Positions 1-64,000 of a stretch of DNA of 64,000 nucleotides are shown here, piece by piece. The translations under genes were made by a program, and so were the position numbers. This DNA comes from Kiloniellaceae bacterium (lineage in GTDB: Bacteria > Pseudomonadota > Alphaproteobacteria > Kiloniellales > J153), in contig JAJFGP010000142.1 in the NCBI GenBank assembly GCA_021776055.1, forward strand, positions 1,298 through 65,297. The letters are read 5' to 3'. The notes beneath the pieces were generated by a model. The model saw nothing but the letters and a program-made list of their open reading frames with translations, was not told the DNA's origin and did not search any database. The first letter of the stretch is position 1; each line of letters begins with the position of its first letter.

Positions 1-324
1 GATGCCCAGGTGCTCACGCAGCGCCTCGGCATCGGCAATCAAATGCGGTGTCGTATTGGCCGAGAGCTCACCCAGCGGTGTCGAGCGGCCGGCGCCGCGC
101 TGATCGAAGATAACGATGCGATAGTGCGCCGGGTCGAAGAACCGCCGGTGCGCGGCCGATGCGCCGGCGCCCGGACCCCCATGCAGGAACAGCACCGGCT
201 GACCGTCCGGATTTCCCGATTGTTCCCAATACAGGCTATGCGGTGCCTCGCGCGGCAACATGCCGTCGGCAAAGGCTTCGATTGGCGGAAAAAGATCGGG
301 CGGTGACTTGGCGTGCTCGGACAC
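1..324 (-). CDS. pip: Proline iminopeptidase, 5' part (runs off the left edge; absent from the ORF track)
   Basis: Manual minus-strand translation from GTG at 324: MSEHAKSPPDLFPPIEAF...HSLYWEQSGNPDGQPVLFLHGGPGAG...RRFFDPAHYRIVIFDQRGAGRSTP, the typical Pip N-terminal motifs. Confidence 0.93.
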   Translation of the reverse strand, partial: MSEHAKSPPDLFPPIEAFADGMLPREAPHSLYWEQSGNPDGQPVLFLHGGPGAGASAAHRRFFDPAHYRIVIFDQRGAGRSTPLGELSANTTPHLIADAEALREHLGI

Positions 325-465
325 AGGGAGGCGCGGCCTTCTTTCGTGGCATCTGGCTTTCGTGACATCCTGCGCTGGATTGCACGCGCGATCCTCCCTA
401 TATCGCATTGACGACGGCACTTGCCAATGGCCTGGCGGCGGCGCCAACTGATGCCAGGAGCTGAG

Positions 466-1272
466 ATGTATTTTAGCATCCGACGGGTTTTTCTTTGTCT
501 CGCGCTGATCTGGGTGCCGCGTATCGCGACTGCCGAGGTCGCGCCCGATTCTATCGCCGGCCTGGCCGGCTCCGAAATCGCCCGCATCACCGAGATCGTC
601 GACGGCGATACGGTGGTTTTGGCCGATGGCCGGCAGGTCCGCCTGGTTGGCATACAAGCGCCGAAGTTGCCCCTGGGCCGTACAGGTTTCGAGGCCTGGC
701 CGCTGGCGAAAGAGGCGAAGGCGGCGCTCTCGACCTTAAGCCTCGGCCGCGAGGTCCGCTTGGCCTATGGCGGCCGCCGGGGAGATCGGCATGGCCGCGC
801 GCTGGCCCATCTTATCGATGAGTCCTCTCGCGGCTGGGTGCAGGGCGCCCTGCTCGAGGAGGGCATGGCCCGTGTCTATAGCTTCCAGGACAACCGGGCG
901 CTGGTCCCCGAGATGCTGGTACGCGAAGCAGCGGCGCGCGCGAACCGCCGCGGCATCTGGGCGGACCCCTTCTACGCCGTGCGCACGCCCGAAGAGGCGG
1001 ATCGCTATCTCGGCCGCTTCGAGTTGATCCAGGGTCGGGTGCGCGATGTTGCCATCGTGCGTGGCCGCGTCTATCTCAACTTTGGGGCCGATTGGCGCAG
1101 CGACTTTACCGCCAGCCTGGCCTCGAAGGTTCGCCGCCTGTTCGAGTCCGAGCAAATCGATCCGCTATCCTATCGTGGCCGTATCGTGCGCGTGCGCGGT
1201 TGGCTAAAATCCCGAAATGGACCGATGGTGGACATAACCCATCCCGAACAAATCGAGGTCATTGTCGAATGA
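466..1272 (+). CDS. Exported thermonuclease (SNase-like) family protein with a C-terminal OB-fold-like domain
   Basis: IVDGDTV, VRLVGIQAP and DRHGRALA motifs; hydrophobic N-terminus; AGGAG just upstream of ATG 466 (the ORF is open from 421). Confidence 0.85.
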   Translation: MYFSIRRVFLCLALIWVPRIATAEVAPDSIAGLAGSEIARITEIVDGDTVVLADGRQVRLVGIQAPKLPLGRTGFEAWPLAKEAKAALSTLSLGREVRLAYGGRRGDRHGRALAHLIDESSRGWVQGALLEEGMARVYSFQDNRALVPEMLVREAAARANRRGIWADPFYAVRTPEEADRYLGRFELIQGRVRDVAIVRGRVYLNFGADWRSDFTASLASKVRRLFESEQIDPLSYRGRIVRVRGWLKSRNGPMVDITHPEQIEVIVE

Positions 1273-1325
1273 TATTGCGCCGAATGATGTTGCCCCGAAT
1301 GATGTTGCCCCGAATGAGTTTGCGC
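1266..1325 (+). repeat. 4 x 15-bp tandem repeat CGAATGA(T/G)(A/G/T)TTGC(G/C)C across the nuclease stop and protease start
   Basis: Units at 1266, 1281, 1296 and 1311; each holds an ATGA overlap; encodes MILRR-MMLPR-MMLPR-MSLRP. Confidence 0.95.
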
Positions 1326-2783
1326 CCCGTTCAGATCTTCGCCGCCCTTATTGCTCTTGTCGCGCCGGGCCTGCTTGCCGGTTGTACGACCGCGCCGGCC
1401 ACGGGCCGAACCTTCTTCTCCGGCGGCATGTCGGCCGAGGATGAGGCGCGCCTGGGCCTTCAAGAACACCAAAAGATCGTCCCGCAATTCGGCGGCGTCT
1501 ATGAGAACGCGGAGCTGAGCGCTTATATCGCGAGCATCGGCAATCTACTGGCCCGGACCTCGGAGATTCCAAACCAGAAGTTCACCTTCACCGTCCTCGA
1601 CAGTCCCATCGTCAACGCCTTCGCCCTGCCCGGCGGCTATGTCTATGTGACCCGGGGTCTGCTGGTCCTGGCCGAAAGTGAGGCCGAGGTGGCCGGTGTG
1701 CTAGCGCACGAAATCGGTCACGTGGCGGCCCGCCATAGCGCCGAACGCTATGGTCAGAACGTGGCCACGAAGATTGCCGGCGTCGGGCTTGGCGTGTTGC
1801 TGGGCAGCAAGGCCGTTTCGGATACTTTCACCGCCGCCAGCTCCGTTGCCTTGCGCAGCTTCTCGCGCGAGCAGGAGTATGAGTCGGATCTGTTGGGTGT
1901 GCGCTATCTCAGCCGCGCCGGTTTCGATGCCAATGCCATGGCCGGGTTTCTCTCGCGGCTGCAAGCAGACAGCCGCCTGCAGGCCGAGCTGGCGAATCAA
2001 CCGGGCCGTGCCGACGAATTCAATATCATGCAGACGCACCCACGCACCGCCGACCGCATCCAACGGGCCATCGCCCAGGCGGGTGCGGCGCCCGTCAAGG
2101 ATCCGATTGTCGGCCGCGGCGTCTTTCTGGGCAAAATCGACGGCATGCTTTATGGCGACAATCCCGACCAAGGATTAATCCGTGGCCGCCAGTTCCTGCA
2201 TCCGAATTTGCGATTCGCCTTCACGGTCCCCGAAGGCTTCCGTCTGGCGAACAGCAGCCAACGCGTGGTCGCGAGCGGACCGGAGGGTGCCGGCATCATC
2301 TTCGATCAGGTCAGCCAACCGGGCGGCGGCACCATGTCTGCCTACCTGACCCAGGTGTGGGCCAAGGGGGCAACGGTGCAAGGCGTCGAGGCGATTACCA
2401 TCAACGGCATGGCGGCGGCGACCGGGCAGGTCTCGGTCAACGGGCGCAGCGGCCCGCGCGATCTGCGCTTGATCGCCATTCGCTACGACGACAAAACGGT
2501 CTATCGCATGCTTTTTGTGACCCCGCCGAAGCTAACCGAGTCTTTGTCGCAACCCTTGCGCGAGACGACCTACAGTTTCCGCAAACTCAGCGCCGCCGAG
2601 GCGGCGGCCGTGAAACCCTGGCGTCTAGTGATGCACAAAGTGCGCTCGGGAGAAACGGCAAGCAAGCTGGCAAAGCGCATGCCCTTTCCGGACTTCCAAC
2701 TGAAGCGGTTCCTGGTCCTCAACGGCTTGGCGGAAAACAACCCGCTGCCGGCGGGGCGCACGGTGAAGCTCGTTGTCGAGTAG
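1269..2783 (+). CDS. M48 family zinc metalloprotease lipoprotein (BepA/YggG-like) with a C-terminal LysM-like domain
   Basis: Lipobox LLAGC, NAFALPGG, AHEIGH (HExxH), SREQEYESD, THP; C-terminus HKVRSGETASKLA...LNGL...LPAGRTVKLV. Start is 1269 (ATGA overlap) or 1314. Confidence 0.9.
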   Translation: MILRRMMLPRMMLPRMSLRPVQIFAALIALVAPGLLAGCTTAPATGRTFFSGGMSAEDEARLGLQEHQKIVPQFGGVYENAELSAYIASIGNLLARTSEIPNQKFTFTVLDSPIVNAFALPGGYVYVTRGLLVLAESEAEVAGVLAHEIGHVAARHSAERYGQNVATKIAGVGLGVLLGSKAVSDTFTAASSVALRSFSREQEYESDLLGVRYLSRAGFDANAMAGFLSRLQADSRLQAELANQPGRADEFNIMQTHPRTADRIQRAIAQAGAAPVKDPIVGRGVFLGKIDGMLYGDNPDQGLIRGRQFLHPNLRFAFTVPEGFRLANSSQRVVASGPEGAGIIFDQVSQPGGGTMSAYLTQVWAKGATVQGVEAITINGMAAATGQVSVNGRSGPRDLRLIAIRYDDKTVYRMLFVTPPKLTESLSQPLRETTYSFRKLSAAEAAAVKPWRLVMHKVRSGETASKLAKRMPFPDFQLKRFLVLNGLAENNPLPAGRTVKLVVE

Positions 2784-2785
2784 CT

Positions 2786-3586
2786 TTACGCCTCGATGCG
2801 ATCGACCAGGGCGCCGTCGGGGGTCAGGCAAGCGGCCATAAGGCTGCCGCCAAAGCCGCAGCCGGCATCGAGCGTTGCCGTATAGTCCGTGAGTTTGAAG
2901 CCCGCGTGACTGGGATCGAAGCCGCGACAAATGCGGCGAAAAGCACCGTATGGGGCGGCGATGTCGTGAAAGTGGCCGCTGTTCCACCAAAAGCTATCGC
3001 TCTGCGCTTCCAGTGGCCGGGTCGGGTCCAGGCCGGTGTTGACGAAGAGCAGCGTCCCGTCATCGGTATAAGCCGCCCGGCGCAACGAGCCCATGAGCTG
3101 ATAGTGGCCGGGCACCGCCTGCACTGCCTGGCGCAGGCGCCCGGTCCAGCGGGTCAGCGCCACCGTGCCCGCCGCGGCCTCGCGCAGCGCCTCGTCCGGG
3201 GAAATCGCGTACGATTGCAGGGTCGCCCCCACGCCCTGCGCGATCATCCAATCGAGCACACCGCGCGCATCGGCGGCGAATTGTAACTGCAAGAGCTTTT
3301 GCCACATCTCTTCTTGCCCGCCGCGCAGGTAAATCACGTCCTCCACATCGCTGTGGGGTCGGGCCAAAACGGCAATGCGGAAGTCGAGCAAGGAATCGAC
3401 GGTTTCACGGCTGGCCGCGCCGCGGCCGATCATATTTCCAAGGTAAACGATGCGATCGCAGGTTTGCAGACGGGACCATAACGCGGCATGCAGGCGGTCA
3501 AGCCGATCGACGTCGGCATGCACCGCACCGATCGCCCAAACCCGACGAACCCCGCGTAATACTGCAAATTTTTGCCGATCGGTCAT
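2786..3586 (-). CDS. Calcineurin-like metallophosphoesterase fold protein with degenerate metal ligands
   Basis: Motif positions resemble the PrpA/ApaH family but read IGAVHA, LGNMIGRG, LRGGQE and FVNTG. Confidence 0.75.
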   Translation of the reverse strand: MTDRQKFAVLRGVRRVWAIGAVHADVDRLDRLHAALWSRLQTCDRIVYLGNMIGRGAASRETVDSLLDFRIAVLARPHSDVEDVIYLRGGQEEMWQKLLQLQFAADARGVLDWMIAQGVGATLQSYAISPDEALREAAAGTVALTRWTGRLRQAVQAVPGHYQLMGSLRRAAYTDDGTLLFVNTGLDPTRPLEAQSDSFWWNSGHFHDIAAPYGAFRRICRGFDPSHAGFKLTDYTATLDAGCGFGGSLMAACLTPDGALVDRIEA

Positions 3587-3640
3587 GTCGCCGTCACGCC
3601 GTGACGCGAAACGCGTGAAGCCCCGTTACCGGCAAAGAAA

Positions 3641-4138
3641 TTACGCCGCGGTCAGCAGCTCTTCGAGCTTGTTGGCCGCGGCCGTCTCGTCGATCTTTTC
3701 CACGGCGGCCAGTTCGCGCGCCAACCGATCGAGGGCGGCCTGATACATCTGCCGCTCGCTGTACGACTGATCCGGCTGATCGGAATTGCGATGCAGATCG
3801 CGGACCACCTCGGCGATAGAGACTGGGTCGCCGGAGTTGATCTTGGCCTCGTACTCCTGCGCCCGCCGGCTCCACATGGTCCGCTTCACCCGGCTGCGTC
3901 CCTTCAGGGTGGCCAGGGCGGTATCCATCATCTTGCGGCTGGAGAGCTTGCGCAGGCCTGAATCCTCGGCCTTCTCCACCGGAACCCGCAGGGTCATGCG
4001 ATCCTTCTCGAACTTGATCACAATAAGCCGCAAGGCCTGTCCGGCGATCTCCTGTTTTTCGATCCCTATGACTCGACCAACGCCATGCGTCGGATAAACA
4101 ACATAGTCGCCTGCACCGAATTCGATCGCCTTTGCCAT
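3641..4138 (-). CDS. carD: CarD/CdnL family RNA polymerase-binding regulator
   Basis: VVYPTHGVGRV, RTMWSRRAQEYEAKINSGD, QSYSERQMY. Confidence 0.96.
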   Translation of the reverse strand: MAKAIEFGAGDYVVYPTHGVGRVIGIEKQEIAGQALRLIVIKFEKDRMTLRVPVEKAEDSGLRKLSSRKMMDTALATLKGRSRVKRTMWSRRAQEYEAKINSGDPVSIAEVVRDLHRNSDQPDQSYSERQMYQAALDRLARELAAVEKIDETAAANKLEELLTAA

Positions 4139-4418
4139 GATGTGCTCTTTGCTCCGTCTAATCCCGCCTACGGCTGCGTACGCCGGAAGCTGGGGGCCCG
4201 GCCTATCTCCCGCCGGCCCCTCTCCCGATCGTCTGCCGACCGCCGCCTGGTTCCGACCCGCCTAATAACGTATGGCCGAGACAAAAGCGCCGCAGTTCCC
4301 CCTACGGCACCTCGTTCCGGCTCTCGTCTGCGAATTCGGGTCTGGCCCCAGATCTTCCGAAAACCGCACCGCCGCAGCGGATCCGGCCTTCTTGGCAACC
4401 GGCAATCTTAAGATATTA

Positions 4419-4447
4419 TATATACGCTATTTTTCTCGATTAGACAA
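4419..4447 (-). promoter_or_regulatory. Probable sigma70 promoter of carD
   Basis: Minus strand TTGTCT-N17-TATATA in an AT-rich patch about 280 bp upstream of the carD start. Confidence 0.6.
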
Positions 4448-4538
4448 GTGTTGCAGTGCAATAACCGCGAAGCTTGGTTTGTTGCCAAGCAATATCGTTA
4501 AGTCCTGCCCAGGACCGCCTCAGAACCCAGCGGAAAGC

Positions 4539-4883
4539 TTAACCATTGCTCTGGCCAGGTTTCGGGCTGAAGAACTTCTCGTACTTGCCCTCCATACCCT
4601 TGTAGTCTTCCGAATCTGCCGGCGGCTCGCCTTTCCTGGTAATATTCGGCCACTTGTTGTCGCTGTATTCGCGATTCAACTCCAACCAGGCCTCAGCCTT
4701 GGGATCGGTATCCGGCAAGATGGCCTCGGGCGGGCATTCCGGCTCGCAGACACCGCAATCGATGCACTCGTCCGGATGGATGACCAGCATATTCTCGCCG
4801 ACGTAAAAACAATCGACGGGACAGACCTCGATGCAGTCCATGTATTTGCACTTGATGCACGCTTCGGTGACGATGTAGGTCAT
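4539..4883 (-). CDS. fdxA: Ferredoxin (7Fe, FdxA type)
   Basis: [27 protein letters not shown]...[12 protein letters not shown]. Confidence 0.97.
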
Positions 4884-4917
4884 TGCCTCGTTCTCCTAAA
4901 TCCAGTGCCCGCCTACC

Positions 4918-5400
4918 CTAGGCTTGGCCAAGGCGCGCCAAGGCCCGGTTGCGGGCCGCCGTGTTTTCCCGGTCGGGGACGTGTAACAGGCCGGTTAGCC
5001 GGCGCATCAAGCTAGCTTCGTGGTCGTGTAGCTCGCCATCGGCGTAAATGACTTCCCAGAGCATCTCCAAAAGCTCGATCCGTTCCGCCTGATCGAAGGA
5101 CTTGTTCACGACGCGCGTAAATCCGTGCAGTTGGCTCGCCTGCGCCACCCGCTCTTCGGCCGCCGCCAGCAGACTCAGGCTTTCCTCGCCGTTCAGATCG
5201 AACCGGTCCGTAACCAGTTCGAGAACCTTGCTCCGTTCGCCCGTATCGAAATCGTCGTCCATCTGCGCGGCTTCGACCAACAGCGCCGCTGCCGCGATCT
5301 GCAATTCATCGACGCTATGGCGGCCACCAGGCACGGCCGCGCCACCGCGTCGATCCAGAAACAAGGCCTTAAATCGGTTGATCACGCTGATCCGTATCAT
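4918..5400 (-). CDS. TerB family protein
   Basis: AAALLVEAAQMD, LHGFTRVVN, ERIELLEMLWEVIYADGELHDHE. Confidence 0.85.
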   Translation of the reverse strand: MIRISVINRFKALFLDRRGGAAVPGGRHSVDELQIAAAALLVEAAQMDDDFDTGERSKVLELVTDRFDLNGEESLSLLAAAEERVAQASQLHGFTRVVNKSFDQAERIELLEMLWEVIYADGELHDHEASLMRRLTGLLHVPDRENTAARNRALARLGQA

Positions 5401-5503
5401 GCCGGTGCAACGGCACGCAACCCTATGTCTCGTGCGGGTTTTCGGGCATCCGGCGCCGCTTCCGCGCTTGCTGCAAGATTGTCTGAGGGCTAACCTTTTC
5501 GCC

Positions 5504-6139
5504 ATGACCGATCAGCCCGACAGCACCGGCCTCGGCACCAGCGGGGCGCGCCGTTTCGCCCCCGCGGCACAGCGCAACCGGCAAGCGATTCTCGATGTCC
5601 TCTCGCGCGTACTGCCACCGCGCGGACTGGTTTTGGAGTTTGCCAGCGGCAGCGGCGAACACGCGGTGCATTTTGCGTGTAGCCTTCCGTCCTGGCGTTG
5701 GCAACCAAGCGATCCGGACCCGGACAGCCGACGCAGCATCGACGCCCACGCCGCCGCCGAGGCATGCTCGAACGTGCTCCCGGCCCTCGATCTAGATGTC
5801 ACGGCACCGGAATGGCCGGTGCTTACCGCCGATGCTATCGCCTGCATCAACATGGTGCATATTTCGCCGTGGGCCGCGAGCGAAGGATTGTTCGCCGGTG
5901 CCGGACGGATTTTGCCGTCCGGCGGGGTTCTCTATCTCTACGGTCCGTACAAGCAAAACGGGCGCCACACGGCGCCCTCCAACGAGGCCTTCGACGCCTC
6001 TTTGCGCCAACGGAACAGCACTTGGGGCGTACGCAATCTGGAGGATCTGACGGCGCTGGCGACGCAAGCCGGCCTCGCTCTGCGCGAGGTCGTCGAGATG
6101 CCCGCTAACAATCTGTCGCTGGTTTTTGCAAAAACCTAG
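5504..6139 (+). CDS. DUF938 family SAM-dependent methyltransferase
   Basis: APAAQRNRQAIL, VLEFASGSGEHA, WQPSD, INMVHISPW, LYGPY, EMPANN. Confidence 0.92.
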   Translation: MTDQPDSTGLGTSGARRFAPAAQRNRQAILDVLSRVLPPRGLVLEFASGSGEHAVHFACSLPSWRWQPSDPDPDSRRSIDAHAAAEACSNVLPALDLDVTAPEWPVLTADAIACINMVHISPWAASEGLFAGAGRILPSGGVLYLYGPYKQNGRHTAPSNEAFDASLRQRNSTWGVRNLEDLTALATQAGLALREVVEMPANNLSLVFAKT

Positions 6140-6140
6140 C

Positions 6141-6163
6141 TGCACCGCCGTTTTGGCGGTGTA
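6141..6163. terminator. Hairpin between convergent genes
   Basis: TGCACCGCC-GTTTT-GGCGGTGTA. Confidence 0.55.
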
Positions 6164-6180
6164 CCGGGCGGGCTATGCGA

Positions 6181-6384
6181 TTACGCGGCTTTGCGATCCG
6201 TCGGCGACTGGGGCCTACCGCGCCCGGTTGCCGTCTGAACCCTTACCAAACTCGAGAGCACGTGCACCATCGAGTCGATGGAAAAAGTAGACACCGCGAT
6301 TTTCGACCGCCCGCGACCTCGGGCGCGGTCTTTCCGCGCTTGCTTTAGGGTCCGGATCGGTCTCAGCAAATAAGGACTAACCAT
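6181..6384 (-). CDS. Small basic hypothetical protein (67 aa)
   Basis: ATG with GAGG RBS, fills an otherwise empty interval, upstream CtrA-type box; Arg-rich N-half. Confidence 0.6.
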   Translation of the reverse strand: MVSPYLLRPIRTLKQARKDRARGRGRSKIAVSTFSIDSMVHVLSSLVRVQTATGRGRPQSPTDRKAA

Positions 6385-6453
6385 AGTAGCCTCGAAACAC
6401 TCTACATCTAAGCGGTCTTTCCCGCACTGCCACGAATCCTAAGTTTGCGATAG

Positions 6454-6469
6454 TTAACATGGAGTTAAC
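6454..6469. promoter_or_regulatory. CtrA-type binding site TTAA-N7-TTAAC
   Basis: TTAA-CATGGAG-TTAAC; also reads TTAA-N7-TTAAC on the minus strand; a GANTC site (GAATC 6434-6438) lies downstream on the minus strand. Confidence 0.75.
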
Positions 6470-6504
6470 CATAAGTAGATTTTTGCGGCGCACCCGCAAC
6501 CACC

Positions 6505-6876
6505 TCAATCCTGATCCTTGAGACGTTGGAGGGCTCGGCGGTCGCGCTTGTTGGGACGGCCACCGGAACGGACCGGATCTGGCGAGGACGGCTGACTGGA
6601 CGCCGCACCGGGTGGCTTGAGATCTTCATAGAGCAATCGGGCTTCCGGCGCCGGGCCGCGCCGGGTTGCCAGCGCCAGCACCTTGACCACCCGGATGAGC
6701 CGAGCCTGGGGAAACGTCAGGACATCGCCGACCTCGATCTTGTGATGTGCCTTGTTGACGACCGTGCCGTCAATGCGCAGGCGCCCGGCGGCACACACGC
6801 GGCTTGCGGTGCTGCGGCTTTTGAAGAACCGCGCGTACCATAGCCACTTGTCCAGGCGCAGGGCCGGCTCGCTCAT
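6505..6876 (-). CDS. hslR: RNA-binding S4 domain protein (Hsp15-like)
   Basis: LRLDKWLWYARFFKSRS, RRGPAPEARLLYEDL, GGRPNKRDRR. Confidence 0.93.
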   Translation of the reverse strand: MSEPALRLDKWLWYARFFKSRSTASRVCAAGRLRIDGTVVNKAHHKIEVGDVLTFPQARLIRVVKVLALATRRGPAPEARLLYEDLKPPGAASSQPSSPDPVRSGGRPNKRDRRALQRLKDQD

Positions 6877-9392
6877 CTGTCCCGATTAAGCTCGCGCAGT
6901 TTGGCGAACGGCGACTCCGCAGCCGGCGATGGCCGTCGGCGTCGGGCGCGCGCCTTGCCGCCTGCCTTGCCATTGGCCGATCGGTCGGGGGTAAGAACCT
7001 GAGTTCCCTCCGGCAACCGGCGCACCTGATAGCCAAGGGCCGCAAGCACCTCCTCCGCCTCGGTCATACCACCAGCGAGATCCCTGATACGCGGCGGTAC
7101 GGCGAAGGGGCCTTGGGTTGCCAGCCGCCGCGCCTCTCGCGCCAGCCGCTCCAGGGTATCGGCACGCAATATAGACCCGCCCATCTGGCGATAACCCATT
7201 GCCTGATAGTGGGCGAGATCGATCCCGGCCACCGGCGGCATGCGCCGGCCCAGTCGCGGCAGGAGCGGCGGCGTCATCTTGCGGTGCAAGGCCCATAAAT
7301 GACCCCGTAAGCGCGCCGAGCGCGACGGCAAAAGCGCCGGCAGAAAAATGCTTTCGGCCCCCAACCGCACGCCAAGATCAGCCAGGGCACGCCGGTCGGC
7401 GCGGGTCAATCCGCGCACTTGATCCGCAACCCCGCGCCGCGGAACCAGTCCGAACGCTTCGGCCAACTGGAACAACAGCCCGCGCAGATGCCCGCCCAAT
7501 CCGGGGCGCGCAGCAGCATCGGCCAAGCGATATAACGGCGCTAGTTCGGATTCCAGATAGCGGCGCAGCCAATCCGCAAGCCGCAGGCGCAACCGCTCGC
7601 GGCTGCGCCCATCGAGGAACTCGCTGGCCAAGGGATCGATCTCGGGCCGCAGCGCGCTTTCGCCGCGCGTCAGCTTGGCAACGGCCATGCCGCGCCAGGC
7701 CAGACGGCCGTCCGCCTCGAGCGTGAAGGCATCGTCCGCATCGCGTTCCAAATCGCGCACACGGCCCGGCATGGTTCCCGTCAACGCCCGACGCGCCGCG
7801 GTCAGCAGAGGCTTGGCCTCGGCGCCATCTACGGTCCCATCGGCCCGGAACTGGAAGCCCTCCAACCGACCGACGAATTCGCCCTCCACCAGAACGTCGC
7901 CGTTGTTTTTCACGGCCGCCAAAAGATCGCCGCCAGTCCCGAGCCGGCGTACCAGCATGGCCGCCCGGCGGTCGACGAAACGCTGGGTCAGGCGCTCATG
8001 CAAGCTGTCGGATAGGCGATCCTCTATCTCCCGCGCCCGCTCTTGCCAGTGACCGGCATCGGTCATCCAATCGGCGCGGTGCGATACGTACGTCCAGGTC
8101 CGGATCTGGGTGATGCGGCCAACCAGGGCATCGATGTCCCCATCGATGCGATCGATGCGGGCGACCTGACGAGCCACCCAATCCTCGGGCAAGCGGCCGT
8201 CGCCCGGCGCCAGATAGCGATAGATGCGGGCAAGCAGACGGGCGTGCTGATCGGATAACGTCTTCTGGAAATCCGGAACCTGGCATACCTCCCAGAGCAA
8301 GCGCACGGCCGCCGGGTGGCGCGCCAAGGCCACGATCTCGGCATCGCGGGCCAGGGCGGCGAGGGCTTGCAGATCCTCTGTCCCCCGGACCCGCATGAGC
8401 TGTGGTCCGGGCGGCGGCCGGTCCAAGCTTTTGAGCAGCAGGCGCGGGCTGCGAAAATCCAGATCCCGCGTCCGCCAATAGAGCGTGCGCACGGGATCGA
8501 AGCGGTGGTTTTCCACCGCCTCCACCAACTCGGGTGCTAGCGGGCCGGCATCGCCGGTGGTGCCAAAGGTTCCGGCGGCCATATGGCGGCCGGCGCGGCC
8601 GGCGATCTGCGCCAGTTCCGATGCGCTAAGCGCCCGCACGGTGTGACCGTCGAACTTCGACAAGCGGGCAAAGGCAACATGATCGAGATCCAGGTTGAGC
8701 CCCATGCCGATAGCATCGGTGGCGACCAGGTAATCCACCTCGCCGGATTCGAACATGGCGACCTGGGCGTTGCGCGTGCGCGGGCTCAGTGCCCCAAGGA
8801 CGACGGCCGTACCGCCGCGCTGCCGGCGTATCAATTCGGCCATGGCATAAACCTCGGCGGCGGAGAAGGCGACCACCGCCGAGCGCGGCGGTAACCGAGT
8901 CAGCTTGCGCACACCCGCATAGCTCAAGGTCGAAAATCGCGGCCGCGAAATGTGCTCGGCTTCGGGCACCAGCTTGCGCAGCACCGCGCGAACCGTCTCG
9001 GCACCGAGCAACATGGTCTCGTGCCGGCCACGGGCATGGAGCACCCGATCGGTGAAGATGTGCCCCCGCTCGGCATCGGCGCAAAGCTGTACCTCGTCGA
9101 TGGCGAGAAAATCCACCGGGCGATCCACCGGCATGGACTCGACCGTGCACAGGAAATAGCGGGCGCCGGGCGGGACGATCTTCTCCTCGCCGGTGACCAG
9201 GGCCACGTGCGCCGCCCCTTTCAACCGCACCACACGATCGTAGTTCTCGCGCGCCAGCAGACGCAACGGAAAGCCGATCATGCCGCTGCCGTGGCCGAGC
9301 ATGCGCTCGATCGCCAGATAGGTCTTGCCCGTATTCGTCGGGCCGAGCACGGCGCTAAGGCGGCTCTGGGAAAACTCGGTCATGGGGGCCAT
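6873..9392 (-). CDS. SUV3/MgpS-like ATP-dependent helicase
   Basis: LGPTNTGKT, DEVQL, ATDAIGMGLN, QIAGRAGR; ATG at 9383 is an alternative start. Confidence 0.92.
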   Translation of the reverse strand: MAPMTEFSQSRLSAVLGPTNTGKTYLAIERMLGHGSGMIGFPLRLLARENYDRVVRLKGAAHVALVTGEEKIVPPGARYFLCTVESMPVDRPVDFLAIDEVQLCADAERGHIFTDRVLHARGRHETMLLGAETVRAVLRKLVPEAEHISRPRFSTLSYAGVRKLTRLPPRSAVVAFSAAEVYAMAELIRRQRGGTAVVLGALSPRTRNAQVAMFESGEVDYLVATDAIGMGLNLDLDHVAFARLSKFDGHTVRALSASELAQIAGRAGRHMAAGTFGTTGDAGPLAPELVEAVENHRFDPVRTLYWRTRDLDFRSPRLLLKSLDRPPPGPQLMRVRGTEDLQALAALARDAEIVALARHPAAVRLLWEVCQVPDFQKTLSDQHARLLARIYRYLAPGDGRLPEDWVARQVARIDRIDGDIDALVGRITQIRTWTYVSHRADWMTDAGHWQERAREIEDRLSDSLHERLTQRFVDRRAAMLVRRLGTGGDLLAAVKNNGDVLVEGEFVGRLEGFQFRADGTVDGAEAKPLLTAARRALTGTMPGRVRDLERDADDAFTLEADGRLAWRGMAVAKLTRGESALRPEIDPLASEFLDGRSRERLRLRLADWLRRYLESELAPLYRLADAAARPGLGGHLRGLLFQLAEAFGLVPRRGVADQVRGLTRADRRALADLGVRLGAESIFLPALLPSRSARLRGHLWALHRKMTPPLLPRLGRRMPPVAGIDLAHYQAMGYRQMGGSILRADTLERLAREARRLATQGPFAVPPRIRDLAGGMTEAEEVLAALGYQVRRLPEGTQVLTPDRSANGKAGGKARARRRRPSPAAESPFAKLRELNRDR

Positions 9393-9455
9393 GGGAGAAG
9401 AATCGGTCCCCTGCGCCGCGCTTGCAAGCCCTCAGGGTCAGATACCGGAGTCCAG

Positions 9456-10169
9456 TTACCCTTTACCGCCTTCAATCAAGGGTACGAAGGCGACCGGCAG
9501 GACCGTGCGCTCGGAGACCTTGCCTTGCGCATCTTTGCTGACCAGCAACAGATCTTGCTGCTGCGCCGTAAAGGGATACTGCGCCGCCGCCTTGGAGCGG
9601 TCCACGGGCACCACCAGGCGGCCACCCGGCGCTAACTGCCCGATCAAGGCGGGCGGCACCCGGTGCCAGGCCGCCGCGGTCACGATGATGGCCTCAAAAG
9701 GGGCGTGCTCGGGCCAACCAAGGGCGCCGTCGCCGGCCCGGTGGTCAATGTTGCCGTAGCCGAGATCGCGCAGCCGCGCGGCCGCTTGTTTGGCCAGCTC
9801 GGGCACCACCTCGATCGTCGCCACGCGTGCCGCCAACTCCGCCAACACCGCCGTCTGGTAGCCGCAGCCGGTGCCGATCTCGAGCACCCGGTCGGTCGGC
9901 TCGATCGCCGCCAGATCGGTCATGATCGCCACCATATAGGGTTGCGAGATGGTCTGCCCGTGGCCGATGGGCTGCGGCCGGTTTTCATAGGCGGTGGGCC
10001 GGTTGACCGCGGGCACAAAGGCGTGCCGGGCGACCTTGCCTATCGCCGCCATGACACGCGGATCCAGCGCCTCTTTGCCCAGGTGCTTACGCGTGGCGCG
10101 CACTTCGACGGCGATCTCCTGGACCATCGCCTGGCGGGCCGCCCGCATGTCGCCGTCGCCTTTGCCCAT
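9456..10169 (-). CDS. pcm: Protein-L-isoaspartate O-methyltransferase
   Basis: GQTISQPYMVA, VLEIGTGCGYQTAVLA, GDGALGWPEHAPF, FVPL. Confidence 0.95.
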   Translation of the reverse strand: MGKGDGDMRAARQAMVQEIAVEVRATRKHLGKEALDPRVMAAIGKVARHAFVPAVNRPTAYENRPQPIGHGQTISQPYMVAIMTDLAAIEPTDRVLEIGTGCGYQTAVLAELAARVATIEVVPELAKQAAARLRDLGYGNIDHRAGDGALGWPEHAPFEAIIVTAAAWHRVPPALIGQLAPGGRLVVPVDRSKAAAQYPFTAQQQDLLLVSKDAQGKVSERTVLPVAFVPLIEGGKG

Positions 10170-10212
10170 GCTCCCATCTCCCGCGTCCCATCGGCAAATA
10201 GCCCGGCCGGGA

Positions 10213-10243
10213 CTTGCAGTCGCTAGTCTAATAGCACATATCT
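10213..10243 (+). promoter_or_regulatory. Probable RpoH (sigma32) promoter of htpG
   Basis: CTTG-N18-CACATATCT, resembling alphaproteobacterial heat-shock promoters, upstream of a chaperone. Confidence 0.6.
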
Positions 10244-10271
10244 GCCTCGATTCACCGGTTCAGCAACGCAG

Positions 10272-12224
10272 ATGGAGACCATGGCGAAGAAAAAATCGAC
10301 GACGCAGACGGCTCCCGAAGAGGAAAAACTCGGCTTCCAGACCGAGGTCAGCCGTCTTCTTGAGATCGTCGCCAGCGCCCTTTATTCGAACAAGGAGATA
10401 TTTCTGCGGGAGCTGATCTCCAATGCCTCGGATGCCTGTGACCGGCTGCGCTATGCGGCGCTCACCCAGCCGGAGCTAAGCGCAGGCGACACAGATTTTC
10501 GGATCGAGCTGGCCTGTGATGCCAAGGCCCGGACCCTGAGCATCAGTGACAACGGCATCGGCATGAACCGTGACGATCTGGTGGAAAACCTGGGCACCAT
10601 CGCCCGTTCGGGCACCGCCGCCTTCATGCGCCAGTTGGAGCAGAAATCCGACGGAGCGAATTTGATCGGCCAATTCGGCGTCGGTTTCTACGCCGCCTTC
10701 ATGGTCGCCGATGAAGTTCAGGTCTCCAGCCGCAGGGCCGGTGAGACGCAGGGCTGGCGCTGGACCTCCGACGGCAAGGGCGAGTTTACCGTCGCCCCCA
10801 CCGAGGAGGCGCCCGCGCGCGGTACACGCATTCAGCTGCGCCTGAAGAAAGGCGAGGACGAGTTTCTCGACTCGACGCGCCTACGGCACATCGTCAAAAC
10901 CTACTCCGACCACATTGCCATTCCGGTGGTCCTGCGAGCAGGGGACAAGGATGACGACAAGGAAGAAACGCTCAATGCCGCCTCAGCGATCTGGACGCGG
11001 CCGAAAAGCGAAATCAGCGACGAGGCCTATACCGAGTTTTACCACCACGTCGCGCATGCCTTCGACGAACCGTGGCTGCGCCTACATTTCAAGGCCGAAG
11101 GCGTTTTGGAATACACCGGTCTGCTTTTCATCCCGGCGAGCAAACCCTTCGATCTGTTCCATCCGGAACGCCAGCACGGCGTGAAGCTCTACGTCAAACG
11201 GGTCTTCATCAGCGATCAGTGTGACGATCTGGTGCCGGCTTATTTGCGTTTTCTGCGCGGTGTCATCGATACCGAAGATCTGCCGCTGAACATCAGCCGC
11301 GAGACGCTGCAGCACAGTCCGTTGCTGGCCAAGATCCGCAAGGCGGTTACCAAACGGGTTCTCGCCGAACTCAAGAAGCGGGCCAAGAAGGTCCCCGACG
11401 AATACGACACCTTCTGGGATACCTTCGGCGCCGTCCTGAAAGAGGGCCTCTACGAGGACGCGGACCAGCGCGAGACCTTGCTGGAGCTAACCCGCTTTGC
11501 CACCACGCACGGTGTGGGCACGAATGAGTCGGGGCGCGTTTCTCTGGCCGACTACATCGCGCGCATGCCCGCGGGACAGGAAGCGATCTATTATCTCAGC
11601 GGCGATGACACCGACGCCTTGCGGCGCAGCCCGCATTTGGAAGGGTTCGCGGCCAAGGGTGTCGAGGTATTGCTGTTCAGCGATCCGGTGGACGAGTTCT
11701 GGATTCCGGCGGTGCGCGAATACGCGGGGCGACAGTTCAAATCGGTCACCCGTGGTGCGACCGAGCTGAGCAAGATCGGCGACAAAAAGGACGCCGATGC
11801 CGAGGATAAAACTGACAAGCCGGCGGCACCGGGCATCGATGCCCTCGTGGCCTTCGTCAAGCTGACGCTGACGGACGAGGTCAAGGATGTGCGCGTCTCC
11901 GAACGCTTAACCGATAGTGCCGTGTGCCTGGTTGCTGACGAGGGGGATATCGACATGCACCTGGAGCGGCTGCTCAAGCAGCACCAGCAACTCGATCAGG
12001 CGGCCAAGCGGGTGCTCGAGGTCAATCCCGACCATCCGTTGATCCGGCGCCTGGCCGAGCGCCTGGCCGGGGACGGCGCCGCGAGTGACGAAGCGTTGGC
12101 GGATGCGGCACACCTGTTACTCGATCAGGCGCGCATTCTGGAAGGCGAGCCGCTGCCGGACCCGGCGGCGTTTGGCCGCCGCCTGACATCACTCGTCGAG
12201 CGGGGTTTAACCTCGGGCGACTAA
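10272..12224 (+). CDS. htpG: Chaperone HtpG (Hsp90)
   Basis: YSNKEIFLRELISNASDA, NLGTIARSGT, IGQFGVGFY, DLPLNISRE. Confidence 0.98.
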   Translation: METMAKKKSTTQTAPEEEKLGFQTEVSRLLEIVASALYSNKEIFLRELISNASDACDRLRYAALTQPELSAGDTDFRIELACDAKARTLSISDNGIGMNRDDLVENLGTIARSGTAAFMRQLEQKSDGANLIGQFGVGFYAAFMVADEVQVSSRRAGETQGWRWTSDGKGEFTVAPTEEAPARGTRIQLRLKKGEDEFLDSTRLRHIVKTYSDHIAIPVVLRAGDKDDDKEETLNAASAIWTRPKSEISDEAYTEFYHHVAHAFDEPWLRLHFKAEGVLEYTGLLFIPASKPFDLFHPERQHGVKLYVKRVFISDQCDDLVPAYLRFLRGVIDTEDLPLNISRETLQHSPLLAKIRKAVTKRVLAELKKRAKKVPDEYDTFWDTFGAVLKEGLYEDADQRETLLELTRFATTHGVGTNESGRVSLADYIARMPAGQEAIYYLSGDDTDALRRSPHLEGFAAKGVEVLLFSDPVDEFWIPAVREYAGRQFKSVTRGATELSKIGDKKDADAEDKTDKPAAPGIDALVAFVKLTLTDEVKDVRVSERLTDSAVCLVADEGDIDMHLERLLKQHQQLDQAAKRVLEVNPDHPLIRRLAERLAGDGAASDEALADAAHLLLDQARILEGEPLPDPAAFGRRLTSLVERGLTSGD

Positions 12225-12250
12225 AAAAACATGCTGTAGTTACTGGGTAG

Positions 12251-13027
12251 CTACTGGGCTTGCGCGAGGCTGCCTAGCATCATGACCGCGGCACCGATGA
12301 TCGGGCCGCTGCGACCTTCCTGCACAATCACGGCGCAGCCATAACGGCCGCGCGCCGCCGCATTCGCCAAGTTCAGAGGAATCTCCAGCTCTTCGCCGGT
12401 CCAGGTGCCCAAACGCTCAACGCTGCGCACCACGTTCACGTTGCGGATATTGCGCCCGGAATTTTCGCCGCGTTTAACCTCGGTCTCGTGATCGCTGTCG
12501 TAAATCGCCTGCCACACCGTGGCCCCGGCCTTGGGTGCCGGCCCGGCGGCAATCACCACCATGCCGCCACCATCCGGACGGAAGCTTACACGCACCGCCT
12601 TCTCCCGAACCCGTGCCGCGACAATAGCCGATTCCACCGCGACCCGGTCGGAGCCGACCAGGCTTTGCCGACCGTCGACAATCATCTGCGGCGTAAACAC
12701 ATAGCGTAGCCCCAGCGCACCGGCGTAGCGCCGCTGACGCTCGGTCATCATCGGGCTGCCGTAGGGGTCTTTCCAGCCGATGTAATCCCAGTAATCCACA
12801 TGCAGGGACAACGCGATCACATCCGGCCGCATGGCCAATTCAGTCAAAAATTCATCCGCCGGCGGGCACGAGGAACAGCCTTGCGAGGTAAACAGCTCGA
12901 TCACCACCGGCGGACGCTCGTCGGAGGCCGCCTGCGCGGAAGCCGCGGCCAGGAGTCCGAAAAGTCCGATGAGGGCAACGGCGAGACCGGCTAGGTCTCG
13001 TACCATCCTTGGGGCGGGGAAGTGCAT
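12251..13027 (-). CDS. DUF1223 thioredoxin-like exported protein
   Basis: VVIELFTSQGCSSCPPAD, HVDYWDYIGWKD, TPQMIVDG, GENSGR; start 13027 or 13006. Confidence 0.92.
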   Translation of the reverse strand: MHFPAPRMVRDLAGLAVALIGLFGLLAAASAQAASDERPPVVIELFTSQGCSSCPPADEFLTELAMRPDVIALSLHVDYWDYIGWKDPYGSPMMTERQRRYAGALGLRYVFTPQMIVDGRQSLVGSDRVAVESAIVAARVREKAVRVSFRPDGGGMVVIAAGPAPKAGATVWQAIYDSDHETEVKRGENSGRNIRNVNVVRSVERLGTWTGEELEIPLNLANAAARGRYGCAVIVQEGRSGPIIGAAVMMLGSLAQAQ

Positions 13028-13204
13028 GGAAGGGACAATACGGACCCCGCCGGTCACGAGCGAATCACGTTCGGGTGAAAGGCGCGTGTCCCAAAAACAC
13101 CAGATTTTCTGCGGATTCCAAGGCTCTGGGGACCAGATCAACCTTGAGCCAAACGGCCCGATTCGCCATAGTTGTGGCCACACCTCCCCGGTTCGGAATT
13201 CCCC

Positions 13205-13807
13205 ATGATCTATCTGCTGCGCCACGGCGAGACCGTTTGGAACCTTGCGAACCGCTGGCAGGGCCACCGCGACTCGCCGCTGAGCCGAACCGGCATCGCC
13301 CAGATCGAAGCCATTGGCCATCTCCTGCGCGACAGCATCGACGATCATGGCACTTTTCGCGTCGTGTCGAGTCCGCTGGGCCGGGCTTGGCAAAGTGCTG
13401 TTATCGTGGCGGAGAGCCTGGGCCAAGACACCGACAGCATCGCCCTCGAGCCGCGCTTGAAGGAAATGGCATTCGGCGGCTGGGAGGGCATGACCGTCGC
13501 CGAGATAGAGCAAGCCGAGCCTGGGGCCTGGGCGCGCCGGGAGTCGGACCACTGGTGCTTTCGCCCGCCTGGTGGAGAAAGCTATGCCGATTTGTCGGCG
13601 CGCGTCGCCCCCTGGCTCCAAAGTCTATCGGAAGATGTACGCTTGATCGTCGTCTGCCACGGCGGCACCAGCCGCGTCATTCGCGGCCTCTATGCCAACC
13701 TCCCGCCCGAGGCAACCGTTACCCTTTCGGAAGCCCAGGACGAGGTGCACCGTCTGGCGAACGGAAACATCGACACGCTAATCGGCGGCGGCGATACCGC
13801 TCCCTAA
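13205..13807 (+). CDS. Histidine phosphatase (phosphoglycerate mutase-like) family protein
   Basis: [34 protein letters not shown]. Confidence 0.93.
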
Positions 13808-16497
13808 CCCGCCTTCATCAAATTGCGCAGCACATAGTGCAGGATGCCGCCGTGGCGGTAGTATTCCACCTCGTCCGCCGTATCGATGCGGCAGAGGAGT
13901 TTGATATCCTCCGTGCCACCGTCCGGGCGGTGGATACGGCAGGCCACGTCCATGCGCGGCTGGATACCGCCAGCGACGCCGGTGATGTCGAACAGCTCGG
14001 CACCGGTAAGCTTCAGGGTCGTCCGGTTCTGCCCGTCCTTAAATTGTAGCGGCAGGATGCCCATGCCCACCAAATTCGAACGGTGAATGCGCTCGAAGCT
14101 TTCGGTGATGACCGCCTTCACGCCGAGTAGGCGGGTTCCCTTGGCCGCCCAGTCGCGGGACGAACCGGTGCCGTATTCCTTGCCGGCGATAACCACCAGA
14201 GGCACGCCTTCGGCTTGATACTTCATGGCGGCGTCATAGATGGACATGACCTCGCCGTCGGGCAGATGCTTGGTAACACCACCCTCGACACCGGGGACCA
14301 TCTCGTTGCGGATGCGGATGTTGGCGAAGGTGCCACGCATCATCACCTCGTGATTGCCGCGCCGGGAGCCATATGAGTTGAAGTCCTGCGGGCGCACTTG
14401 GTACCGCAATAGATACTCACCCGCCGGGCTATCCTTCTTAATCGCCCCGGCCGGAGAGATGTGATCGGTGGTGACCGAATCGGCGAGCAGGGCCAAGACC
14501 CGGGCCCCGGATACATCGGCCAATGCCGCCGGCTCGGCGCCCATCCCCTCGAAGAAGGGGGGGAAACGCGCATAGGTGCTTTCATCCACCCAATCGTAGG
14601 TCAGGCCGGTGGTGCTTTTGACCTTCTGCCATTGCTCCGGCCCCTCGAAGACATTGGCGTAGCGGTCGCTGTACATCTTGGCGGTCAGCGCCTTTTCGAT
14701 GGTCTCGCCGATCTCCTTACTCGACGGCCAGATATCGCGCAGATAGACCGGCGCGCCGGACGCGTCTTCGCCCAACGGGTCCTTGACCAGATCGATGGTC
14801 ATGGACCCAGCCAAGGCATAGGCGACGACCAAGGGCGGCGAGGCCAGATAGTTGGCCCGGCAATGGGGGCTGATGCGGCCTTCGAAATTGCGGTTGCCGG
14901 AGAGCACCGAGCAGACCACCAGATCGCCCGATTCGACGGCCCCGGCGATGGGTGCGGGCAGCGGCCCGGAATTGCCGATGCAGGTGGTACAGCCATAGCC
15001 CACCAAGTTGAAGCCCAGCGCGTCCAAATCCTTCTGCACCCCGGCCTTCTCCAGATAGTCGGTTACCACCTGCGAGCCAGGCGCGAGCGAGGTCTTCACC
15101 CATGGCTTGACCGTCAGCCCCTTGGCCAAAGCGTTGCGGGCGAGCAAACCGGCGCCCAGCATGACGCTGGGATTGGAGGTGTTGGTGCAACTGGTGATCG
15201 CGGCGATGACCACATCGCCGTGCGCTAGCTTGTAGTTAGCGCCCTCGACCGTCACGCCGGCGTCACGGCCGCCGCCTTTGCCGTCGGTCTCCTTGGCCAG
15301 AAACGTGCCGAACGCGGCCGCGGCGGTGGACAACGCGACTTTGTCCTGGGGCCGCTTGGGGCCGGCCAGGGACGGCTCGACCGTGCCCAAATCCAGGCTC
15401 AGGGTATCGCTGAAGACCGGGTCCGGTGTGTCCGCCGTCCACCACAGGCCTTGCGCCTTGGCATAGGCCTCGACCAACGCGATCCGCTTTTCGTCGCGGC
15501 CGGTAAAGCGCAGGTAGCGGATGGTCTCCTTGTCGATGGGGAAGAGGCCGCAGGTCGCGCCGTATTCCGGCGCCATGTTGGCGATGGTCGCGCGGTCCGC
15601 CAGACCCAGGGCATCCAGGCCGGGGCCGTAAAACTCGACGAACTTGCCGACCACGCCGCGGGTGCGCAGCATTTGGGTGACGGTCAGCACCAGATCGGTG
15701 GCCGTCGCCCCTTCGGGCAACTTGCCGGTGAGATTGAAGCCAACCACCTCGGGGATGAGCATGGAGACCGGCTGGCCGAGCATGGCGGCCTCGGCCTCGA
15801 TACCGCCGACACCCCAGCCGAGCACCGCCAGGCCGTTGACCATGGTGGTATGGCTATCGGTTCCGACCAGGGTATCCGGATAGGCAACGGTGGCGCCGTC
15901 ATCGGCCTTGGTCCAGACTACCTGGGCCAAGTATTCCAGGTTCACCTGATGGCAGATGCCGGTGCCCGGCGGCACCACCCGGAAGTTGTCGAAAGCACCC
16001 TGACCCCAACGCAAGAATTCATAGCGCTCACCGTTACGCTCGAACTCCCGCTCCACGTTCGTCTTGAAGGAATCGGGTCCGCCGAAGGCATCGACCATCA
16101 CCGAATGGTCGATCACCAGATCCACCGGCGAGAGCGGGTTTATCTTCTTCGCATCCCCGCCCATGGCCTGCATGGCCTCACGCATGGCGGCCAGATCAAC
16201 CACCGCCGGCACGCCCGTGAAATCCTGCATTAAAACCCGTGCCGGGCGATAGGCGATCTCGCGGTCCGAGCGGCGGTCCTTTAACCAGGCGGCGACCGCC
16301 TTGATGTCGTCGGTGGTGACGCTGCGCCCGTCCTCGTGGCGCAACAGGTTTTCCAGCAAAATCTTGAGCGAAACCGGGAGCCGCGAAAGATCGCCGAGGC
16401 CAGCTTGCGACGCGGCCTCCAGGCTGTAGTAGTCATAGCTTTCGCCACCGGCTTGCAGCGTACGGCGGGTCTTGAGGCTGTCGATCCCCTGGCTCAC
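13804..16497 (-). CDS. acnA: Aconitate hydratase A
   Basis: [51 protein letters not shown]. Confidence 0.99.
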
Positions 16498-16653
16498 GGC
16501 GGTAACTCCTCGAGGTCTTTTGCAAAAGGCCGGCGCACGAATCGGGCCCGGCAGCGCTAGTCATACCGCATCAACCGTTACTCAAACCAGTGCAACCCGC
16601 ACGGGTAAGCCATGCATCCGAGCAAACACTTGACCCTGTGTCCTTATTAGACT

Positions 16654-16668
16654 TTATCTATGGGATAA
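16654..16668. promoter_or_regulatory. Candidate operator TTATC-N5-GATAA in the acnA / ligase-operon divergent region
   Basis: Dyad containing a T-N11-A core, downstream of TTGACC at 16630. Confidence 0.35.
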
Positions 16669-16735
16669 GGCTGGCACGGCCCCACCAACTGGGAGAGGGG
16701 GAGCCGAAAAAATTTGCCGGCCCGTGGGAGGTAAA

Positions 16736-16771
16736 ATGACCGGACACACCGTTGCCGGGGGCGTGCTGTGA
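16736..16771 (+). CDS. Candidate 11-codon leader ORF (MTGHTVAGGVL) coupled to the ligase start
   Basis: GGGAGG RBS before ATG 16736; its TGA overlaps GTG 16768. Confidence 0.35.
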   Translation: MTGHTVAGGVL

Positions 16772-18732
16772 GCAGTGCTACGCCCGAGAACCTGGATACT
16801 TTCCCGAAGCTGTGCGCGGACCAGGCAGCCAAGAACGGCGGCCGACCGGCTATCCGCGAGAAGAATTTCGGCATCTGGCAGACCTGGACCTGGGCGCAAG
16901 TCGCGGCCGAGGTGCGGGCCCTGGCCTGCGGCTTGGCGGCACTTGGCCTAAAGCGCGGCGATAAAATCGCCATCGTCGGCGACAACCGGCCGCGCCTCTA
17001 CTGGACCATGACGGCGGCCCAAGCCATCGGCGCCATTCCCGTGCCGCTCTATCAAGATTCCGCGGCCAAGGAGATGACCTTCGTCATCGACCACGCGGAA
17101 GTCCGCTTCGCCATGGTGGAGGACCAGGAGCAGGTCGACAAGATGATCGAGATCAGGTCAGGCGACGGCAGGCTTGACCAGGTCATCTATGACGACGCCC
17201 GCGGCATGCGCCACTACAACCACGATTTCCTGCATTCCTTCGACGATGTGCAGGCCGCCGGACGTGAATTCGATACCGCGAATGCCGGCTTCTACGAGGC
17301 TGAGGTAGCGAAGGGCACAGGCACCGATACGGCGATCATCCTCTATACCTCCGGGACCACCGGCCAGCCCAAGGGCGTGGTCCTGAGCTTCGACAATCTG
17401 GTCCGTTCGGCTGCCAACGGCATCGCCTTCGACAACCTGTGCCTCGACGAAGAGGTGCTGGCCTATCTGCCCATGGCCTGGGTCGGCGACCATCTGTTCT
17501 CGTTCGGTCAAAGTTATTTGGCTGGGTTCTGTGTCAGCTGTCCGGAATCGAGCGATACGGTGTTGCACGATCTGCGCGAGCTAGGGCCGACGTACTTCTT
17601 CGCGCCGCCGCGCATTTTCGAGAACATCCTGACCACGGTGATGATCCGCATGGAGGACGCCGGCTGGGTGAAGCGGCGAATGTTCCACTACTTCATGAGC
17701 GTGGCCAAACGGTGCGGTAGCGACATCCTGGACCGCAAGCCGGTGCCGTTGGCCAATCGCCTGCTCTATGCCATCGGTGATCTGCTGGTTTATGGCCCAC
17801 TGCGCAATACACTGGGCTTTAGCCGCGTCCGCTTGGCCTATACCGCCGGCGAGGCCATCGGGCCGGAAATTTTTGCCTTTTACCGGTCGACCGGCATCAA
17901 CCTGAAGCAGCTCTACGGGTCCACCGAGGCAAGCGTCTATATCACCATGCAACCGGACGGCGAAATCCTGCCCGATACGGTCGGGCGCCCGGCGCCGGAG
18001 GTGGAGATCAAGTTCACTGACAGCGGCGAGGTCATGTTCCGCAGTCCCGGCGTTTTCGTCGAGTACTACAAAAGCGCCGAAGCCACCGCCGCGACAAAAA
18101 CCAACGACGGCTGGGTGCACACTGGTGACGCCGGTTACCTCAACGAGCAGGGTCATTTGAAGATCATCGACCGGGCCAAGGATGTGGGCCGCCTGAACAA
18201 CGGCGCCCTGTTCGCGCCGAAGTACATCGAGAACAAGCTAAAGTTCTTTCCCGAGATCAAGGAAGCGGTCGCCTATGGCGATCAACGCGACTATTGCGCC
18301 GTCTTCGTCAACATCGATTTGGCAGCGGTCGGCAGTTGGGCGGAACGCAACAACGTCGCCTACGCCAGCTATCAGGAATTGGCGGCGCACCCACAGGTGC
18401 TGGCAAGCATCACACGGCACATTGAAGCGGTGAACCGCGATCTGAGCGAGGACGAGAAGCTTGCCGGCTCGCAGATCGAGCGCTTCCTGGTTCTGCACAA
18501 AGAGCTGGATGCGGACGACGGCGAATTGACCCGCACCCGCAAGGTGCGGCGCAGTTTCGTGGCCGACAAATACGACTCGCTGGTAGAGGCGCTTTACTCA
18601 AAGCTCGACCACACTCATGTCGAGACCGAGATGACTTTTGAGGACGGCCGCAAAGGCGTGATCGCCGCCGATCTGCAAATTCTCAGCGCCAAGACCATCT
18701 CGTCAGCGCCCCCGCTCAAGGCCGCGAGCTAG
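16768..18732 (+). CDS. Long-chain fatty acid--CoA ligase-like AMP-binding protein
   Basis: YTSGTTGQPKG, YLPMAWVGD, YGSTE, HTGDAG, IDRAKD, ELTRTRKVRR. Confidence 0.93.
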   Translation: MSSATPENLDTFPKLCADQAAKNGGRPAIREKNFGIWQTWTWAQVAAEVRALACGLAALGLKRGDKIAIVGDNRPRLYWTMTAAQAIGAIPVPLYQDSAAKEMTFVIDHAEVRFAMVEDQEQVDKMIEIRSGDGRLDQVIYDDARGMRHYNHDFLHSFDDVQAAGREFDTANAGFYEAEVAKGTGTDTAIILYTSGTTGQPKGVVLSFDNLVRSAANGIAFDNLCLDEEVLAYLPMAWVGDHLFSFGQSYLAGFCVSCPESSDTVLHDLRELGPTYFFAPPRIFENILTTVMIRMEDAGWVKRRMFHYFMSVAKRCGSDILDRKPVPLANRLLYAIGDLLVYGPLRNTLGFSRVRLAYTAGEAIGPEIFAFYRSTGINLKQLYGSTEASVYITMQPDGEILPDTVGRPAPEVEIKFTDSGEVMFRSPGVFVEYYKSAEATAATKTNDGWVHTGDAGYLNEQGHLKIIDRAKDVGRLNNGALFAPKYIENKLKFFPEIKEAVAYGDQRDYCAVFVNIDLAAVGSWAERNNVAYASYQELAAHPQVLASITRHIEAVNRDLSEDEKLAGSQIERFLVLHKELDADDGELTRTRKVRRSFVADKYDSLVEALYSKLDHTHVETEMTFEDGRKGVIAADLQILSAKTISSAPPLKAAS

Positions 18733-18742
18733 CGCCCAGTGT

Positions 18743-18774
18743 ATGAGATTGGGCACATGAGATTGGGCGTATGA
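18743..18774 (+). repeat. 2 x 14-bp tandem repeat ATGAGATTGGGC(AC/GT) forming chained mini-ORFs
   Basis: Units at 18743 and 18757, then ATGA at 18771. Confidence 0.9.
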
Positions 18775-19562
18775 CTCAGGCACGCGAACGCATCGGCGAC
18801 ACCTTGCTCGCCCTTGAGAACGTCAACCTCGCTTTCGGTGGCGTACGGGCGCTGAGCGACGTAAGCTTCGAGATTCGCGAGCACGAAATTCTCGCCATCA
18901 TCGGCCCGAACGGTGCCGGCAAAAGCTCCATGCTCAATGTCATCAACGGCTTCTATCATCCGCAAGAAGGCGCCATTACCTACAAGGGCAAGAAACGCAA
19001 GCAGATGCGGCCGCACGAAGCCGCCGCGACGGGCATCGCCCGGACGTTTCAGAACATCGCCCTCTTCAGGGGCATGAGCACCCTGGACAACATCATGACC
19101 GGGCGCCTTCTGAAGATGCGCCGCAACTTCCTTTGGCAGGCGCTTTATTGGGGCCCGGCGGTGCGCGAGGAGATGGAGCATCGGGAAGCGGCCGAGCGCA
19201 TCATTGATTTCCTGGAGATTCAGTCGATTCGCAAGACCCCGGTCGGGCGTCTGCCCTACGGCCTGCAGAAACGCGTCGAGCTGGGTCGGGCCCTGGCCGC
19301 CGAGCCGGACCTGCTTCTTCTGGACGAGCCCATGGCCGGCATGAACGTGGAGGAGAAGGAGGACATGTGTCGCTTCATCCTCGACGTTAGCGACGAGTTC
19401 GGCACGACCATCGCCCTCATCGAGCACGACATGGGCGTGGTCATGGACATATCGGACCGGGTGGTGGTGCTCGACTACGGGCGCAAGATCGCCGACGGCA
19501 CGCCGGACGAGGTGCGCGGCAACGCCGCCGTCATCGACGCTTATCTAGGGGTCAGCCACTGA
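18771..19562 (+). CDS. Liv-type ABC transporter ATP-binding protein (LivG-like)
   Basis: [39 protein letters not shown]. Confidence 0.95.
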
Positions 19563-20491
19563 TGCTGTACAATTTCCTAATCGCCCCTTTTCTGGACATG
19601 GCCGGCTCGCCAGTTTTCTTCGCCGAGGTCGTGATTAGCGGCCTGCTGACCGGCGTCATGTATTCGTTGGTAGCACTTGGTTTCGTGCTGATCTTCAAAG
19701 CATCCGGCGTGTTCAATTTCGCGCAAGGAGTGATGGTTCTTTTCGCGGCCCTGACCCTGGTGGGCCTGATGGAACGGGGCGTGCCCGTATGGCTGGCCTT
19801 GATCCTGACGGTTGCGGTAATGACCGCGCTGGCCTTTGCCATCGAGCGCATCATGCTGCGCCACTTGGTCAACCAAGAAGGCATCATCCTGTTCATGGCG
19901 ACCATCGGCCTGTCCTATGTTTTGCAGGGCCTGGGCGAGACCCTATGGGGCAGCAACGTCAAGCGCCTGGACGTGGGCATTCCCAACGCATCCTTCGAGA
20001 TCGGCGGCATTCTGCTCAACGAGTTCGATCTCTTCGCCGCTGCCTCGGGCGCCGTGCTGGTAACCGTGCTGGCCGTTTTCTTTCACTACACCCGGATCGG
20101 CCGAGCCTTGCGCGCCGTCGCCGACGATCATCAGGCGGCGCTTTCGGTCGGTATTCCGTTGAAGCACATCTGGATCATCGTGTGGTCGGTCGCCGGCGTA
20201 GTCGGCCTGGTGGCCGGCATCATGTGGGGGGCCAAAAGCGGCGTGCAATTCAGCCTCTCGCTGATCGCGCTCAAGGCCCTACCGGTGCTTATCCTCGGTG
20301 GTTTCACCTCGGTTCCCGGCGCTATCGTCGGCGGCCTGATTATCGGGGTCGGCGAGAAAGTGGCGGAAATTTATTGGGGACCGCTCGTCGGCGGTGCCAT
20401 AGAAACTTGGTTCGCTTACATGCTGGCCTTGGCCTTCCTGGTGTTCCGGCCGCAAGGTCTGTTCGGCGAGCGCATCATCGAGAGGGTGTGA
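19562..20491 (+). CDS. Liv-type ABC transporter permease (LivH-like)
   Basis: GFVLIFKASGVFNFAQG, GRALRAVADD, FRPQGLFG. Confidence 0.95.
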   Translation: MLYNFLIAPFLDMAGSPVFFAEVVISGLLTGVMYSLVALGFVLIFKASGVFNFAQGVMVLFAALTLVGLMERGVPVWLALILTVAVMTALAFAIERIMLRHLVNQEGIILFMATIGLSYVLQGLGETLWGSNVKRLDVGIPNASFEIGGILLNEFDLFAAASGAVLVTVLAVFFHYTRIGRALRAVADDHQAALSVGIPLKHIWIIVWSVAGVVGLVAGIMWGAKSGVQFSLSLIALKALPVLILGGFTSVPGAIVGGLIIGVGEKVAEIYWGPLVGGAIETWFAYMLALAFLVFRPQGLFGERIIERV

Positions 20492-20494
20492 CCG

Positions 20495-21568
20495 ATGATT
20501 TATCGCGAGGCCGGGCAGTTCAAGACCAGCTATGCCGGCGACCAGAGGGTTTTTCCGATCCTGCAGGACCGTTGGTGCGTCGCCGCCGCCATCCTCTTCG
20601 CCTATGCCATTCCGCTTCTGGCGAACGAATACTGGCTGCAGGCGGTACTCATACCGTTCCTGATCTTCGCCCTCGCCGCTATCGGCCTCAATTTGCTGAC
20701 CGGCTACTGCGGCCAGGTGTCTCTTGGAACCGGTGGTTTCATGGCGGTCGGCGGCTATATGACCTACAAGATCACCACCAACATTCCGGACATCAACATC
20801 ATCGTCGTGTTTCTGATCGCCGGGCTGTGCGCCGCCTTGGTCGGCTTGGTGTTCGGTCTTCCGAGTCTGCGTATCAAGGGTTTTTATCTGGCGGTCGCCA
20901 CCTTGGCGGCGCAATTCTTCATCGGCTGGATCCTCAACAAGGTCGGCTGGTTTTACAACTACAACGCGTCGGGCACGATCACGGCGCCGCCCCGCGAAAT
21001 GTTCGGCATTGTGGTCACCGGACCGCACGCCAGCGCCGAGGTACGCTACCTTGTGGCGCTTAGCCTTGTGATCGTCTTTGCCCTGGTGGCCAAGAACCTT
21101 GTGCGCGGCAAGGTGGGACGGGCCTGGATGGCCATCCGGGATAAGGATATCGCCGCCGAGATCATCGGCATCCGGCCGCTGCAGACCAAGCTGCTGGCCT
21201 TTACGATCAGCTCGTTCTACTGCGGCGTAGCCGGGGCGATGACCGTATTTCTCTGGCTGGGTAGTGCCGAGACGGAGGCCTTCGACATCTTCTTGTCCTT
21301 CAACATCCTGTTCATGGTCATCATCGGTGGGTTGGGCTCGATCCTCGGATCGTTCCTGGGTGCGGCCTTTATCACCCTGGTGCCGGTGTTTCTGACCAAC
21401 GCGCCGCTGATGATCGGCCTGTCCATGCCCATCGACATGCAGAAACACATCGAGGTCATGCTCTTCGGCTCGCTGATTATCTTTTTCCTGATTGTCGAGC
21501 CGAACGGCCTGGCGCGATTGTGGCAGATTACTAAGGAGAAGCTCCGTCTGTGGCCATTCCCATACTAG
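20495..21568 (+). CDS. Liv-type ABC transporter permease (LivM-like)
   Basis: GLNLLTGYCGQVSLG, GRAWMAIRD, IIGGLGS. Confidence 0.95.
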   Translation: MIYREAGQFKTSYAGDQRVFPILQDRWCVAAAILFAYAIPLLANEYWLQAVLIPFLIFALAAIGLNLLTGYCGQVSLGTGGFMAVGGYMTYKITTNIPDINIIVVFLIAGLCAALVGLVFGLPSLRIKGFYLAVATLAAQFFIGWILNKVGWFYNYNASGTITAPPREMFGIVVTGPHASAEVRYLVALSLVIVFALVAKNLVRGKVGRAWMAIRDKDIAAEIIGIRPLQTKLLAFTISSFYCGVAGAMTVFLWLGSAETEAFDIFLSFNILFMVIIGGLGSILGSFLGAAFITLVPVFLTNAPLMIGLSMPIDMQKHIEVMLFGSLIIFFLIVEPNGLARLWQITKEKLRLWPFPY

Positions 21569-21682
21569 AGCGGGATCGACCACGAACCGGGCACAATTGC
21601 GATGCTTTCAGGCACATGTTAAAAACTAGGCTGATAATAGGCTGAAATTGGCTCACTCACTCCAAGTAACAGGGAGACAACC

Positions 21683-23002
21683 ATGAGAATTAGGACCTTG
21701 GTTCTGGCCGCCATGACTGGGGCGGTCGGTTTGGCCGCGGCGGCGCAAGTTCCCGCCCAGGCTCAGAATGATCAGTTCTTTCCGATGCTCGTCTATCGCA
21801 CCGGGCCGTATGCCCCGAGCGGCATCCCGGTAGCCAATGGCTTCCGCGATTACTACACGATGATCAATGAGCGCGACGGCGGCATCAACGGCGTCAAGAT
21901 CACCTTCGAAGAGTGCGAGACCGAGTACAACACCAAGCTCGGCGTCGAGTGCTATGAGAAGCTCAAGAACAAGGGTTCAACCGGCGCGACGCTGATCAAT
22001 CCGTTCAGCACCGGCATCACTTATCAGCTAATCCCGAAGGCGTCGGTCGACCAGGTGCCAATCCTCTCCATGGGTTACGGCCGCACGGCCGCTGCCGATG
22101 GCCGGTATTTCCCGTGGGTGTTCAACTTCCCGACCACCTACTGGAGCCAGGCGTCTGCTTTCGTGAGCTATGTGGGACAGCAAGAAGGCGGCATGGACAA
22201 GCTCAAGGGCAAAAAAATTGCCCATGTTTTCCACAACAGCGCCTATGGCAAGGAAGCGAACCCGACCCTAGAAGCGCTGGCGGCGAAGTATGGCTTTGAG
22301 TTCACCGGGCTTGCGGTCGATCATCCCGGTCAGGAGCAAAAAGCGACTTGGCTGCAGGTTCGCCGGCTCAAGCCCGACTGGATCTTCATGTCAGGTTGGG
22401 GCGTGATGAACCAAGTGGCGATCAAGGAAGCCGCGGCGATCAACTATCCGATGGATCATTTCGTCGGCAACTGGTGGTCAGGTAGCGAAGCTGACGTGAT
22501 CCCGGCCGGCGACGGCTCCAAGGGATACAAGTCCGCCGCGTTCCATGGTGCCGGAACGGGCTGGCAGGTCCACAAGGACATCCTCAAGTACGTCTACGGC
22601 GGTGACGAGGCCAAAGCCAAGGCGAACAACATGGGTGAGGTGCTTTACAATCGCACCGTGGTCAACGCCATGTTCGGTGTTGAGGCAGTCCGCACGGCCC
22701 AGGCCAAGTTCGGCAATAAGGCGATGACCGGCGAACAAGTCCGCTGGGGCCTTGAGAACTTCGACCTCACCGAAGCTCGCCTCAAGGAGCTTGGCATGGA
22801 GGGCTTCACCCGGCCGGTGAAGGTTTCTTGCGAGGATCATGAGACCGGCGGTCCCATCGTCATTCAGCAGTGGGACGGCAAGACGTGGAACGTGGCGAGC
22901 GACTGGATTTCGCCAATTCGCGAGGTCGTGCGTCCGATGGTCGTCGCAGCGGCGGAAGCCTATGCGAAGGAAAACAACATCACCGCGCAATCCTGCAACT
23001 AA
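21683..23002 (+). CDS. Liv-type periplasmic substrate-binding protein
   Basis: Signal peptide; YRTGPYAP, EECETEY, GYGRTAAADG, VSCEDH. Confidence 0.93.
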   Translation: MRIRTLVLAAMTGAVGLAAAAQVPAQAQNDQFFPMLVYRTGPYAPSGIPVANGFRDYYTMINERDGGINGVKITFEECETEYNTKLGVECYEKLKNKGSTGATLINPFSTGITYQLIPKASVDQVPILSMGYGRTAAADGRYFPWVFNFPTTYWSQASAFVSYVGQQEGGMDKLKGKKIAHVFHNSAYGKEANPTLEALAAKYGFEFTGLAVDHPGQEQKATWLQVRRLKPDWIFMSGWGVMNQVAIKEAAAINYPMDHFVGNWWSGSEADVIPAGDGSKGYKSAAFHGAGTGWQVHKDILKYVYGGDEAKAKANNMGEVLYNRTVVNAMFGVEAVRTAQAKFGNKAMTGEQVRWGLENFDLTEARLKELGMEGFTRPVKVSCEDHETGGPIVIQQWDGKTWNVASDWISPIREVVRPMVVAAAEAYAKENNITAQSCN

Positions 23003-23043
23003 TCGAACCAGGGCTCGGTTGAGCAAGCGGGAAAACGCAAGCC

Positions 23044-23898
23044 ATGAGCGACGCCCTGACTTTAACCCGTGGGAATCAATCGGCCGGCGATAATCGCCGG
23101 CCGATCCTGCAGGTCAACAACGTCGAAGTCATTTACGATCACGTCATCCTAGTGCTCAAGGGAGTTTCCCTGTCGGTCCCGGAAGGCGGTATCGTCGCCT
23201 TGCTTGGCGCCAACGGCGCCGGCAAGACCACCACACTCAAGGCCATTTCCAATCTGTTGCGCGCCGAGCGCGGCGATGTGACCAAGGGAACGATCGAGTT
23301 CGCCGGAGAGCGTATCGATCGCCTGAGTCCAAACGATCTGGTCAAGCGCGGCGTCATCCAGGTGATGGAGGGGCGCCATTGCTTCGAACATCTCACCATC
23401 GAAGAAAACCTGCTGACCGGCGCCTATACCCGAAAAGACGGACGGGCCGCTATCCAGCACGAGTTGGAAAAAGTCTATGCCTATTTTCCGCGTTTGAAGG
23501 AGCGCCGCACCAGCCAGGCCGGCTATACCTCGGGCGGCGAGCAGCAGATGTGCGCTATCGGCCGGGCGTTGATGAGCCGGCCGAAAATGATTCTGCTGGA
23601 CGAACCGTCCATGGGCTTAGCCCCGCAACTGGTCGAGGGCATCTTCGAAACGGTCAAACGCCTGAACGACGACGAAGGGGTTACCTTCTTGCTGGCCGAG
23701 CAAAATACAAACATGGCCTTGAAGTATGCGCGATATGGTTACATTCTTGAGAATGGTCGGGTGGTCTTGGATGGCGACGCGAAAACCCTGGCCGAAAACG
23801 AGGATGTGAAGGAGTTTTATCTTGGCCTCTCTGCCTCGGGCCGTAAGAGCTACCGCGACGTCAAGCATTACAAGCGGCGCAAACGGTGGCTAGCGTAA
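23044..23898 (+). CDS. Liv-type ABC transporter ATP-binding protein (LivF-like)
   Basis: GANGAGKTT, SGGEQQM, LLDEPSMGLAP, AEQN. Confidence 0.95.
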   Translation: MSDALTLTRGNQSAGDNRRPILQVNNVEVIYDHVILVLKGVSLSVPEGGIVALLGANGAGKTTTLKAISNLLRAERGDVTKGTIEFAGERIDRLSPNDLVKRGVIQVMEGRHCFEHLTIEENLLTGAYTRKDGRAAIQHELEKVYAYFPRLKERRTSQAGYTSGGEQQMCAIGRALMSRPKMILLDEPSMGLAPQLVEGIFETVKRLNDDEGVTFLLAEQNTNMALKYARYGYILENGRVVLDGDAKTLAENEDVKEFYLGLSASGRKSYRDVKHYKRRKRWLA

Positions 23899-25184
23899 AG
23901 CAAGGCCGAAAGGCGCGCGCACCTAAGCGCAGCAAAAGCGGCACAACCGAATTTTATGACAACCTAGAGAACCGCAAACCGGCGGCGCGCGAGGCGGCGC
24001 TGATGGCGGCTCTACCGTTGCAGATCGCCCATGCCAAGACACACGCGCCGCAATTCGCCCGTTTGCTCGCGGATGTCGACCCGACAGGGGTGACCAACCG
24101 GGAGGCCCTGACCCGTCTTCCGGTGACCCGAAAATCGGATATGCCCGAGATGCAAAACGCTATACCGCCGCTAGGGGGCCTGTCAGCGATCAAACCCGGC
24201 GCGGCGGCCCGCCTGTTTGCCTCACCCGGACCGCTCTATGAGCCGGAGGGCTTGAGCCCGGACTACTGGCGCACCGCCCGCGCGCTTTTTGCCGCCGGGT
24301 TCCGGCCAGGCGACATCGTGCACAATTCCTTCTCGTATCACCTGACCCCAGGCGGCTGGATTCTGGATATGGGGCTCCGCGCACTTGGCTGTGCCGTGGT
24401 CCCGGCCGGTGTCGGCAACAGCGAAGCCCAGGCTCAAACGATCGCCCAGTACCGGCCAGTCGGCTACACGGGAACACCCGACTATCTTCTGATTCTGCTC
24501 GACGCCGCCGACGAGTTGGGCCTCGATTACAGCAGTATCGTGAAAGCCATGGTTTCCGGCGGCGCCCTGTATCCGTCCTTGCGTCAGGACTACGCGGCGC
24601 GCGGCATTTCCGTGTTGCAATGCTACGCCACCGCCGAGCTGGGCCTGATCGCCTACGAATCCCTGCCTGATGAAGGCATGATCGTTGACGAGCATCTGAT
24701 CGTCGAGATCGTTCGTCCGGGAACCGGTGACCCGGTCCCCGATGGCGAGGTCGGCGAAGTCATCGTCACGACCCTTAATCCCGACTATCCACTGATTCGT
24801 TTCGCCACCGGCGATTTGTCCGCGGTCCAGCCGGGTTTGAGCACCTGCGGGCGGACCAATACACGCTTGCGCGGTTGGCTGGGCCGGGCCGACCAGACCA
24901 CCAAGGTCAAAGGCATGTTCATTCGGCCAGAGCAGATTGCCGCAATCCTCCGCCGCCACCCGACGGTAGCGCGGGCTCGCCTCGTCGTCTCCCGCCTGGG
25001 CGAGACCGACGTGATGACCTTGTTTTGCGAGGTAGCCGAAGATATCGGTGACACCGCCCTCACCGCAGCCATAAGCGACACCCTGCGCAAAGTCTGTAAG
25101 ATAAAGGGTGGGGTTTCCCTGGAGCCGACCGGCGCCCTGCTCAACGACGGCAAGGTCATCGAGGATACCCGCACCTACGGGTAG
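23886..25184 (+). CDS. Phenylacetate--CoA ligase (PaaK)-like protein
   Basis: LPVTRKS, GFRPGDIVHN, YTGTPDYL, QCYATAELG, YPLIRFATGD, GRADQ. Confidence 0.85.
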   Translation: MASVKQGRKARAPKRSKSGTTEFYDNLENRKPAAREAALMAALPLQIAHAKTHAPQFARLLADVDPTGVTNREALTRLPVTRKSDMPEMQNAIPPLGGLSAIKPGAAARLFASPGPLYEPEGLSPDYWRTARALFAAGFRPGDIVHNSFSYHLTPGGWILDMGLRALGCAVVPAGVGNSEAQAQTIAQYRPVGYTGTPDYLLILLDAADELGLDYSSIVKAMVSGGALYPSLRQDYAARGISVLQCYATAELGLIAYESLPDEGMIVDEHLIVEIVRPGTGDPVPDGEVGEVIVTTLNPDYPLIRFATGDLSAVQPGLSTCGRTNTRLRGWLGRADQTTKVKGMFIRPEQIAAILRRHPTVARARLVVSRLGETDVMTLFCEVAEDIGDTALTAAISDTLRKVCKIKGGVSLEPTGALLNDGKVIEDTRTYG

Positions 25185-25230
25185 GCGGCAGGTCCGGGTG
25201 CCGTTTCCCGCACCTGAACCGCCTTTCTCC
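25183..25230 (+). terminator. Hairpin ending the ligase/ABC operon
   Basis: AGGCGG-CAGGT-CGGG...CCCG-ACCTG-CCGCCT followed by TTCTCC. Confidence 0.6.
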
Positions 25231-25292
25231 GTGTCACCCGCAGAAATCGCATTTGCGCCTTATTTGGGACCAAGTGGCACCATAATCGCGGG

Positions 25293-25430
25293 CCACCTTA
25301 ACAAGCACGGAGACTTCCCCTCTCTGTCCGAGGTGCCCAGCCCGCCTCGACACGTTTGCCCCCCAAAACGGCTGGGAACTTAGGCGGTCGCCGGTCCCGA
25401 TCCCGGTGGCCGCCTAACCTTCTCTCCTAA
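25293..25430 (+). ncRNA. Candidate small RNA with C-rich loops
   Basis: Stems ACGGAGA/TCTCTGT (loop CTTCCCC) and CCCAGCC/GGCTGGG (inner loop CCCCC); terminal hairpin TTAGGCGGTCGCCGG/CCGGTGGCCGCCTAA with a pyrimidine tail; promoter-like sequence at 25275-25289. Confidence 0.45.
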
Positions 25431-25448
25431 CTTTCTCTGGGGTCGCGT

Positions 25449-25476
25449 TTGGAGGGCGGCAGGCGATCTGCTATAT
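25449..25476 (+). promoter_or_regulatory. Probable promoter of the ccm operon
   Basis: TTGGAG-N16-CTATAT about 80 bp upstream of ccmA. Confidence 0.45.
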
Positions 25477-25553
25477 GGCTGAAAGCCTACCCAACCGCAA
25501 CGAGCCGAGCGCCCCTTGCCCAGTCTTTCCCCGTGTCCACTCCCGCACCTGCG

Positions 25554-26204
25554 ATGAACCTGTTTTCGGGCCGGGGCCTCGTGTGTATTCGCGGCGAACG
25601 GCAAGTGTTCGCCAACCTCGCCTTCGATTTGGCCCCCGGCGGCGCCCTGCTGCTCAGCGGCCCCAACGGCAGCGGCAAGTCGAGCCTGTTGCGCCTCATG
25701 GCCGGGCTGCTGCGCCCCGCGGGCGGCACCTTGATGTGGGACGGCGCAGCCGTTGCCGACGATCCGGAGACACACCGGGGACGCCTGCGCTATGTAGGCC
25801 ACCTCACGGCCGTCAAACCCGTGCTTACGGCGACGGAAAACGTGGCTTTCTGGGCCCGCCAAGCCGGCGCCGGGCCGGCCGATGTGGACCGCGCCTTGAC
25901 CGGCTTCGCCCTAACGCCCCTGGCCCACGTGGCCGGGCGCCTGCTCTCCTCCGGTCAGCGCCACCGGGTGGCGCTGGCACGCTTGCTGGCGGCGCCGGGC
26001 GATTTGTGGTTGCTCGACGAACCGTCGGTCGGCCTCGATCAGGCTTCGCTTGCTCATTTGAGCACCGCCATCGCGGCGCACCGGGCCGCCGGTGGCCGGG
26101 TGGCCGTCGCCACCCACACACCCATCGACATGCCGGGAGCACAGACCCTGTCCCTCGCGGAATTTGCGAGCGCCGCCCCTGTTGCCGAAGGATCGGGCTG
26201 GTGA
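25554..26204 (+). CDS. ccmA: Heme ABC exporter ATP-binding protein
   Basis: GPNGSGKSSLLR, LSSGQRHR, LWLLDEP, ATH. Confidence 0.95.
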   Translation: MNLFSGRGLVCIRGERQVFANLAFDLAPGGALLLSGPNGSGKSSLLRLMAGLLRPAGGTLMWDGAAVADDPETHRGRLRYVGHLTAVKPVLTATENVAFWARQAGAGPADVDRALTGFALTPLAHVAGRLLSSGQRHRVALARLLAAPGDLWLLDEPSVGLDQASLAHLSTAIAAHRAAGGRVAVATHTPIDMPGAQTLSLAEFASAAPVAEGSGW

Positions 26205-26866
26205 GCGCCTTCGCCGATGTGGTCGCGCGCGATCTGCGCCTGGCCCTGCGCCAGCGCGGCGATGCGGTCATGGTGGTGCTCTTCTTTGTCCTGACCGCCA
26301 TGCTCTTTCCTTTTGCCGTCGGGCCGGAACCGAACCTGCTGGCGCGCTTGGCCGCCGGGGTGATCTGGGTCACCGCGTTGCTCGCCGTGCTGCTCTCCCT
26401 CGAACGCCTGTTTCTCGCGGATTTCGAGGACGGCTCGCTGGAACTGCTGGTGCTAGCCCCCACCCCCCTGAGCCTGACGGTATTGGCCAAGGTTTTAGCC
26501 CACTGGCTGACCACAGGCTTGCCGCTGATCGCGGCCGCACCCCTGATTGCCCTGCTTTACAATATGGACGAAGCCGCCTTGCCAGTGCTCATGCTCGCCA
26601 TGCTCCTGGGCACCCCGAGCCTGAGCCTGACCGGCGCCGTCGGAGCGGCCTTAACCCTGGGCGCCCGGCGCGGCGGCGTGTTAGTGCCGCTGCTTGTCTT
26701 GCCGCTCTATATCCCGGTGTTGATTTTCGGGGTCGCCGCCATCGACGCTGCCCTTGCAGGTCTGAGCGCCCGTCCGTATCTCCTGTTTCTCGGAGCGATA
26801 TTCTTGGTCAGTTCGGTCGTTGCGCCCTTGGCGTCGGCGGCGGCCTTGCGGCAGGCGGTTGAATGA
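26201..26866 (+). CDS. ccmB: Heme exporter protein B
   Basis: FPFAVGPEP, DFEDGSLE, LPLYIPVLIFG; GTG at 26201. Confidence 0.96.
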   Translation: MSAFADVVARDLRLALRQRGDAVMVVLFFVLTAMLFPFAVGPEPNLLARLAAGVIWVTALLAVLLSLERLFLADFEDGSLELLVLAPTPLSLTVLAKVLAHWLTTGLPLIAAAPLIALLYNMDEAALPVLMLAMLLGTPSLSLTGAVGAALTLGARRGGVLVPLLVLPLYIPVLIFGVAAIDAALAGLSARPYLLFLGAIFLVSSVVAPLASAAALRQAVE

Positions 26867-26918
26867 CTAGGTTTAAGGTGCGTTGGGCACGCACGATAGA
26901 AGGACTGCGGCCGTGAAC

Positions 26919-27641
26919 ATGCACCGTTTTGCCAATCCGGGCCGCTTCGTACGCCTGGCCGAGCGGATTCTGCCCTGGACCGGCGGGCTGGCGGTATTGG
27001 CCCTCGGGATCGGCCTTTATCTCAGCCTGTTCGTGTCGCCGGCCGATTACCAGCAAGGCGAAAGCGTGCGCATCATGTATGTGCACGTGCCAGCCGCCTG
27101 GATGGCGCTGTTCGTCTATACGGTGATCGCCGCCGCCAGCGCCTCGGCGCTCATCTGGCGCCATCCCCTGGCCGATCTCGTCGCCCGCGCCTCGGCACCG
27201 GTGGGCGCTGGCTTTACCTTTCTCGCCCTGGCCACCGGATCGCTATGGGGCAAGCCCATGTGGGGCACCTGGTGGGTCTGGGATGCGCGCCTGACCTCGG
27301 TTCTGGTGCTTTTCTTCCTATATCTTGGCCACATGGCGCTGAGTAACGCCTTCGACGACCAAAGCCGCGGCAACCGGGCGGCGGCGGTCCTGGCGCTGGT
27401 GGGCTTTATCAATGTGCCGATCATCAAGTTCTCGGTCGATTGGTGGAGCACCCTGCACCAGCCGGCCAGCGTCGTGCGCCTCGACGGGCCGAGCATCCAT
27501 CCGTCCATGCTCTGGCCGCTTCTCATCATGGCCCTGGGGTTCAAGCTCTATTATGTGAGCCTGCTGTTGCTGCGCGTAAAAGGCGAGGTGATGGCCGCTC
27601 GTTTGCGCGCCCGGTCGATGGCCGCCCTCGATGCAACCTAG
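26919..27641 (+). CDS. ccmC: Heme exporter protein C
   Basis: IMYVHVPAAW, WGKPMWGTWWVWDARLTS, WWSTLHQP. Confidence 0.98.
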   Translation: MHRFANPGRFVRLAERILPWTGGLAVLALGIGLYLSLFVSPADYQQGESVRIMYVHVPAAWMALFVYTVIAAASASALIWRHPLADLVARASAPVGAGFTFLALATGSLWGKPMWGTWWVWDARLTSVLVLFFLYLGHMALSNAFDDQSRGNRAAAVLALVGFINVPIIKFSVDWWSTLHQPASVVRLDGPSIHPSMLWPLLIMALGFKLYYVSLLLLRVKGEVMAARLRARSMAALDAT

Positions 27642-27647
27642 GAAATA

Positions 27648-27848
27648 TTGACGAAGATCATGGAGCAGATGCAGACGTTTCTGGCAATGGGGGGTTATGG
27701 CATTTTTGTCTGGCCGGCCTTTGCTCTTACCGCGGTGATCCTCATCGGGATGCTTGTGACCACCCTGAACCATCTGCGCGCGGTGCAAAGCGATCTGGAT
27801 CGCCTGCAAGTCCCTGAGCAAACCCAAGCCCAAGAGGCCCGGCAATGA
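27648..27848 (+). CDS. ccmD: Heme exporter protein D
   Basis: FLAMGGYGIFVWPAF; position between ccmC and ccmE; start uncertain (27648, 27660 or 27669). Confidence 0.9.
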   Translation: MTKIMEQMQTFLAMGGYGIFVWPAFALTAVILIGMLVTTLNHLRAVQSDLDRLQVPEQTQAQEARQ

Positions 27849-28297
27849 CCCGTAAACGCCGGCGCCTCTATATGGTTCTCGCGGCGATGTCGATCCTCGC
27901 CGGGGCCGCCGCCCTGGTGCTCGGCGCCTTGCAAAGCGAGCTTACGTATTTCTACAGCCCCACCGACTTGGCCGCCGGCAGCGCGCCGGCTGGGCGGTCC
28001 ATCCGCCTCGGTGGACTGGTCGAGGAAGGCTCGGTCGAGCGTTTGGACGACGGGGTGACAACAAGCTTCCGCGTCACCGATCTGACGAGTAGTGTGCCCG
28101 TGACCTATCGCGGCCTGCTGCCCGACTTGTTCCGCGAGGGGCAAGGTGTGGTCACCGAGGGCAGCCTGAGCGCCGACGGCGCCTTCGTCGCCCGCGAGGT
28201 GCTGGCCAAGCACGATGAGAATTACATGCCGCGCGAAGTAACGGACGCCTTGAAAAAGTCCGGGCAATGGCGCGACCCCACGGAGGCAACAGAATGA
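27845..28297 (+). CDS. ccmE: Heme chaperone CcmE
   Basis: LPDLFREGQGVV, LAKHDENYMP. Confidence 0.98.
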   Translation: MTRKRRRLYMVLAAMSILAGAAALVLGALQSELTYFYSPTDLAAGSAPAGRSIRLGGLVEEGSVERLDDGVTTSFRVTDLTSSVPVTYRGLLPDLFREGQGVVTEGSLSADGAFVAREVLAKHDENYMPREVTDALKKSGQWRDPTEATE

Positions 28298-30279
28298 TCC
28301 CCGAGATCGGTCACTTCGCCCTCATCTTGGCCCTGATGGTCGCTCTGGTGCAGGGCAGCGTGCCGATTATCGGTGCCGCCCAAGGCCGGACCGCGTGGAT
28401 GGATGTGGCCCGCCCGGCGGCGTTATTGCAATTGGCGCTGGTCACCATCGCCTTCCTGGCGTTGACGTGGGCCTTCGTGGTTTCCGACTTTACCGTGCTC
28501 AATGTCGTGCAGAATTCGCACACCGCCAAGCCGTTGCTCTACAAAATCTCTGGCGTTTGGGGCAACCACGAGGGCTCCATGGTCCTCTGGGTGCTGATCC
28601 TGGCCGCCTTCGGCGCCGCCGTGGCGGTTTTCGGTGGCAACCTGCCACCCCCCCTGCGCGCCCGCGTGCTCTCGGTGCAGGCGTGGATCGCCATCGGATT
28701 CCTGGCTTTCTCGCTGCTTACCTCGAATCCGTTCGAGCGTATTTTCCCAGCCCCCCTCAACGGCCGGGATTTGAACCCGCTGTTGCAGGACCCGGGCCTG
28801 GCCTTCCATCCGCCCATGCTCTATGCCGGCTACGTCGGCTTTTCCATGGCCTTTTCCTTTGCCATCGCCGCCTTGATCGAAGGCCGCGTCGACCCGGCCT
28901 GGGCACGCTGGGTGCGGCCGTGGACGCTGGTTGCCTGGTGTTTCCTAACCGCCGGCATCACCTTGGGCAGTTGGTGGGCGTACTACGAGCTTGGTTGGGG
29001 CGGCTGGTGGTTCTGGGACCCTGTGGAGAATGCCTCGTTCATGCCCTGGCTTATGGGCACGGCGCTTTTGCATTCGGCTATCGTGGTGGAAAAGCGCGAC
29101 GCCTTGAAGGCGTGGACCATCCTGCTGGCCATCCTCACCTTTTCGTTGTCCCTGATCGGCACATTCATCGTCCGCTCCGGCCTGCTCACCTCGGTCCATG
29201 CCTTCGCCACGGATCCGGAGCGCGGCCTGTTCATTCTGCTGTTGCTGTGTGTGACCATCGGCGGCTCGCTGATCCTATTCGCCATTCGCGCGCCGGCGGT
29301 GCAGGCCGGCGGCTTGTTCGCACCGGTCAGCCGCGAGGGCGCGCTGGTACTCAACAACCTGTTGCTGGTGGTTGCCTGTGGCACGGTCTTTCTCGGCACC
29401 CTCTATCCGCTGTTCCTGGAGGCCGCGACCGGCGACAAGATCTCCGTCGGGCCGCCCTTCTACAACAAGACTTTCGTGCCGATTATGGTGCCCCTCATCG
29501 CGGTCATGGCCATAGGGCCGTTTCTGGCCTGGAAGCGGGCCGATCTAGCCGGTGTGCTTGGCCGCCTGAAGCTCGCCTTCGCCGCCGCCGTGCTGGCTGC
29601 TTTGGGCGCTGTTGCCCTGGAAGGCGGCCCGGTGCTGGCCGTTCTGGCCATGGGGCTGGCGGCGTGGCTGATCGTCGGCACGCTGGCTGAGTGGGCGGAC
29701 CGGATCAAGCTGTTCCGCGCCCCGCTGGGCGATAGCCTCCGCCGGGCCCGCGGCCTGCCCCGCTCGGCGCACGGCATGACCCTGGCGCACGCCGGCCTGG
29801 CGGTTGCCATGGCGGGCATGACCGCGGCGGCAAGCTGGAAGGTAGAGTCGGTGCAGGTCATGCAGCTCGGCGACAGCGTCGAGATGGCCGGTTACACGTA
29901 CCGTCTGGACCGCGTGGACCAGGTACAAGGACCGAACTATACGAGCGACATAGCGCAAGTCACCATCAGCCGCGGTGATCGCCACGTGGCACGGCTCACA
30001 CCGGAGAAGCGCCTTTATCCCGTGCAGCAGATGCCAACCACCGAGGCCGGCATCCATACCACCGGCCTGGCCGATCTCTATGTGGTGATCGGTGATCCGG
30101 ATGAGGCCGGCGGCTGGACCGTGCGTATCTTTCACGAGCCGCTGGTGCCGTGGATCTGGGCCGGCGTCCTGATGATGGTCCTTGGTGGCATCGTTTCCCT
30201 GAGCGACCGGCGGTTCCGTCTCGGTGCGCCCGCCCGGCGCGCCAAGGCGCCGGCCGGTGCCACGGTCGCGCAGACCTAG
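28294..30279 (+). CDS. ccmF: Heme lyase CcmF
   Basis: WGNHEGS, NPLLQDPGLAFHPP, WGGWWFWDPVENAS, SVHAFA. Confidence 0.98.
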   Translation: MIPEIGHFALILALMVALVQGSVPIIGAAQGRTAWMDVARPAALLQLALVTIAFLALTWAFVVSDFTVLNVVQNSHTAKPLLYKISGVWGNHEGSMVLWVLILAAFGAAVAVFGGNLPPPLRARVLSVQAWIAIGFLAFSLLTSNPFERIFPAPLNGRDLNPLLQDPGLAFHPPMLYAGYVGFSMAFSFAIAALIEGRVDPAWARWVRPWTLVAWCFLTAGITLGSWWAYYELGWGGWWFWDPVENASFMPWLMGTALLHSAIVVEKRDALKAWTILLAILTFSLSLIGTFIVRSGLLTSVHAFATDPERGLFILLLLCVTIGGSLILFAIRAPAVQAGGLFAPVSREGALVLNNLLLVVACGTVFLGTLYPLFLEAATGDKISVGPPFYNKTFVPIMVPLIAVMAIGPFLAWKRADLAGVLGRLKLAFAAAVLAALGAVALEGGPVLAVLAMGLAAWLIVGTLAEWADRIKLFRAPLGDSLRRARGLPRSAHGMTLAHAGLAVAMAGMTAAASWKVESVQVMQLGDSVEMAGYTYRLDRVDQVQGPNYTSDIAQVTISRGDRHVARLTPEKRLYPVQQMPTTEAGIHTTGLADLYVVIGDPDEAGGWTVRIFHEPLVPWIWAGVLMMVLGGIVSLSDRRFRLGAPARRAKAPAGATVAQT

Positions 30280-30288
30280 GACGGACCC

Positions 30289-30852
30289 GTGACAACCGGC
30301 ATGGTCATCGGTCGACGGCTGGCGTATCTCGCACCGCTCGCCATCTTCGGCATCCTGGCCGTCTATTTCGCCTGGGGCTTGAACCCAGATCGCGACCCAC
30401 GCGCGCTACCCTCGGTCATGATCGACCAGCCGGTGCCCGAGTTCGCCCTTCCGCCCATCGCGGGCATGGACGGACCGGGATTGAGCGCTGCCGATCTGCG
30501 GACCGGCGAGGTGACCCTGGTGAATTTCTTCGCCTCGTGGTGTGTGCCGTGCCGCCTCGAACATCGCGTCCTGATCGAGCTGGCGACGCAGGACAAGGTT
30601 CGCCTCTTCGGCATCAATTACAAGAACAAGCCGGAGGAGGCGCGCGCCTGGCTGGCGGAGTTGGGTAACCCCTACGGCCGCATCGGCGCCGATACGACGG
30701 GGCGCGTCGGCATCGATTGGGGCGTTTACGGTTTGCCCGAGACATTCATCATCGATCGCAGCGGGCGCATCCGCTATCGGCGAGCCGGGCAGATCGATCA
30801 GCAAACGCTGAATGAGACCATCCGACCCTTGATCCGGGAGCTATCGCAATGA
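30289..30852 (+). CDS. ccmG: Thiol:disulfide interchange protein DsbE/CcmG
   Basis: NFFASWCVPCRLEH, GVYGLPETF. Confidence 0.96.
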   Translation: MTTGMVIGRRLAYLAPLAIFGILAVYFAWGLNPDRDPRALPSVMIDQPVPEFALPPIAGMDGPGLSAADLRTGEVTLVNFFASWCVPCRLEHRVLIELATQDKVRLFGINYKNKPEEARAWLAELGNPYGRIGADTTGRVGIDWGVYGLPETFIIDRSGRIRYRRAGQIDQQTLNETIRPLIRELSQ

Positions 30853-31337
30853 AGGCGCTTAGTCTCGCGTTCGGTCTGCTGCTCACTGGCCTAGCGTCCG
30901 CGTGGGCGGTGGAGCCGGGCGAGATACTCGACGATCCGATTCTCGAGGCCCGTGCCCGCGACTTGTCGCGGGAACTTCGTTGCCTGGTGTGCCAGAACCA
31001 GGACATCGACTCGTCGAATGCCGATCTTGCCCGCGATCTGCGCGTTTTGGTGCGCGAGCGCTTGGTGGCGGGTGACAGTGATGATCAAGCAAAGGCGTTC
31101 CTGGTGGCCCGTTACGGCGACTTCGTTCTCTTCGACCCACCCATGAAGCCGGCAACATACGTGCTCTGGTTCGGCCCGGCGCTGATGGTCCTGCTCGGCA
31201 CCGGGGGCCTCATCGCCTATCTCGCGCGGCGGCGGCGAAACCCCGCTATTCCCGCGGCCCCCTTAAGCGCCGACGAGCGCCGGCGGCTTGAGCGCCTGCT
31301 TAGCGATACGGATACGCCGGAGTCTCATCCGCAATGA
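30849..31337 (+). CDS. ccmH: Cytochrome c biogenesis protein CcmH/CycL
   Basis: LRCLVCQNQDI, RYGDFVLFDPP. Confidence 0.96.
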   Translation: MKALSLAFGLLLTGLASAWAVEPGEILDDPILEARARDLSRELRCLVCQNQDIDSSNADLARDLRVLVRERLVAGDSDDQAKAFLVARYGDFVLFDPPMKPATYVLWFGPALMVLLGTGGLIAYLARRRRNPAIPAAPLSADERRRLERLLSDTDTPESHPQ

Positions 31338-32545
31338 TCTTTTGGATTGTCGCCGGAACTCTGACGATATTTGTAGTCGCCGGATTGCTGGTGCCGCTGC
31401 TACGCCGGCCGGATGCCGGCGCTAATCGCGACGCCTACGACTTGGCCGTTTATCGCGACCAGTTGGCCGAGATCGACCGAGACCTGGCCCGCGGCGAAAT
31501 CGGCGCCGAGCAGGCAACGGCCGCGCGCACCGAAATCGAACGCCGCCTGCTTGCTGTTGCCCCCGGTGCCCCGGAACCTGAGGCGCGGGAATCGGTTGGG
31601 CCACGACCTGCCGCCCACCGTCTTGCGGGAACCGTCCTGGCAATCGCCGTGCCCGCGGCCGCGGTTGGGGCCTATCTTCTTCTCGGCACGCCCGATGTCC
31701 CCAGCCAACCCTTCGCCGAGCGCAAGACGACGGTGGATGCGGCTACACAGGCGGCACCAGCCTTGAATCAACTGGCCGAACGCTTGGCGGAGCGCCTGGC
31801 GACCGCGCCCGATGATCGCGATGGGTGGATACTGCTGGCCCGCACCTTTACGGAAATGCAGCGTTTCGACGCGGCGGCACAGGCCTACGCCCAAGCGATC
31901 GAGAACGGTTTCGACGAAGCGGAGTTCCATGCCGCCCGGGGCGAGTCCCTGACGGCTGCCGCCAACGGCACGGTCATCCCGGAAGCGCGCCAAGCCTTTG
32001 CCAGCGCCCTCGAGCGCGATCCGGGCGAACCGCGCGCCCGTTATTACGCCGGTCTGGCCCTGGTCCAGGACGGCCGCACGCGCGAGGCCATGGATGTGTG
32101 GGCAACACTGCTCCGCGAGGCCCCGGCCGATGCACCCTGGCGCCCCTTCATCGCTGCCCAGGTGCGCCGGGCAGCGACCGCAATGGGCGAAGATCCACCG
32201 CTCGAAGCCGCGGAGGTCACCCCAGCCCCACAGGCGCCTCCGGCTATTGCCGGTGCGCCCGGCCCCAGCCAAGCGGATGTGCAGGCCGCCGGAGAAATGA
32301 GCGAGGAGGACCGCGCCGCCTTCATCCGTACCATGGTCCAGCGCCTGGCCAGCCGCATGGAAGAACAGCCGGACGATCTCGACGGCTGGCTGCGCCTGGC
32401 CCGGGCTTACGGGGTGTTGGGCGAAGCGGTCCGCGCCAAGGAAGCGCTGGCCCGAGCGGACGCCCTGGTCCAGAACCTGCCCGCCGGGGCCCCGGAACGG
32501 GCCGCCGTAGCGGCCGCACGCGCCGCCTTGCCGCCAGGGAACTAG
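31334..32545 (+). CDS. ccmI: Cytochrome c biogenesis protein CcmI/CycH (TPR)
   Basis: VYRDQLAEIDRD, TPR-like DGWILLAR, LDGWLRLARAYGVLG. Confidence 0.95.
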   Translation: MIFWIVAGTLTIFVVAGLLVPLLRRPDAGANRDAYDLAVYRDQLAEIDRDLARGEIGAEQATAARTEIERRLLAVAPGAPEPEARESVGPRPAAHRLAGTVLAIAVPAAAVGAYLLLGTPDVPSQPFAERKTTVDAATQAAPALNQLAERLAERLATAPDDRDGWILLARTFTEMQRFDAAAQAYAQAIENGFDEAEFHAARGESLTAAANGTVIPEARQAFASALERDPGEPRARYYAGLALVQDGRTREAMDVWATLLREAPADAPWRPFIAAQVRRAATAMGEDPPLEAAEVTPAPQAPPAIAGAPGPSQADVQAAGEMSEEDRAAFIRTMVQRLASRMEEQPDDLDGWLRLARAYGVLGEAVRAKEALARADALVQNLPAGAPERAAVAAARAALPPGN

Positions 32546-32671
32546 GGGCGGACTAGAGGCGAACTGGGCGCCGCTTTTTTCCTTTGAAAGCCGGCCAAAG
32601 GCCACTACCCTGCCTCCCTAAGACCTTGCAAATACCGTTAGAAAAGAAGGTCACAGGGAGATTTTGGGCCC

Positions 32672-33466
32672 ATGGCGGAAGTCGCCACCAGGCCATCTGT
32701 TGCCGAGCCAGCCCTCGTCTGCGAGGACGTCCATAAGAGTTTCGGCGCGCTGGAAGTGCTCAAGGGCGTCTCGCTGACCGCCAGCGAAGGCGACGTGATT
32801 GCCATGCTCGGCTCCAGCGGCTCGGGCAAAAGCACGTTCTTACGCTGCATCAACTTACTGGAAACGCCGGATTCCGGGCGCATTTCCGTCGGCGGCGAGC
32901 TGATCCGCATGACCAAGACCAAGAGCGGCCGCACCATCCCGGCCGATCAAGACCAGGTCGACCGCATCCGCTCGCGCCTGGGCATGGTCTTTCAGCAATT
33001 CAACCTGTGGTCCCACATGACGGTGCTGCAGAACGTAAGCGAGGCCCCGATCCACGTCCTCAAGGTGCCGAAAGCCGAGGCCCTGGAGCGCGCCAAGGCA
33101 ATGCTCAACAAGGTCGGCCTGGACGATAAGCTGGACTACTACCCCTCGCACCTCTCGGGCGGACAACAACAGCGCGCCGCCATCGCGCGGGCCCTGGCCA
33201 TGGAGCCCGACGTCTTGCTCTTCGACGAGCCCACCTCGGCCCTGGACCCAGAGCTGGTCGGCGAGGTGATGCGGGTCATCCGCCAATTAGCGGAGGAAGG
33301 GCGAACCATGATCGTGGTCACCCACGAGATGGGCTTTGCCCGCGAGGTCTCCTCGCACGTGGTCTTTCTCCATCTCGGCCGGGTCGAGGAGGAGGGACCG
33401 CCGCGCGAGGTCTTCGGGAATCAGGAATCGGAGCGGTTCCGTCAATTCCTGGCGAGCAATTTATGA
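32672..33466 (+). CDS. Polar amino acid ABC transporter ATP-binding protein (HisP/AotP-like)
   Basis: [50 protein letters not shown]. Confidence 0.96.
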   Translation: MAEVATRPSVAEPALVCEDVHKSFGALEVLKGVSLTASEGDVIAMLGSSGSGKSTFLRCINLLETPDSGRISVGGELIRMTKTKSGRTIPADQDQVDRIRSRLGMVFQQFNLWSHMTVLQNVSEAPIHVLKVPKAEALERAKAMLNKVGLDDKLDYYPSHLSGGQQQRAAIARALAMEPDVLLFDEPTSALDPELVGEVMRVIRQLAEEGRTMIVVTHEMGFAREVSSHVVFLHLGRVEEEGPPREVFGNQESERFRQFLASNL

Positions 33467-33491
33467 CGCAACAACCAAAAGGAGTGGAAAT

Positions 33492-34274
33492 ATGCTGAGA
33501 AAAATCTTTGCGACAACCATCGCGGCGCTTGCGATTGCGCTGATAGCCGGCACCGCCTCGGCGGAGATGAAGAAGGTCCGCATTGGCACCGAAGGCGCCT
33601 ACCCGCCCTTCAACTACATCGATTCGGACGGCAAGCTGCAGGGCTTCGACGTCGACATCGCCAACGCCCTGTGCGCCGCGGCGAAGCTGGACTGCGAGTT
33701 TGTTGTTCAGGATTGGGACGGCATGATCCCCGGCCTGCTGGCGAAGAAGTACGACGCCATCATCGCCTCCATGTCGATCACCGAAGAACGCAAACAAAAG
33801 GTCGATTTCACCGCCAAGTACTACAGTACGCCAGCTAAATTCGTTACCAAGGCGGGAGCCAACATCGAAATCACCAAGGCTGGCCTCAAGGGCAAGACCG
33901 TGGCCGTGCAGCGTGCCACCATCCACGAGAATTTCCTGCAGGATAACTTCGGCGAGGTGATCGAGATCAGATCCTATGCAACCCAGGACGAGGCCAATGC
34001 CGATCTGGCCGCCGGCCGCGTCGATCTGGTCCTGGCCGATTCGGTTGCGCTGGATGAAGGTTTTCTGAAGACCGACGCCGGCAAGGGTTTCGCCTTCACC
34101 GGGCCCGGTTTCACCGATCGCAAGTGGTTTGGCGACGGGGCCGGCATCGCCATACGCAAGGGTGAGGACGAACTGCGCAAGGCCCTGAACGGGGCAATCG
34201 AGCAGATCCGCGCCGACGGTACTTACAAGAATATCAATAGCAAGTACTTCGAGTTCGACGTTTACGGCGGCTGA
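33492..34274 (+). CDS. Basic amino acid ABC substrate-binding protein (HisJ/ArgT-like)
   Basis: Signal peptide; IGTEGAYPPF, QDWDGMIPGL, SMSITEERK. Confidence 0.94.
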   Translation: MLRKIFATTIAALAIALIAGTASAEMKKVRIGTEGAYPPFNYIDSDGKLQGFDVDIANALCAAAKLDCEFVVQDWDGMIPGLLAKKYDAIIASMSITEERKQKVDFTAKYYSTPAKFVTKAGANIEITKAGLKGKTVAVQRATIHENFLQDNFGEVIEIRSYATQDEANADLAAGRVDLVLADSVALDEGFLKTDAGKGFAFTGPGFTDRKWFGDGAGIAIRKGEDELRKALNGAIEQIRADGTYKNINSKYFEFDVYGG

Positions 34275-34302
34275 ACCTAGCCGACCAATACGTAACGCAC
34301 CA

Positions 34303-34331
34303 CCGCCCGCGCCCGGTCTCGGGGCGGGCGG
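34303..34331 (+). terminator. GC-rich hairpin between the binding-protein and permease genes
   Basis: CCGCCCGC-G-CCC-GGTCTC-GGG-GCGGGCGG; no U-tract, so more likely an mRNA stabiliser or partial terminator. Confidence 0.5.
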
Positions 34332-34373
34332 CGGATTGCGGCAGACCTGTTCCGGGGTGGGGCAAACAGGCCA

Positions 34374-35063
34374 ATGTTCGATCTAAAAGGCTACGGATGG
34401 ATGCTTTGGGATGGCGTCCAACTGACAATCGCGGTCGCTATCTGCGCCATGGTGGTGGCCCTTCTCCTCGGCCTGATCGGTGCCTGGGGTAAGCTCTCAA
34501 CATCCCGCGCCACGCGCCTGGCTGCCGAGACCTATACGACGGTCATTCGCGGCGTTCCTGAACTGATCCTCATCCTCCTCGTCTATTACGGCGTACCGAC
34601 CCTGATCCAGGATGTCGCGGAGACGATGGGTTTCGACATCTTCATCGACTTCAACTCGTTCATCGCCGGTGTCCTGACCATCGGATTCGTTTATGGCGCT
34701 TTCGCTACCGAGGTCTTTCGCGGCGCCTACCAAGCGGTGCCACGCGGCCAGATCGAGGCGGCGTATGCCATCGGCATGAGCCGCATACTCATGGCCCGGC
34801 GTATTCTGCTACCGCAGATGTGGCGGTTTGCGCTGCCCGGCCTGGGCAATGTCTGGATGGTGTTGATCAAGGCAACCGCCCTGATTTCAATCATTCAACT
34901 GCCGGAGTTGATGCGCAACACGGATATCGCGGCGCGCGCCGTGCGCCAGCCGTTCACCTTTTTCTTTGCTGCCTCGTTGATCTATCTGGCCATTACCGTC
35001 GTCTCCATGTTGGCACAGCAGCGGGGCGAGGCTTGGGCGAACCGCGGCGTGCGACGGAGCTGA
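34374..35063 (+). CDS. Polar amino acid ABC permease (HisQ-like)
   Basis: IRGVPELILI, EVFRGA, LPGLGNVW, KATAL. Confidence 0.94.
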   Translation: MFDLKGYGWMLWDGVQLTIAVAICAMVVALLLGLIGAWGKLSTSRATRLAAETYTTVIRGVPELILILLVYYGVPTLIQDVAETMGFDIFIDFNSFIAGVLTIGFVYGAFATEVFRGAYQAVPRGQIEAAYAIGMSRILMARRILLPQMWRFALPGLGNVWMVLIKATALISIIQLPELMRNTDIAARAVRQPFTFFFAASLIYLAITVVSMLAQQRGEAWANRGVRRS

Positions 35064-35073
35064 GAGGCGTGGC

Positions 35074-35790
35074 ATGGAACTGATATGGAATAGCCTGCCC
35101 CGCTTATTCGATGGCGCGCTACTGACCATAGAGATCACGGCGGTTAGTGTCGCCCTAGGCCTGTTGGCGGCCGTGCCGCTGGCGCTCTTGCGCCTGTCGC
35201 ATAATCCGTTTCTGCGACTGCCGGTCTATGCTTACATCTTCTACTTCCGCGGTACCCCGTTCATCGTGCAACTATTCCTGATCTACTATGGCAGCGGTCA
35301 ATTCCGCGACACCCTGGAATCGGCAGGCCTGTGGATCTTTTTCCGGGAGGCCTATTTCTGCGCCATTCTGGCGCTAACCCTAAATACCGCCGCCTACACG
35401 GCGGAGATATTTCGCGGCGCCATTCAAGGGGTGCCATTCGGCGAGATCGAGGCAGCGCGGGCTTGCGGCATGTCGCGCGGTCTTTTGTACCGCCGCATCA
35501 TCCTGCCCAAGGCCTTACGCCTGGCCCTACCGGCCTATTCCAACGAGGTGGTCTTTCTGCTGCAAACCACGTCCATCGTCTCAATTATCGCCTTGCTGGA
35601 TTTGACCGGGGTAGCGCGGGTCATCATCGCCCGCAGCTTCGAGCCCTATAAATTGTTCCTCGCCGCCGCTGTCATTTATCTGGTGATGACCTACGGCGTC
35701 CTCTACGTCTTCAAGAAGGTGGAATTCTGGCTTTCGGGCCATCTGCGTGAGCGGCCCGACGATTCGGTCAAAGCGGTGGTCGTTCGGTAA
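35074..35790 (+). CDS. Polar amino acid ABC permease (HisM-like)
   Basis: FRGTP, LNTAAYTAEIFRG, PAYSNE. Confidence 0.94.
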   Translation: MELIWNSLPRLFDGALLTIEITAVSVALGLLAAVPLALLRLSHNPFLRLPVYAYIFYFRGTPFIVQLFLIYYGSGQFRDTLESAGLWIFFREAYFCAILALTLNTAAYTAEIFRGAIQGVPFGEIEAARACGMSRGLLYRRIILPKALRLALPAYSNEVVFLLQTTSIVSIIALLDLTGVARVIIARSFEPYKLFLAAAVIYLVMTYGVLYVFKKVEFWLSGHLRERPDDSVKAVVVR

Positions 35791-35801
35791 TTTCCGATAC
35801 C

Positions 35802-36341
35802 TCAGGCCTGCTGCCGGCGTTTGCCCGCGAGGATGCGGCGGTCGATATCAGCCCCTTCCGGCACTGTCAGACCGGCCAGGCGCAAGGCCTTCAAGACGAT
35901 GGCCCGTTGGGTCGTGCCTTCCTGCGCCGCCAGGATACGGATTTGCCGAATGACACTGCGCGGCAGGGTGACCTGAAAGGCGGTGTCATCCTCCTGCGCT
36001 GGTATGTTTGGCGCTTTCGCGGCGAAAAGATTCTCGATACCGACGTGTGCCTCGGCGAAGAAATCGCCAGGCGACGACGCCGGGCGAGCCGCCGGGGGCG
36101 CGGCCCGGCGCGAGGGCAAATTCACGACCGCCGGACTTCCAACCGCGGGGCGGGGCGTGGACAGAGAACCCGGCCGCCGGACCGGGGCTTCGGCCGATGC
36201 TTGGATGGCGGCCGGAATACTGGCTGGCGGCGGTATGGCCGGATCCCGCGGTGCCATAAATACCGGGTCCTCGGGCACAACCTCCTGGGGCCGCCGCAGG
36301 AACTTGGGAACAGTTCTCAAGAAAGTGTCGTTGCCCGCCAT
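35802..36341 (-). CDS. Hypothetical protein: Pro/Ala-rich linker plus C-terminal ribbon-helix-helix-like domain
   Basis: AAAGGA RBS; C-terminus FQVTLPRSVIRQIRILAAQEGTTQRAIVLKALRLAG has the beta-alpha-alpha RHH pattern. Confidence 0.7.
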   Translation of the reverse strand: MAGNDTFLRTVPKFLRRPQEVVPEDPVFMAPRDPAIPPPASIPAAIQASAEAPVRRPGSLSTPRPAVGSPAVVNLPSRRAAPPAARPASSPGDFFAEAHVGIENLFAAKAPNIPAQEDDTAFQVTLPRSVIRQIRILAAQEGTTQRAIVLKALRLAGLTVPEGADIDRRILAGKRRQQA

Positions 36342-36357
36342 GTCCTTTAACCCCCCG

Positions 36358-36373
36358 GAACTTCATGAAGTTC
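36358..36373. promoter_or_regulatory. Perfect 16-bp palindrome GAACTTCATGAAGTTC (candidate operator)
   Basis: Directly upstream of the RHH gene RBS; overlaps a second dyad AAGTT-CAT-AACTT (36368-36380). Confidence 0.6.
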
Positions 36374-36392
36374 ATAACTTACGGACGTTAAG

Positions 36393-36408
36393 GTTAATGA
36401 ACGGTTAA
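36393..36408 (-). promoter_or_regulatory. CtrA-type binding site
   Basis: Minus strand TTAA-CCGTTCA-TTAAC; an extra TTAA half-site at 36388-36391. Confidence 0.7.
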
Positions 36409-36575
36409 GAAACGAGGGGAAAACACGTTCTCCATCAATGTGTTATCTCAATAGACACAGTGGCCGATATTTCGCCCGCGAGGCCCGAATTGGCAAAATT
36501 GACCATGCGGTGGGGCCGGTCCCTGCGCTATACTTCGAGTCGGGGCGAAGGCGATTAGGAAAACAGGAGCCGTAC

Positions 36576-39500
36576 TTGACGGGACGGCGCATATTTGGGC
36601 GCTGGTCTGATGGGGCGGGGGGCATCGGAAGCCGGATCTTGATCGCGGTCCTTGTGGGCGGCGGTCTTGGCCTGCTTTACGAGCTAAAAACGTCCACCCT
36701 CCAGGCCGACATCTTTTCATTTTTTGCCCGCAACCTCGTTTTCGAGCTAGCGGACGGACCCAATCCAGCGGCCCGATACCCGAGCCATGGGCCCTATAAT
36801 GCACGGCTGGGCTATGACCGGCTGGGTACGATGGTCGGCAAGCTGAGCGAGCAGTCCCATGCCGTCACGGTGCAAACCCGCCTATCGCCGGAGCTTGACC
36901 GCCTGGTGGCCCGCGGCGGCTTTGCCGTCTACCGGGAAAAGACGCAAGCCGGCCTGACGGTTGTCGACCGCGACCGGAAATCCCTGTTCACGGCGCGCTA
37001 TCCGACACGCGCCTATGGCAACTTTGCCGAGATACCATCGGTCCTGGTTAGGACGTTGCTCTTTATCGAGGATCGCGATCTTCTGAGCTCCCGGCCGATG
37101 CGCAATCCGGCTATCGACTGGAGCCGCATGCCGGTGGTGGCCAACGCCCTGTTCCGCCGCATTTGGGACAAGCAAGCGGATGTCCCCGGCGGCAGCACCC
37201 TGGCCACCCAGATCGAAAAATACCGCCATTCGCCCGGCGGCCAGACCGCGAGCGGGGGCGAGAAACTGCGGCAGATGTTGGCGGCTACCCAGCGCGCTTA
37301 TCTGGACGGGCCGGAGACCATGACCCGGCGCCGGCAGATCGTTATCGACTACCTGAACTCAACGCCGCTCTCGGCGCGGCCCGGATTTGGCGAGGTGAAT
37401 GGCCTGGGCGACGGGCTCGAGGCCTGGTACGGCACGGACTTCCAGGCCGCCAACCGGCTGCTGCGGCAGATACCCGGCAGCCACGATCCGTTGGACAGTC
37501 TCTTGTATCTGACGGCCGGCTACGCCGGGAATAGTGCCGCTACGGCACCGCCGGAGGCGCTGCTCATGCAAGCACGCATCTACAAGCAAGCCTTGAGCTT
37601 GCTGCTCGCACAGCGCCGGCCGTCGGGCTTCCTCCTCAGCGAGCAGGCCGCCCTGCGCCGCTTGACCGACGCGCATCTGCGCGTTCTTGCCGCCGCCGAC
37701 GTTATCAGCCCAGCCTTGCGCGACGCGGCCTTGCCATTACCGCTGAACATCGGCCCGGTGGCCGCCGGCGCCGAGACGGCAAGCGAAGCCAAAAGCAAGA
37801 TTCAACGCACCCTGCGCGCCGATCTTGTGTCCCTGCTGGGCGAGCCCAACCTCTACAGCCTCGATCGGATCGACCTGACAGCCCGCTCAACGGTCGACGG
37901 CCCGGTGCAGGAAGCGGTCGCCGAGATTGTGCAACGGCTGGCCGATCCGGAGTTTGCCGCGGCGCAAGGATTGACCGGCCGGCGCCTGCTTGGCAGCGGC
38001 GATCCCGCGAAACTGGCCTACAGCGTGACCTTGTTCGAACGCGGCCGAAGCGCCAACTACCTGCGCGTCCGAGTCGACAATCAGGATCGTCCCCTGGATT
38101 TCAACACCGGCGCCAAGCTGGACCTGGGCTCAACCGCCAAGCTGCGCACATTGGCGACCTACCTGCAGGCGGTTGCCACCTTGCACGAACGTTATGCGGC
38201 GCTGGAGCCGGCGCAGCTTGCCGCCGCCATTGCGGGCCGCAGCGATACCCTCACCCTGTGGGCGGCCCGGTATTTGCGCACCGCCCGTGACCGCGATCTG
38301 GCGACGATGTTGCACGCCGCCATGCAGCGCCGCTATTCCGCCAATCCGAACGAACGCTTCTTTACCGGCGGCGGGCAGCATACCTTCGCCAACTTCGATC
38401 CGAAGGACAATGTCCGCACCTTCACGGTGGCTAATGCTTTGCGCAACTCCATCAACCTGCCGTTCATCCGCTTGATGCGCGACATCGTCGGCTTTTATAC
38501 GCGTGAGGCTCAGCAGAACACCGATGCGTTGCTGCGCGACCACAAGAACCCGGACCGCGAGGACTATCTGGTGCGCTTCGCCGACCGGGAGGGCAGCACG
38601 TTCCTTAGAAAGTTCCACGCGGTCTACCGGGGCAAGACCCGCGACGAGATTCTCGCTATCGCAACCAGCCGGGCCCGGCAGCGGCCGAACGCCCTGGCGG
38701 TCGTCTTTCGCTCGATCAACCCGAAGGCCAATGTCGAGGAATTTGCCACATTCATCGCGGCGCAAGGTTCGGGGCAGGCAATCGGCGAGGCCGCGATCAG
38801 CAAGATCTATGGCAACTTCTCAGCGGACAACTGGTCTCTGGCCGACCGCGGGTATATCGCCCGTCTGCACCCGCTCGAACTTTGGTTGGCCGGCTACCTC
38901 TACGTCAATCCGGCAGCGACCAGCAGCGAAGTCATCGCCGCCAGCGAGGTTCAGCGGCGCGAGGCCTATACCTGGCTCTTCGGCGCCAAACGCTGGCGGG
39001 CACAGGATACCCGCATCCGCATCGTTCTGGAGGAAGAGGCCTTCGAGCTGATTCACGCCATCTGGAAGAAAACGGGCTATCCATTCGACAGCCTGGTCCC
39101 GTCGCTGGCCACGGCCCTGGGCAGCTCCGCCGACCGCCCGTCTGCCCTAGCCGAACTCATGGGTCTGATCATCAATGATGGCGTGCGCTTGCCGGTCGTG
39201 CGCTTCGATGAACTGCACTTCGCCGAAGGCACACCGTATGAGGTGAAGCTGACGGCGGCACCGGCGCCCGGCGAGCGGGTGTTTCCGCCGGAGGTCGCCG
39301 CTACCCTGAAAGATGCCTTGCTAGACGTAGTCGAGAACGGCACCGGGCGCCGCGCGCGTGGCGCCATCGCGGGTCCAGACGGCGAGGCCTTGCCCATCGG
39401 TGGCAAAACCGGCACCGGCGATGACCGGGCCAAGCGGTTCGTCGGCAGCCGCTTGGTCTCCTCGACCGTGCTCAACCGCAACGCCTGTCTCGTGTTCTTC

Positions 39501-39692
39501 ATCGGTGATCGGTATTTCGGCACCATCGTCGCGCACGTGAAGGGCGCCGAGGCAGCCAACTACCAATTCACCAGCGCCCTGCCTGCCCAGATTCTCAAGA
39601 TTCTAGGACCGGCGCTGGCACCGCTGTTCCAGCGGGCCGATCGGTACGCGGCAGACAATTTCCCCGGTGCCGCGCAAGCAGAACTGCGCTAG
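36576..39692 (+). CDS. Very large bifunctional class A penicillin-binding protein (transglycosylase plus transpeptidase)
   Basis: IEDRD, GGSTLATQ, STAK (SxxK), SIN (SxN), GGKTGTG; N-terminal TM; TTG 36576 follows AGGAG (the ORF is open from 36438). Confidence 0.88.
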   Translation: MTGRRIFGRWSDGAGGIGSRILIAVLVGGGLGLLYELKTSTLQADIFSFFARNLVFELADGPNPAARYPSHGPYNARLGYDRLGTMVGKLSEQSHAVTVQTRLSPELDRLVARGGFAVYREKTQAGLTVVDRDRKSLFTARYPTRAYGNFAEIPSVLVRTLLFIEDRDLLSSRPMRNPAIDWSRMPVVANALFRRIWDKQADVPGGSTLATQIEKYRHSPGGQTASGGEKLRQMLAATQRAYLDGPETMTRRRQIVIDYLNSTPLSARPGFGEVNGLGDGLEAWYGTDFQAANRLLRQIPGSHDPLDSLLYLTAGYAGNSAATAPPEALLMQARIYKQALSLLLAQRRPSGFLLSEQAALRRLTDAHLRVLAAADVISPALRDAALPLPLNIGPVAAGAETASEAKSKIQRTLRADLVSLLGEPNLYSLDRIDLTARSTVDGPVQEAVAEIVQRLADPEFAAAQGLTGRRLLGSGDPAKLAYSVTLFERGRSANYLRVRVDNQDRPLDFNTGAKLDLGSTAKLRTLATYLQAVATLHERYAALEPAQLAAAIAGRSDTLTLWAARYLRTARDRDLATMLHAAMQRRYSANPNERFFTGGGQHTFANFDPKDNVRTFTVANALRNSINLPFIRLMRDIVGFYTREAQQNTDALLRDHKNPDREDYLVRFADREGSTFLRKFHAVYRGKTRDEILAIATSRARQRPNALAVVFRSINPKANVEEFATFIAAQGSGQAIGEAAISKIYGNFSADNWSLADRGYIARLHPLELWLAGYLYVNPAATSSEVIAASEVQRREAYTWLFGAKRWRAQDTRIRIVLEEEAFELIHAIWKKTGYPFDSLVPSLATALGSSADRPSALAELMGLIINDGVRLPVVRFDELHFAEGTPYEVKLTAAPAPGERVFPPEVAATLKDALLDVVENGTGRRARGAIAGPDGEALPIGGKTGTGDDRAKRFVGSRLVSSTVLNRNACLVFFIGDRYFGTIVAHVKGAEAANYQFTSALPAQILKILGPALAPLFQRADRYAADNFPGAAQAELR

Positions 39693-39699
39693 AGCGGAT

Positions 39700-40455
39700 T
39701 CAGCCCCAGGGGCCGCGCAAGTTACTGCGCCCACGCGGCCGTGGAGAAGCGGCACGCGCACGCCGCAGTCCACCGAAAAGAGGGAAGCGCTTGTCGCGGA
39801 AAGGGGTAATGAGAATCAGCCCGGCGACAAAGCCACCAACATGGGCCCAAGTGGCAACGCCCCCAGGGGCGCCCGTGCCACTCATGGTCGACAAGAAGAA
39901 TTGCAGCGCAAACCAGATGCCAAGCACCACAAGCGCAGGTATGCGCATGGTGAAAAAGATGATCCCCAATGGTACGAGAACCAGAATTCGGGCGCGCGGA
40001 AAGAGCATAATGTAGCCGCCCAGGATGCCGCCAATGGCACCGCTGGCGCCGATCATCGGCACGACGGAGGCCGGGTCCTGCACCGCCTGGGTCAACGCCG
40101 CCGCGACACCGCAGAGCAAATAGAAAAAGATGAAACGCCCATGCCCCATGGAGTCTTCGATGTTGTTACCGAAGATCCAGAGGTAAAGCATGTTGCCGAG
40201 CAGATGCAGCCAGCCGCCATGCATGAACATCGACGTAAGCAATGATGCAGTTGCTGGAATCGTAGCCAAGGTGGCCGGCAACTCGGCATCCCCGAAAAGA
40301 ACCGCCGGGATCATGCCAAAGGCATAAACGGCGATCTGTGCATCCCGCTCTGACAAGGATATCTGCCAGAAGAATACCAAGACACAAGCAACGATCAGCG
40401 CAATCGTGACCAGCGGCCGGATCGAGGTCGGATTATCATCATGCAGCGGGATCAT
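39700..40455 (-). CDS. Rhomboid family intramembrane serine protease
   Basis: MIPLHDDNP, FMHGGWLHLLGNMLYLWIFG, GASG, WAHVGGF. Confidence 0.96.
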   Translation of the reverse strand: MIPLHDDNPTSIRPLVTIALIVACVLVFFWQISLSERDAQIAVYAFGMIPAVLFGDAELPATLATIPATASLLTSMFMHGGWLHLLGNMLYLWIFGNNIEDSMGHGRFIFFYLLCGVAAALTQAVQDPASVVPMIGASGAIGGILGGYIMLFPRARILVLVPLGIIFFTMRIPALVVLGIWFALQFFLSTMSGTGAPGGVATWAHVGGFVAGLILITPFRDKRFPLFGGLRRARAASPRPRGRSNLRGPWG

Positions 40456-40508
40456 AGGCGGCCCCGAAGATTCACGTTGCGCGCACGGGGACGGCGCCTG
40501 GGCGGAAA

Positions 40509-40584
<76 letters not shown>

Positions 40585-40806
40585 ATGCGACCTCTTCAGC
40601 CGCGCGCCCTATAGCCGGCGGCCCGGGTCTGGGTGGCGCGGATAATGGGAACATCCCCCAGCCCTGTCAAGCAAGCCCTGGCAAGCCCGCATGGGCGGCG
40701 GCCGCGCCTTGTCTCCCGCCGGTGGCACGGTTAGGCTAGCGCCCGATTCGGCGCCGAGTCGCGCCGGATTCGGTGTCTCAACTGGGTAGAATAGATAGGC
40801 TGGACG

Positions 40807-41115
40807 ATGATCATCCTCGATCCCCTGCTGCGCGTGTTTATGATCGCTATCGATCTCTACATTTGGGCAGTGATCATTTCGGCCATTCTGTCCTGGCTGG
40901 TGCACTTCGGGGTGGTCAATACCCGCAACCAGTTCGTCTCGATGATCGGCGAGTTCCTGTGGCGCATAACCGAGCCGGCATTGCGCCCGATCCGCCGTTT
41001 CGTGCCCAAGTTTGGCGGTGTCGACATCTCGCCGATCGTGCTCATTTTGGCCCTTATGTTCGTGCAGATGGTGATCGGCAACATCCATCGATCCATGGTC
41101 ATGCGTGCCCTCTGA
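40807..41115 (+). CDS. YggT family membrane protein
   Basis: ILSWLVHFGVVN, ITEPALRPIRR, GGVDISP. Confidence 0.95.
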   Translation: MIILDPLLRVFMIAIDLYIWAVIISAILSWLVHFGVVNTRNQFVSMIGEFLWRITEPALRPIRRFVPKFGGVDISPIVLILALMFVQMVIGNIHRSMVMRAL

Positions 41116-41458
41116 GCCTGAGGCAAATCCGAGCCCTCTGAGCATCTCGGCCGCCGGTCTGCGGGTGGCGCTGCGCGTCCAGCCAGGCGCAAGCCGGACT
41201 GGCATCGACGGAACCAAGGTACTCGACGACGGCCATATGGTCATAGCTCTTCGGGTGAGCGCCCCGGCCGAGGGCGGCAAGGCCAACGCCGCGGTTATCA
41301 AGCTGTTGGCCAAGACCTGGAAAATTCCGAAAAGCGCCATCGAGGTGATCGCCGGCCATGGCGACCGGCGCAAAACCGTGCTGATCGCGGGCGATGCAGC
41401 GGCTTTGCAGATACACGTGCAGGCGTGGCTCGACGGGCGTCGGATATGCGGTCCCTGA
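41105..41458 (+). CDS. DUF167 (YggU) family protein
   Basis: LRVQPGASR, VSAPAEGGKANAA, GDRRKTV. Confidence 0.93.
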   Translation: MPSEPEANPSPLSISAAGLRVALRVQPGASRTGIDGTKVLDDGHMVIALRVSAPAEGGKANAAVIKLLAKTWKIPKSAIEVIAGHGDRRKTVLIAGDAAALQIHVQAWLDGRRICGP

Positions 41459-41535
41459 AGGCGGTTTTGGAACGGCGGGAGTAGAGCCGGAACCGCACAA
41501 TGCGGCGGTTTTCAACATATGATGAGGGATAAGCG

Positions 41536-42435
41536 ATGGCGGATGCGAAAATCATAGACGGCAAGGCCTTTGCCGCGGCCTTGCGCGGGCGCATCGCCAC
41601 CGCCGTCGGCGAGATCAAACAGGCACACGGCCTGACCCCTGGCCTGGTCGTGGTCCTGGTGGGCGAAAATCCGGCCAGCCAGGTCTATGTGCGCAACAAG
41701 GCGCGGCAGACCGAGGAGGTCGGCATGGCGTCCTTCGAGCACAAGCTGCCCGCCGACACCGGCCAGGACGAGTTGATGGCCCTCATTGCCAAGCTCAACA
41801 AAGATCCGGCGATCAACGGCATCCTGGTGCAATTGCCGCTTCCCAAGCAAATCGACGAGCAAGCGGTGATCGCCGCCATCGATCCGGCCAAGGATGTGGA
41901 TGGCTTCCATGTGATCAACACCGGCCGCCTGGCGACCGGCGGCAGCGGTGCGTCGGCGCCGCTCATCCCCTGCACACCGCTCGGCTGCCTGATGATGCTC
42001 AAGGACCATCTGGGGGACCTGACCGGTATGCCGGCGGTGGTGGTCGGCCGCTCCAACATTGTCGGCAAACCGATGGCCCAGCTTCTGCTGCGCGAGCATT
42101 GCACGGTGACCATCGCCCATTCCCGGACCCGGGACCTGCCAGCCGTCTGCCGGGGCGCGGAGATCCTGATCGCCGCCGTGGGCCGGCCCGAGATGATCCG
42201 CGGCGATTGGATTCGCCCCGGGGCGACCGTCATCGACGTGGGCATCAACCGCATCGAGGGGGAGGGCGGCAAGACCCGCCTGGTGGGCGATGTCGCCACC
42301 GGCGAAGCGCGCAGCATCGCCGGCGCGATAACGCCCGTCCCCGGCGGCGTTGGACCGATGACCATCGCCTGCCTGCTGGCCAATACGGTAACCGCGACCT
42401 GCCGCCAGGCCGGCGTCCCGGCCCCCGAATTCTAG
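41536..42435 (+). CDS. folD: Methylenetetrahydrofolate dehydrogenase/cyclohydrolase
   Basis: [42 protein letters not shown]. Confidence 0.98.
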
Positions 42436-42440
42436 TCCTT

Positions 42441-42508
42441 CCGGGTCGGAAAGCCCATGATTGGCCTTGCGATTGACCATGGACGCCGGGTCGGAAACCA
42501 ACCATGAT
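42441..42508 (+). repeat. Direct repeat CCGGGTCGGAAA-N2/4-CCATGAT (2 copies, 45 bp apart)
   Basis: Copies at 42441-42461 and 42486-42508 upstream of the Dpp-type operon. Confidence 0.8.
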
Positions 42509-42634
42509 ACGTGTCCAACCTGGGGATTAAAGCCCAGAACGGATTAGAATTTGTCGGCGGGCCTGGGAGCACGACCAAAAGCGGCAGAATTGCCGCAACC
42601 GGCCCAAAGCCGACGACACAGGGAGATAATGATT

Positions 42635-44221
42635 ATGAGAAAACTACTCGCAAGTTTGGCTTTCCTGGCGCTGGCCGTCAGCGGCGGCCAGGCGACGGCG
42701 GAGACGCCGAAAGATACCCTCATTGTAGCCAAGGACATCAGCGACACCATCACGCTCGACCCGGCGGAGGTGTTCGAATTCACCGGCGGCGAGGTTATCG
42801 CCAACGTCTATGACCGCGTCATGATGTTCGAGCCTGAGGATTTGGGCACGCTGGTGGGCGGCGTCGCCGAGAGCTTTGATATCAGCGCCGACGGCAAGAC
42901 CGTCACTCTCAAGATACGAGCCGGGCAAAAGTTTCATTCGGGCAACCCGGTCACCGCCGAGGATGTGGCCTTTTCGCTCCGGCGGGTCATCAAGCTGAAC
43001 AAGACGCCCGCCTTCATCTTCACTCAGTTCGGCTGGGATGCGGAGAACGTGGACGACCTGGTTAAGGCGACGGACGCCATGACCGTTGTTCTGACAATCA
43101 ACGCGGAATTCTCACCAGGACTGGTGCTCAACGCGCTGCAAGCCGGCGTCGGCTCCGTGGTCGACAAGACGTTGGTCATGGCCAACGAAAAGGACGGCGA
43201 TCTCGGCTACGAGTGGTTGAAAAACCATAGCGCCGGCTCAGGCGCCTTCTCGCTCAAGGCTTGGAATGCAAACGAGTTGATTACCCTTGAGGCCAACGCG
43301 GACTACCGCATGGGCGCCCCTGGCGTGAAGCGGGTCATTATCCGCCACGTGCCCGAACCTTCGGCCCAGCGACTGCTGATCGAAAAGGGCGATGTCGATC
43401 TCGCGCGCAACCTGCAACCGGACCAGATCAAGGGCTTGGATGGCAACACCGACGTCGTGATCGGCAAATACCCCAAGGCAGGGCTGACCTACATGGCCAC
43501 CAACGACGCCCACGAGATTCTGGGCAACCCCCAGGTGCGTCTCGCCATGCGCTATCTCATTGATTACGAGGGCATGGTCAACTCGTTCCTGGCCGGCGAG
43601 TACAAGATCCACCAGGCGGTGTGGCCGTCGGGCCTCTGGGGTTCCTACGACGAGACTCCGTTCACGCTCGACGTCGCGAAGGCCAAGGCGATGCTTGCCG
43701 AGGCTGGGTATCCGGATGGCTTCAAGATCAAGATCGATACCTTGACCGAAGCTCCCTTCTCCGAGATCGCTCAGTCGATCCAACAGAGTCTCGCGAAGGC
43801 CGGCATCGAGTCCGAGATCACGCTCTCGGAGGGCAAGACCCTGTGGCCGAAATATCGGGCGCGCAAGCACGAGATCATTGTCGCGCGCTGGTCGCCCGAC
43901 TACATCGATCCGCACTCCAACACCGACTCTTTCGCCCACAATCCGGACAACCGTCTGGAGGCGAAGCTGACCGGCAAGCTGGCCTGGCGCAACGCCTGGT
44001 CCGACCCGGAGATCAACGCGCTCACCGAAGCCTCGGCCAAGGAGCTGGATCTAACCAAGCGCAAGCAAATGTACGCTGATCTGCAACAAAAGATGCAGGC
44101 GGTTTCGCCGTTTTCCGTCATGTTCCAGCGCAGCGAGCAAGTCGTGCGGCGTAAGAATGTGAAGGGTTTCGTAAGCGGCTCCAATTTCGATCTGGTCTTC
44201 TACCGCAACGTCACGAAGTAA
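42635..44221 (+). CDS. Dpp/Opp/Ddp-type ABC substrate-binding protein
   Basis: Signal peptide; TLDPAE, FHSGNPVTAEDV, GSGAF; start 42629 or 42635. Confidence 0.94.
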   Translation: MRKLLASLAFLALAVSGGQATAETPKDTLIVAKDISDTITLDPAEVFEFTGGEVIANVYDRVMMFEPEDLGTLVGGVAESFDISADGKTVTLKIRAGQKFHSGNPVTAEDVAFSLRRVIKLNKTPAFIFTQFGWDAENVDDLVKATDAMTVVLTINAEFSPGLVLNALQAGVGSVVDKTLVMANEKDGDLGYEWLKNHSAGSGAFSLKAWNANELITLEANADYRMGAPGVKRVIIRHVPEPSAQRLLIEKGDVDLARNLQPDQIKGLDGNTDVVIGKYPKAGLTYMATNDAHEILGNPQVRLAMRYLIDYEGMVNSFLAGEYKIHQAVWPSGLWGSYDETPFTLDVAKAKAMLAEAGYPDGFKIKIDTLTEAPFSEIAQSIQQSLAKAGIESEITLSEGKTLWPKYRARKHEIIVARWSPDYIDPHSNTDSFAHNPDNRLEAKLTGKLAWRNAWSDPEINALTEASAKELDLTKRKQMYADLQQKMQAVSPFSVMFQRSEQVVRRKNVKGFVSGSNFDLVFYRNVTK

Positions 44222-44236
44222 CCTTCGAGTACCGCT

Positions 44237-45301
44237 GTGGCAAATAGCGGCGGCTCAATTGTACCGGGGACGGGCCTAGGCCCGTCCCCGCATCTTTTGG
44301 CCGCCAGGGCGGCAAACCTTCTTTTCACGCTTACGCTGACCTTTGTCGGTCTCACAGCCATCACCTTCATCATCGGAAGGGTCATGCCCGCCGATCCGGT
44401 TTTGTCGATCGTCGGCGACCGCGCGTCCAAGGAAGTCTACGAGGCCATGTACATCGAGCTTGGCCTCGATAAGCCACTCATTCAGCAATATCTGATTTAC
44501 TTGATGAACGTGCTGCAGGGTGATTTCGGCAAGTCGATCATGACCACCCGGCCGGTGCTGGACGATATTATCCGTTTCTTCCCGGCCACTTTCGAGCTGG
44601 CAAGTGTGGCCACCATCGCCGGCATCCTCATCGGCGTGCCCATGGGCGTGGTCGCCGCCGTGCACCAGGGCCGGCTGATCGATCACATCGTGCGCGTCGT
44701 GGGACTGATCGGCTATTCCGTGCCGATCTTCTGGCTCGGCCTTGTCTCGCTCCTGATTTTCTACGGGTGGCTCGGATGGCTGCCCGGACCCGGCCGCATC
44801 GAGGTCTATTACGACGGCATCGTTGACCCGACAACGGGGTTCATCCTGATCGATTCAGCCATGCAGAAGGAGTGGGAGATTTTCCGTAACGCGCTGTCTC
44901 ACATTGTGTTGCCGGCATCCATGCTGACAACTTTCGCACTCGCCTATATCGCGCGTATGACGCGCAGCTTCATGCTGGATCAGTTGAACCAGGAGTACGT
45001 CATCACCGCGCGCGTCAAGGGTCTATCCGAATTGGCGGTGATCTGGCGTCATGCCTTCCGCAACGTGCTCATTCAGTTGATCACCATCATCGGCCTGACT
45101 TACGCCTCGCTTCTGGAAGGCTCGGTGCTCACTGAAACCGTTTTCGCCTGGCCCGGCATCGGCCAGTACATCACCAATTCCCTGTTCAACGCGGACATGA
45201 ACGCGGTGATCGGTGGCACGGTGGTGGTCGGCATCTGCTTTGTGGGAATCAACATGATCTCCGATGCACTTTACCGAATCGTCGATCCCAGGGCGCGGTA
45301 A
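44237..45301 (+). CDS. Dpp-type ABC permease (DppB-like)
   Basis: LGLDKPL, GDFGKS, ARMTRS, ETVFAWPGIG. Confidence 0.94.
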   Translation: MANSGGSIVPGTGLGPSPHLLAARAANLLFTLTLTFVGLTAITFIIGRVMPADPVLSIVGDRASKEVYEAMYIELGLDKPLIQQYLIYLMNVLQGDFGKSIMTTRPVLDDIIRFFPATFELASVATIAGILIGVPMGVVAAVHQGRLIDHIVRVVGLIGYSVPIFWLGLVSLLIFYGWLGWLPGPGRIEVYYDGIVDPTTGFILIDSAMQKEWEIFRNALSHIVLPASMLTTFALAYIARMTRSFMLDQLNQEYVITARVKGLSELAVIWRHAFRNVLIQLITIIGLTYASLLEGSVLTETVFAWPGIGQYITNSLFNADMNAVIGGTVVVGICFVGINMISDALYRIVDPRAR

Positions 45302-46239
45302 TGAGCAGTGGCACCACAGCTACCCCGAACTCATCCCGGCGACTGAAAGCCTGGTTGCTTTCCGACTCGCCCGAGTCGGTCTTCCACGCCCGCTGCCAGC
45401 GCTTTTACCTCGGCTGGCGCGCCTTCAGCACTAACCCGATCGCCATGATCGGGCTCTTGATCATCGTCTCCCTGGTGTTGACCGCCGCCTTCGCACCGCT
45501 CCTGACCCAGGGCAATGGAACCGAGCAGCATCTGTCCGACCGCTTGTTGGCGCCAAGCGGGGACCATTGGCTCGGCACCGATGAGCTGGGGCGCGACATC
45601 TACGAGCGTATCGTCTGGGGCGCGCGCATCACGCTCTACATTGTCGGTCTGGTCGGTATCTTGGTCGTCCCCATCGGGCTGGTGATCGGCACCGTGGCCG
45701 GCTATGTGGGCGGCTGGGTGGATAACGTGCTCATGCGCTTCACCGATATCTTCCTGGCCTTTCCGCGGCTCATCCTAGCGCTCGCCTTCGTCTCGGCGCT
45801 CGGTCCCGGCATCGAGAACGCGGTGCTTGCCATCGCGTTGACGACCTGGTCGCCCTATGCCCGCTTGGCGCGCGCCGAGACCATCACCATTCGCAACAGC
45901 GAATACATCATGGCGGCGCGCCTGCAGGGCGCCTCGGGTCTGCGTATCCTCTACGGCCACATCGCGCCGCTCTGCATTTCCTCGGTGATCATCCGCCTGA
46001 CGCTGGACATGGCGGGCATCATCCTGACCGCGGCGGGATTGGGTTTCCTGGGCCTGGGCGCTCAGCCACCCCTGCCCGAGTGGGGGGCTATGATCTCGAC
46101 GGGCCGCCAGTACCTTCTCGATCAATGGTGGGTCGCGACCATCCCCGGCATCGCCATCTTCGTCGTCAGCCTGGGATTTAACTTGCTGGGCGACGGGCTG
46201 CGAGACGTGCTCGATCCGAAAAGCGGGAGCGCGGGATGA
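45301..46239 (+). CDS. Dpp-type ABC permease (DppC-like)
   Basis: HWLGTDELGRD, GLGAQPPLPEWG, NLLGDGLRD. Confidence 0.95.
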   Translation: MSSGTTATPNSSRRLKAWLLSDSPESVFHARCQRFYLGWRAFSTNPIAMIGLLIIVSLVLTAAFAPLLTQGNGTEQHLSDRLLAPSGDHWLGTDELGRDIYERIVWGARITLYIVGLVGILVVPIGLVIGTVAGYVGGWVDNVLMRFTDIFLAFPRLILALAFVSALGPGIENAVLAIALTTWSPYARLARAETITIRNSEYIMAARLQGASGLRILYGHIAPLCISSVIIRLTLDMAGIILTAAGLGFLGLGAQPPLPEWGAMISTGRQYLLDQWWVATIPGIAIFVVSLGFNLLGDGLRDVLDPKSGSAG

Positions 46240-47087
46240 CACAAAATCCCCTGCTTGCGGTCGAGGACCTGCGCGTTGATTTCGCCACACCCAAGGGACT
46301 GGTTGAAGCCGTGCGTGGGGTCAGCTTCTCCCTAGGCCGGGAAAAGCTGGGCATCGTGGGGGAATCGGGCTCGGGCAAGTCTGTTACCGGACGCGCGATC
46401 CTGCGTCTGGTGCGGCCGCCGGGGCGCGTGCGCGCCAAGAAACTGGAATTCGACGGCACGGACCTGCTGGGCATCGACGAGCGCGCCATGCGCCAAATCC
46501 GCGGCCGGCACATCTCCATGGTCATGCAGGACCCCAAGTTTTCGCTCAACCCGGTCATGACCGTTGGCCAACAAATAGCCGAGGCCTACCGTATCAACGG
46601 CAAGGGTGCCCGGCGCGAGACCAAGCGGCGGGCCCTGGAGATGCTGGAGGCCGTACGCATCCGCGACCCGGAACGGGTCTACCGCGCCTATCCGCACGAG
46701 GTTTCCGGCGGCATGGGACAGCGCATCATGATTGCCATGATGTTGATTCCCGATCCGGATCTGCTGATTGCCGACGAGCCGACCTCGGCCCTCGACGTAA
46801 CCGTGCAGCTTCAGGTTCTGGCGATCCTCGACGATTTGGTCACGCAACGCGGCATGGGCCTTATCTTTATCAGCCACGATCTCAATCTGGTCGCCTCGTT
46901 CTGCGACCGCGTGCTGATCATGTACGGCGGCCAGGTGTTGGAAGTCTGCGATGCCAAACGCCTGAACGAGGCGAAGCATCCCTATACCCGTGGCCTGCTC
47001 AACTGTCTGCCGCGGATTGAAGCGGGCAGCTCGGCGGATTTGCCGGTGCTGCGCCGCGACCCGGCGTGGCTGGACCAGGGGGTGTGA
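46236..47087 (+). CDS. Dpp-type ABC ATP-binding protein (DppD-like)
   Basis: [31 protein letters not shown]. Confidence 0.95.
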   Translation: MTQNPLLAVEDLRVDFATPKGLVEAVRGVSFSLGREKLGIVGESGSGKSVTGRAILRLVRPPGRVRAKKLEFDGTDLLGIDERAMRQIRGRHISMVMQDPKFSLNPVMTVGQQIAEAYRINGKGARRETKRRALEMLEAVRIRDPERVYRAYPHEVSGGMGQRIMIAMMLIPDPDLLIADEPTSALDVTVQLQVLAILDDLVTQRGMGLIFISHDLNLVASFCDRVLIMYGGQVLEVCDAKRLNEAKHPYTRGLLNCLPRIEAGSSADLPVLRRDPAWLDQGV

Positions 47088-47091
47088 GGCG

Positions 47092-47877
47092 ATGATCCGC
47101 GTCGAGGACCTCAACGTTTCCTTCGGCCATGGGGCGGCGGCGGTGCATGCGGTACGCGGCATCTCCTTCCACGTCGCCGCCGGCGAAAGCTTTGGTCTGG
47201 TGGGCGAATCCGGCTCCGGCAAATCGACGGTGCTCCGCGCCCTCAGCGGCCTCAATCCGGATTGGAGCGGGCAACTGGCGGTGGCCGGGCAGACCCTGGG
47301 CCGACGCCGCGACAAAGCCTTCTACAAGCAAGTGCAGATGGTCTTCCAAGACCCCTATGGCTCGCTGCACCCGCGCCATACCATCGATCGCATCCTGGCC
47401 GAGCCCATCGCCATCCACGGCATGGACGAAGCGGACCGGCGCATCAGCCGCGCCCTAGACGAGGTCGGTCTTGGGCCCCAATTCCGCTATCGCTACCCGC
47501 ATCAGCTTTCCGGTGGCCAGCGGCAGCGCGTCGCCGTGGCCCGGGCGCTGATTCTGGAGCCCAAGATTCTGCTTCTGGACGAACCCACCTCGGCCCTGGA
47601 TGTCTCGGTGCAGGCGGAGGTGCTGAATCTATTGCGCCGCCTCAAGGCCGAGCGGGATCTGACCTACATTCTGGTCAGCCACAATCTTGCGGTCGTAGCA
47701 CACATGTGCGGCCGCCTGGCGGTGATGAACCATGGCGCCGTTGTCGAGGAGATGAGCGTCGCGCAACTGCGCGCCCGCGAGCCGGCGCATCCCTATACCC
47801 AGCAACTCCTGACCGCCTCCCTGGGCTACGACCGCGCCGCCATCGATCGCTTCGAGGATTTTACCGCCACGGCGTGA
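47092..47877 (+). CDS. Dpp-type ABC ATP-binding protein (DppF-like)
   Basis: [31 protein letters not shown]. Confidence 0.95.
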
Positions 47878-47883
47878 AGGCCG

Positions 47884-48909
47884 TCACGTCGCGGCGGCAT
47901 ACGCGTCCACCTGCGCTATGAACGCATCCTTCTCCGCCCGGTCGAGAAACGAGGCCGCAAACGACGTGCGGGCGATGGCCGTCAGTTCCGCTTTGCTCAG
48001 AGACAGCGCCTCCTGCACGGCCAGGTAGTTTTCATTCACGTAACCGCCGAAATAGGCCGGATCGTCGGAATTGATTGTGACCCGCACACCGCGCTCCATC
48101 AGCGCCCGCAGGGGATTCTGACGCATATCGCCGATCACCTGCAGGCGCAAATTCGACAAGGGACACATGGTCAGCGCGATACCCTCGCGGGCCAGACGTT
48201 CGACCAGGGCATCGTCATCGAGGGCCCGGTTGCCGTGATCGACGCGCTCGACACCCAACTCGTCCAGCGCCTGCCGCACGTATGCCGCTGGGCCTTCCTC
48301 GCCGGCATGGGCAACGGCCCGCAAGCCGGCGGCGCGGGCCCGGGCAAAGACATCGCGGAATTTGACCGGCGGGTGGCCCACCTCGGCCGAATCGAGGCCG
48401 ACACCGATGATCCGATCCGTACGCCCCCCCGTGTACACTAAGGCCTGATCCAGGGTCGCTTCCGCCTCCGCGGCGCTCTTGTCGCGCAGGAAACACATGA
48501 TCAGCCGGCTGTTGATGCCCAGCTTCTGGCGCCCATCGTCGAGCGCCCGGCTGATGCCGTCAAGAACGGTCGCAAATGCCACCCCCCGAGCCGTATGCGC
48601 CTGCGGATCGAAGAAAATCTCTGCATGCAGGACATTTTGCGCCCGTGCCCGCTGCAGATAGGCCCAAGTCAGATCATAGAAGTCCTGCTCGGCGATCAGG
48701 ACGTTCATGCCCTGGTAGTAGAGATCGAGAAATTCCTGCAAGTTGCCGAACTCGTAGGCCGCCGCCAAATCCGCGACCGAGGCATAGGGCAGGGCGATGC
48801 CGTGCCGGCCGGCAATTTCAAACATCAGTGCCGGCTCGAAGGTGCCCTCAATATGCACGTGCAGCTCGGCCTTGGGCAGACCTTCGATAAAGGCGGCCAT
48901 ATCACCCAT
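47884..48909 (-). CDS. add: Adenosine/adenine deaminase
   Basis: PKAELHVHIEG, AHAGEEG, RVDHG, CPLSN, NSDDPAYFGG. Confidence 0.95.
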   Translation of the reverse strand: MGDMAAFIEGLPKAELHVHIEGTFEPALMFEIAGRHGIALPYASVADLAAAYEFGNLQEFLDLYYQGMNVLIAEQDFYDLTWAYLQRARAQNVLHAEIFFDPQAHTARGVAFATVLDGISRALDDGRQKLGINSRLIMCFLRDKSAAEAEATLDQALVYTGGRTDRIIGVGLDSAEVGHPPVKFRDVFARARAAGLRAVAHAGEEGPAAYVRQALDELGVERVDHGNRALDDDALVERLAREGIALTMCPLSNLRLQVIGDMRQNPLRALMERGVRVTINSDDPAYFGGYVNENYLAVQEALSLSKAELTAIARTSFAASFLDRAEKDAFIAQVDAYAAAT

Positions 48910-49026
48910 CGCTTACTCCTTGGTTTTCGCCGGGGCCGAGACTAACGCAAGTCGCCGGCCCTGGCGACCGGTGCCCCAATCCTACGGGGCTGGACGGCAG
49001 CGCGACACACCCCGATAATCACCCGC

Positions 49027-49731
49027 ATGAGCGGAACCCTGAACGCCTTGTTTATTGCCACGCTGGCCTTCGTCGGTGGCCACTTTGTGCTCTCCAGCGC
49101 CCCGGTGCGGCAGCGCCTGGTCCGCAAGCTGGGCGAGAGCGGCTTTATGCCGGTCTACACCCTGGTGATTACCGCCGCCCTCATTTGGATGATCGTAGCC
49201 TACCGCGCCGCACCGAGCGTGCCGGTCTGGGATCCGCCCGCCGCGATGGCCTGGATCCCGTTGGTGCTCATGCCCGTTTCCATCTTCCTGGTGGTCGCCG
49301 GACTGACCACCCGCGGCCCGACCCAGGTTGGCGCCGAACGGTCGTTGACCGCCGGCCTACCCGGTAGCCCGGCACCGGGCATAAACAGCATCACCCGGCA
49401 TCCATTCCTGTGGGGTACGGCGCTGTGGGCCGCCGCGCACCTGACCGTCACCGGCGATCTGGCCAACATCACCCTCATGAGTGGCATTGTGGTCTTGAGC
49501 ATCGGCGGCATGATGCATATCGACCGCCGGCGCGAAGAAGCCCTGGGCGGCGCCTGGGGGCCGGTCAAACTGACCACCAGCCTAACCCCCTTCGCCGCCA
49601 TTCTCACCGGACGCACGCACCTGGATTGGTCCGGCATAGGCTGGTGGCGGCCGCTCGCCGCCGTGGCCATCTACCTGCTGTTGCTGCAGCTGCACACCTG
49701 GGTCATAGGCACGAGCCCGTGGCCGGCCTGA
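49027..49731 (+). CDS. NnrU family membrane protein
   Basis: Multiple TM segments, ITRHPFLWG, WAAAHL, TSLTPF. Confidence 0.88.
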   Translation: MSGTLNALFIATLAFVGGHFVLSSAPVRQRLVRKLGESGFMPVYTLVITAALIWMIVAYRAAPSVPVWDPPAAMAWIPLVLMPVSIFLVVAGLTTRGPTQVGAERSLTAGLPGSPAPGINSITRHPFLWGTALWAAAHLTVTGDLANITLMSGIVVLSIGGMMHIDRRREEALGGAWGPVKLTTSLTPFAAILTGRTHLDWSGIGWWRPLAAVAIYLLLLQLHTWVIGTSPWPA

Positions 49732-49794
49732 GTCTTTGCTCCCAAGTGACACAATAAAATTGTTACAATACAATGGCTTATAGCATTGTTGTCG

Positions 49795-49861
49795 ACTAAG
49801 ATCAATCGTTTGATCTTATCTTGATGGTACGCTATAGTAAGATCAAACGATTGATCTTAGT
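49795..49861. repeat. Perfect 24-bp inverted repeat pair, each arm itself a dyad TAAGATCAA-N4-TTGATCTTA
   Basis: ACTAAGATCAATCGTTTGATCTTA (49795-49818), 19-bp spacer, TAAGATCAAACGATTGATCTTAGT (49838-49861). Confidence 0.95.
49810..49838 (+). promoter_or_regulatory. Sigma70-like promoter of the AAA+ gene
   Basis: TTGATC-N17-TATAGT; -35 lies inside the first dyad and -10 abuts the second. Confidence 0.65.
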
Positions 49862-49869
49862 GTGGTATC

Positions 49870-51318
49870 ATGCTGGAAGTCACTGAAGTAGAAATCAAAA
49901 AACGGCTCGCCTTTGATAACCCCTGGTGGAAGTCGGGCGCAACGGATTCGCGGATAGCTGAATGGCCAAGGCGGGCCTATTTCCCCGGCTTCATGCGGCT
50001 ACTGACAGAGGTTTCGGTCAATCGAGCCATCGTGCTCATGGGACCGCGGCGAGTCGGCAAGACGGTTATGCTGACCCAGGCGATTCAAAATCTAATCGAT
50101 GGGGGAACCAAGCCGGACCACATCTTCTATGTATCCGTTGACACGCCAACCTACACAGGGATTGCGTTGGAGCGGCTCCTCACATGGTTCATGGAGATAC
50201 ATGGGCACAAACGCGGCGATCGACTCTTCGTATTCTTCGACGAGATTCAGTACCACCCGGACTGGGAACGACACCTGAAATCGCTGGTTGATTCATTCCC
50301 GGCAATGCGTTTCGTCGCGTCCGGTTCCGCCGCCGCGGCCTTGAAGCTTCGGAGCACCGAATCGGGAGCCGGCAGGTTCACCGATTCCCTATTGCCGCCC
50401 CTCAATTTTGCCGAGTTTCTGCGGTTCAGAAATGTTGATGGCGAGCTGGTAGTGCTTGAGAATGGCAGGCCCTCGATTCTCAATCTCACGGGGTTAAACG
50501 AGGCCTTTGTTGACTACATCAACTTTGGCGGATTCCCCGAAGCCGTCCTCGACCCCAGGGTACGAGAGCAAATGGATCGGTACGTTGCCAACGATATCGT
50601 CGACAAGGTTCTCTTACGTGATATTCCCAGTCTGTACGGAATTCAAGATTCCCAAGAACTCAAGCGGTTCTTCACTGTGTTGGCCTACAACACCGGCTCC
50701 GAAGTAACGCTTGAAGCATTGTCCCAAGCATCCGGTGTCGCCAAGAATACTCTTCGCAAATATCTGGATTATCTAGAAGCAGCCTTCCTTATCCACCGGC
50801 TGCACCGTCTCGACCAGAACGCCCAACGTTTCAAGCGAGTGACGCACTTCAAAGTTTATCTGACCAATCCATCCATTCGTTCGGCTTTGTTCGGCCCCGT
50901 CGTTGCGGATGATCCTGCTATGGGACGGCTGACGGAGACAGCCGTATTCAGCCAGCTGGCCCAGTCCGCATTAGCGCAAGGTCTCTTCTACGCCCGCTGG
51001 AAGGACGGCGAAGTCGACATTGTCTCACGTGGCACTTGGGGAAAGCGACCGGTTACCGCCGTGGAGATCAAATGGAGCGACCGCGCGGTTACCCGGCCAA
51101 GGGAGGAGCTAACTGGGCTTCTCAGTTTTTGCGCGAGGCTAGGCCTCACAAACGCCTGGGTCTATACGCGAACCACCCAAACGCAACTCAATGTCGACGG
51201 TGTTGCCTTAGCCTTCAACCCAGTTAGCATGTTCTGCTATATGGCCGCCGTGAGAGGTATCGAGGAACCGTTGCGCGATCTCCTCGATCCTCGAACGATG
51301 CAACCCCTGGGATCGTAG
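49870..51318 (+). CDS. AAA+ ATPase (AAA_14-like) with winged HTH and DUF4143-like PD-(D/E)xK domain
   Basis: GPRRVGKT, FFDEIQ, SGS, ESGAGRF, GGFPE, ALSQASGVAKNTLRKYLDYL, KVYLTNPSI, EVDIV...VEIKW; visibly more AT-rich codons than the neighbours. Confidence 0.88.
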   Translation: MLEVTEVEIKKRLAFDNPWWKSGATDSRIAEWPRRAYFPGFMRLLTEVSVNRAIVLMGPRRVGKTVMLTQAIQNLIDGGTKPDHIFYVSVDTPTYTGIALERLLTWFMEIHGHKRGDRLFVFFDEIQYHPDWERHLKSLVDSFPAMRFVASGSAAAALKLRSTESGAGRFTDSLLPPLNFAEFLRFRNVDGELVVLENGRPSILNLTGLNEAFVDYINFGGFPEAVLDPRVREQMDRYVANDIVDKVLLRDIPSLYGIQDSQELKRFFTVLAYNTGSEVTLEALSQASGVAKNTLRKYLDYLEAAFLIHRLHRLDQNAQRFKRVTHFKVYLTNPSIRSALFGPVVADDPAMGRLTETAVFSQLAQSALAQGLFYARWKDGEVDIVSRGTWGKRPVTAVEIKWSDRAVTRPREELTGLLSFCARLGLTNAWVYTRTTQTQLNVDGVALAFNPVSMFCYMAAVRGIEEPLRDLLDPRTMQPLGS

Positions 51319-51337
51319 CAGTGTGTCTTGGGCCGGC

Positions 51338-52546
51338 CTAACGCCCGTCGCGGCGGCCGAGTAGGCTCAGACGCAGGGCGTTCAGCTTGATGAAGCCTTG
51401 CGCATCGCGCTGGTCGTAGACCGAATCTTCCTCGAAGGTCACGTGCGCCTGGCTAAAGAGCGAGTCCGGCGACTTGCGTCCCTCGACGATCACGTTGCCC
51501 TTATAGAGCTTTAGCCGCACGGTGCCGCTCACCCGTTCCTGACTGTGGTCGATAAGCGCCTGCAGCATCTCGCGCTCGGGGCTGAACCAGAAGCCGTTGT
51601 AGATAAGCTCCGCATAGCGCGGCATTAGCTCATCTTTCAGGTGCGCCGCCCCCCGGTCGAGGGTCAGCGATTCTATGGCCCGATGCGCCACATGCAGGAT
51701 CGTGCCACCGGGTGTTTCATAGATGCCGCGGTTCTTCATGCCGACGAAGCGGTTCTCCACCAGATCCAACCGCCCGATACCGTTGGCCCCGCCCAACCCG
51801 TTGAGGCGGGTGAGTAGGGCAGCCGGGCTCAAGCGTGCGCCATCGACGGCGACCGCATCGCCTTTCTCGAATTCGACCTCGATGATGGTCGGCGTGTCGG
51901 GCGCGGCCTCGGGGGCTACCGTGCGGGTATAGACATACTCCTCGGCCGCCACCCACGGGTCTTCCAGCACCTTGCCCTCGGCGGAGATGTGCAACAGGTT
52001 CGCATCCACCGAAAAAGGCGCCTCGCCGCGCTTGTCCTTGGCGATGGGGATCTGGTGCTTCTCGGCGAATTCCAGCAGACGGGTACGACTGGTCAACTCC
52101 CACTCCCGCCACGGGGCGATCACCTTGATATCCGGCTTGAGCGCATAGTAGCTCAGCTCAAAGCGTACCTGGTCGTTGCCTTTGCCCGTTGCGCCGTGAC
52201 AAACCGCATCGGCCCCGGTTTCGGCGGCGATTTCGATTTGCCGCTTGGCGATCAGCGGCCGGGCAATCGAGGTACCGAGCAGATAGACCCCTTCATAGAG
52301 CGCATTGGCCCGGAACATGGGGAAGACGTAGTCGCGAACGAAATCCTCGCGCAAATCCTCAATGTAGATCTGTTTGACGCCGGCCATCTCGGCCTTGCGC
52401 CGGGCCGGCTCCAGCTCTTCGCCCTGCCCCAGATCGGCGGTGAAGGTAACCACCTCGCAGGCATAGGTTTCTTTCAGCCATTTGAGAATGACCGAGGTAT
52501 CCAGGCCGCCGGAATAGGCGAGCACAACTTTCTTGATCTCGCTCAT
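51338..52546 (-). CDS. argG: Argininosuccinate synthase
   Basis: [41 protein letters not shown]. Confidence 0.99.
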
Positions 52547-52673
52547 GCACTGCTCGCGCCGCTAGGGGAGTAGGGTTCAAAAATCCGGGCGGAGTATCGG
52601 GGAATCTCCGCCAGCCGGCAAGACACTAGAGCTGCCGCCACATTCCGACAAAAACGTCCCAAAGTGCACCGAG

Positions 52674-52689
52674 TGTGACGGCCATCACA
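52674..52689. promoter_or_regulatory. Perfect CRP-type box TGTGA-N6-TCACA
   Basis: TGTGA-CGGCCA-TCACA; a -10-like GCTATAT at 52709-52715 puts the box centre near -41.5. Confidence 0.7.
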
Positions 52690-52744
52690 TCGGCACAGCG
52701 CCCACATCGCTATATCAACGGTAATGGATTGGCGCGCCCAGACA

Positions 52745-52773
52745 TTCTTGTGACGGGATGTTCTTGTAACGGG
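52745..52773 (+). repeat. Direct repeat TTCTTGT(G/A)ACGGG x2, 16-bp period
   Basis: Copies at 52745-52757 and 52761-52773. Confidence 0.8.
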
Positions 52774-52824
52774 GAAGGGTGGTCTGATCCGGCAGTTCAA
52801 TCGAATGATCAGATGGAGTTTCTT

Positions 52825-53115
52825 ATGAAAATGTCTATTCGCGAGTCCCTCATCTCGGCCGCCGCCGCGCTTGCCGTGGCCGTTCTAGCCGGCCCTGCCC
52901 TTGCCGAGGGCGGCAATGCCGGCAGTGCCCGCTACGAAGCCTACATCGCCGCGGAAGCCAAGGCCAACGCGGCCTCGCACACAAACGGCCGGGCTACCAA
53001 GCAAGTGACCCGCGTCGGTGCCGCCGATTCCTCCGTAGCTTACTCGGCGAGCGGCGCAAAACGGTTCCACTTCGACGTCGCCGCCAGGCAAGAACAGCAC
53101 TATCGCGGCAACTAA
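52825..53115 (+). CDS. Small exported hypothetical protein (96 aa precursor)
   Basis: GGAG RBS; signal peptide MKMSIRESLISAAAALAVAVLAGPALA; own promoter and terminator. Confidence 0.75.
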   Translation: MKMSIRESLISAAAALAVAVLAGPALAEGGNAGSARYEAYIAAEAKANAASHTNGRATKQVTRVGAADSSVAYSASGAKRFHFDVAARQEQHYRGN

Positions 53116-53144
53116 GCGCCGTATCCGTCTCTACCCGAGCCCAA

Positions 53145-54332
53145 CTACAGCCCCTCTTCCGCCGTATCGGCGGGGAGGGGTTTTTCTTTTTCCAATGCCG
53201 CGAGAGTATCAACCGAGCGCGCCGTGCGGGGAAGGCGCTGGCTAGCACTTTTCAACTGGCCACACGCGGCCATGATATCCTGCCCGCGCGGCTGGCGTAT
53301 GGGGGAGGCCAGATGCGCCTCCATCAGAATAGCGGCGAAGGTATCCATCGCCGCCGGCGTGGAACAGGCATACGCCGTCCCCGGCCAGGGGTTGAACGGG
53401 ATCAAATTGACCTTGGCCGGAATATCGCGCAACAGGCGCACCAGGGCATGGGCATCCGCCGGGCTGTCATTAACACCGTCGAGCATCACGTATTCGAAGG
53501 TGATACGCCGGGCGTTATGCACCCCCGGATAGGCCCGACAGGCGGTCAACAAGTCGGCCAACGGGTATTTGCGGTTAATCGGCACCAGCTCATTGCGCAG
53601 ATTGTCGGTGACCGCGTGCAGCGAAACCGCCAAATTAACCCCTAGCTCCTCACCACAGCGGGCCATCATGGGTACCACACCGGAGGTCGAGAGGGTGATC
53701 TTGCGCTTCGAAATGCTCAGGCCTTCCGGGTCCATGACGATCTTGAGGGCCTTGACCACATTGTCGAGATTGTAGAGCGGCTCGCCCATGCCCATCATCA
53801 CCAGATTGGTCAGTTGCCGGCCTTCCGCCGGGCTGGGCCATTCCTCCAGGGCATCGCGGGCGAGCATGACCTGGCCGACGATCTCCGCCGCCGACAGGTT
53901 GCGCACCAAACGCTGGGTCCCTGTATGGCAGAACCGGCAGGTCAGCGTGCAGCCAACCTGGCTGGAGACGCACAGGGTGCCGCGATCCTCCTCCGGAATG
54001 TGCACGGATTCGACCTCCTGCCCGTCGGGCAAGCGCAGCAGCCATTTACGGGTGCCGTCTTGAGATTGTTGCGCCGTCGCTACCTGCGGCCGCCAGAGCA
54101 CGTGGGTATCCGCTAGGCGGGCCCGGAAATCCTTCGATAACGTGGTCATAGCGGCAAAATCAGTGGCGCCCCGGTGATAGATCCAGTGCCACAACTGGCG
54201 GGCACGGAAGGCGGGCTCGCCAAGACCGGCAATCTCGGCCTCCATCTCCGTCCGCGATAGGCCGACCAGATTCCGCCGCCCACCGGTATCGGCGGGCGGG
54301 GCGAACGATCGGGCGTGCGCGGACTGGCTCAT
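53145..54332 (-). CDS. rlmN: 23S rRNA/tRNA m2A methyltransferase (radical SAM)
   Basis: [38 protein letters not shown]. Confidence 0.98.
53151..53191 (+). terminator. Rho-independent terminator of the small exported gene, inside the rlmN 3' end
   Basis: CCCCTCTTCCGCCG-TA-TCGGCGGGGAGGGG followed by TTTTTCTTTTT. Confidence 0.85.
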
Positions 54333-54400
54333 GGCTGCAGGTGATAAGCGCCCGGCGGCCCCGAGGCAAGCACCCGCGCCCATATGGGGCAGGTAAGGGC

Positions 54401-54955
54401 CTACTTAATCCCGCACGCCTTGCCGATGGCCGCGTAAGCCTTGGAAAACCCTTTTAGGGAGTAGGTATCGGTGGTCTGGGTCCCGCGCGAGGAGGTTCCC
54501 TTGGCGACCAAGGAGCTACCCTTGATCATAGCCTTGACCAAGGCCTCGTCGGCCTTTTTATCCTTGGCCCAGGCGCCGTCCCCTTGCGTGAACAGCTCGA
54601 AGGCCTGACCGCCGATGGCGACTTTGACCGCGCTGCCTTCCTTGTAGGAATAGCCGGCGAGAACGCTTACCTCGTCGCGCAGCTTCTCGCCCGGCCGGTG
54701 GGTGACGATGGCATAGACGTCGCCGCGCTTCTTGTAATCGCCCTCCGCCTTCTTCGGCTGGCTGGCCATGTAGCACGCCTTGTTGCCGTTCTCGACGAAT
54801 TGAAACGCGCTCCAGTCGCCGAAATCGCCCAGACGTTCGATGCCCTGAGCCAATGCCGGGGCCGGCACCGCGGCCGCAAGGACCAGAACCAAAATGAGTT
54901 GAAAGACGGTTGGACGAGAGTGTTTCAAGTTTCTGCCTCGTGTTTGGGCGGTCAT
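54401..54955 (-). CDS. Invasion associated locus B (IalB) family protein
   Basis: Signal peptide; [24 protein letters not shown]; start uncertain. Confidence 0.85.
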
Positions 54956-55019
54956 TATAAGCACGACATATCGATCCGCCAGCCCTTTGCCGACATTGAG
55001 AGCGCGCCGCGTAACGGCA

Positions 55020-55565
55020 TCACCCCACCTCAGGGGGGCGAACCCCGCGAACCCGTTGAGCGCCGCGCACGTGTTGTGCCAGCGTCTCGCCTTCGGCGCG
55101 GGGATTCAACGGCCGCCGGGCAAACCCACCGCGGCTGAGCAGCCGGTCGTACATGACGATTGCCCCCGCGATCCCGACGTTGACGCAAAACTTTGTCGGA
55201 ATCTTGACCATGTGTGCGCAGCGGCTGCGCGTCTCCTCGGATAGGCTGCCGCGTTCCGGCCCGAAGACATAGGCAGCAGCACTGGGATGATGAAAGCTGG
55301 GCAAAACGACCGCATCGTCGGTCAGCTCGACGCCCACCAGCGCGCAACCGCGCGGCAGGGTTAGCTCGTCGATACTCTCGTAAAGATAGAGCGGCAGGTG
55401 TTTGCCCGAATCCGCCGTATCCGAATGGCGTGTTTCGCGGATCGCCGTGTCCGGCGCTACGGCAAAGAAGAAGCTGGCCCCGAAAGCGTGCGCCGAGCGC
55501 ATCAGACTGCCCATATTCATGGGCTTGCTGATCCGCTCCGCACCGATGGCAAAATAACCACGCAT
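55020..55565 (-). CDS. SpoU/TrmH family RNA methyltransferase
   Basis: MRGYFAIGAE, PMNMGSL, YVFGPERG, CVNVGIAGAIVMYDR. Confidence 0.93.
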   Translation of the reverse strand: MRGYFAIGAERISKPMNMGSLMRSAHAFGASFFFAVAPDTAIRETRHSDTADSGKHLPLYLYESIDELTLPRGCALVGVELTDDAVVLPSFHHPSAAAYVFGPERGSLSEETRSRCAHMVKIPTKFCVNVGIAGAIVMYDRLLSRGGFARRPLNPRAEGETLAQHVRGAQRVRGVRPPEVG

Positions 55566-55640
55566 GGCGCGACCTTGCACACCGCGTCGCGTCAAGGCAA
55601 GTTGATCCGCGCCCCAACTTCCAGCACCCCGCAGCCACCT

Positions 55641-56684
55641 ATGCCTCACGACCAGCCAACGATGACACATGAGACGGCCCCGGTAGCCGGCGGCAACCCG
55701 CAGCTCATCGAGGTCACCCGTGGGGCCATGGTGGAAAGCCGGCATCGGGCTGCCTTCGCCGTATCGGATACCGATGGTCGCATCGTGCTGAGCGCCGGCG
55801 ATTTCGAGCAGCCGGTCTATGCCCGCTCGGCGATCAAACCGTTACAAGCCCTGCCGCTAATCGAAAGTGGCGCCGCCGAGGCTTTTGCGCTTAGCAACGC
55901 CGAGATCGCCCTTGCTTGCGCCAGCCATGGCGGCGAGCCCCGGCATGTGGAAACGGTTCTCGCCTGGCTGGCGCGCATCGGCTGCACATCGGCGGATCTG
56001 GAGTGCGGCGCTCATCTGCCGAAGAACGATATGGCCACGCAAGCCCTGTTGCGCAGCCAAGCGGACGCAACACCGGCGCACAACAACTGTTCCGGCAAGC
56101 ACACCGGCTTTCTCACCCTGGCCCGCTACATGGGTGTACCGACAAAAGGATACATCGCCTACCAGCACGCGGTTCAGCAGCGGGTGCTTGGCACCTTGGA
56201 GACCATGACCGGTCTCGATCTGGGGACGGTACCGCGCGGTATCGACGGCTGCGGTATCCCGGTGATCGGCGTGCCGCTGGGCAATCTGGCCTTGGCCTTT
56301 GCCCGCCTCACCGATCCGCGCGACCAGCCCGAAGCCCGCCAAATCGCCTGCGAGCGCGTCTGTGCCGCCATGGCCGCCGAGCCCTTCATGATCGCCGGCA
56401 GCGGCCGCTATTGCACCCGGGTGATGACGGCCACCGGCGGCGATGCGCTGATCAAGACCGGGGCCGAGGGGGTCTACTGCGGTGCCCTGCCAAAACTGGG
56501 CCTGGGCATCGCCCTGAAGGTGGACGATGGCGCCGGGCGTGCCGCCGAGGTCCTGATGGGTCGGCTCTTACACCACTTCGGCGTCCTCGACAAAACCCAC
56601 GCCGATCTTTTGACCGAGCCGCTCCATAACTGCGCCGGAACGCGGGTGGGCGAGGTTCGTACCATCACCGATTTTCCTGTTTAG
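55641..56684 (+). CDS. Class 3 (Rhizobium etli-type) L-asparaginase
   Basis: RSAIKP, ASHGGE, NNCSGKH, DGCG, KTGAEG, KVDDG; start 55641 or 55662. Confidence 0.9.
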   Translation: MPHDQPTMTHETAPVAGGNPQLIEVTRGAMVESRHRAAFAVSDTDGRIVLSAGDFEQPVYARSAIKPLQALPLIESGAAEAFALSNAEIALACASHGGEPRHVETVLAWLARIGCTSADLECGAHLPKNDMATQALLRSQADATPAHNNCSGKHTGFLTLARYMGVPTKGYIAYQHAVQQRVLGTLETMTGLDLGTVPRGIDGCGIPVIGVPLGNLALAFARLTDPRDQPEARQIACERVCAAMAAEPFMIAGSGRYCTRVMTATGGDALIKTGAEGVYCGALPKLGLGIALKVDDGAGRAAEVLMGRLLHHFGVLDKTHADLLTEPLHNCAGTRVGEVRTITDFPV

Positions 56685-56691
56685 GGCTGTT

Positions 56692-57675
56692 ATGCGCGCG
56701 ATGCTCTGCACCGAATACGGCGACCCTGAGGATCTAACCCTTGTGGAGATCGACTTGCCGCCGCCCGGCGCCGGCGAGGTGGCGGTGGCCGTGCACGTCG
56801 CCGGGGTCAATTTCGCCGACAGCCTGATGATCGCCGGCACCTACCAGGAGAAGCCGCCGTTTCCCTTCAGCCCCGGGTTCGAGGCAGCGGGGATCGTCAC
56901 CGGCATCGGCCCCGGTGTCACACGCGTTGCGCCGGGCGACCGAGTCATGGCGGTGGTCGATTGGGGCGCCTATGCCGCCGGCCTGATCGCTCGCGAGACC
57001 GATATCTTCCCGATCCCCGATAGCATGGAATTCGTCACCGCCGCCGGCCTGCCCATCACCTATGGCACGGCGCACGGGGCGCTGACCTGGCGGGCCGGGC
57101 TGCAGCCGGGCGAGGTATTGCTGGTGCACGGCGCCGCCGGCGGCGTCGGCCTGGCAACCGTCGAGGTCGGCAAGGCGCTGGGAGCTACGGTCATCGCCAC
57201 CGCCCGCAGCGCGGAACGCTTGGCCATAGCGGCGGACCACGGTGCCGATCACACCATCGATACCATCGACGAGGATATCCGCGAGCGGGTGCTAGAAATT
57301 ACCGATGGGCGCGGCGCCGATGTGGTCTTCGATCCGGTCGGCGGCGATATCTTCGATGCGTCGCTACGCTGCACTGCCTGGGGCGGTCGGCTGTTACTTA
57401 TCGGTTTTGCCAGCGGCCGGGTGCCGAAAATTCCGGCGAATATCCTCCTGGTCAAGAACCTGGCCGTGCTGGGGCTGTACTGGGGCGCCTACCGCCGGCG
57501 GGCACCTGACCTGGTCGCCGCCGAGTTCGCCCAACTGTTCGACTGGCACGCGAAGGGCCAGATCAGGCCACGCGTATCGCACAGTGCCGATCTGGCGCAC
57601 GCCGCCAAGGCCCTGGCCCTGCTGCGCAGCCGCGAGGCTACCGGCAAGGTCGTGCTTACCGTCACGGATAGTTAA
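56692..57675 (+). CDS. NADPH:quinone oxidoreductase (MDR family)
   Basis: GVNFAD, PFSPGFE, HGAAGGVG, GFASG, GKVVL. Confidence 0.94.
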   Translation: MRAMLCTEYGDPEDLTLVEIDLPPPGAGEVAVAVHVAGVNFADSLMIAGTYQEKPPFPFSPGFEAAGIVTGIGPGVTRVAPGDRVMAVVDWGAYAAGLIARETDIFPIPDSMEFVTAAGLPITYGTAHGALTWRAGLQPGEVLLVHGAAGGVGLATVEVGKALGATVIATARSAERLAIAADHGADHTIDTIDEDIRERVLEITDGRGADVVFDPVGGDIFDASLRCTAWGGRLLLIGFASGRVPKIPANILLVKNLAVLGLYWGAYRRRAPDLVAAEFAQLFDWHAKGQIRPRVSHSADLAHAAKALALLRSREATGKVVLTVTDS

Positions 57676-57684
57676 GCCGCCGCC

Positions 57685-58191
57685 CTATTTCCATTTCTCG
57701 GCGAACAGAAAGACGGGCAGGTCCAGGGCCGGCGGTTCTTGGCCCGCCTCTTTTAGCAGCGCGTGCACTTGTCCGCGGTGGTGGGTTTGATGGTTGAACA
57801 CCGTCGCCAGCATCCGCCGGATGGGCATGGTCCAGGGTTTGCCACTGGTGTCGTTGTAGTCGCAATTGCCGGCTAAGGCCGCCTCGTCCAAACCGTCGAC
57901 CAGGTTCACAATTCGCAGGTCCTCGGCCTGGCGTGCCTCGTGCAACGGGGGAAAATCCTCATGGAGAATCAGATCGAGGCGCGTGATGCCCGGATCGATC
58001 CCGGCGATGCGCCCAAACCACAAGCGATCGATGACCAGAATATGGTTCAAGGTGCCCTGGATCGAACCGAAGTAGGCGGCCGGCCGTTTTTTGTAAACCT
58101 CGGTCTCCGGCAGGTTCGTTACGACATCATAGATTTCCCGGTTCGCCCACTGGTTGAAGCGCGCGAAGGTTTGGAAATGGTCGCACATCAT
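57685..58191 (-). CDS. DinB/YfiT family protein
   Basis: FNQWAN, FGSIQGTLNHIL, FNHQTHHRGQ. Confidence 0.92.
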   Translation of the reverse strand: MMCDHFQTFARFNQWANREIYDVVTNLPETEVYKKRPAAYFGSIQGTLNHILVIDRLWFGRIAGIDPGITRLDLILHEDFPPLHEARQAEDLRIVNLVDGLDEAALAGNCDYNDTSGKPWTMPIRRMLATVFNHQTHHRGQVHALLKEAGQEPPALDLPVFLFAEKWK

Positions 58192-58196
58192 GGCGG

Positions 58197-59380
58197 CTAA
58201 ACTCCCTTGGCCAGCACTGGCACCAGCCGGTCCAGGGCTTGTGTCAATTTCTCCGCCGAGCTGGCAAAACACAGGCGCATACGCCCCTCGCCGCCCGGCC
58301 CAAAGGCCGAGCCGGGGGCTAGGCCCACGTCCGTCTCGTTCAGGAGGTGTTTGGCGTAGGCGAGGCTGTTCTGCAGCCCGTCCACGGCGAAGAAGCTATA
58401 GAACGAGCCGCGCGGCTGGGCGATGCGTATCCCCGGCAGCGCCGATAGGCGGTCAAAGACCAGCGCCCCACCGAGACGGCAACGCTCGACCATCTCGGCG
58501 ACAAAGGGCTCGCCCTCGCGGATCGCCGTGATGCAGGCATATTGCAGAAAGTGCGGCGCGCCGGATGTGTTGAACTCGATCAGCTTGTCGAGAACCGGCT
58601 CGAACTTGGCCGGCACGGTCAGCCAGCCCATGCGCCAACCGGTCATCGCCCAGGTCTTGGAAAAGGTGCTGATGACGATCAACGGATCGTCGGGCGAGGC
58701 AACCTCCAGGAACGACGGCGCAGCGGCGCGGTTACCCGCGGACCCATCGTAGATGAAACGGGCATAAGCTTCGTCCGCCAACATCCACAGGCCCCGCGTG
58801 CGGCAAAGATCGAGAACCTGACGCTGCTGTTCCGCCGTCATTACCCAGCCGGTGGGATTGCCGGGCGAGGCGATAAAGATCGCCCGTGTCCGCGCGTCGA
58901 TGGCCGCGGCCAGGCGTGCAAGATCGAGCGAAAAGCCGCCGTCCGGTAAGGGATCGAGGCAGACCGGCTTGTCCACGCCGCCGACGATACGAATGGACGA
59001 GACGATGTTGGGCCAGACCGGGCTGACCACCACCACGTTATCACCCGGCGCGAGGATCGCCTGTAACGCCAGCATGATGCCGTTCATGCCCGAGCTGGTT
59101 ACAATCACCCGCTCCGCGCCCGTATCCGTGCCGTAAAGGCCGTCGGTGTACTCGGCGATGGCCTGACGCAACTCCGGAATACCGCACTTCTGGGTGTAGT
59201 AGGTCTTGCCGGCGGCCATGGCGGCGGTGGCCGCATCGCAGATGAAGGCGGGTGTCGGCAAATCTCCCTCGCCCACCCACAACGAGAGCAGGTTTTCGCG
59301 CCCGAAGCCCAACTCGAAAACCTGGGCGATGCGCGAGATTTCCAACTCATCGATCGCCGGCGCCAGCGGCGGCATCCCGG

Positions 59381-59384
<4 letters not shown>
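58197..59384 (-). CDS. PLP-dependent class I/II aminotransferase
   Basis: [38 protein letters not shown]. Confidence 0.94.
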
Positions 59385-61348
<1,964 letters not shown>

Positions 61349-61447
61349 CCCGGCTCGTCCTCCCTAACTTTCCCGCAGTATGGCGAAGAGAAAAACGCCA
61401 ATCCAGCTTAGTGTGGTGGACCGGAAATTCCTGGCATTAAGATCCCA

Positions 61448-61490
61448 CCGTCATCCCGGACGCGACCCCGGATTAAATCCGGGATCCATC
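61448..61490. repeat. Partial alphaproteobacterial palindromic repeat element (CIR/RPE/RIME-like)
   Basis: CCGTCATCCCGGA...CCGGATTAAATCCGGGATCCAT resembles the GTCATCCCGG...TCCGGGATCCA left arm; the right arm has decayed. Confidence 0.55.
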
Positions 61491-61615
61491 GCGCTATATT
61501 CCGAGCGTCGGAGCAGTGGATAAAGGCATCCCACGCCGGTGTGCTATGGAGGAGAACTATTCCAACGGCGTGCCAACCTTGGCACACTCACCATGATTTG
61601 TAAGTTATCCGAGAA

Positions 61616-62518
61616 ATGTCAGATGAATCCAAGGCCATGAAAACCGGACAGTTAGGCGACATCACCATCAACCGTATTCTTGAGCTGGACGGGCCTTTTG
61701 TCCGGCCGCTGGACTTCTTCGACGCGGCCCTGCCCGAGGCGGTCGCGCCCCACCGCCATTGGCTCGAGCCCAAGGCGCTCGATCCGAAGACCGGTATGTT
61801 GATGATGCCGGTGCAGTCCTATCTGCTGCGCACCCGCCATCACATCATCCTCATCGATACCTGCATCGGTTGCCGCAAGACCTACGACGACGTCGTTCCC
61901 CAATGGAAAGACCTGCGCGATGAAACCTGGTTGCGCAATCTTAGCTCCGCCGGGGTCGGGCCGAGCGACATCGATTACGTCTTCTGCACCCATCTGCACG
62001 TGGATCATTGCGGCTGGAATACGCGCCTGGTGGATGGCCGCTGGACGCCAACCTTCCCGAACGCCAAATACATTCTCGCAAAAGACGAATACGCGGCCTG
62101 CGAAGCCCGCGACACCGCCGTCTTCCACGAGAACGTGGCGCCCATCATGGAAGCCGGGCAAGCGGTTCTGGTCGATACGGACTACGCCCTCGACGACGAG
62201 GTCTGGCTGACCCCAGCGCCCGGCCATACGCCCGGCCATGTCGCTGTAAATTTTGCCTCCCAGGGCCGCAGCGCGGTGATGACCGGCGATCTGATTCACA
62301 GCCCGATCCAACTGGCGCACCCCGAATGGCACGTTAAATTCGATCATGATCCAGCACTCGCCGCCAAGACCCGCCGACACTTCCTGGATAGCCATTGCGA
62401 GACCGACATTTTGGTGCTGACCGCCCATTTCCCGTCGCCCTCGGTCGGTCATGTGGTGCCCCACGCCGAGCGGGCTTTCGATTTCGACTACATACCGCCC
62501 GGCGCGGATGCGCTATAG
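61616..62518 (+). CDS. Metallo-beta-lactamase fold hydrolase
   Basis: THLHVDHCGW, PGHTPGH, GDLIH, TAHFP. Confidence 0.94.
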   Translation: MSDESKAMKTGQLGDITINRILELDGPFVRPLDFFDAALPEAVAPHRHWLEPKALDPKTGMLMMPVQSYLLRTRHHIILIDTCIGCRKTYDDVVPQWKDLRDETWLRNLSSAGVGPSDIDYVFCTHLHVDHCGWNTRLVDGRWTPTFPNAKYILAKDEYAACEARDTAVFHENVAPIMEAGQAVLVDTDYALDDEVWLTPAPGHTPGHVAVNFASQGRSAVMTGDLIHSPIQLAHPEWHVKFDHDPALAAKTRRHFLDSHCETDILVLTAHFPSPSVGHVVPHAERAFDFDYIPPGADAL

Positions 62519-62526
62519 TGACATCC

Positions 62527-62955
62527 ATGACAAAGACGGAAACCAACTACCCTGGCGGCTGCCTGTGCGGTGCGATCCGATTTGTGGCGACGGGCGAGCC
62601 CTTATGGGCAGCCCATTGCCATTGCCAAAGCTGCCGGCGCAGCACCGGGGCGCCCTTTGCCACTTTTGTCGGTTTTCCGCCGGACCGGATAACCTTTACC
62701 GCCGGCACGCTGACTGCCTATGCCTCATCGCCGGGCGTCGTTCGCTCGTTCTGCGGGGATTGCGGCACGCCGATGGCCTTTGAAGCCGACCGTTTCGCGG
62801 ATGAGACCCATCTTTATCTCTGTACCTTGGACGACCCGAGCGCAGTGTCGCCAACGATGCACGTGCACGCGGGCGAGCAGCTTGCTTGGCTGCACCTAAA
62901 CGACGGTTTGACGCGGTTCCGCACGTCCTCGCGCGACGGCCCGCCTCTTCCATAA
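62527..62955 (+). CDS. GFA/CENP-V family zinc protein
   Basis: GGCLCG, CHCQSCRR, SSPG, FCGDCGTP. Confidence 0.93.
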   Translation: MTKTETNYPGGCLCGAIRFVATGEPLWAAHCHCQSCRRSTGAPFATFVGFPPDRITFTAGTLTAYASSPGVVRSFCGDCGTPMAFEADRFADETHLYLCTLDDPSAVSPTMHVHAGEQLAWLHLNDGLTRFRTSSRDGPPLP

Positions 62956-63040
62956 AAGCCGCGTCCCGGCGCACGCATGGCTGACCTGCGCGCCGAAACC
63001 CTGGCGGTCCCGGTGCCTGGCCCGTAAGATTTCCGACATC

Positions 63041-63982
63041 ATGATAACGTCCCGCGGGATTGCGGCGCGGCTTAGCGCTGTGCCGGCGCCCGTGCAGGGC
63101 GCCCTTTATATGATTGCGGCCGCCTTTGGCTTTTCGCTGATGAACATGTTCATCCGCATCGCCGCGGCCGAATTGCATCCCTTTACGATCGCCTTTTTCC
63201 GAAATCTCTTTGCTCTGGCTTTCATTCTGCCGTGGCTGGCCCGCACCGGGCTGTCCGGGTTGCGCACCCAGCGCCTGGGAACCCATCTTCTGCGCGGCCT
63301 GTTTGGCATTACCGCCATGCTCTGCTGGTTTTCCTCGGTCGTTCTCCTACCGCTGGGCGAAGCGGTCGCCCTCAACTTCACCGTGCCATTGTTTGCCACC
63401 GCCGGTGCCGCGCTCTTTCTCGGCGAGGTGGTTGGTATCCGGCGCTGGGCCGCGACCTTCGTTGGATTTCTCGGGGTCCTCATTGTCCTGCGCCCCGGTT
63501 TCGCCGAGGTTACGCCGGTCATGGCCTTACCGATCATCGCCTCGGTTTTCATGGCCGCCTCTGTCTTGTTGGTAAAATCACTGTCGCGAACCGAGCATCC
63601 GGCAACAATTGTACTTATTCTGAACATGATCCTCACACCGTTGTCCCTCGGCCCGGCGCTTCTCTATTGGCAATGGCCCAGTTGGCCCGTCTTGGCGGCG
63701 CTGGTCGCATTGGGTCTGTTCGCTACATTCGCGCAATTGGCGCTCACGCAAGCCTTCAGCAAGGCGGAAGCCTCGGTGATCATCCCGTTCGACTATGCGC
63801 GCTTGCCTTTTATTGCCGTGATGGCCTATTTCGCCTTCGGTGAGATTCCCAGCGCCTGGACCTGGCCGGGTGCTGCCGTGATCGCCAGCGCCGCGATCTA
63901 CATCGCCCGCCGGGAAGCAAAAGTTGCGCGCGTGCGCGCCGCATCGGGCGCCGCCGGGGAATCGCCGAAAGCTCAGCTCTAA
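63041..63982 (+). CDS. EamA/DMT family transporter
   Basis: About 10 TM segments, duplicated EamA pattern, PFDYARL. Confidence 0.93.
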   Translation: MITSRGIAARLSAVPAPVQGALYMIAAAFGFSLMNMFIRIAAAELHPFTIAFFRNLFALAFILPWLARTGLSGLRTQRLGTHLLRGLFGITAMLCWFSSVVLLPLGEAVALNFTVPLFATAGAALFLGEVVGIRRWAATFVGFLGVLIVLRPGFAEVTPVMALPIIASVFMAASVLLVKSLSRTEHPATIVLILNMILTPLSLGPALLYWQWPSWPVLAALVALGLFATFAQLALTQAFSKAEASVIIPFDYARLPFIAVMAYFAFGEIPSAWTWPGAAVIASAAIYIARREAKVARVRAASGAAGESPKAQL

Positions 63983-64000
63983 GAAGCTGAATCGGTATTT

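Follow-up and report, generated by a model that had tools for sequence, protein, structure and literature searches.

The C-terminal peptide of FtsZ is a hub that gives anchors and regulators access to the division ring, and we know of no natural protein that has been experimentally shown to imitate this docking peptide. Ribbon-helix-helix (RHH) proteins such as Arc, CopG, ParG and antitoxins commonly autoregulate, and in type Ib partition systems ParG and omega combine an RHH domain with a flexible N-terminal tail bearing arginines. Among the receptors of the FtsZ peptide, FtsA binds it (bioRxiv 10.1101/2023.09.08.556907), and a recognition motif for GpsB common to the C-termini of FtsZ and PBP4 of S. 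aureus was shown experimentally (PMC11062636). Here we describe a gene, P0001, located in a stretch of 64,000 nucleotides of Kiloniellaceae DNA, the whole of which will be referred to as the window. Its product carries a peptide resembling the FtsZ docking peptide on a predicted RHH scaffold. The source organism is an uncultured MAG.

Gene P0001 and the architecture of its product

The open reading frame P0001 (35802..36341, minus strand) encodes 179 amino acids and is monocistronic, flanked upstream by a divergent gene for a class A PBP and downstream by a convergent gene for an ABC permease of the His/Arg type. Homologue searches yielded 127 sequences (E ≤ 1e-3), and all copies in the databases are either without a name or tagged 'hypothetical'. 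Searches of P0001 against NCBIfam, PHROGs and PADLOC gave zero matches, and with PHROGs and PADLOC empty a phage or defence origin was rejected. The gene was detected in 12 of the 14 genomes of one alphaproteobacterial family (records labelled Kiloniellaceae), whereas a full-length match was absent from the other 107 genomes of the order that were searched; the sole match obtained there was weak and concerned the C-terminal domain (E 2.5e-4). As a single-copy core gene restricted to this family, P0001 is thus under selection. Across the inspected loci its neighbours were ABC transporter genes, a class A PBP gene, or a rhomboid gene together with dapB. In agreement with the preliminary description, no ParA or toxin gene adjoins P0001, and the same was found at those loci of relatives for which flanks were inspected.

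The three-part layout of the protein proposed earlier was borne out. P0001 consists of a short conserved N-terminal peptide, a Pro/Ala-rich linker of approximately 100 residues, and a C-terminal RHH domain followed by a basic tail. The linker (residues 19-118; 35988..36287, minus strand) consists of 41% Pro+Ala and is poorly conserved. AF2 assigned it low confidence (block means about 48-63), which is consistent with disorder. A few semi-conserved short motifs are found in this region, VV(D/N)L..RR and FFxE..IE as well as LPW(L/M)AR(K/R) in other genera; the reading of P0001 as an FtsZ-tail mimic that is set out below does not account for them, and they were counted against it.

The RHH domain (residues 119-157, DTAFQVTLPRSVIRQIRILAAQEGTTQRAIVLKALRLAG; 35871..35987, minus strand) is near-invariant across the family. 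The suggestion that the C-terminus is RHH-like was supported by structure prediction, since AF2 modelled an extended stretch followed by two helices (128-141 and 145-155), corresponding to the beta-alpha-alpha fold of RHH proteins, which comprises about 40-45 residues. When the C-terminal 62 residues were modelled alone, an extended stretch and helices 11-24 and 28-38 were obtained, with block-mean pLDDT values of 90-96 in the core. The top Foldseek matches were mostly RHH proteins, namely Arc, CopG, VapB, CdbA, AtaR, ParD, NikA and PutA, with rmsd values of 1.1-3.2 Å over 35-42 columns and with E-values that are not significant at such small size. A profile search of the PDB returned the CopG-family RHH protein 9kkd (E 0.11), and the Pfam model Antitox_RHH matched P0001 with E 0.023 and 15.3 bits, below the cut-off of 27.2. 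Sub-threshold matches to Pfam RHH models (Antitox_RHH, RHH_5) recurred in the family, Antitox_RHH reaching E<1 in 17 of 22 members (best E 0.0039). By its predicted fold P0001 fits the RHH (Arc/MetJ/CopG) superfamily and is probably a small, lineage-specific DNA-binding protein. The C-terminal extension (residues 158-179, LTVPEGADIDRRILAGKRRQQA; 35805..35870, minus strand) is conserved, ends in a basic helix and is shared with the nearest sequence relatives of P0001, which are small stand-alone RHH proteins.

The N-terminal peptide and the FtsZ tail

The N-terminal segment (residues 4-18, NDTFLRTVPKFLRRP; 36288..36332, minus strand) is conserved and resembles the C-terminal docking peptide of FtsZ, a likeness which the preliminary description missed. 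Across the family the peptide follows the pattern D-D-x-F-L-x-x-[IV]-P-x-F-L-R-R, and the alignment places the core [IV]PxF[LM]RR at residues 11-17 (36291-36311, minus strand). In the family alignment P12, F14 and R17 do not vary, and L15 and R16 hardly do. The protein encoded in the window reads VPKFLRR, the family consensus IPxFLRR after DDxFL. The motif was present in 125 of 139 family proteins; of the 14 sequences without it, most start well inside the protein, three have a truncated or altered motif and two are shorter relatives.

In the same organism the C-terminus of FtsZ reads EEDLLEIPAFLRRQAN (EEDLLE-IPAFLRR-QAN), and the P0001 peptide equals this tail at every conserved position. The FtsZ tail of Caulobacter also has this core peptide at its end. 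In both proteins acidic and hydrophobic residues precede the core, and in both the peptide caps a low-complexity linker rich in Pro and Ala. P0001 carries the docking-peptide consensus (D/E)-[IV]-P-x-F-[LM]-[RK]-[RK] on a chain end predicted to be disordered. The polarity is reversed, with the peptide at the N-terminus of P0001 and at the C-terminus of FtsZ, and the two differ by an offset of one residue in the hydrophobic pair that precedes the core. A relaxed motif, [ILV]PxF[LMI][RK][RK], had four matches in the six-frame translation (4.6 M residues), among which F-L-R-R was confined to FtsZ and P0001. In the 14 genomes of the family, in-frame occurrences of IPxF[LM]RR within plausible coding ORFs corresponded to the FtsZ tail and the P0001 gene; a second IPKFLRR protein in one genome (G072) was discarded as an out-of-frame junk ORF.

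The likeness is short, comprising seven core residues or 12 with flanks, and is not significant in profile searches. The best local BLASTP alignment of P0001 with the FtsZ tail placed peptide on peptide (E 0.22 in this single comparison), and a profile of the family's N-terminal peptide ranked FtsZ second among the non-self matches in 34,348 ORFs (E 1.9). The search with an FtsZ-tail profile does not recover P0001. Ranked above it were a KdsA-like ORF (DVLQIPAFLCRQ, IPAFLCRQ) and an ORF with an internal DIPAFLR, demonstrating that the motif also arises by chance inside larger ORFs. A search with the N-terminal region found the module in no protein outside the family, and a derivation of the arm from the 3′ end of ftsZ was rejected, as the peptide alone aligns.

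With the similarity not significant and a chance motif present in a KdsA-like enzyme, a plainer reading has to be weighed, in which P0001 is simply an RHH transcription factor or nucleoid-associated protein that regulates its own gene, and resembles the FtsZ tail by convergence or accident. The peptide would then have a different task; it might, for example, be a degron or adaptor site that P0001 and FtsZ have in common and that serves cell-cycle proteolysis, or it might contact RNA polymerase. Autoregulation would be in keeping with common RHH behaviour, and proteolysis has parallels: the C-terminus of E. coli FtsZ doubles as a ClpXP recognition site (PMC3983244), and Sinorhizobium FcrX is a CtrA-activated small regulator working via ClpXP (PMC11929396). 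An accident, however, does not readily account for a peptide that is the sole strongly conserved part of a 118-residue arm, that agrees with the FtsZ core wherever it is conserved and that is placed as a docking peptide should be, at the tip of a disordered linker. We consider this reading unlikely, though by no means negligible. If the peptide is a copy of the FtsZ tail, it points to receptors of that tail such as FtsA as the partners to search for, and not to a ParA/MipZ ATPase, as had been supposed.

The promoter region and its inverted repeat

Read along the gene strand, the elements preceding P0001 stand in the order given by the preliminary description, with a CtrA-type box at 36408-36394, the hexamer TAAGTT at 36381-36376, a palindrome at 36373-36358, a G-run at 36356-36351 and the ATG at 36341. 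The published CtrA consensus is TTAA-N7-TTAAC (PMC7200025), and the box, TTAA-N7-TTAA (gene strand TTAACCGTTCATTAA(CC); 36394..36408, minus strand), proved to be real and conserved in relatives. The window contains two TTAA-N7-TTAA sites compared to 0.11 expected from shuffles. TTNA-N7-TTAAY was found on the sense strand in all of the 22 distinct homologous loci, other spacings in 0-8 of them; the proximal half TTAAYC is kept in all relatives, while the distal half reads TTAA, TTCA or TTTA. The genome encodes a CtrA orthologue (NF045991, 427 bits with a cut-off of 350), and genome-wide the N7 spacing occurs 36 times compared to 2-10 times for N5, N6, N8 and N9. A box in the orthologous promoters, a CtrA orthologue and genome-wide use of the motif are what the sequence of a CtrA regulon member would be expected to show. 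We infer that the candidate promoter is a conserved one of the CtrA type and that CtrA probably binds at the box.

The -10-like hexamer TAAGTT (36376..36381, minus strand) begins 16 nt past the initial T of the proximal TTAA and was recognised by its conservation, a hexamer NAnnnT being present at an offset of 16-17 in 22 of 22 loci. Upstream of every one of these distinct homologues the box, the hexamer and the inverted repeat occupy the same relative positions, which goes beyond chance. A scan for the sigma-70 consensus did not find a promoter at P0001, which fits an activator-dependent promoter. The G-run GGGGGG (36351..36356, minus strand), 9 nt before the ATG, is a probable Shine-Dalgarno sequence as judged by reading the sequence; in congeneric relatives the corresponding element is GGGGG, GAGGG or AAGGA and precedes the ATG by 7 nt.

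The palindrome GAACTTCATGAAGTTC (36358..36373, on either strand; half-site ACNTCA), 16 nt upstream of the start codon, is perfect over 16 bp and lies between the Shine-Dalgarno-like G-run and the CtrA-type box, as reported earlier. Its position also suits the repressor that had been imagined there, since it overlaps the predicted -10/+1 region. The genome scan that had been recommended found the palindrome unique at up to one mismatch. The palindrome is unique in the window, and the 3.72-Mb genome contains one further site at two mismatches. No sign of a role in nucleoid occlusion or Ter linkage was seen: dispersed copies of the palindrome were absent, the patterns tried found no dif-like site in the genome, and the contig lacks a GC-skew switch. 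A location at the terminus or origin was rejected on the last two grounds.

Relatives also have an inverted repeat, whose distance from the box is unchanged, just downstream of the -10-like hexamer and in some genera overlapping it, with varying arm sequence, loop length (0-8 nt) and bulge. The arms differ among genera, whereas the beta-strand of the RHH domain is invariant, which is awkward for a sequence-specific autorepressor. Alternatively, the repeat might not be a protein operator but fold in the transcript, close to its 5′ end or at it, into a stem-loop that affects mRNA stability or translation. The repeat keeps a constant distance from the promoter and not from the start codon, and pairing is kept while the loop (4 to 8-12 nt, depending on the inner pairs formed) and the bulge vary among genera; pair p5 occurs as U-A, U.G, C-G and G-C. 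Counted manually on the sense strand, 13 variants gave 63 Watson-Crick, 8 G.U, 1 A.C and 6 other pairs, and the summed energy, with each sequence folded separately, was -75.3 kcal/mol for the sense compared to -59.9 kcal/mol for the antisense strand. However, the G.U cases are phylogenetically non-independent, and in most genera folding predicts a weak stem, that of the window having -3.9 kcal/mol (z = -1.6) and only one group reaching -12 to -15 kcal/mol. Two relatives lack a corresponding stem, one giving no fold and the other a 4-bp stem elsewhere. RNAalifold on a MAFFT alignment, in which the 3′ arms were misplaced, gave no consensus structure. Finally, the conserved -10-like hexamer is so positioned that the start site would fall within the 5′ arm. 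Taken together, an RNA element appears rather unlikely to us, and autorepression by the RHH protein at the inverted repeat is the function that we would assign to it from its position.

Proposed mechanism and relation to known systems

The label 'ParG-type', which the RHH domain had been given at first, could not be maintained. The ParG model was absent from the Pfam matches of 22 family members (E ≤ 1), ParG 1p94 was only a weak Foldseek match (probability 0.10), and an array of binding boxes was not found near the gene, where a single inverted repeat is present, joined in this genus by a third arm, AAGTT. Membership of the ParG group or of the type II antitoxins was rejected because no ParA or toxin gene is adjacent and no family match was obtained; a small co-directional partner ORF, as for an antitoxin, is likewise missing. 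The context of the short RHH relatives was read from contigs of only about 1 kb; the two with readable flanks adjoin genes for a recombinase and a GHKL ATPase and not for ParA.

The model favoured by the preliminary description went beyond the label. In it P0001 is a ParG-/omega-like adaptor whose RHH domain binds DNA and autorepresses, and whose flexible arginine-bearing tail contacts an orphan ATPase of the ParA type, encoded elsewhere, and stimulates it; the several MipZ paralogues of the lineage would be candidates. An RHH domain with a flexible N-terminal tail and conserved arginines does resemble ParG and omega, and 1p94 is among the weak Foldseek matches. In addition, genomes of the family encode 3-5 full-length MipZ paralogues, including REC-MipZ and TerB-MipZ fusions, compared to one in most of the order, and MinC is absent from the whole family. 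Yet another family of the order (f7) has multiple MipZ paralogues and also the FtsZ-Sel1 fusion paralogue that this lineage carries but lacks P0001, and co-occurrence of P0001 with either trait is therefore not exclusive. With no ParA gene adjacent in any inspected locus, no Pfam match to ParG, a single inverted repeat in place of an operator array, readable RHH relatives that adjoin recombinase and GHKL-ATPase genes, and a peptide whose closest match among the sequences compared is the FtsZ tail, we regard this adaptor model as improbable.

We tentatively propose, giving it somewhat less than an even chance, that P0001 is a CtrA-timed, probably autorepressed and DNA-bound dimer whose arms show FtsZ-tail mimics to receptors such as FtsA. 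The dimeric RHH protein would be made from a CtrA-dependent promoter, in which the CtrA box, centred near -32, would have the geometry of an activated promoter. Most likely the RHH dimer would bind the inverted repeat over its own -10/+1 region and so limit its own synthesis. Each subunit would extend a disordered Pro/Ala-rich arm of about 100 residues tipped with a copy of the FtsZ docking peptide, and with two such arms the DNA-bound dimer would present two mimics to the proteins that usually hold the FtsZ tail. The genome encodes CtrA, FtsA and FtsZ, and the obvious candidate receptor would be FtsA, the gene of which adjoins ftsZ. While CtrA is active, the mimic could compete with FtsZ for the membrane anchor or tether DNA to it. 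In this way, by predicted protein-protein contacts, P0001 may couple cell division to DNA or to the cell cycle.

In its boldest form, this proposal would make P0001 the first chromosomal, cell-cycle-timed mimic of the FtsZ tail, a DNA-anchored RHH dimer with two arms that capture FtsA or another receptor and thereby titrate the Z-ring anchor or tie DNA to it. Although we hold this form to be doubtful, it merits attention, as the imitated FtsZ peptide is near-invariant in a core gene of the family and sits on a predicted DNA-binding scaffold behind a conserved CtrA-type promoter. If true, it would define a new class of division regulator acting via FtsZ mimicry, in which receptor occupancy possibly feeds back on the regulator's own promoter. 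It would also represent a new coupling of the chromosome or the cell cycle to cytokinesis and suggest tail mimicry as a general strategy. If false, the locus would still be a well-defined case of a lineage-specific RHH regulator driven from a CtrA-box promoter that is overlapped by a conserved inverted repeat.

Several known systems share single traits with P0001 as proposed here. ParG of plasmid TP228 and omega of pSM19035 likewise consist of a C-terminal RHH dimer and an unstructured N-terminal tail bearing arginines, a likeness of architecture. Both are RHH centromere-binding autorepressors, and P0001 probably also autorepresses at the inverted repeat in its own promoter. In contrast to them, it is a chromosomal core gene without adjacent parA/parF and without an array of repeated boxes, and its linker is far longer. 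The small RHH protein aCcr1 of the Sulfolobales is tied to control of the cell cycle and division as well; it is archaeal and unrelated in sequence, and the abstract of its report describes no comparable docking peptide (PMC9976892). FcrX of Sinorhizobium meliloti resembles P0001 in being small and lineage-restricted with a CtrA box in its promoter, on which its transcription depends, and it acts on FtsZ and cell division (PMC11929396). It is, however, a FliJ-like coiled coil that lacks a DNA-binding domain and works via ClpXP, and neither its sequence nor its fold is akin to P0001.

SlmA, Noc, MatP and ZapT couple the chromosome to the Z-ring, and P0001 would resemble them as a sequence-specific DNA binder for which contact with the FtsZ system is predicted. 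Their folds, of the TetR, ParB and MerR types, are unrelated to the RHH fold, and they occupy many chromosomal sites, whereas the palindrome of P0001 is unique in the genome. Moreover, SlmA binds the FtsZ tail, whereas P0001 would imitate it. A precedent for a short docking motif that is present both on the FtsZ tail and on the flexible end of another protein, and that is recognised by the same receptor, is provided by the GpsB motif, although its sequence, (S/T/N)-R-x-x-R-(R/K), its receptor and the phylum all differ from the case of P0001. The closest counterpart of the peptide is the FtsZ C-terminal tail itself, which like that of P0001 has an IPxFLRR core at the end of a long, disordered Pro/Ala-rich linker. 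Elsewhere the two proteins have no sequence homology, and FtsZ is a polymerising GTPase, whereas the peptide of P0001 sits on a predicted RHH DNA-binding dimer.

Gene context and a conserved CtrA-type promoter

The RHH gene is a minus-strand ORF of 179 aa (35802-36341) with its ATG at 36341. It converges on an ABC permease gene, with the two stop codons 11 nt apart and no terminator-like hairpin between them (35788-35804). Upstream lies a divergent gene for a class A PBP (36438-39692, plus strand) of ~1040 aa, in which the Transglycosylase match is weak, the Transpeptidase match is split and large inserts are present. This neighbour was found in this genus only; in other genera a rhomboid protease gene and dapB take its place. 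As the preliminary description had stated, no ParA partner gene lies beside the RHH gene, and all features that it described were found at their positions.

Homologues were collected by a word-indexed search and by a profile search run exhaustively against 1.84 billion representatives. The former yielded 127 proteins, every one unnamed or annotated as 'hypothetical'; the latter yielded ~40 representatives of the full-length type and many stand-alone RHH proteins of 60-100 aa that match the C-terminal 60 residues only. The protein is single-copy and present in 12 of the 14 genomes of its family, the other two being just 81% complete, and across the remaining 107 genomes of the order a single match was obtained, weak and limited to the C-terminal domain. 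Its named records are all metagenome-assembled genomes labelled Kiloniellaceae, Kiloniellales, Alphaproteobacteria or Proteobacteria.

Read in the direction of the gene, the upstream sequence contains a TTAA-N7-TTAA box (TTAACCGTTCATTAACC, 36408-36394), a -10-like TAAGTT (36381-36376), a palindrome (GAACTTCATGAAGTTC, 36373-36358), GGGGGG (36356-36351) and the ATG, in this order. Two TTAA-N7-TTAA sites occur in the window compared to 0.11 in shuffled sequences, the second perfect copy being TTAACATGGAGTTAA at 6454-6468. Each of the 22 distinct homologous upstream regions has TTNA-N7-TTAAY on its sense strand, 94-146 nt ahead of the motif codon; boxes spaced otherwise were found at 0-8 of these loci, and the eight N6 matches probably reflect a third TTAA in this genus. 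At each of the 22 loci an NAnnnT hexamer (TAAGTT, TAAGCT, AAACTT, TAGATT or TAACGT) begins 16-17 nt downstream of the first base in the proximal TTAA. With this offset the box would lie at about -39 to -25, as in CtrA-activated promoters. A CtrA orthologue is encoded in the genome (NF045991, 427 bits versus a cut-off of 350), and TTAA-N7-TTAA occurs 36 times genome-wide compared to 2-10 times for N5, N6, N8 and N9, which argues for a sizeable putative CtrA regulon. A scan of the region upstream of the RHH gene gave no sigma-70 consensus promoter; together with the orthologue and the N7 enrichment, this fits a CtrA-dependent promoter. Since the upstream neighbour differs among genera, the box can be assigned to the RHH gene. 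The CtrA-type box proposed earlier is therefore real, and a conserved promoter of CtrA type stands in front of the gene for this undescribed RHH protein, which is restricted to its family.

The inverted repeat as a putative operator

The palindrome occurs once in the window and, allowing up to one mismatch, once in the 3.72-Mb genome. Relatives retain an inverted repeat at an equal distance from the box, with differing details: GAACTTCATGAAGTTC in this genus, CTCAAACTT-GTTG-AAGT(G)TTGAG in another genus, GGACTTCA-N8-TGAAGTCC or GACCTCA-N8-TGAGGTC in further relatives, and ACGTCATGACGT as a further variant, all sharing the half-site ACNTCA. The inferred -10 hexamer predicts a start site near 36369, within the repeat, which is a classic repressor position, and autorepression is typical of RHH proteins. 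The chances that the repeat is an operator, as the preliminary description had supposed, appear about even; a simple operator is harder to reconcile with arms that vary while the RHH beta-strand does not, and with an inter-arm spacing that shifts by 8 nt.

Alternatively, the repeat might act as an RNA stem, which we consider unlikely. Manual counting of pairs over 13 variants gave 63 Watson-Crick, 8 G.U, 1 A.C and 6 other pairs with compensatory changes at three pair positions, and summed folding was better on the sense than on the antisense strand. Nevertheless, the stems are weak: the window's own has -3.9 kcal/mol (z = -1.6), the corresponding stem does not form in two relatives, and -12 to -15 kcal/mol is reached by one group only.

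Regarding the putative operator, the -10-like TAAGTT and the 5′ and 3′ arms (AACTT and AAGTT) of this genus form three pentamer arms, AAGTT-N3-AACTT-N4-AAGTT, seen in the window (36376-36373) and in same-genus relatives (L015, L018, L072-L075 and L079). The arms are spaced 8-9 bp apart, a spacing typical of subsite arrays bound by RHH proteins.

The C-terminal domain

The alignment divides the protein into three parts: an N-terminal peptide in which P12, F14 and R17 never vary, a linker that is not conserved (41% Pro+Ala; AF2 block-mean pLDDT ~48-63) and an almost invariant C-terminal block, DDAAFQVTLPRSVIRQIRxLAAEEGTTHRAIVLRALRxAGLxVPEGADVDRRxxAAKRRQQA. Modelled alone, the C-terminal 62 residues gave an extended stretch, two helices and a terminal basic helix, with block-mean pLDDT of 90-96 in the core. 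Foldseek matches were mostly RHH proteins (Arc, CopG, KacA, VapB, CdbA, AtaR, NikA, ParD, PutA, CopA(SO)) with rmsd of 1.1-3.2 A over 35-42 columns, the E-values all being non-significant, as expected for so small a domain. The sequence evidence agrees but is sub-threshold: Antitox_RHH was matched in 17 of 22 members, and the CopG-family PDB entry 9kkd was matched at E 0.11. The modelled domain is thus very probably an RHH.

The stand-alone RHH proteins share with this family the RHH and a G-x-x-VP-x4-DRR tail. On two readable metagenome contigs (L070:3-577 and L071:63-913), short relatives adjoin a serine recombinase gene or a GHKL-type ATPase gene, which suggests that the RHH domain was recruited from mobile-element regulators. 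The RHH fold and the CtrA-type box of the original interpretation are supported. Its ParG-type assignment is not supported, given these neighbourhoods and the lack of any ParG Pfam match.

The N-terminal peptide and the FtsZ tail

The family logo of the N-terminal peptide is D-D-D-E-F-L-R-S-[I/V]-P-x-F-L-R-R-x-E. Of 139 family proteins, 125 carry the motif. Most of the 14 exceptions begin well inside the protein; in three the motif is truncated or altered, and two are relatives of shorter length. Within the dcw cluster, the ftsZ gene of the organism follows ftsA directly, and its product ends in ...SEEDLLEIPAFLRRQAN. The relaxed pattern [ILV]PxF[LMI][RK][RK] has four matches in 4.6 million six-frame residues, among which the F-L-R-R version occurs in FtsZ and the RHH protein only. 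Across the 14 family genomes, a DNA pattern for IPxFxRR recovers the FtsZ tail and the RHH gene in genome after genome, against a background of ~1 match or fewer per genome. In both proteins, an acidic and hydrophobic stretch precedes the peptide, which ends a long linker of low complexity. FtsA docks onto the C-terminal peptide of FtsZ (bioRxiv 10.1101/2023.09.08.556907), and none of the 14 family genomes has MinC. Taken together, these observations led us to read the arm as a putative mimic of the FtsZ tail.

Statistically, the likeness is not strong. In BLASTP the peptide pair was the best local alignment between the RHH protein and the FtsZ tail (E 0.22), and a family-peptide profile placed FtsZ second among non-self matches (E 1.9). 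An FtsZ-tail profile did not retrieve the RHH protein, preferring a KdsA-like ORF (DVLQIPAFLCRQ) and an ORF with DIPAFLR, which indicates that the peptide core can arise by chance in larger ORFs. Both strings are internal to larger ORFs on contigs C14 and C132 of the same genome; the first is recognisable as a KdsA-type motif, and both are chance look-alikes that calibrate trust in the motif alone. The argument for mimicry therefore comes from context, namely invariance in an otherwise free-drifting arm, the position at the chain end and the FtsZ-like linker, and the mechanism is put forward as a tentative possibility.

A MipZ-like partner, as originally envisaged, has one circumstantial argument in its favour. 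Genomes of the family carry 3-5 full-length MipZ paralogues, REC-MipZ and TerB-MipZ fusions included, compared to one in most of the order; but a different family of the order (f7) shares this expansion and an FtsZ-Sel1 paralogue but lacks the RHH protein. The genome studied here has four or five such paralogues (C118/C20, C113, C99:15888-16637 and C71:701-1489), both fusions among them. Its second FtsZ paralogue (C58:14928-17015, 696 aa) has a GTPase domain and a long acidic linker, lacks the docking peptide and ends in Sel1-type repeats, as read by eye; full-length copies occur in most family genomes and part of f7.

A strict partition adaptor (no ParA gene, no box array) and a SlmA/Noc-type factor with many sites (a single palindrome) were ruled out, the protein is neither an antitoxin nor phage- or defence-related (PHROGs, PADLOC), and a replication-terminus location is not supported as far as the contig shows. 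The protein is best seen as a putative autoregulated RHH adaptor; that it represents a new mechanism, as a mimic of the FtsZ tail anchored on DNA, seems less likely than not. The new and testable feature is the apparent copy of the FtsZ docking peptide, invariant and borne at the tip of a predicted disordered arm.
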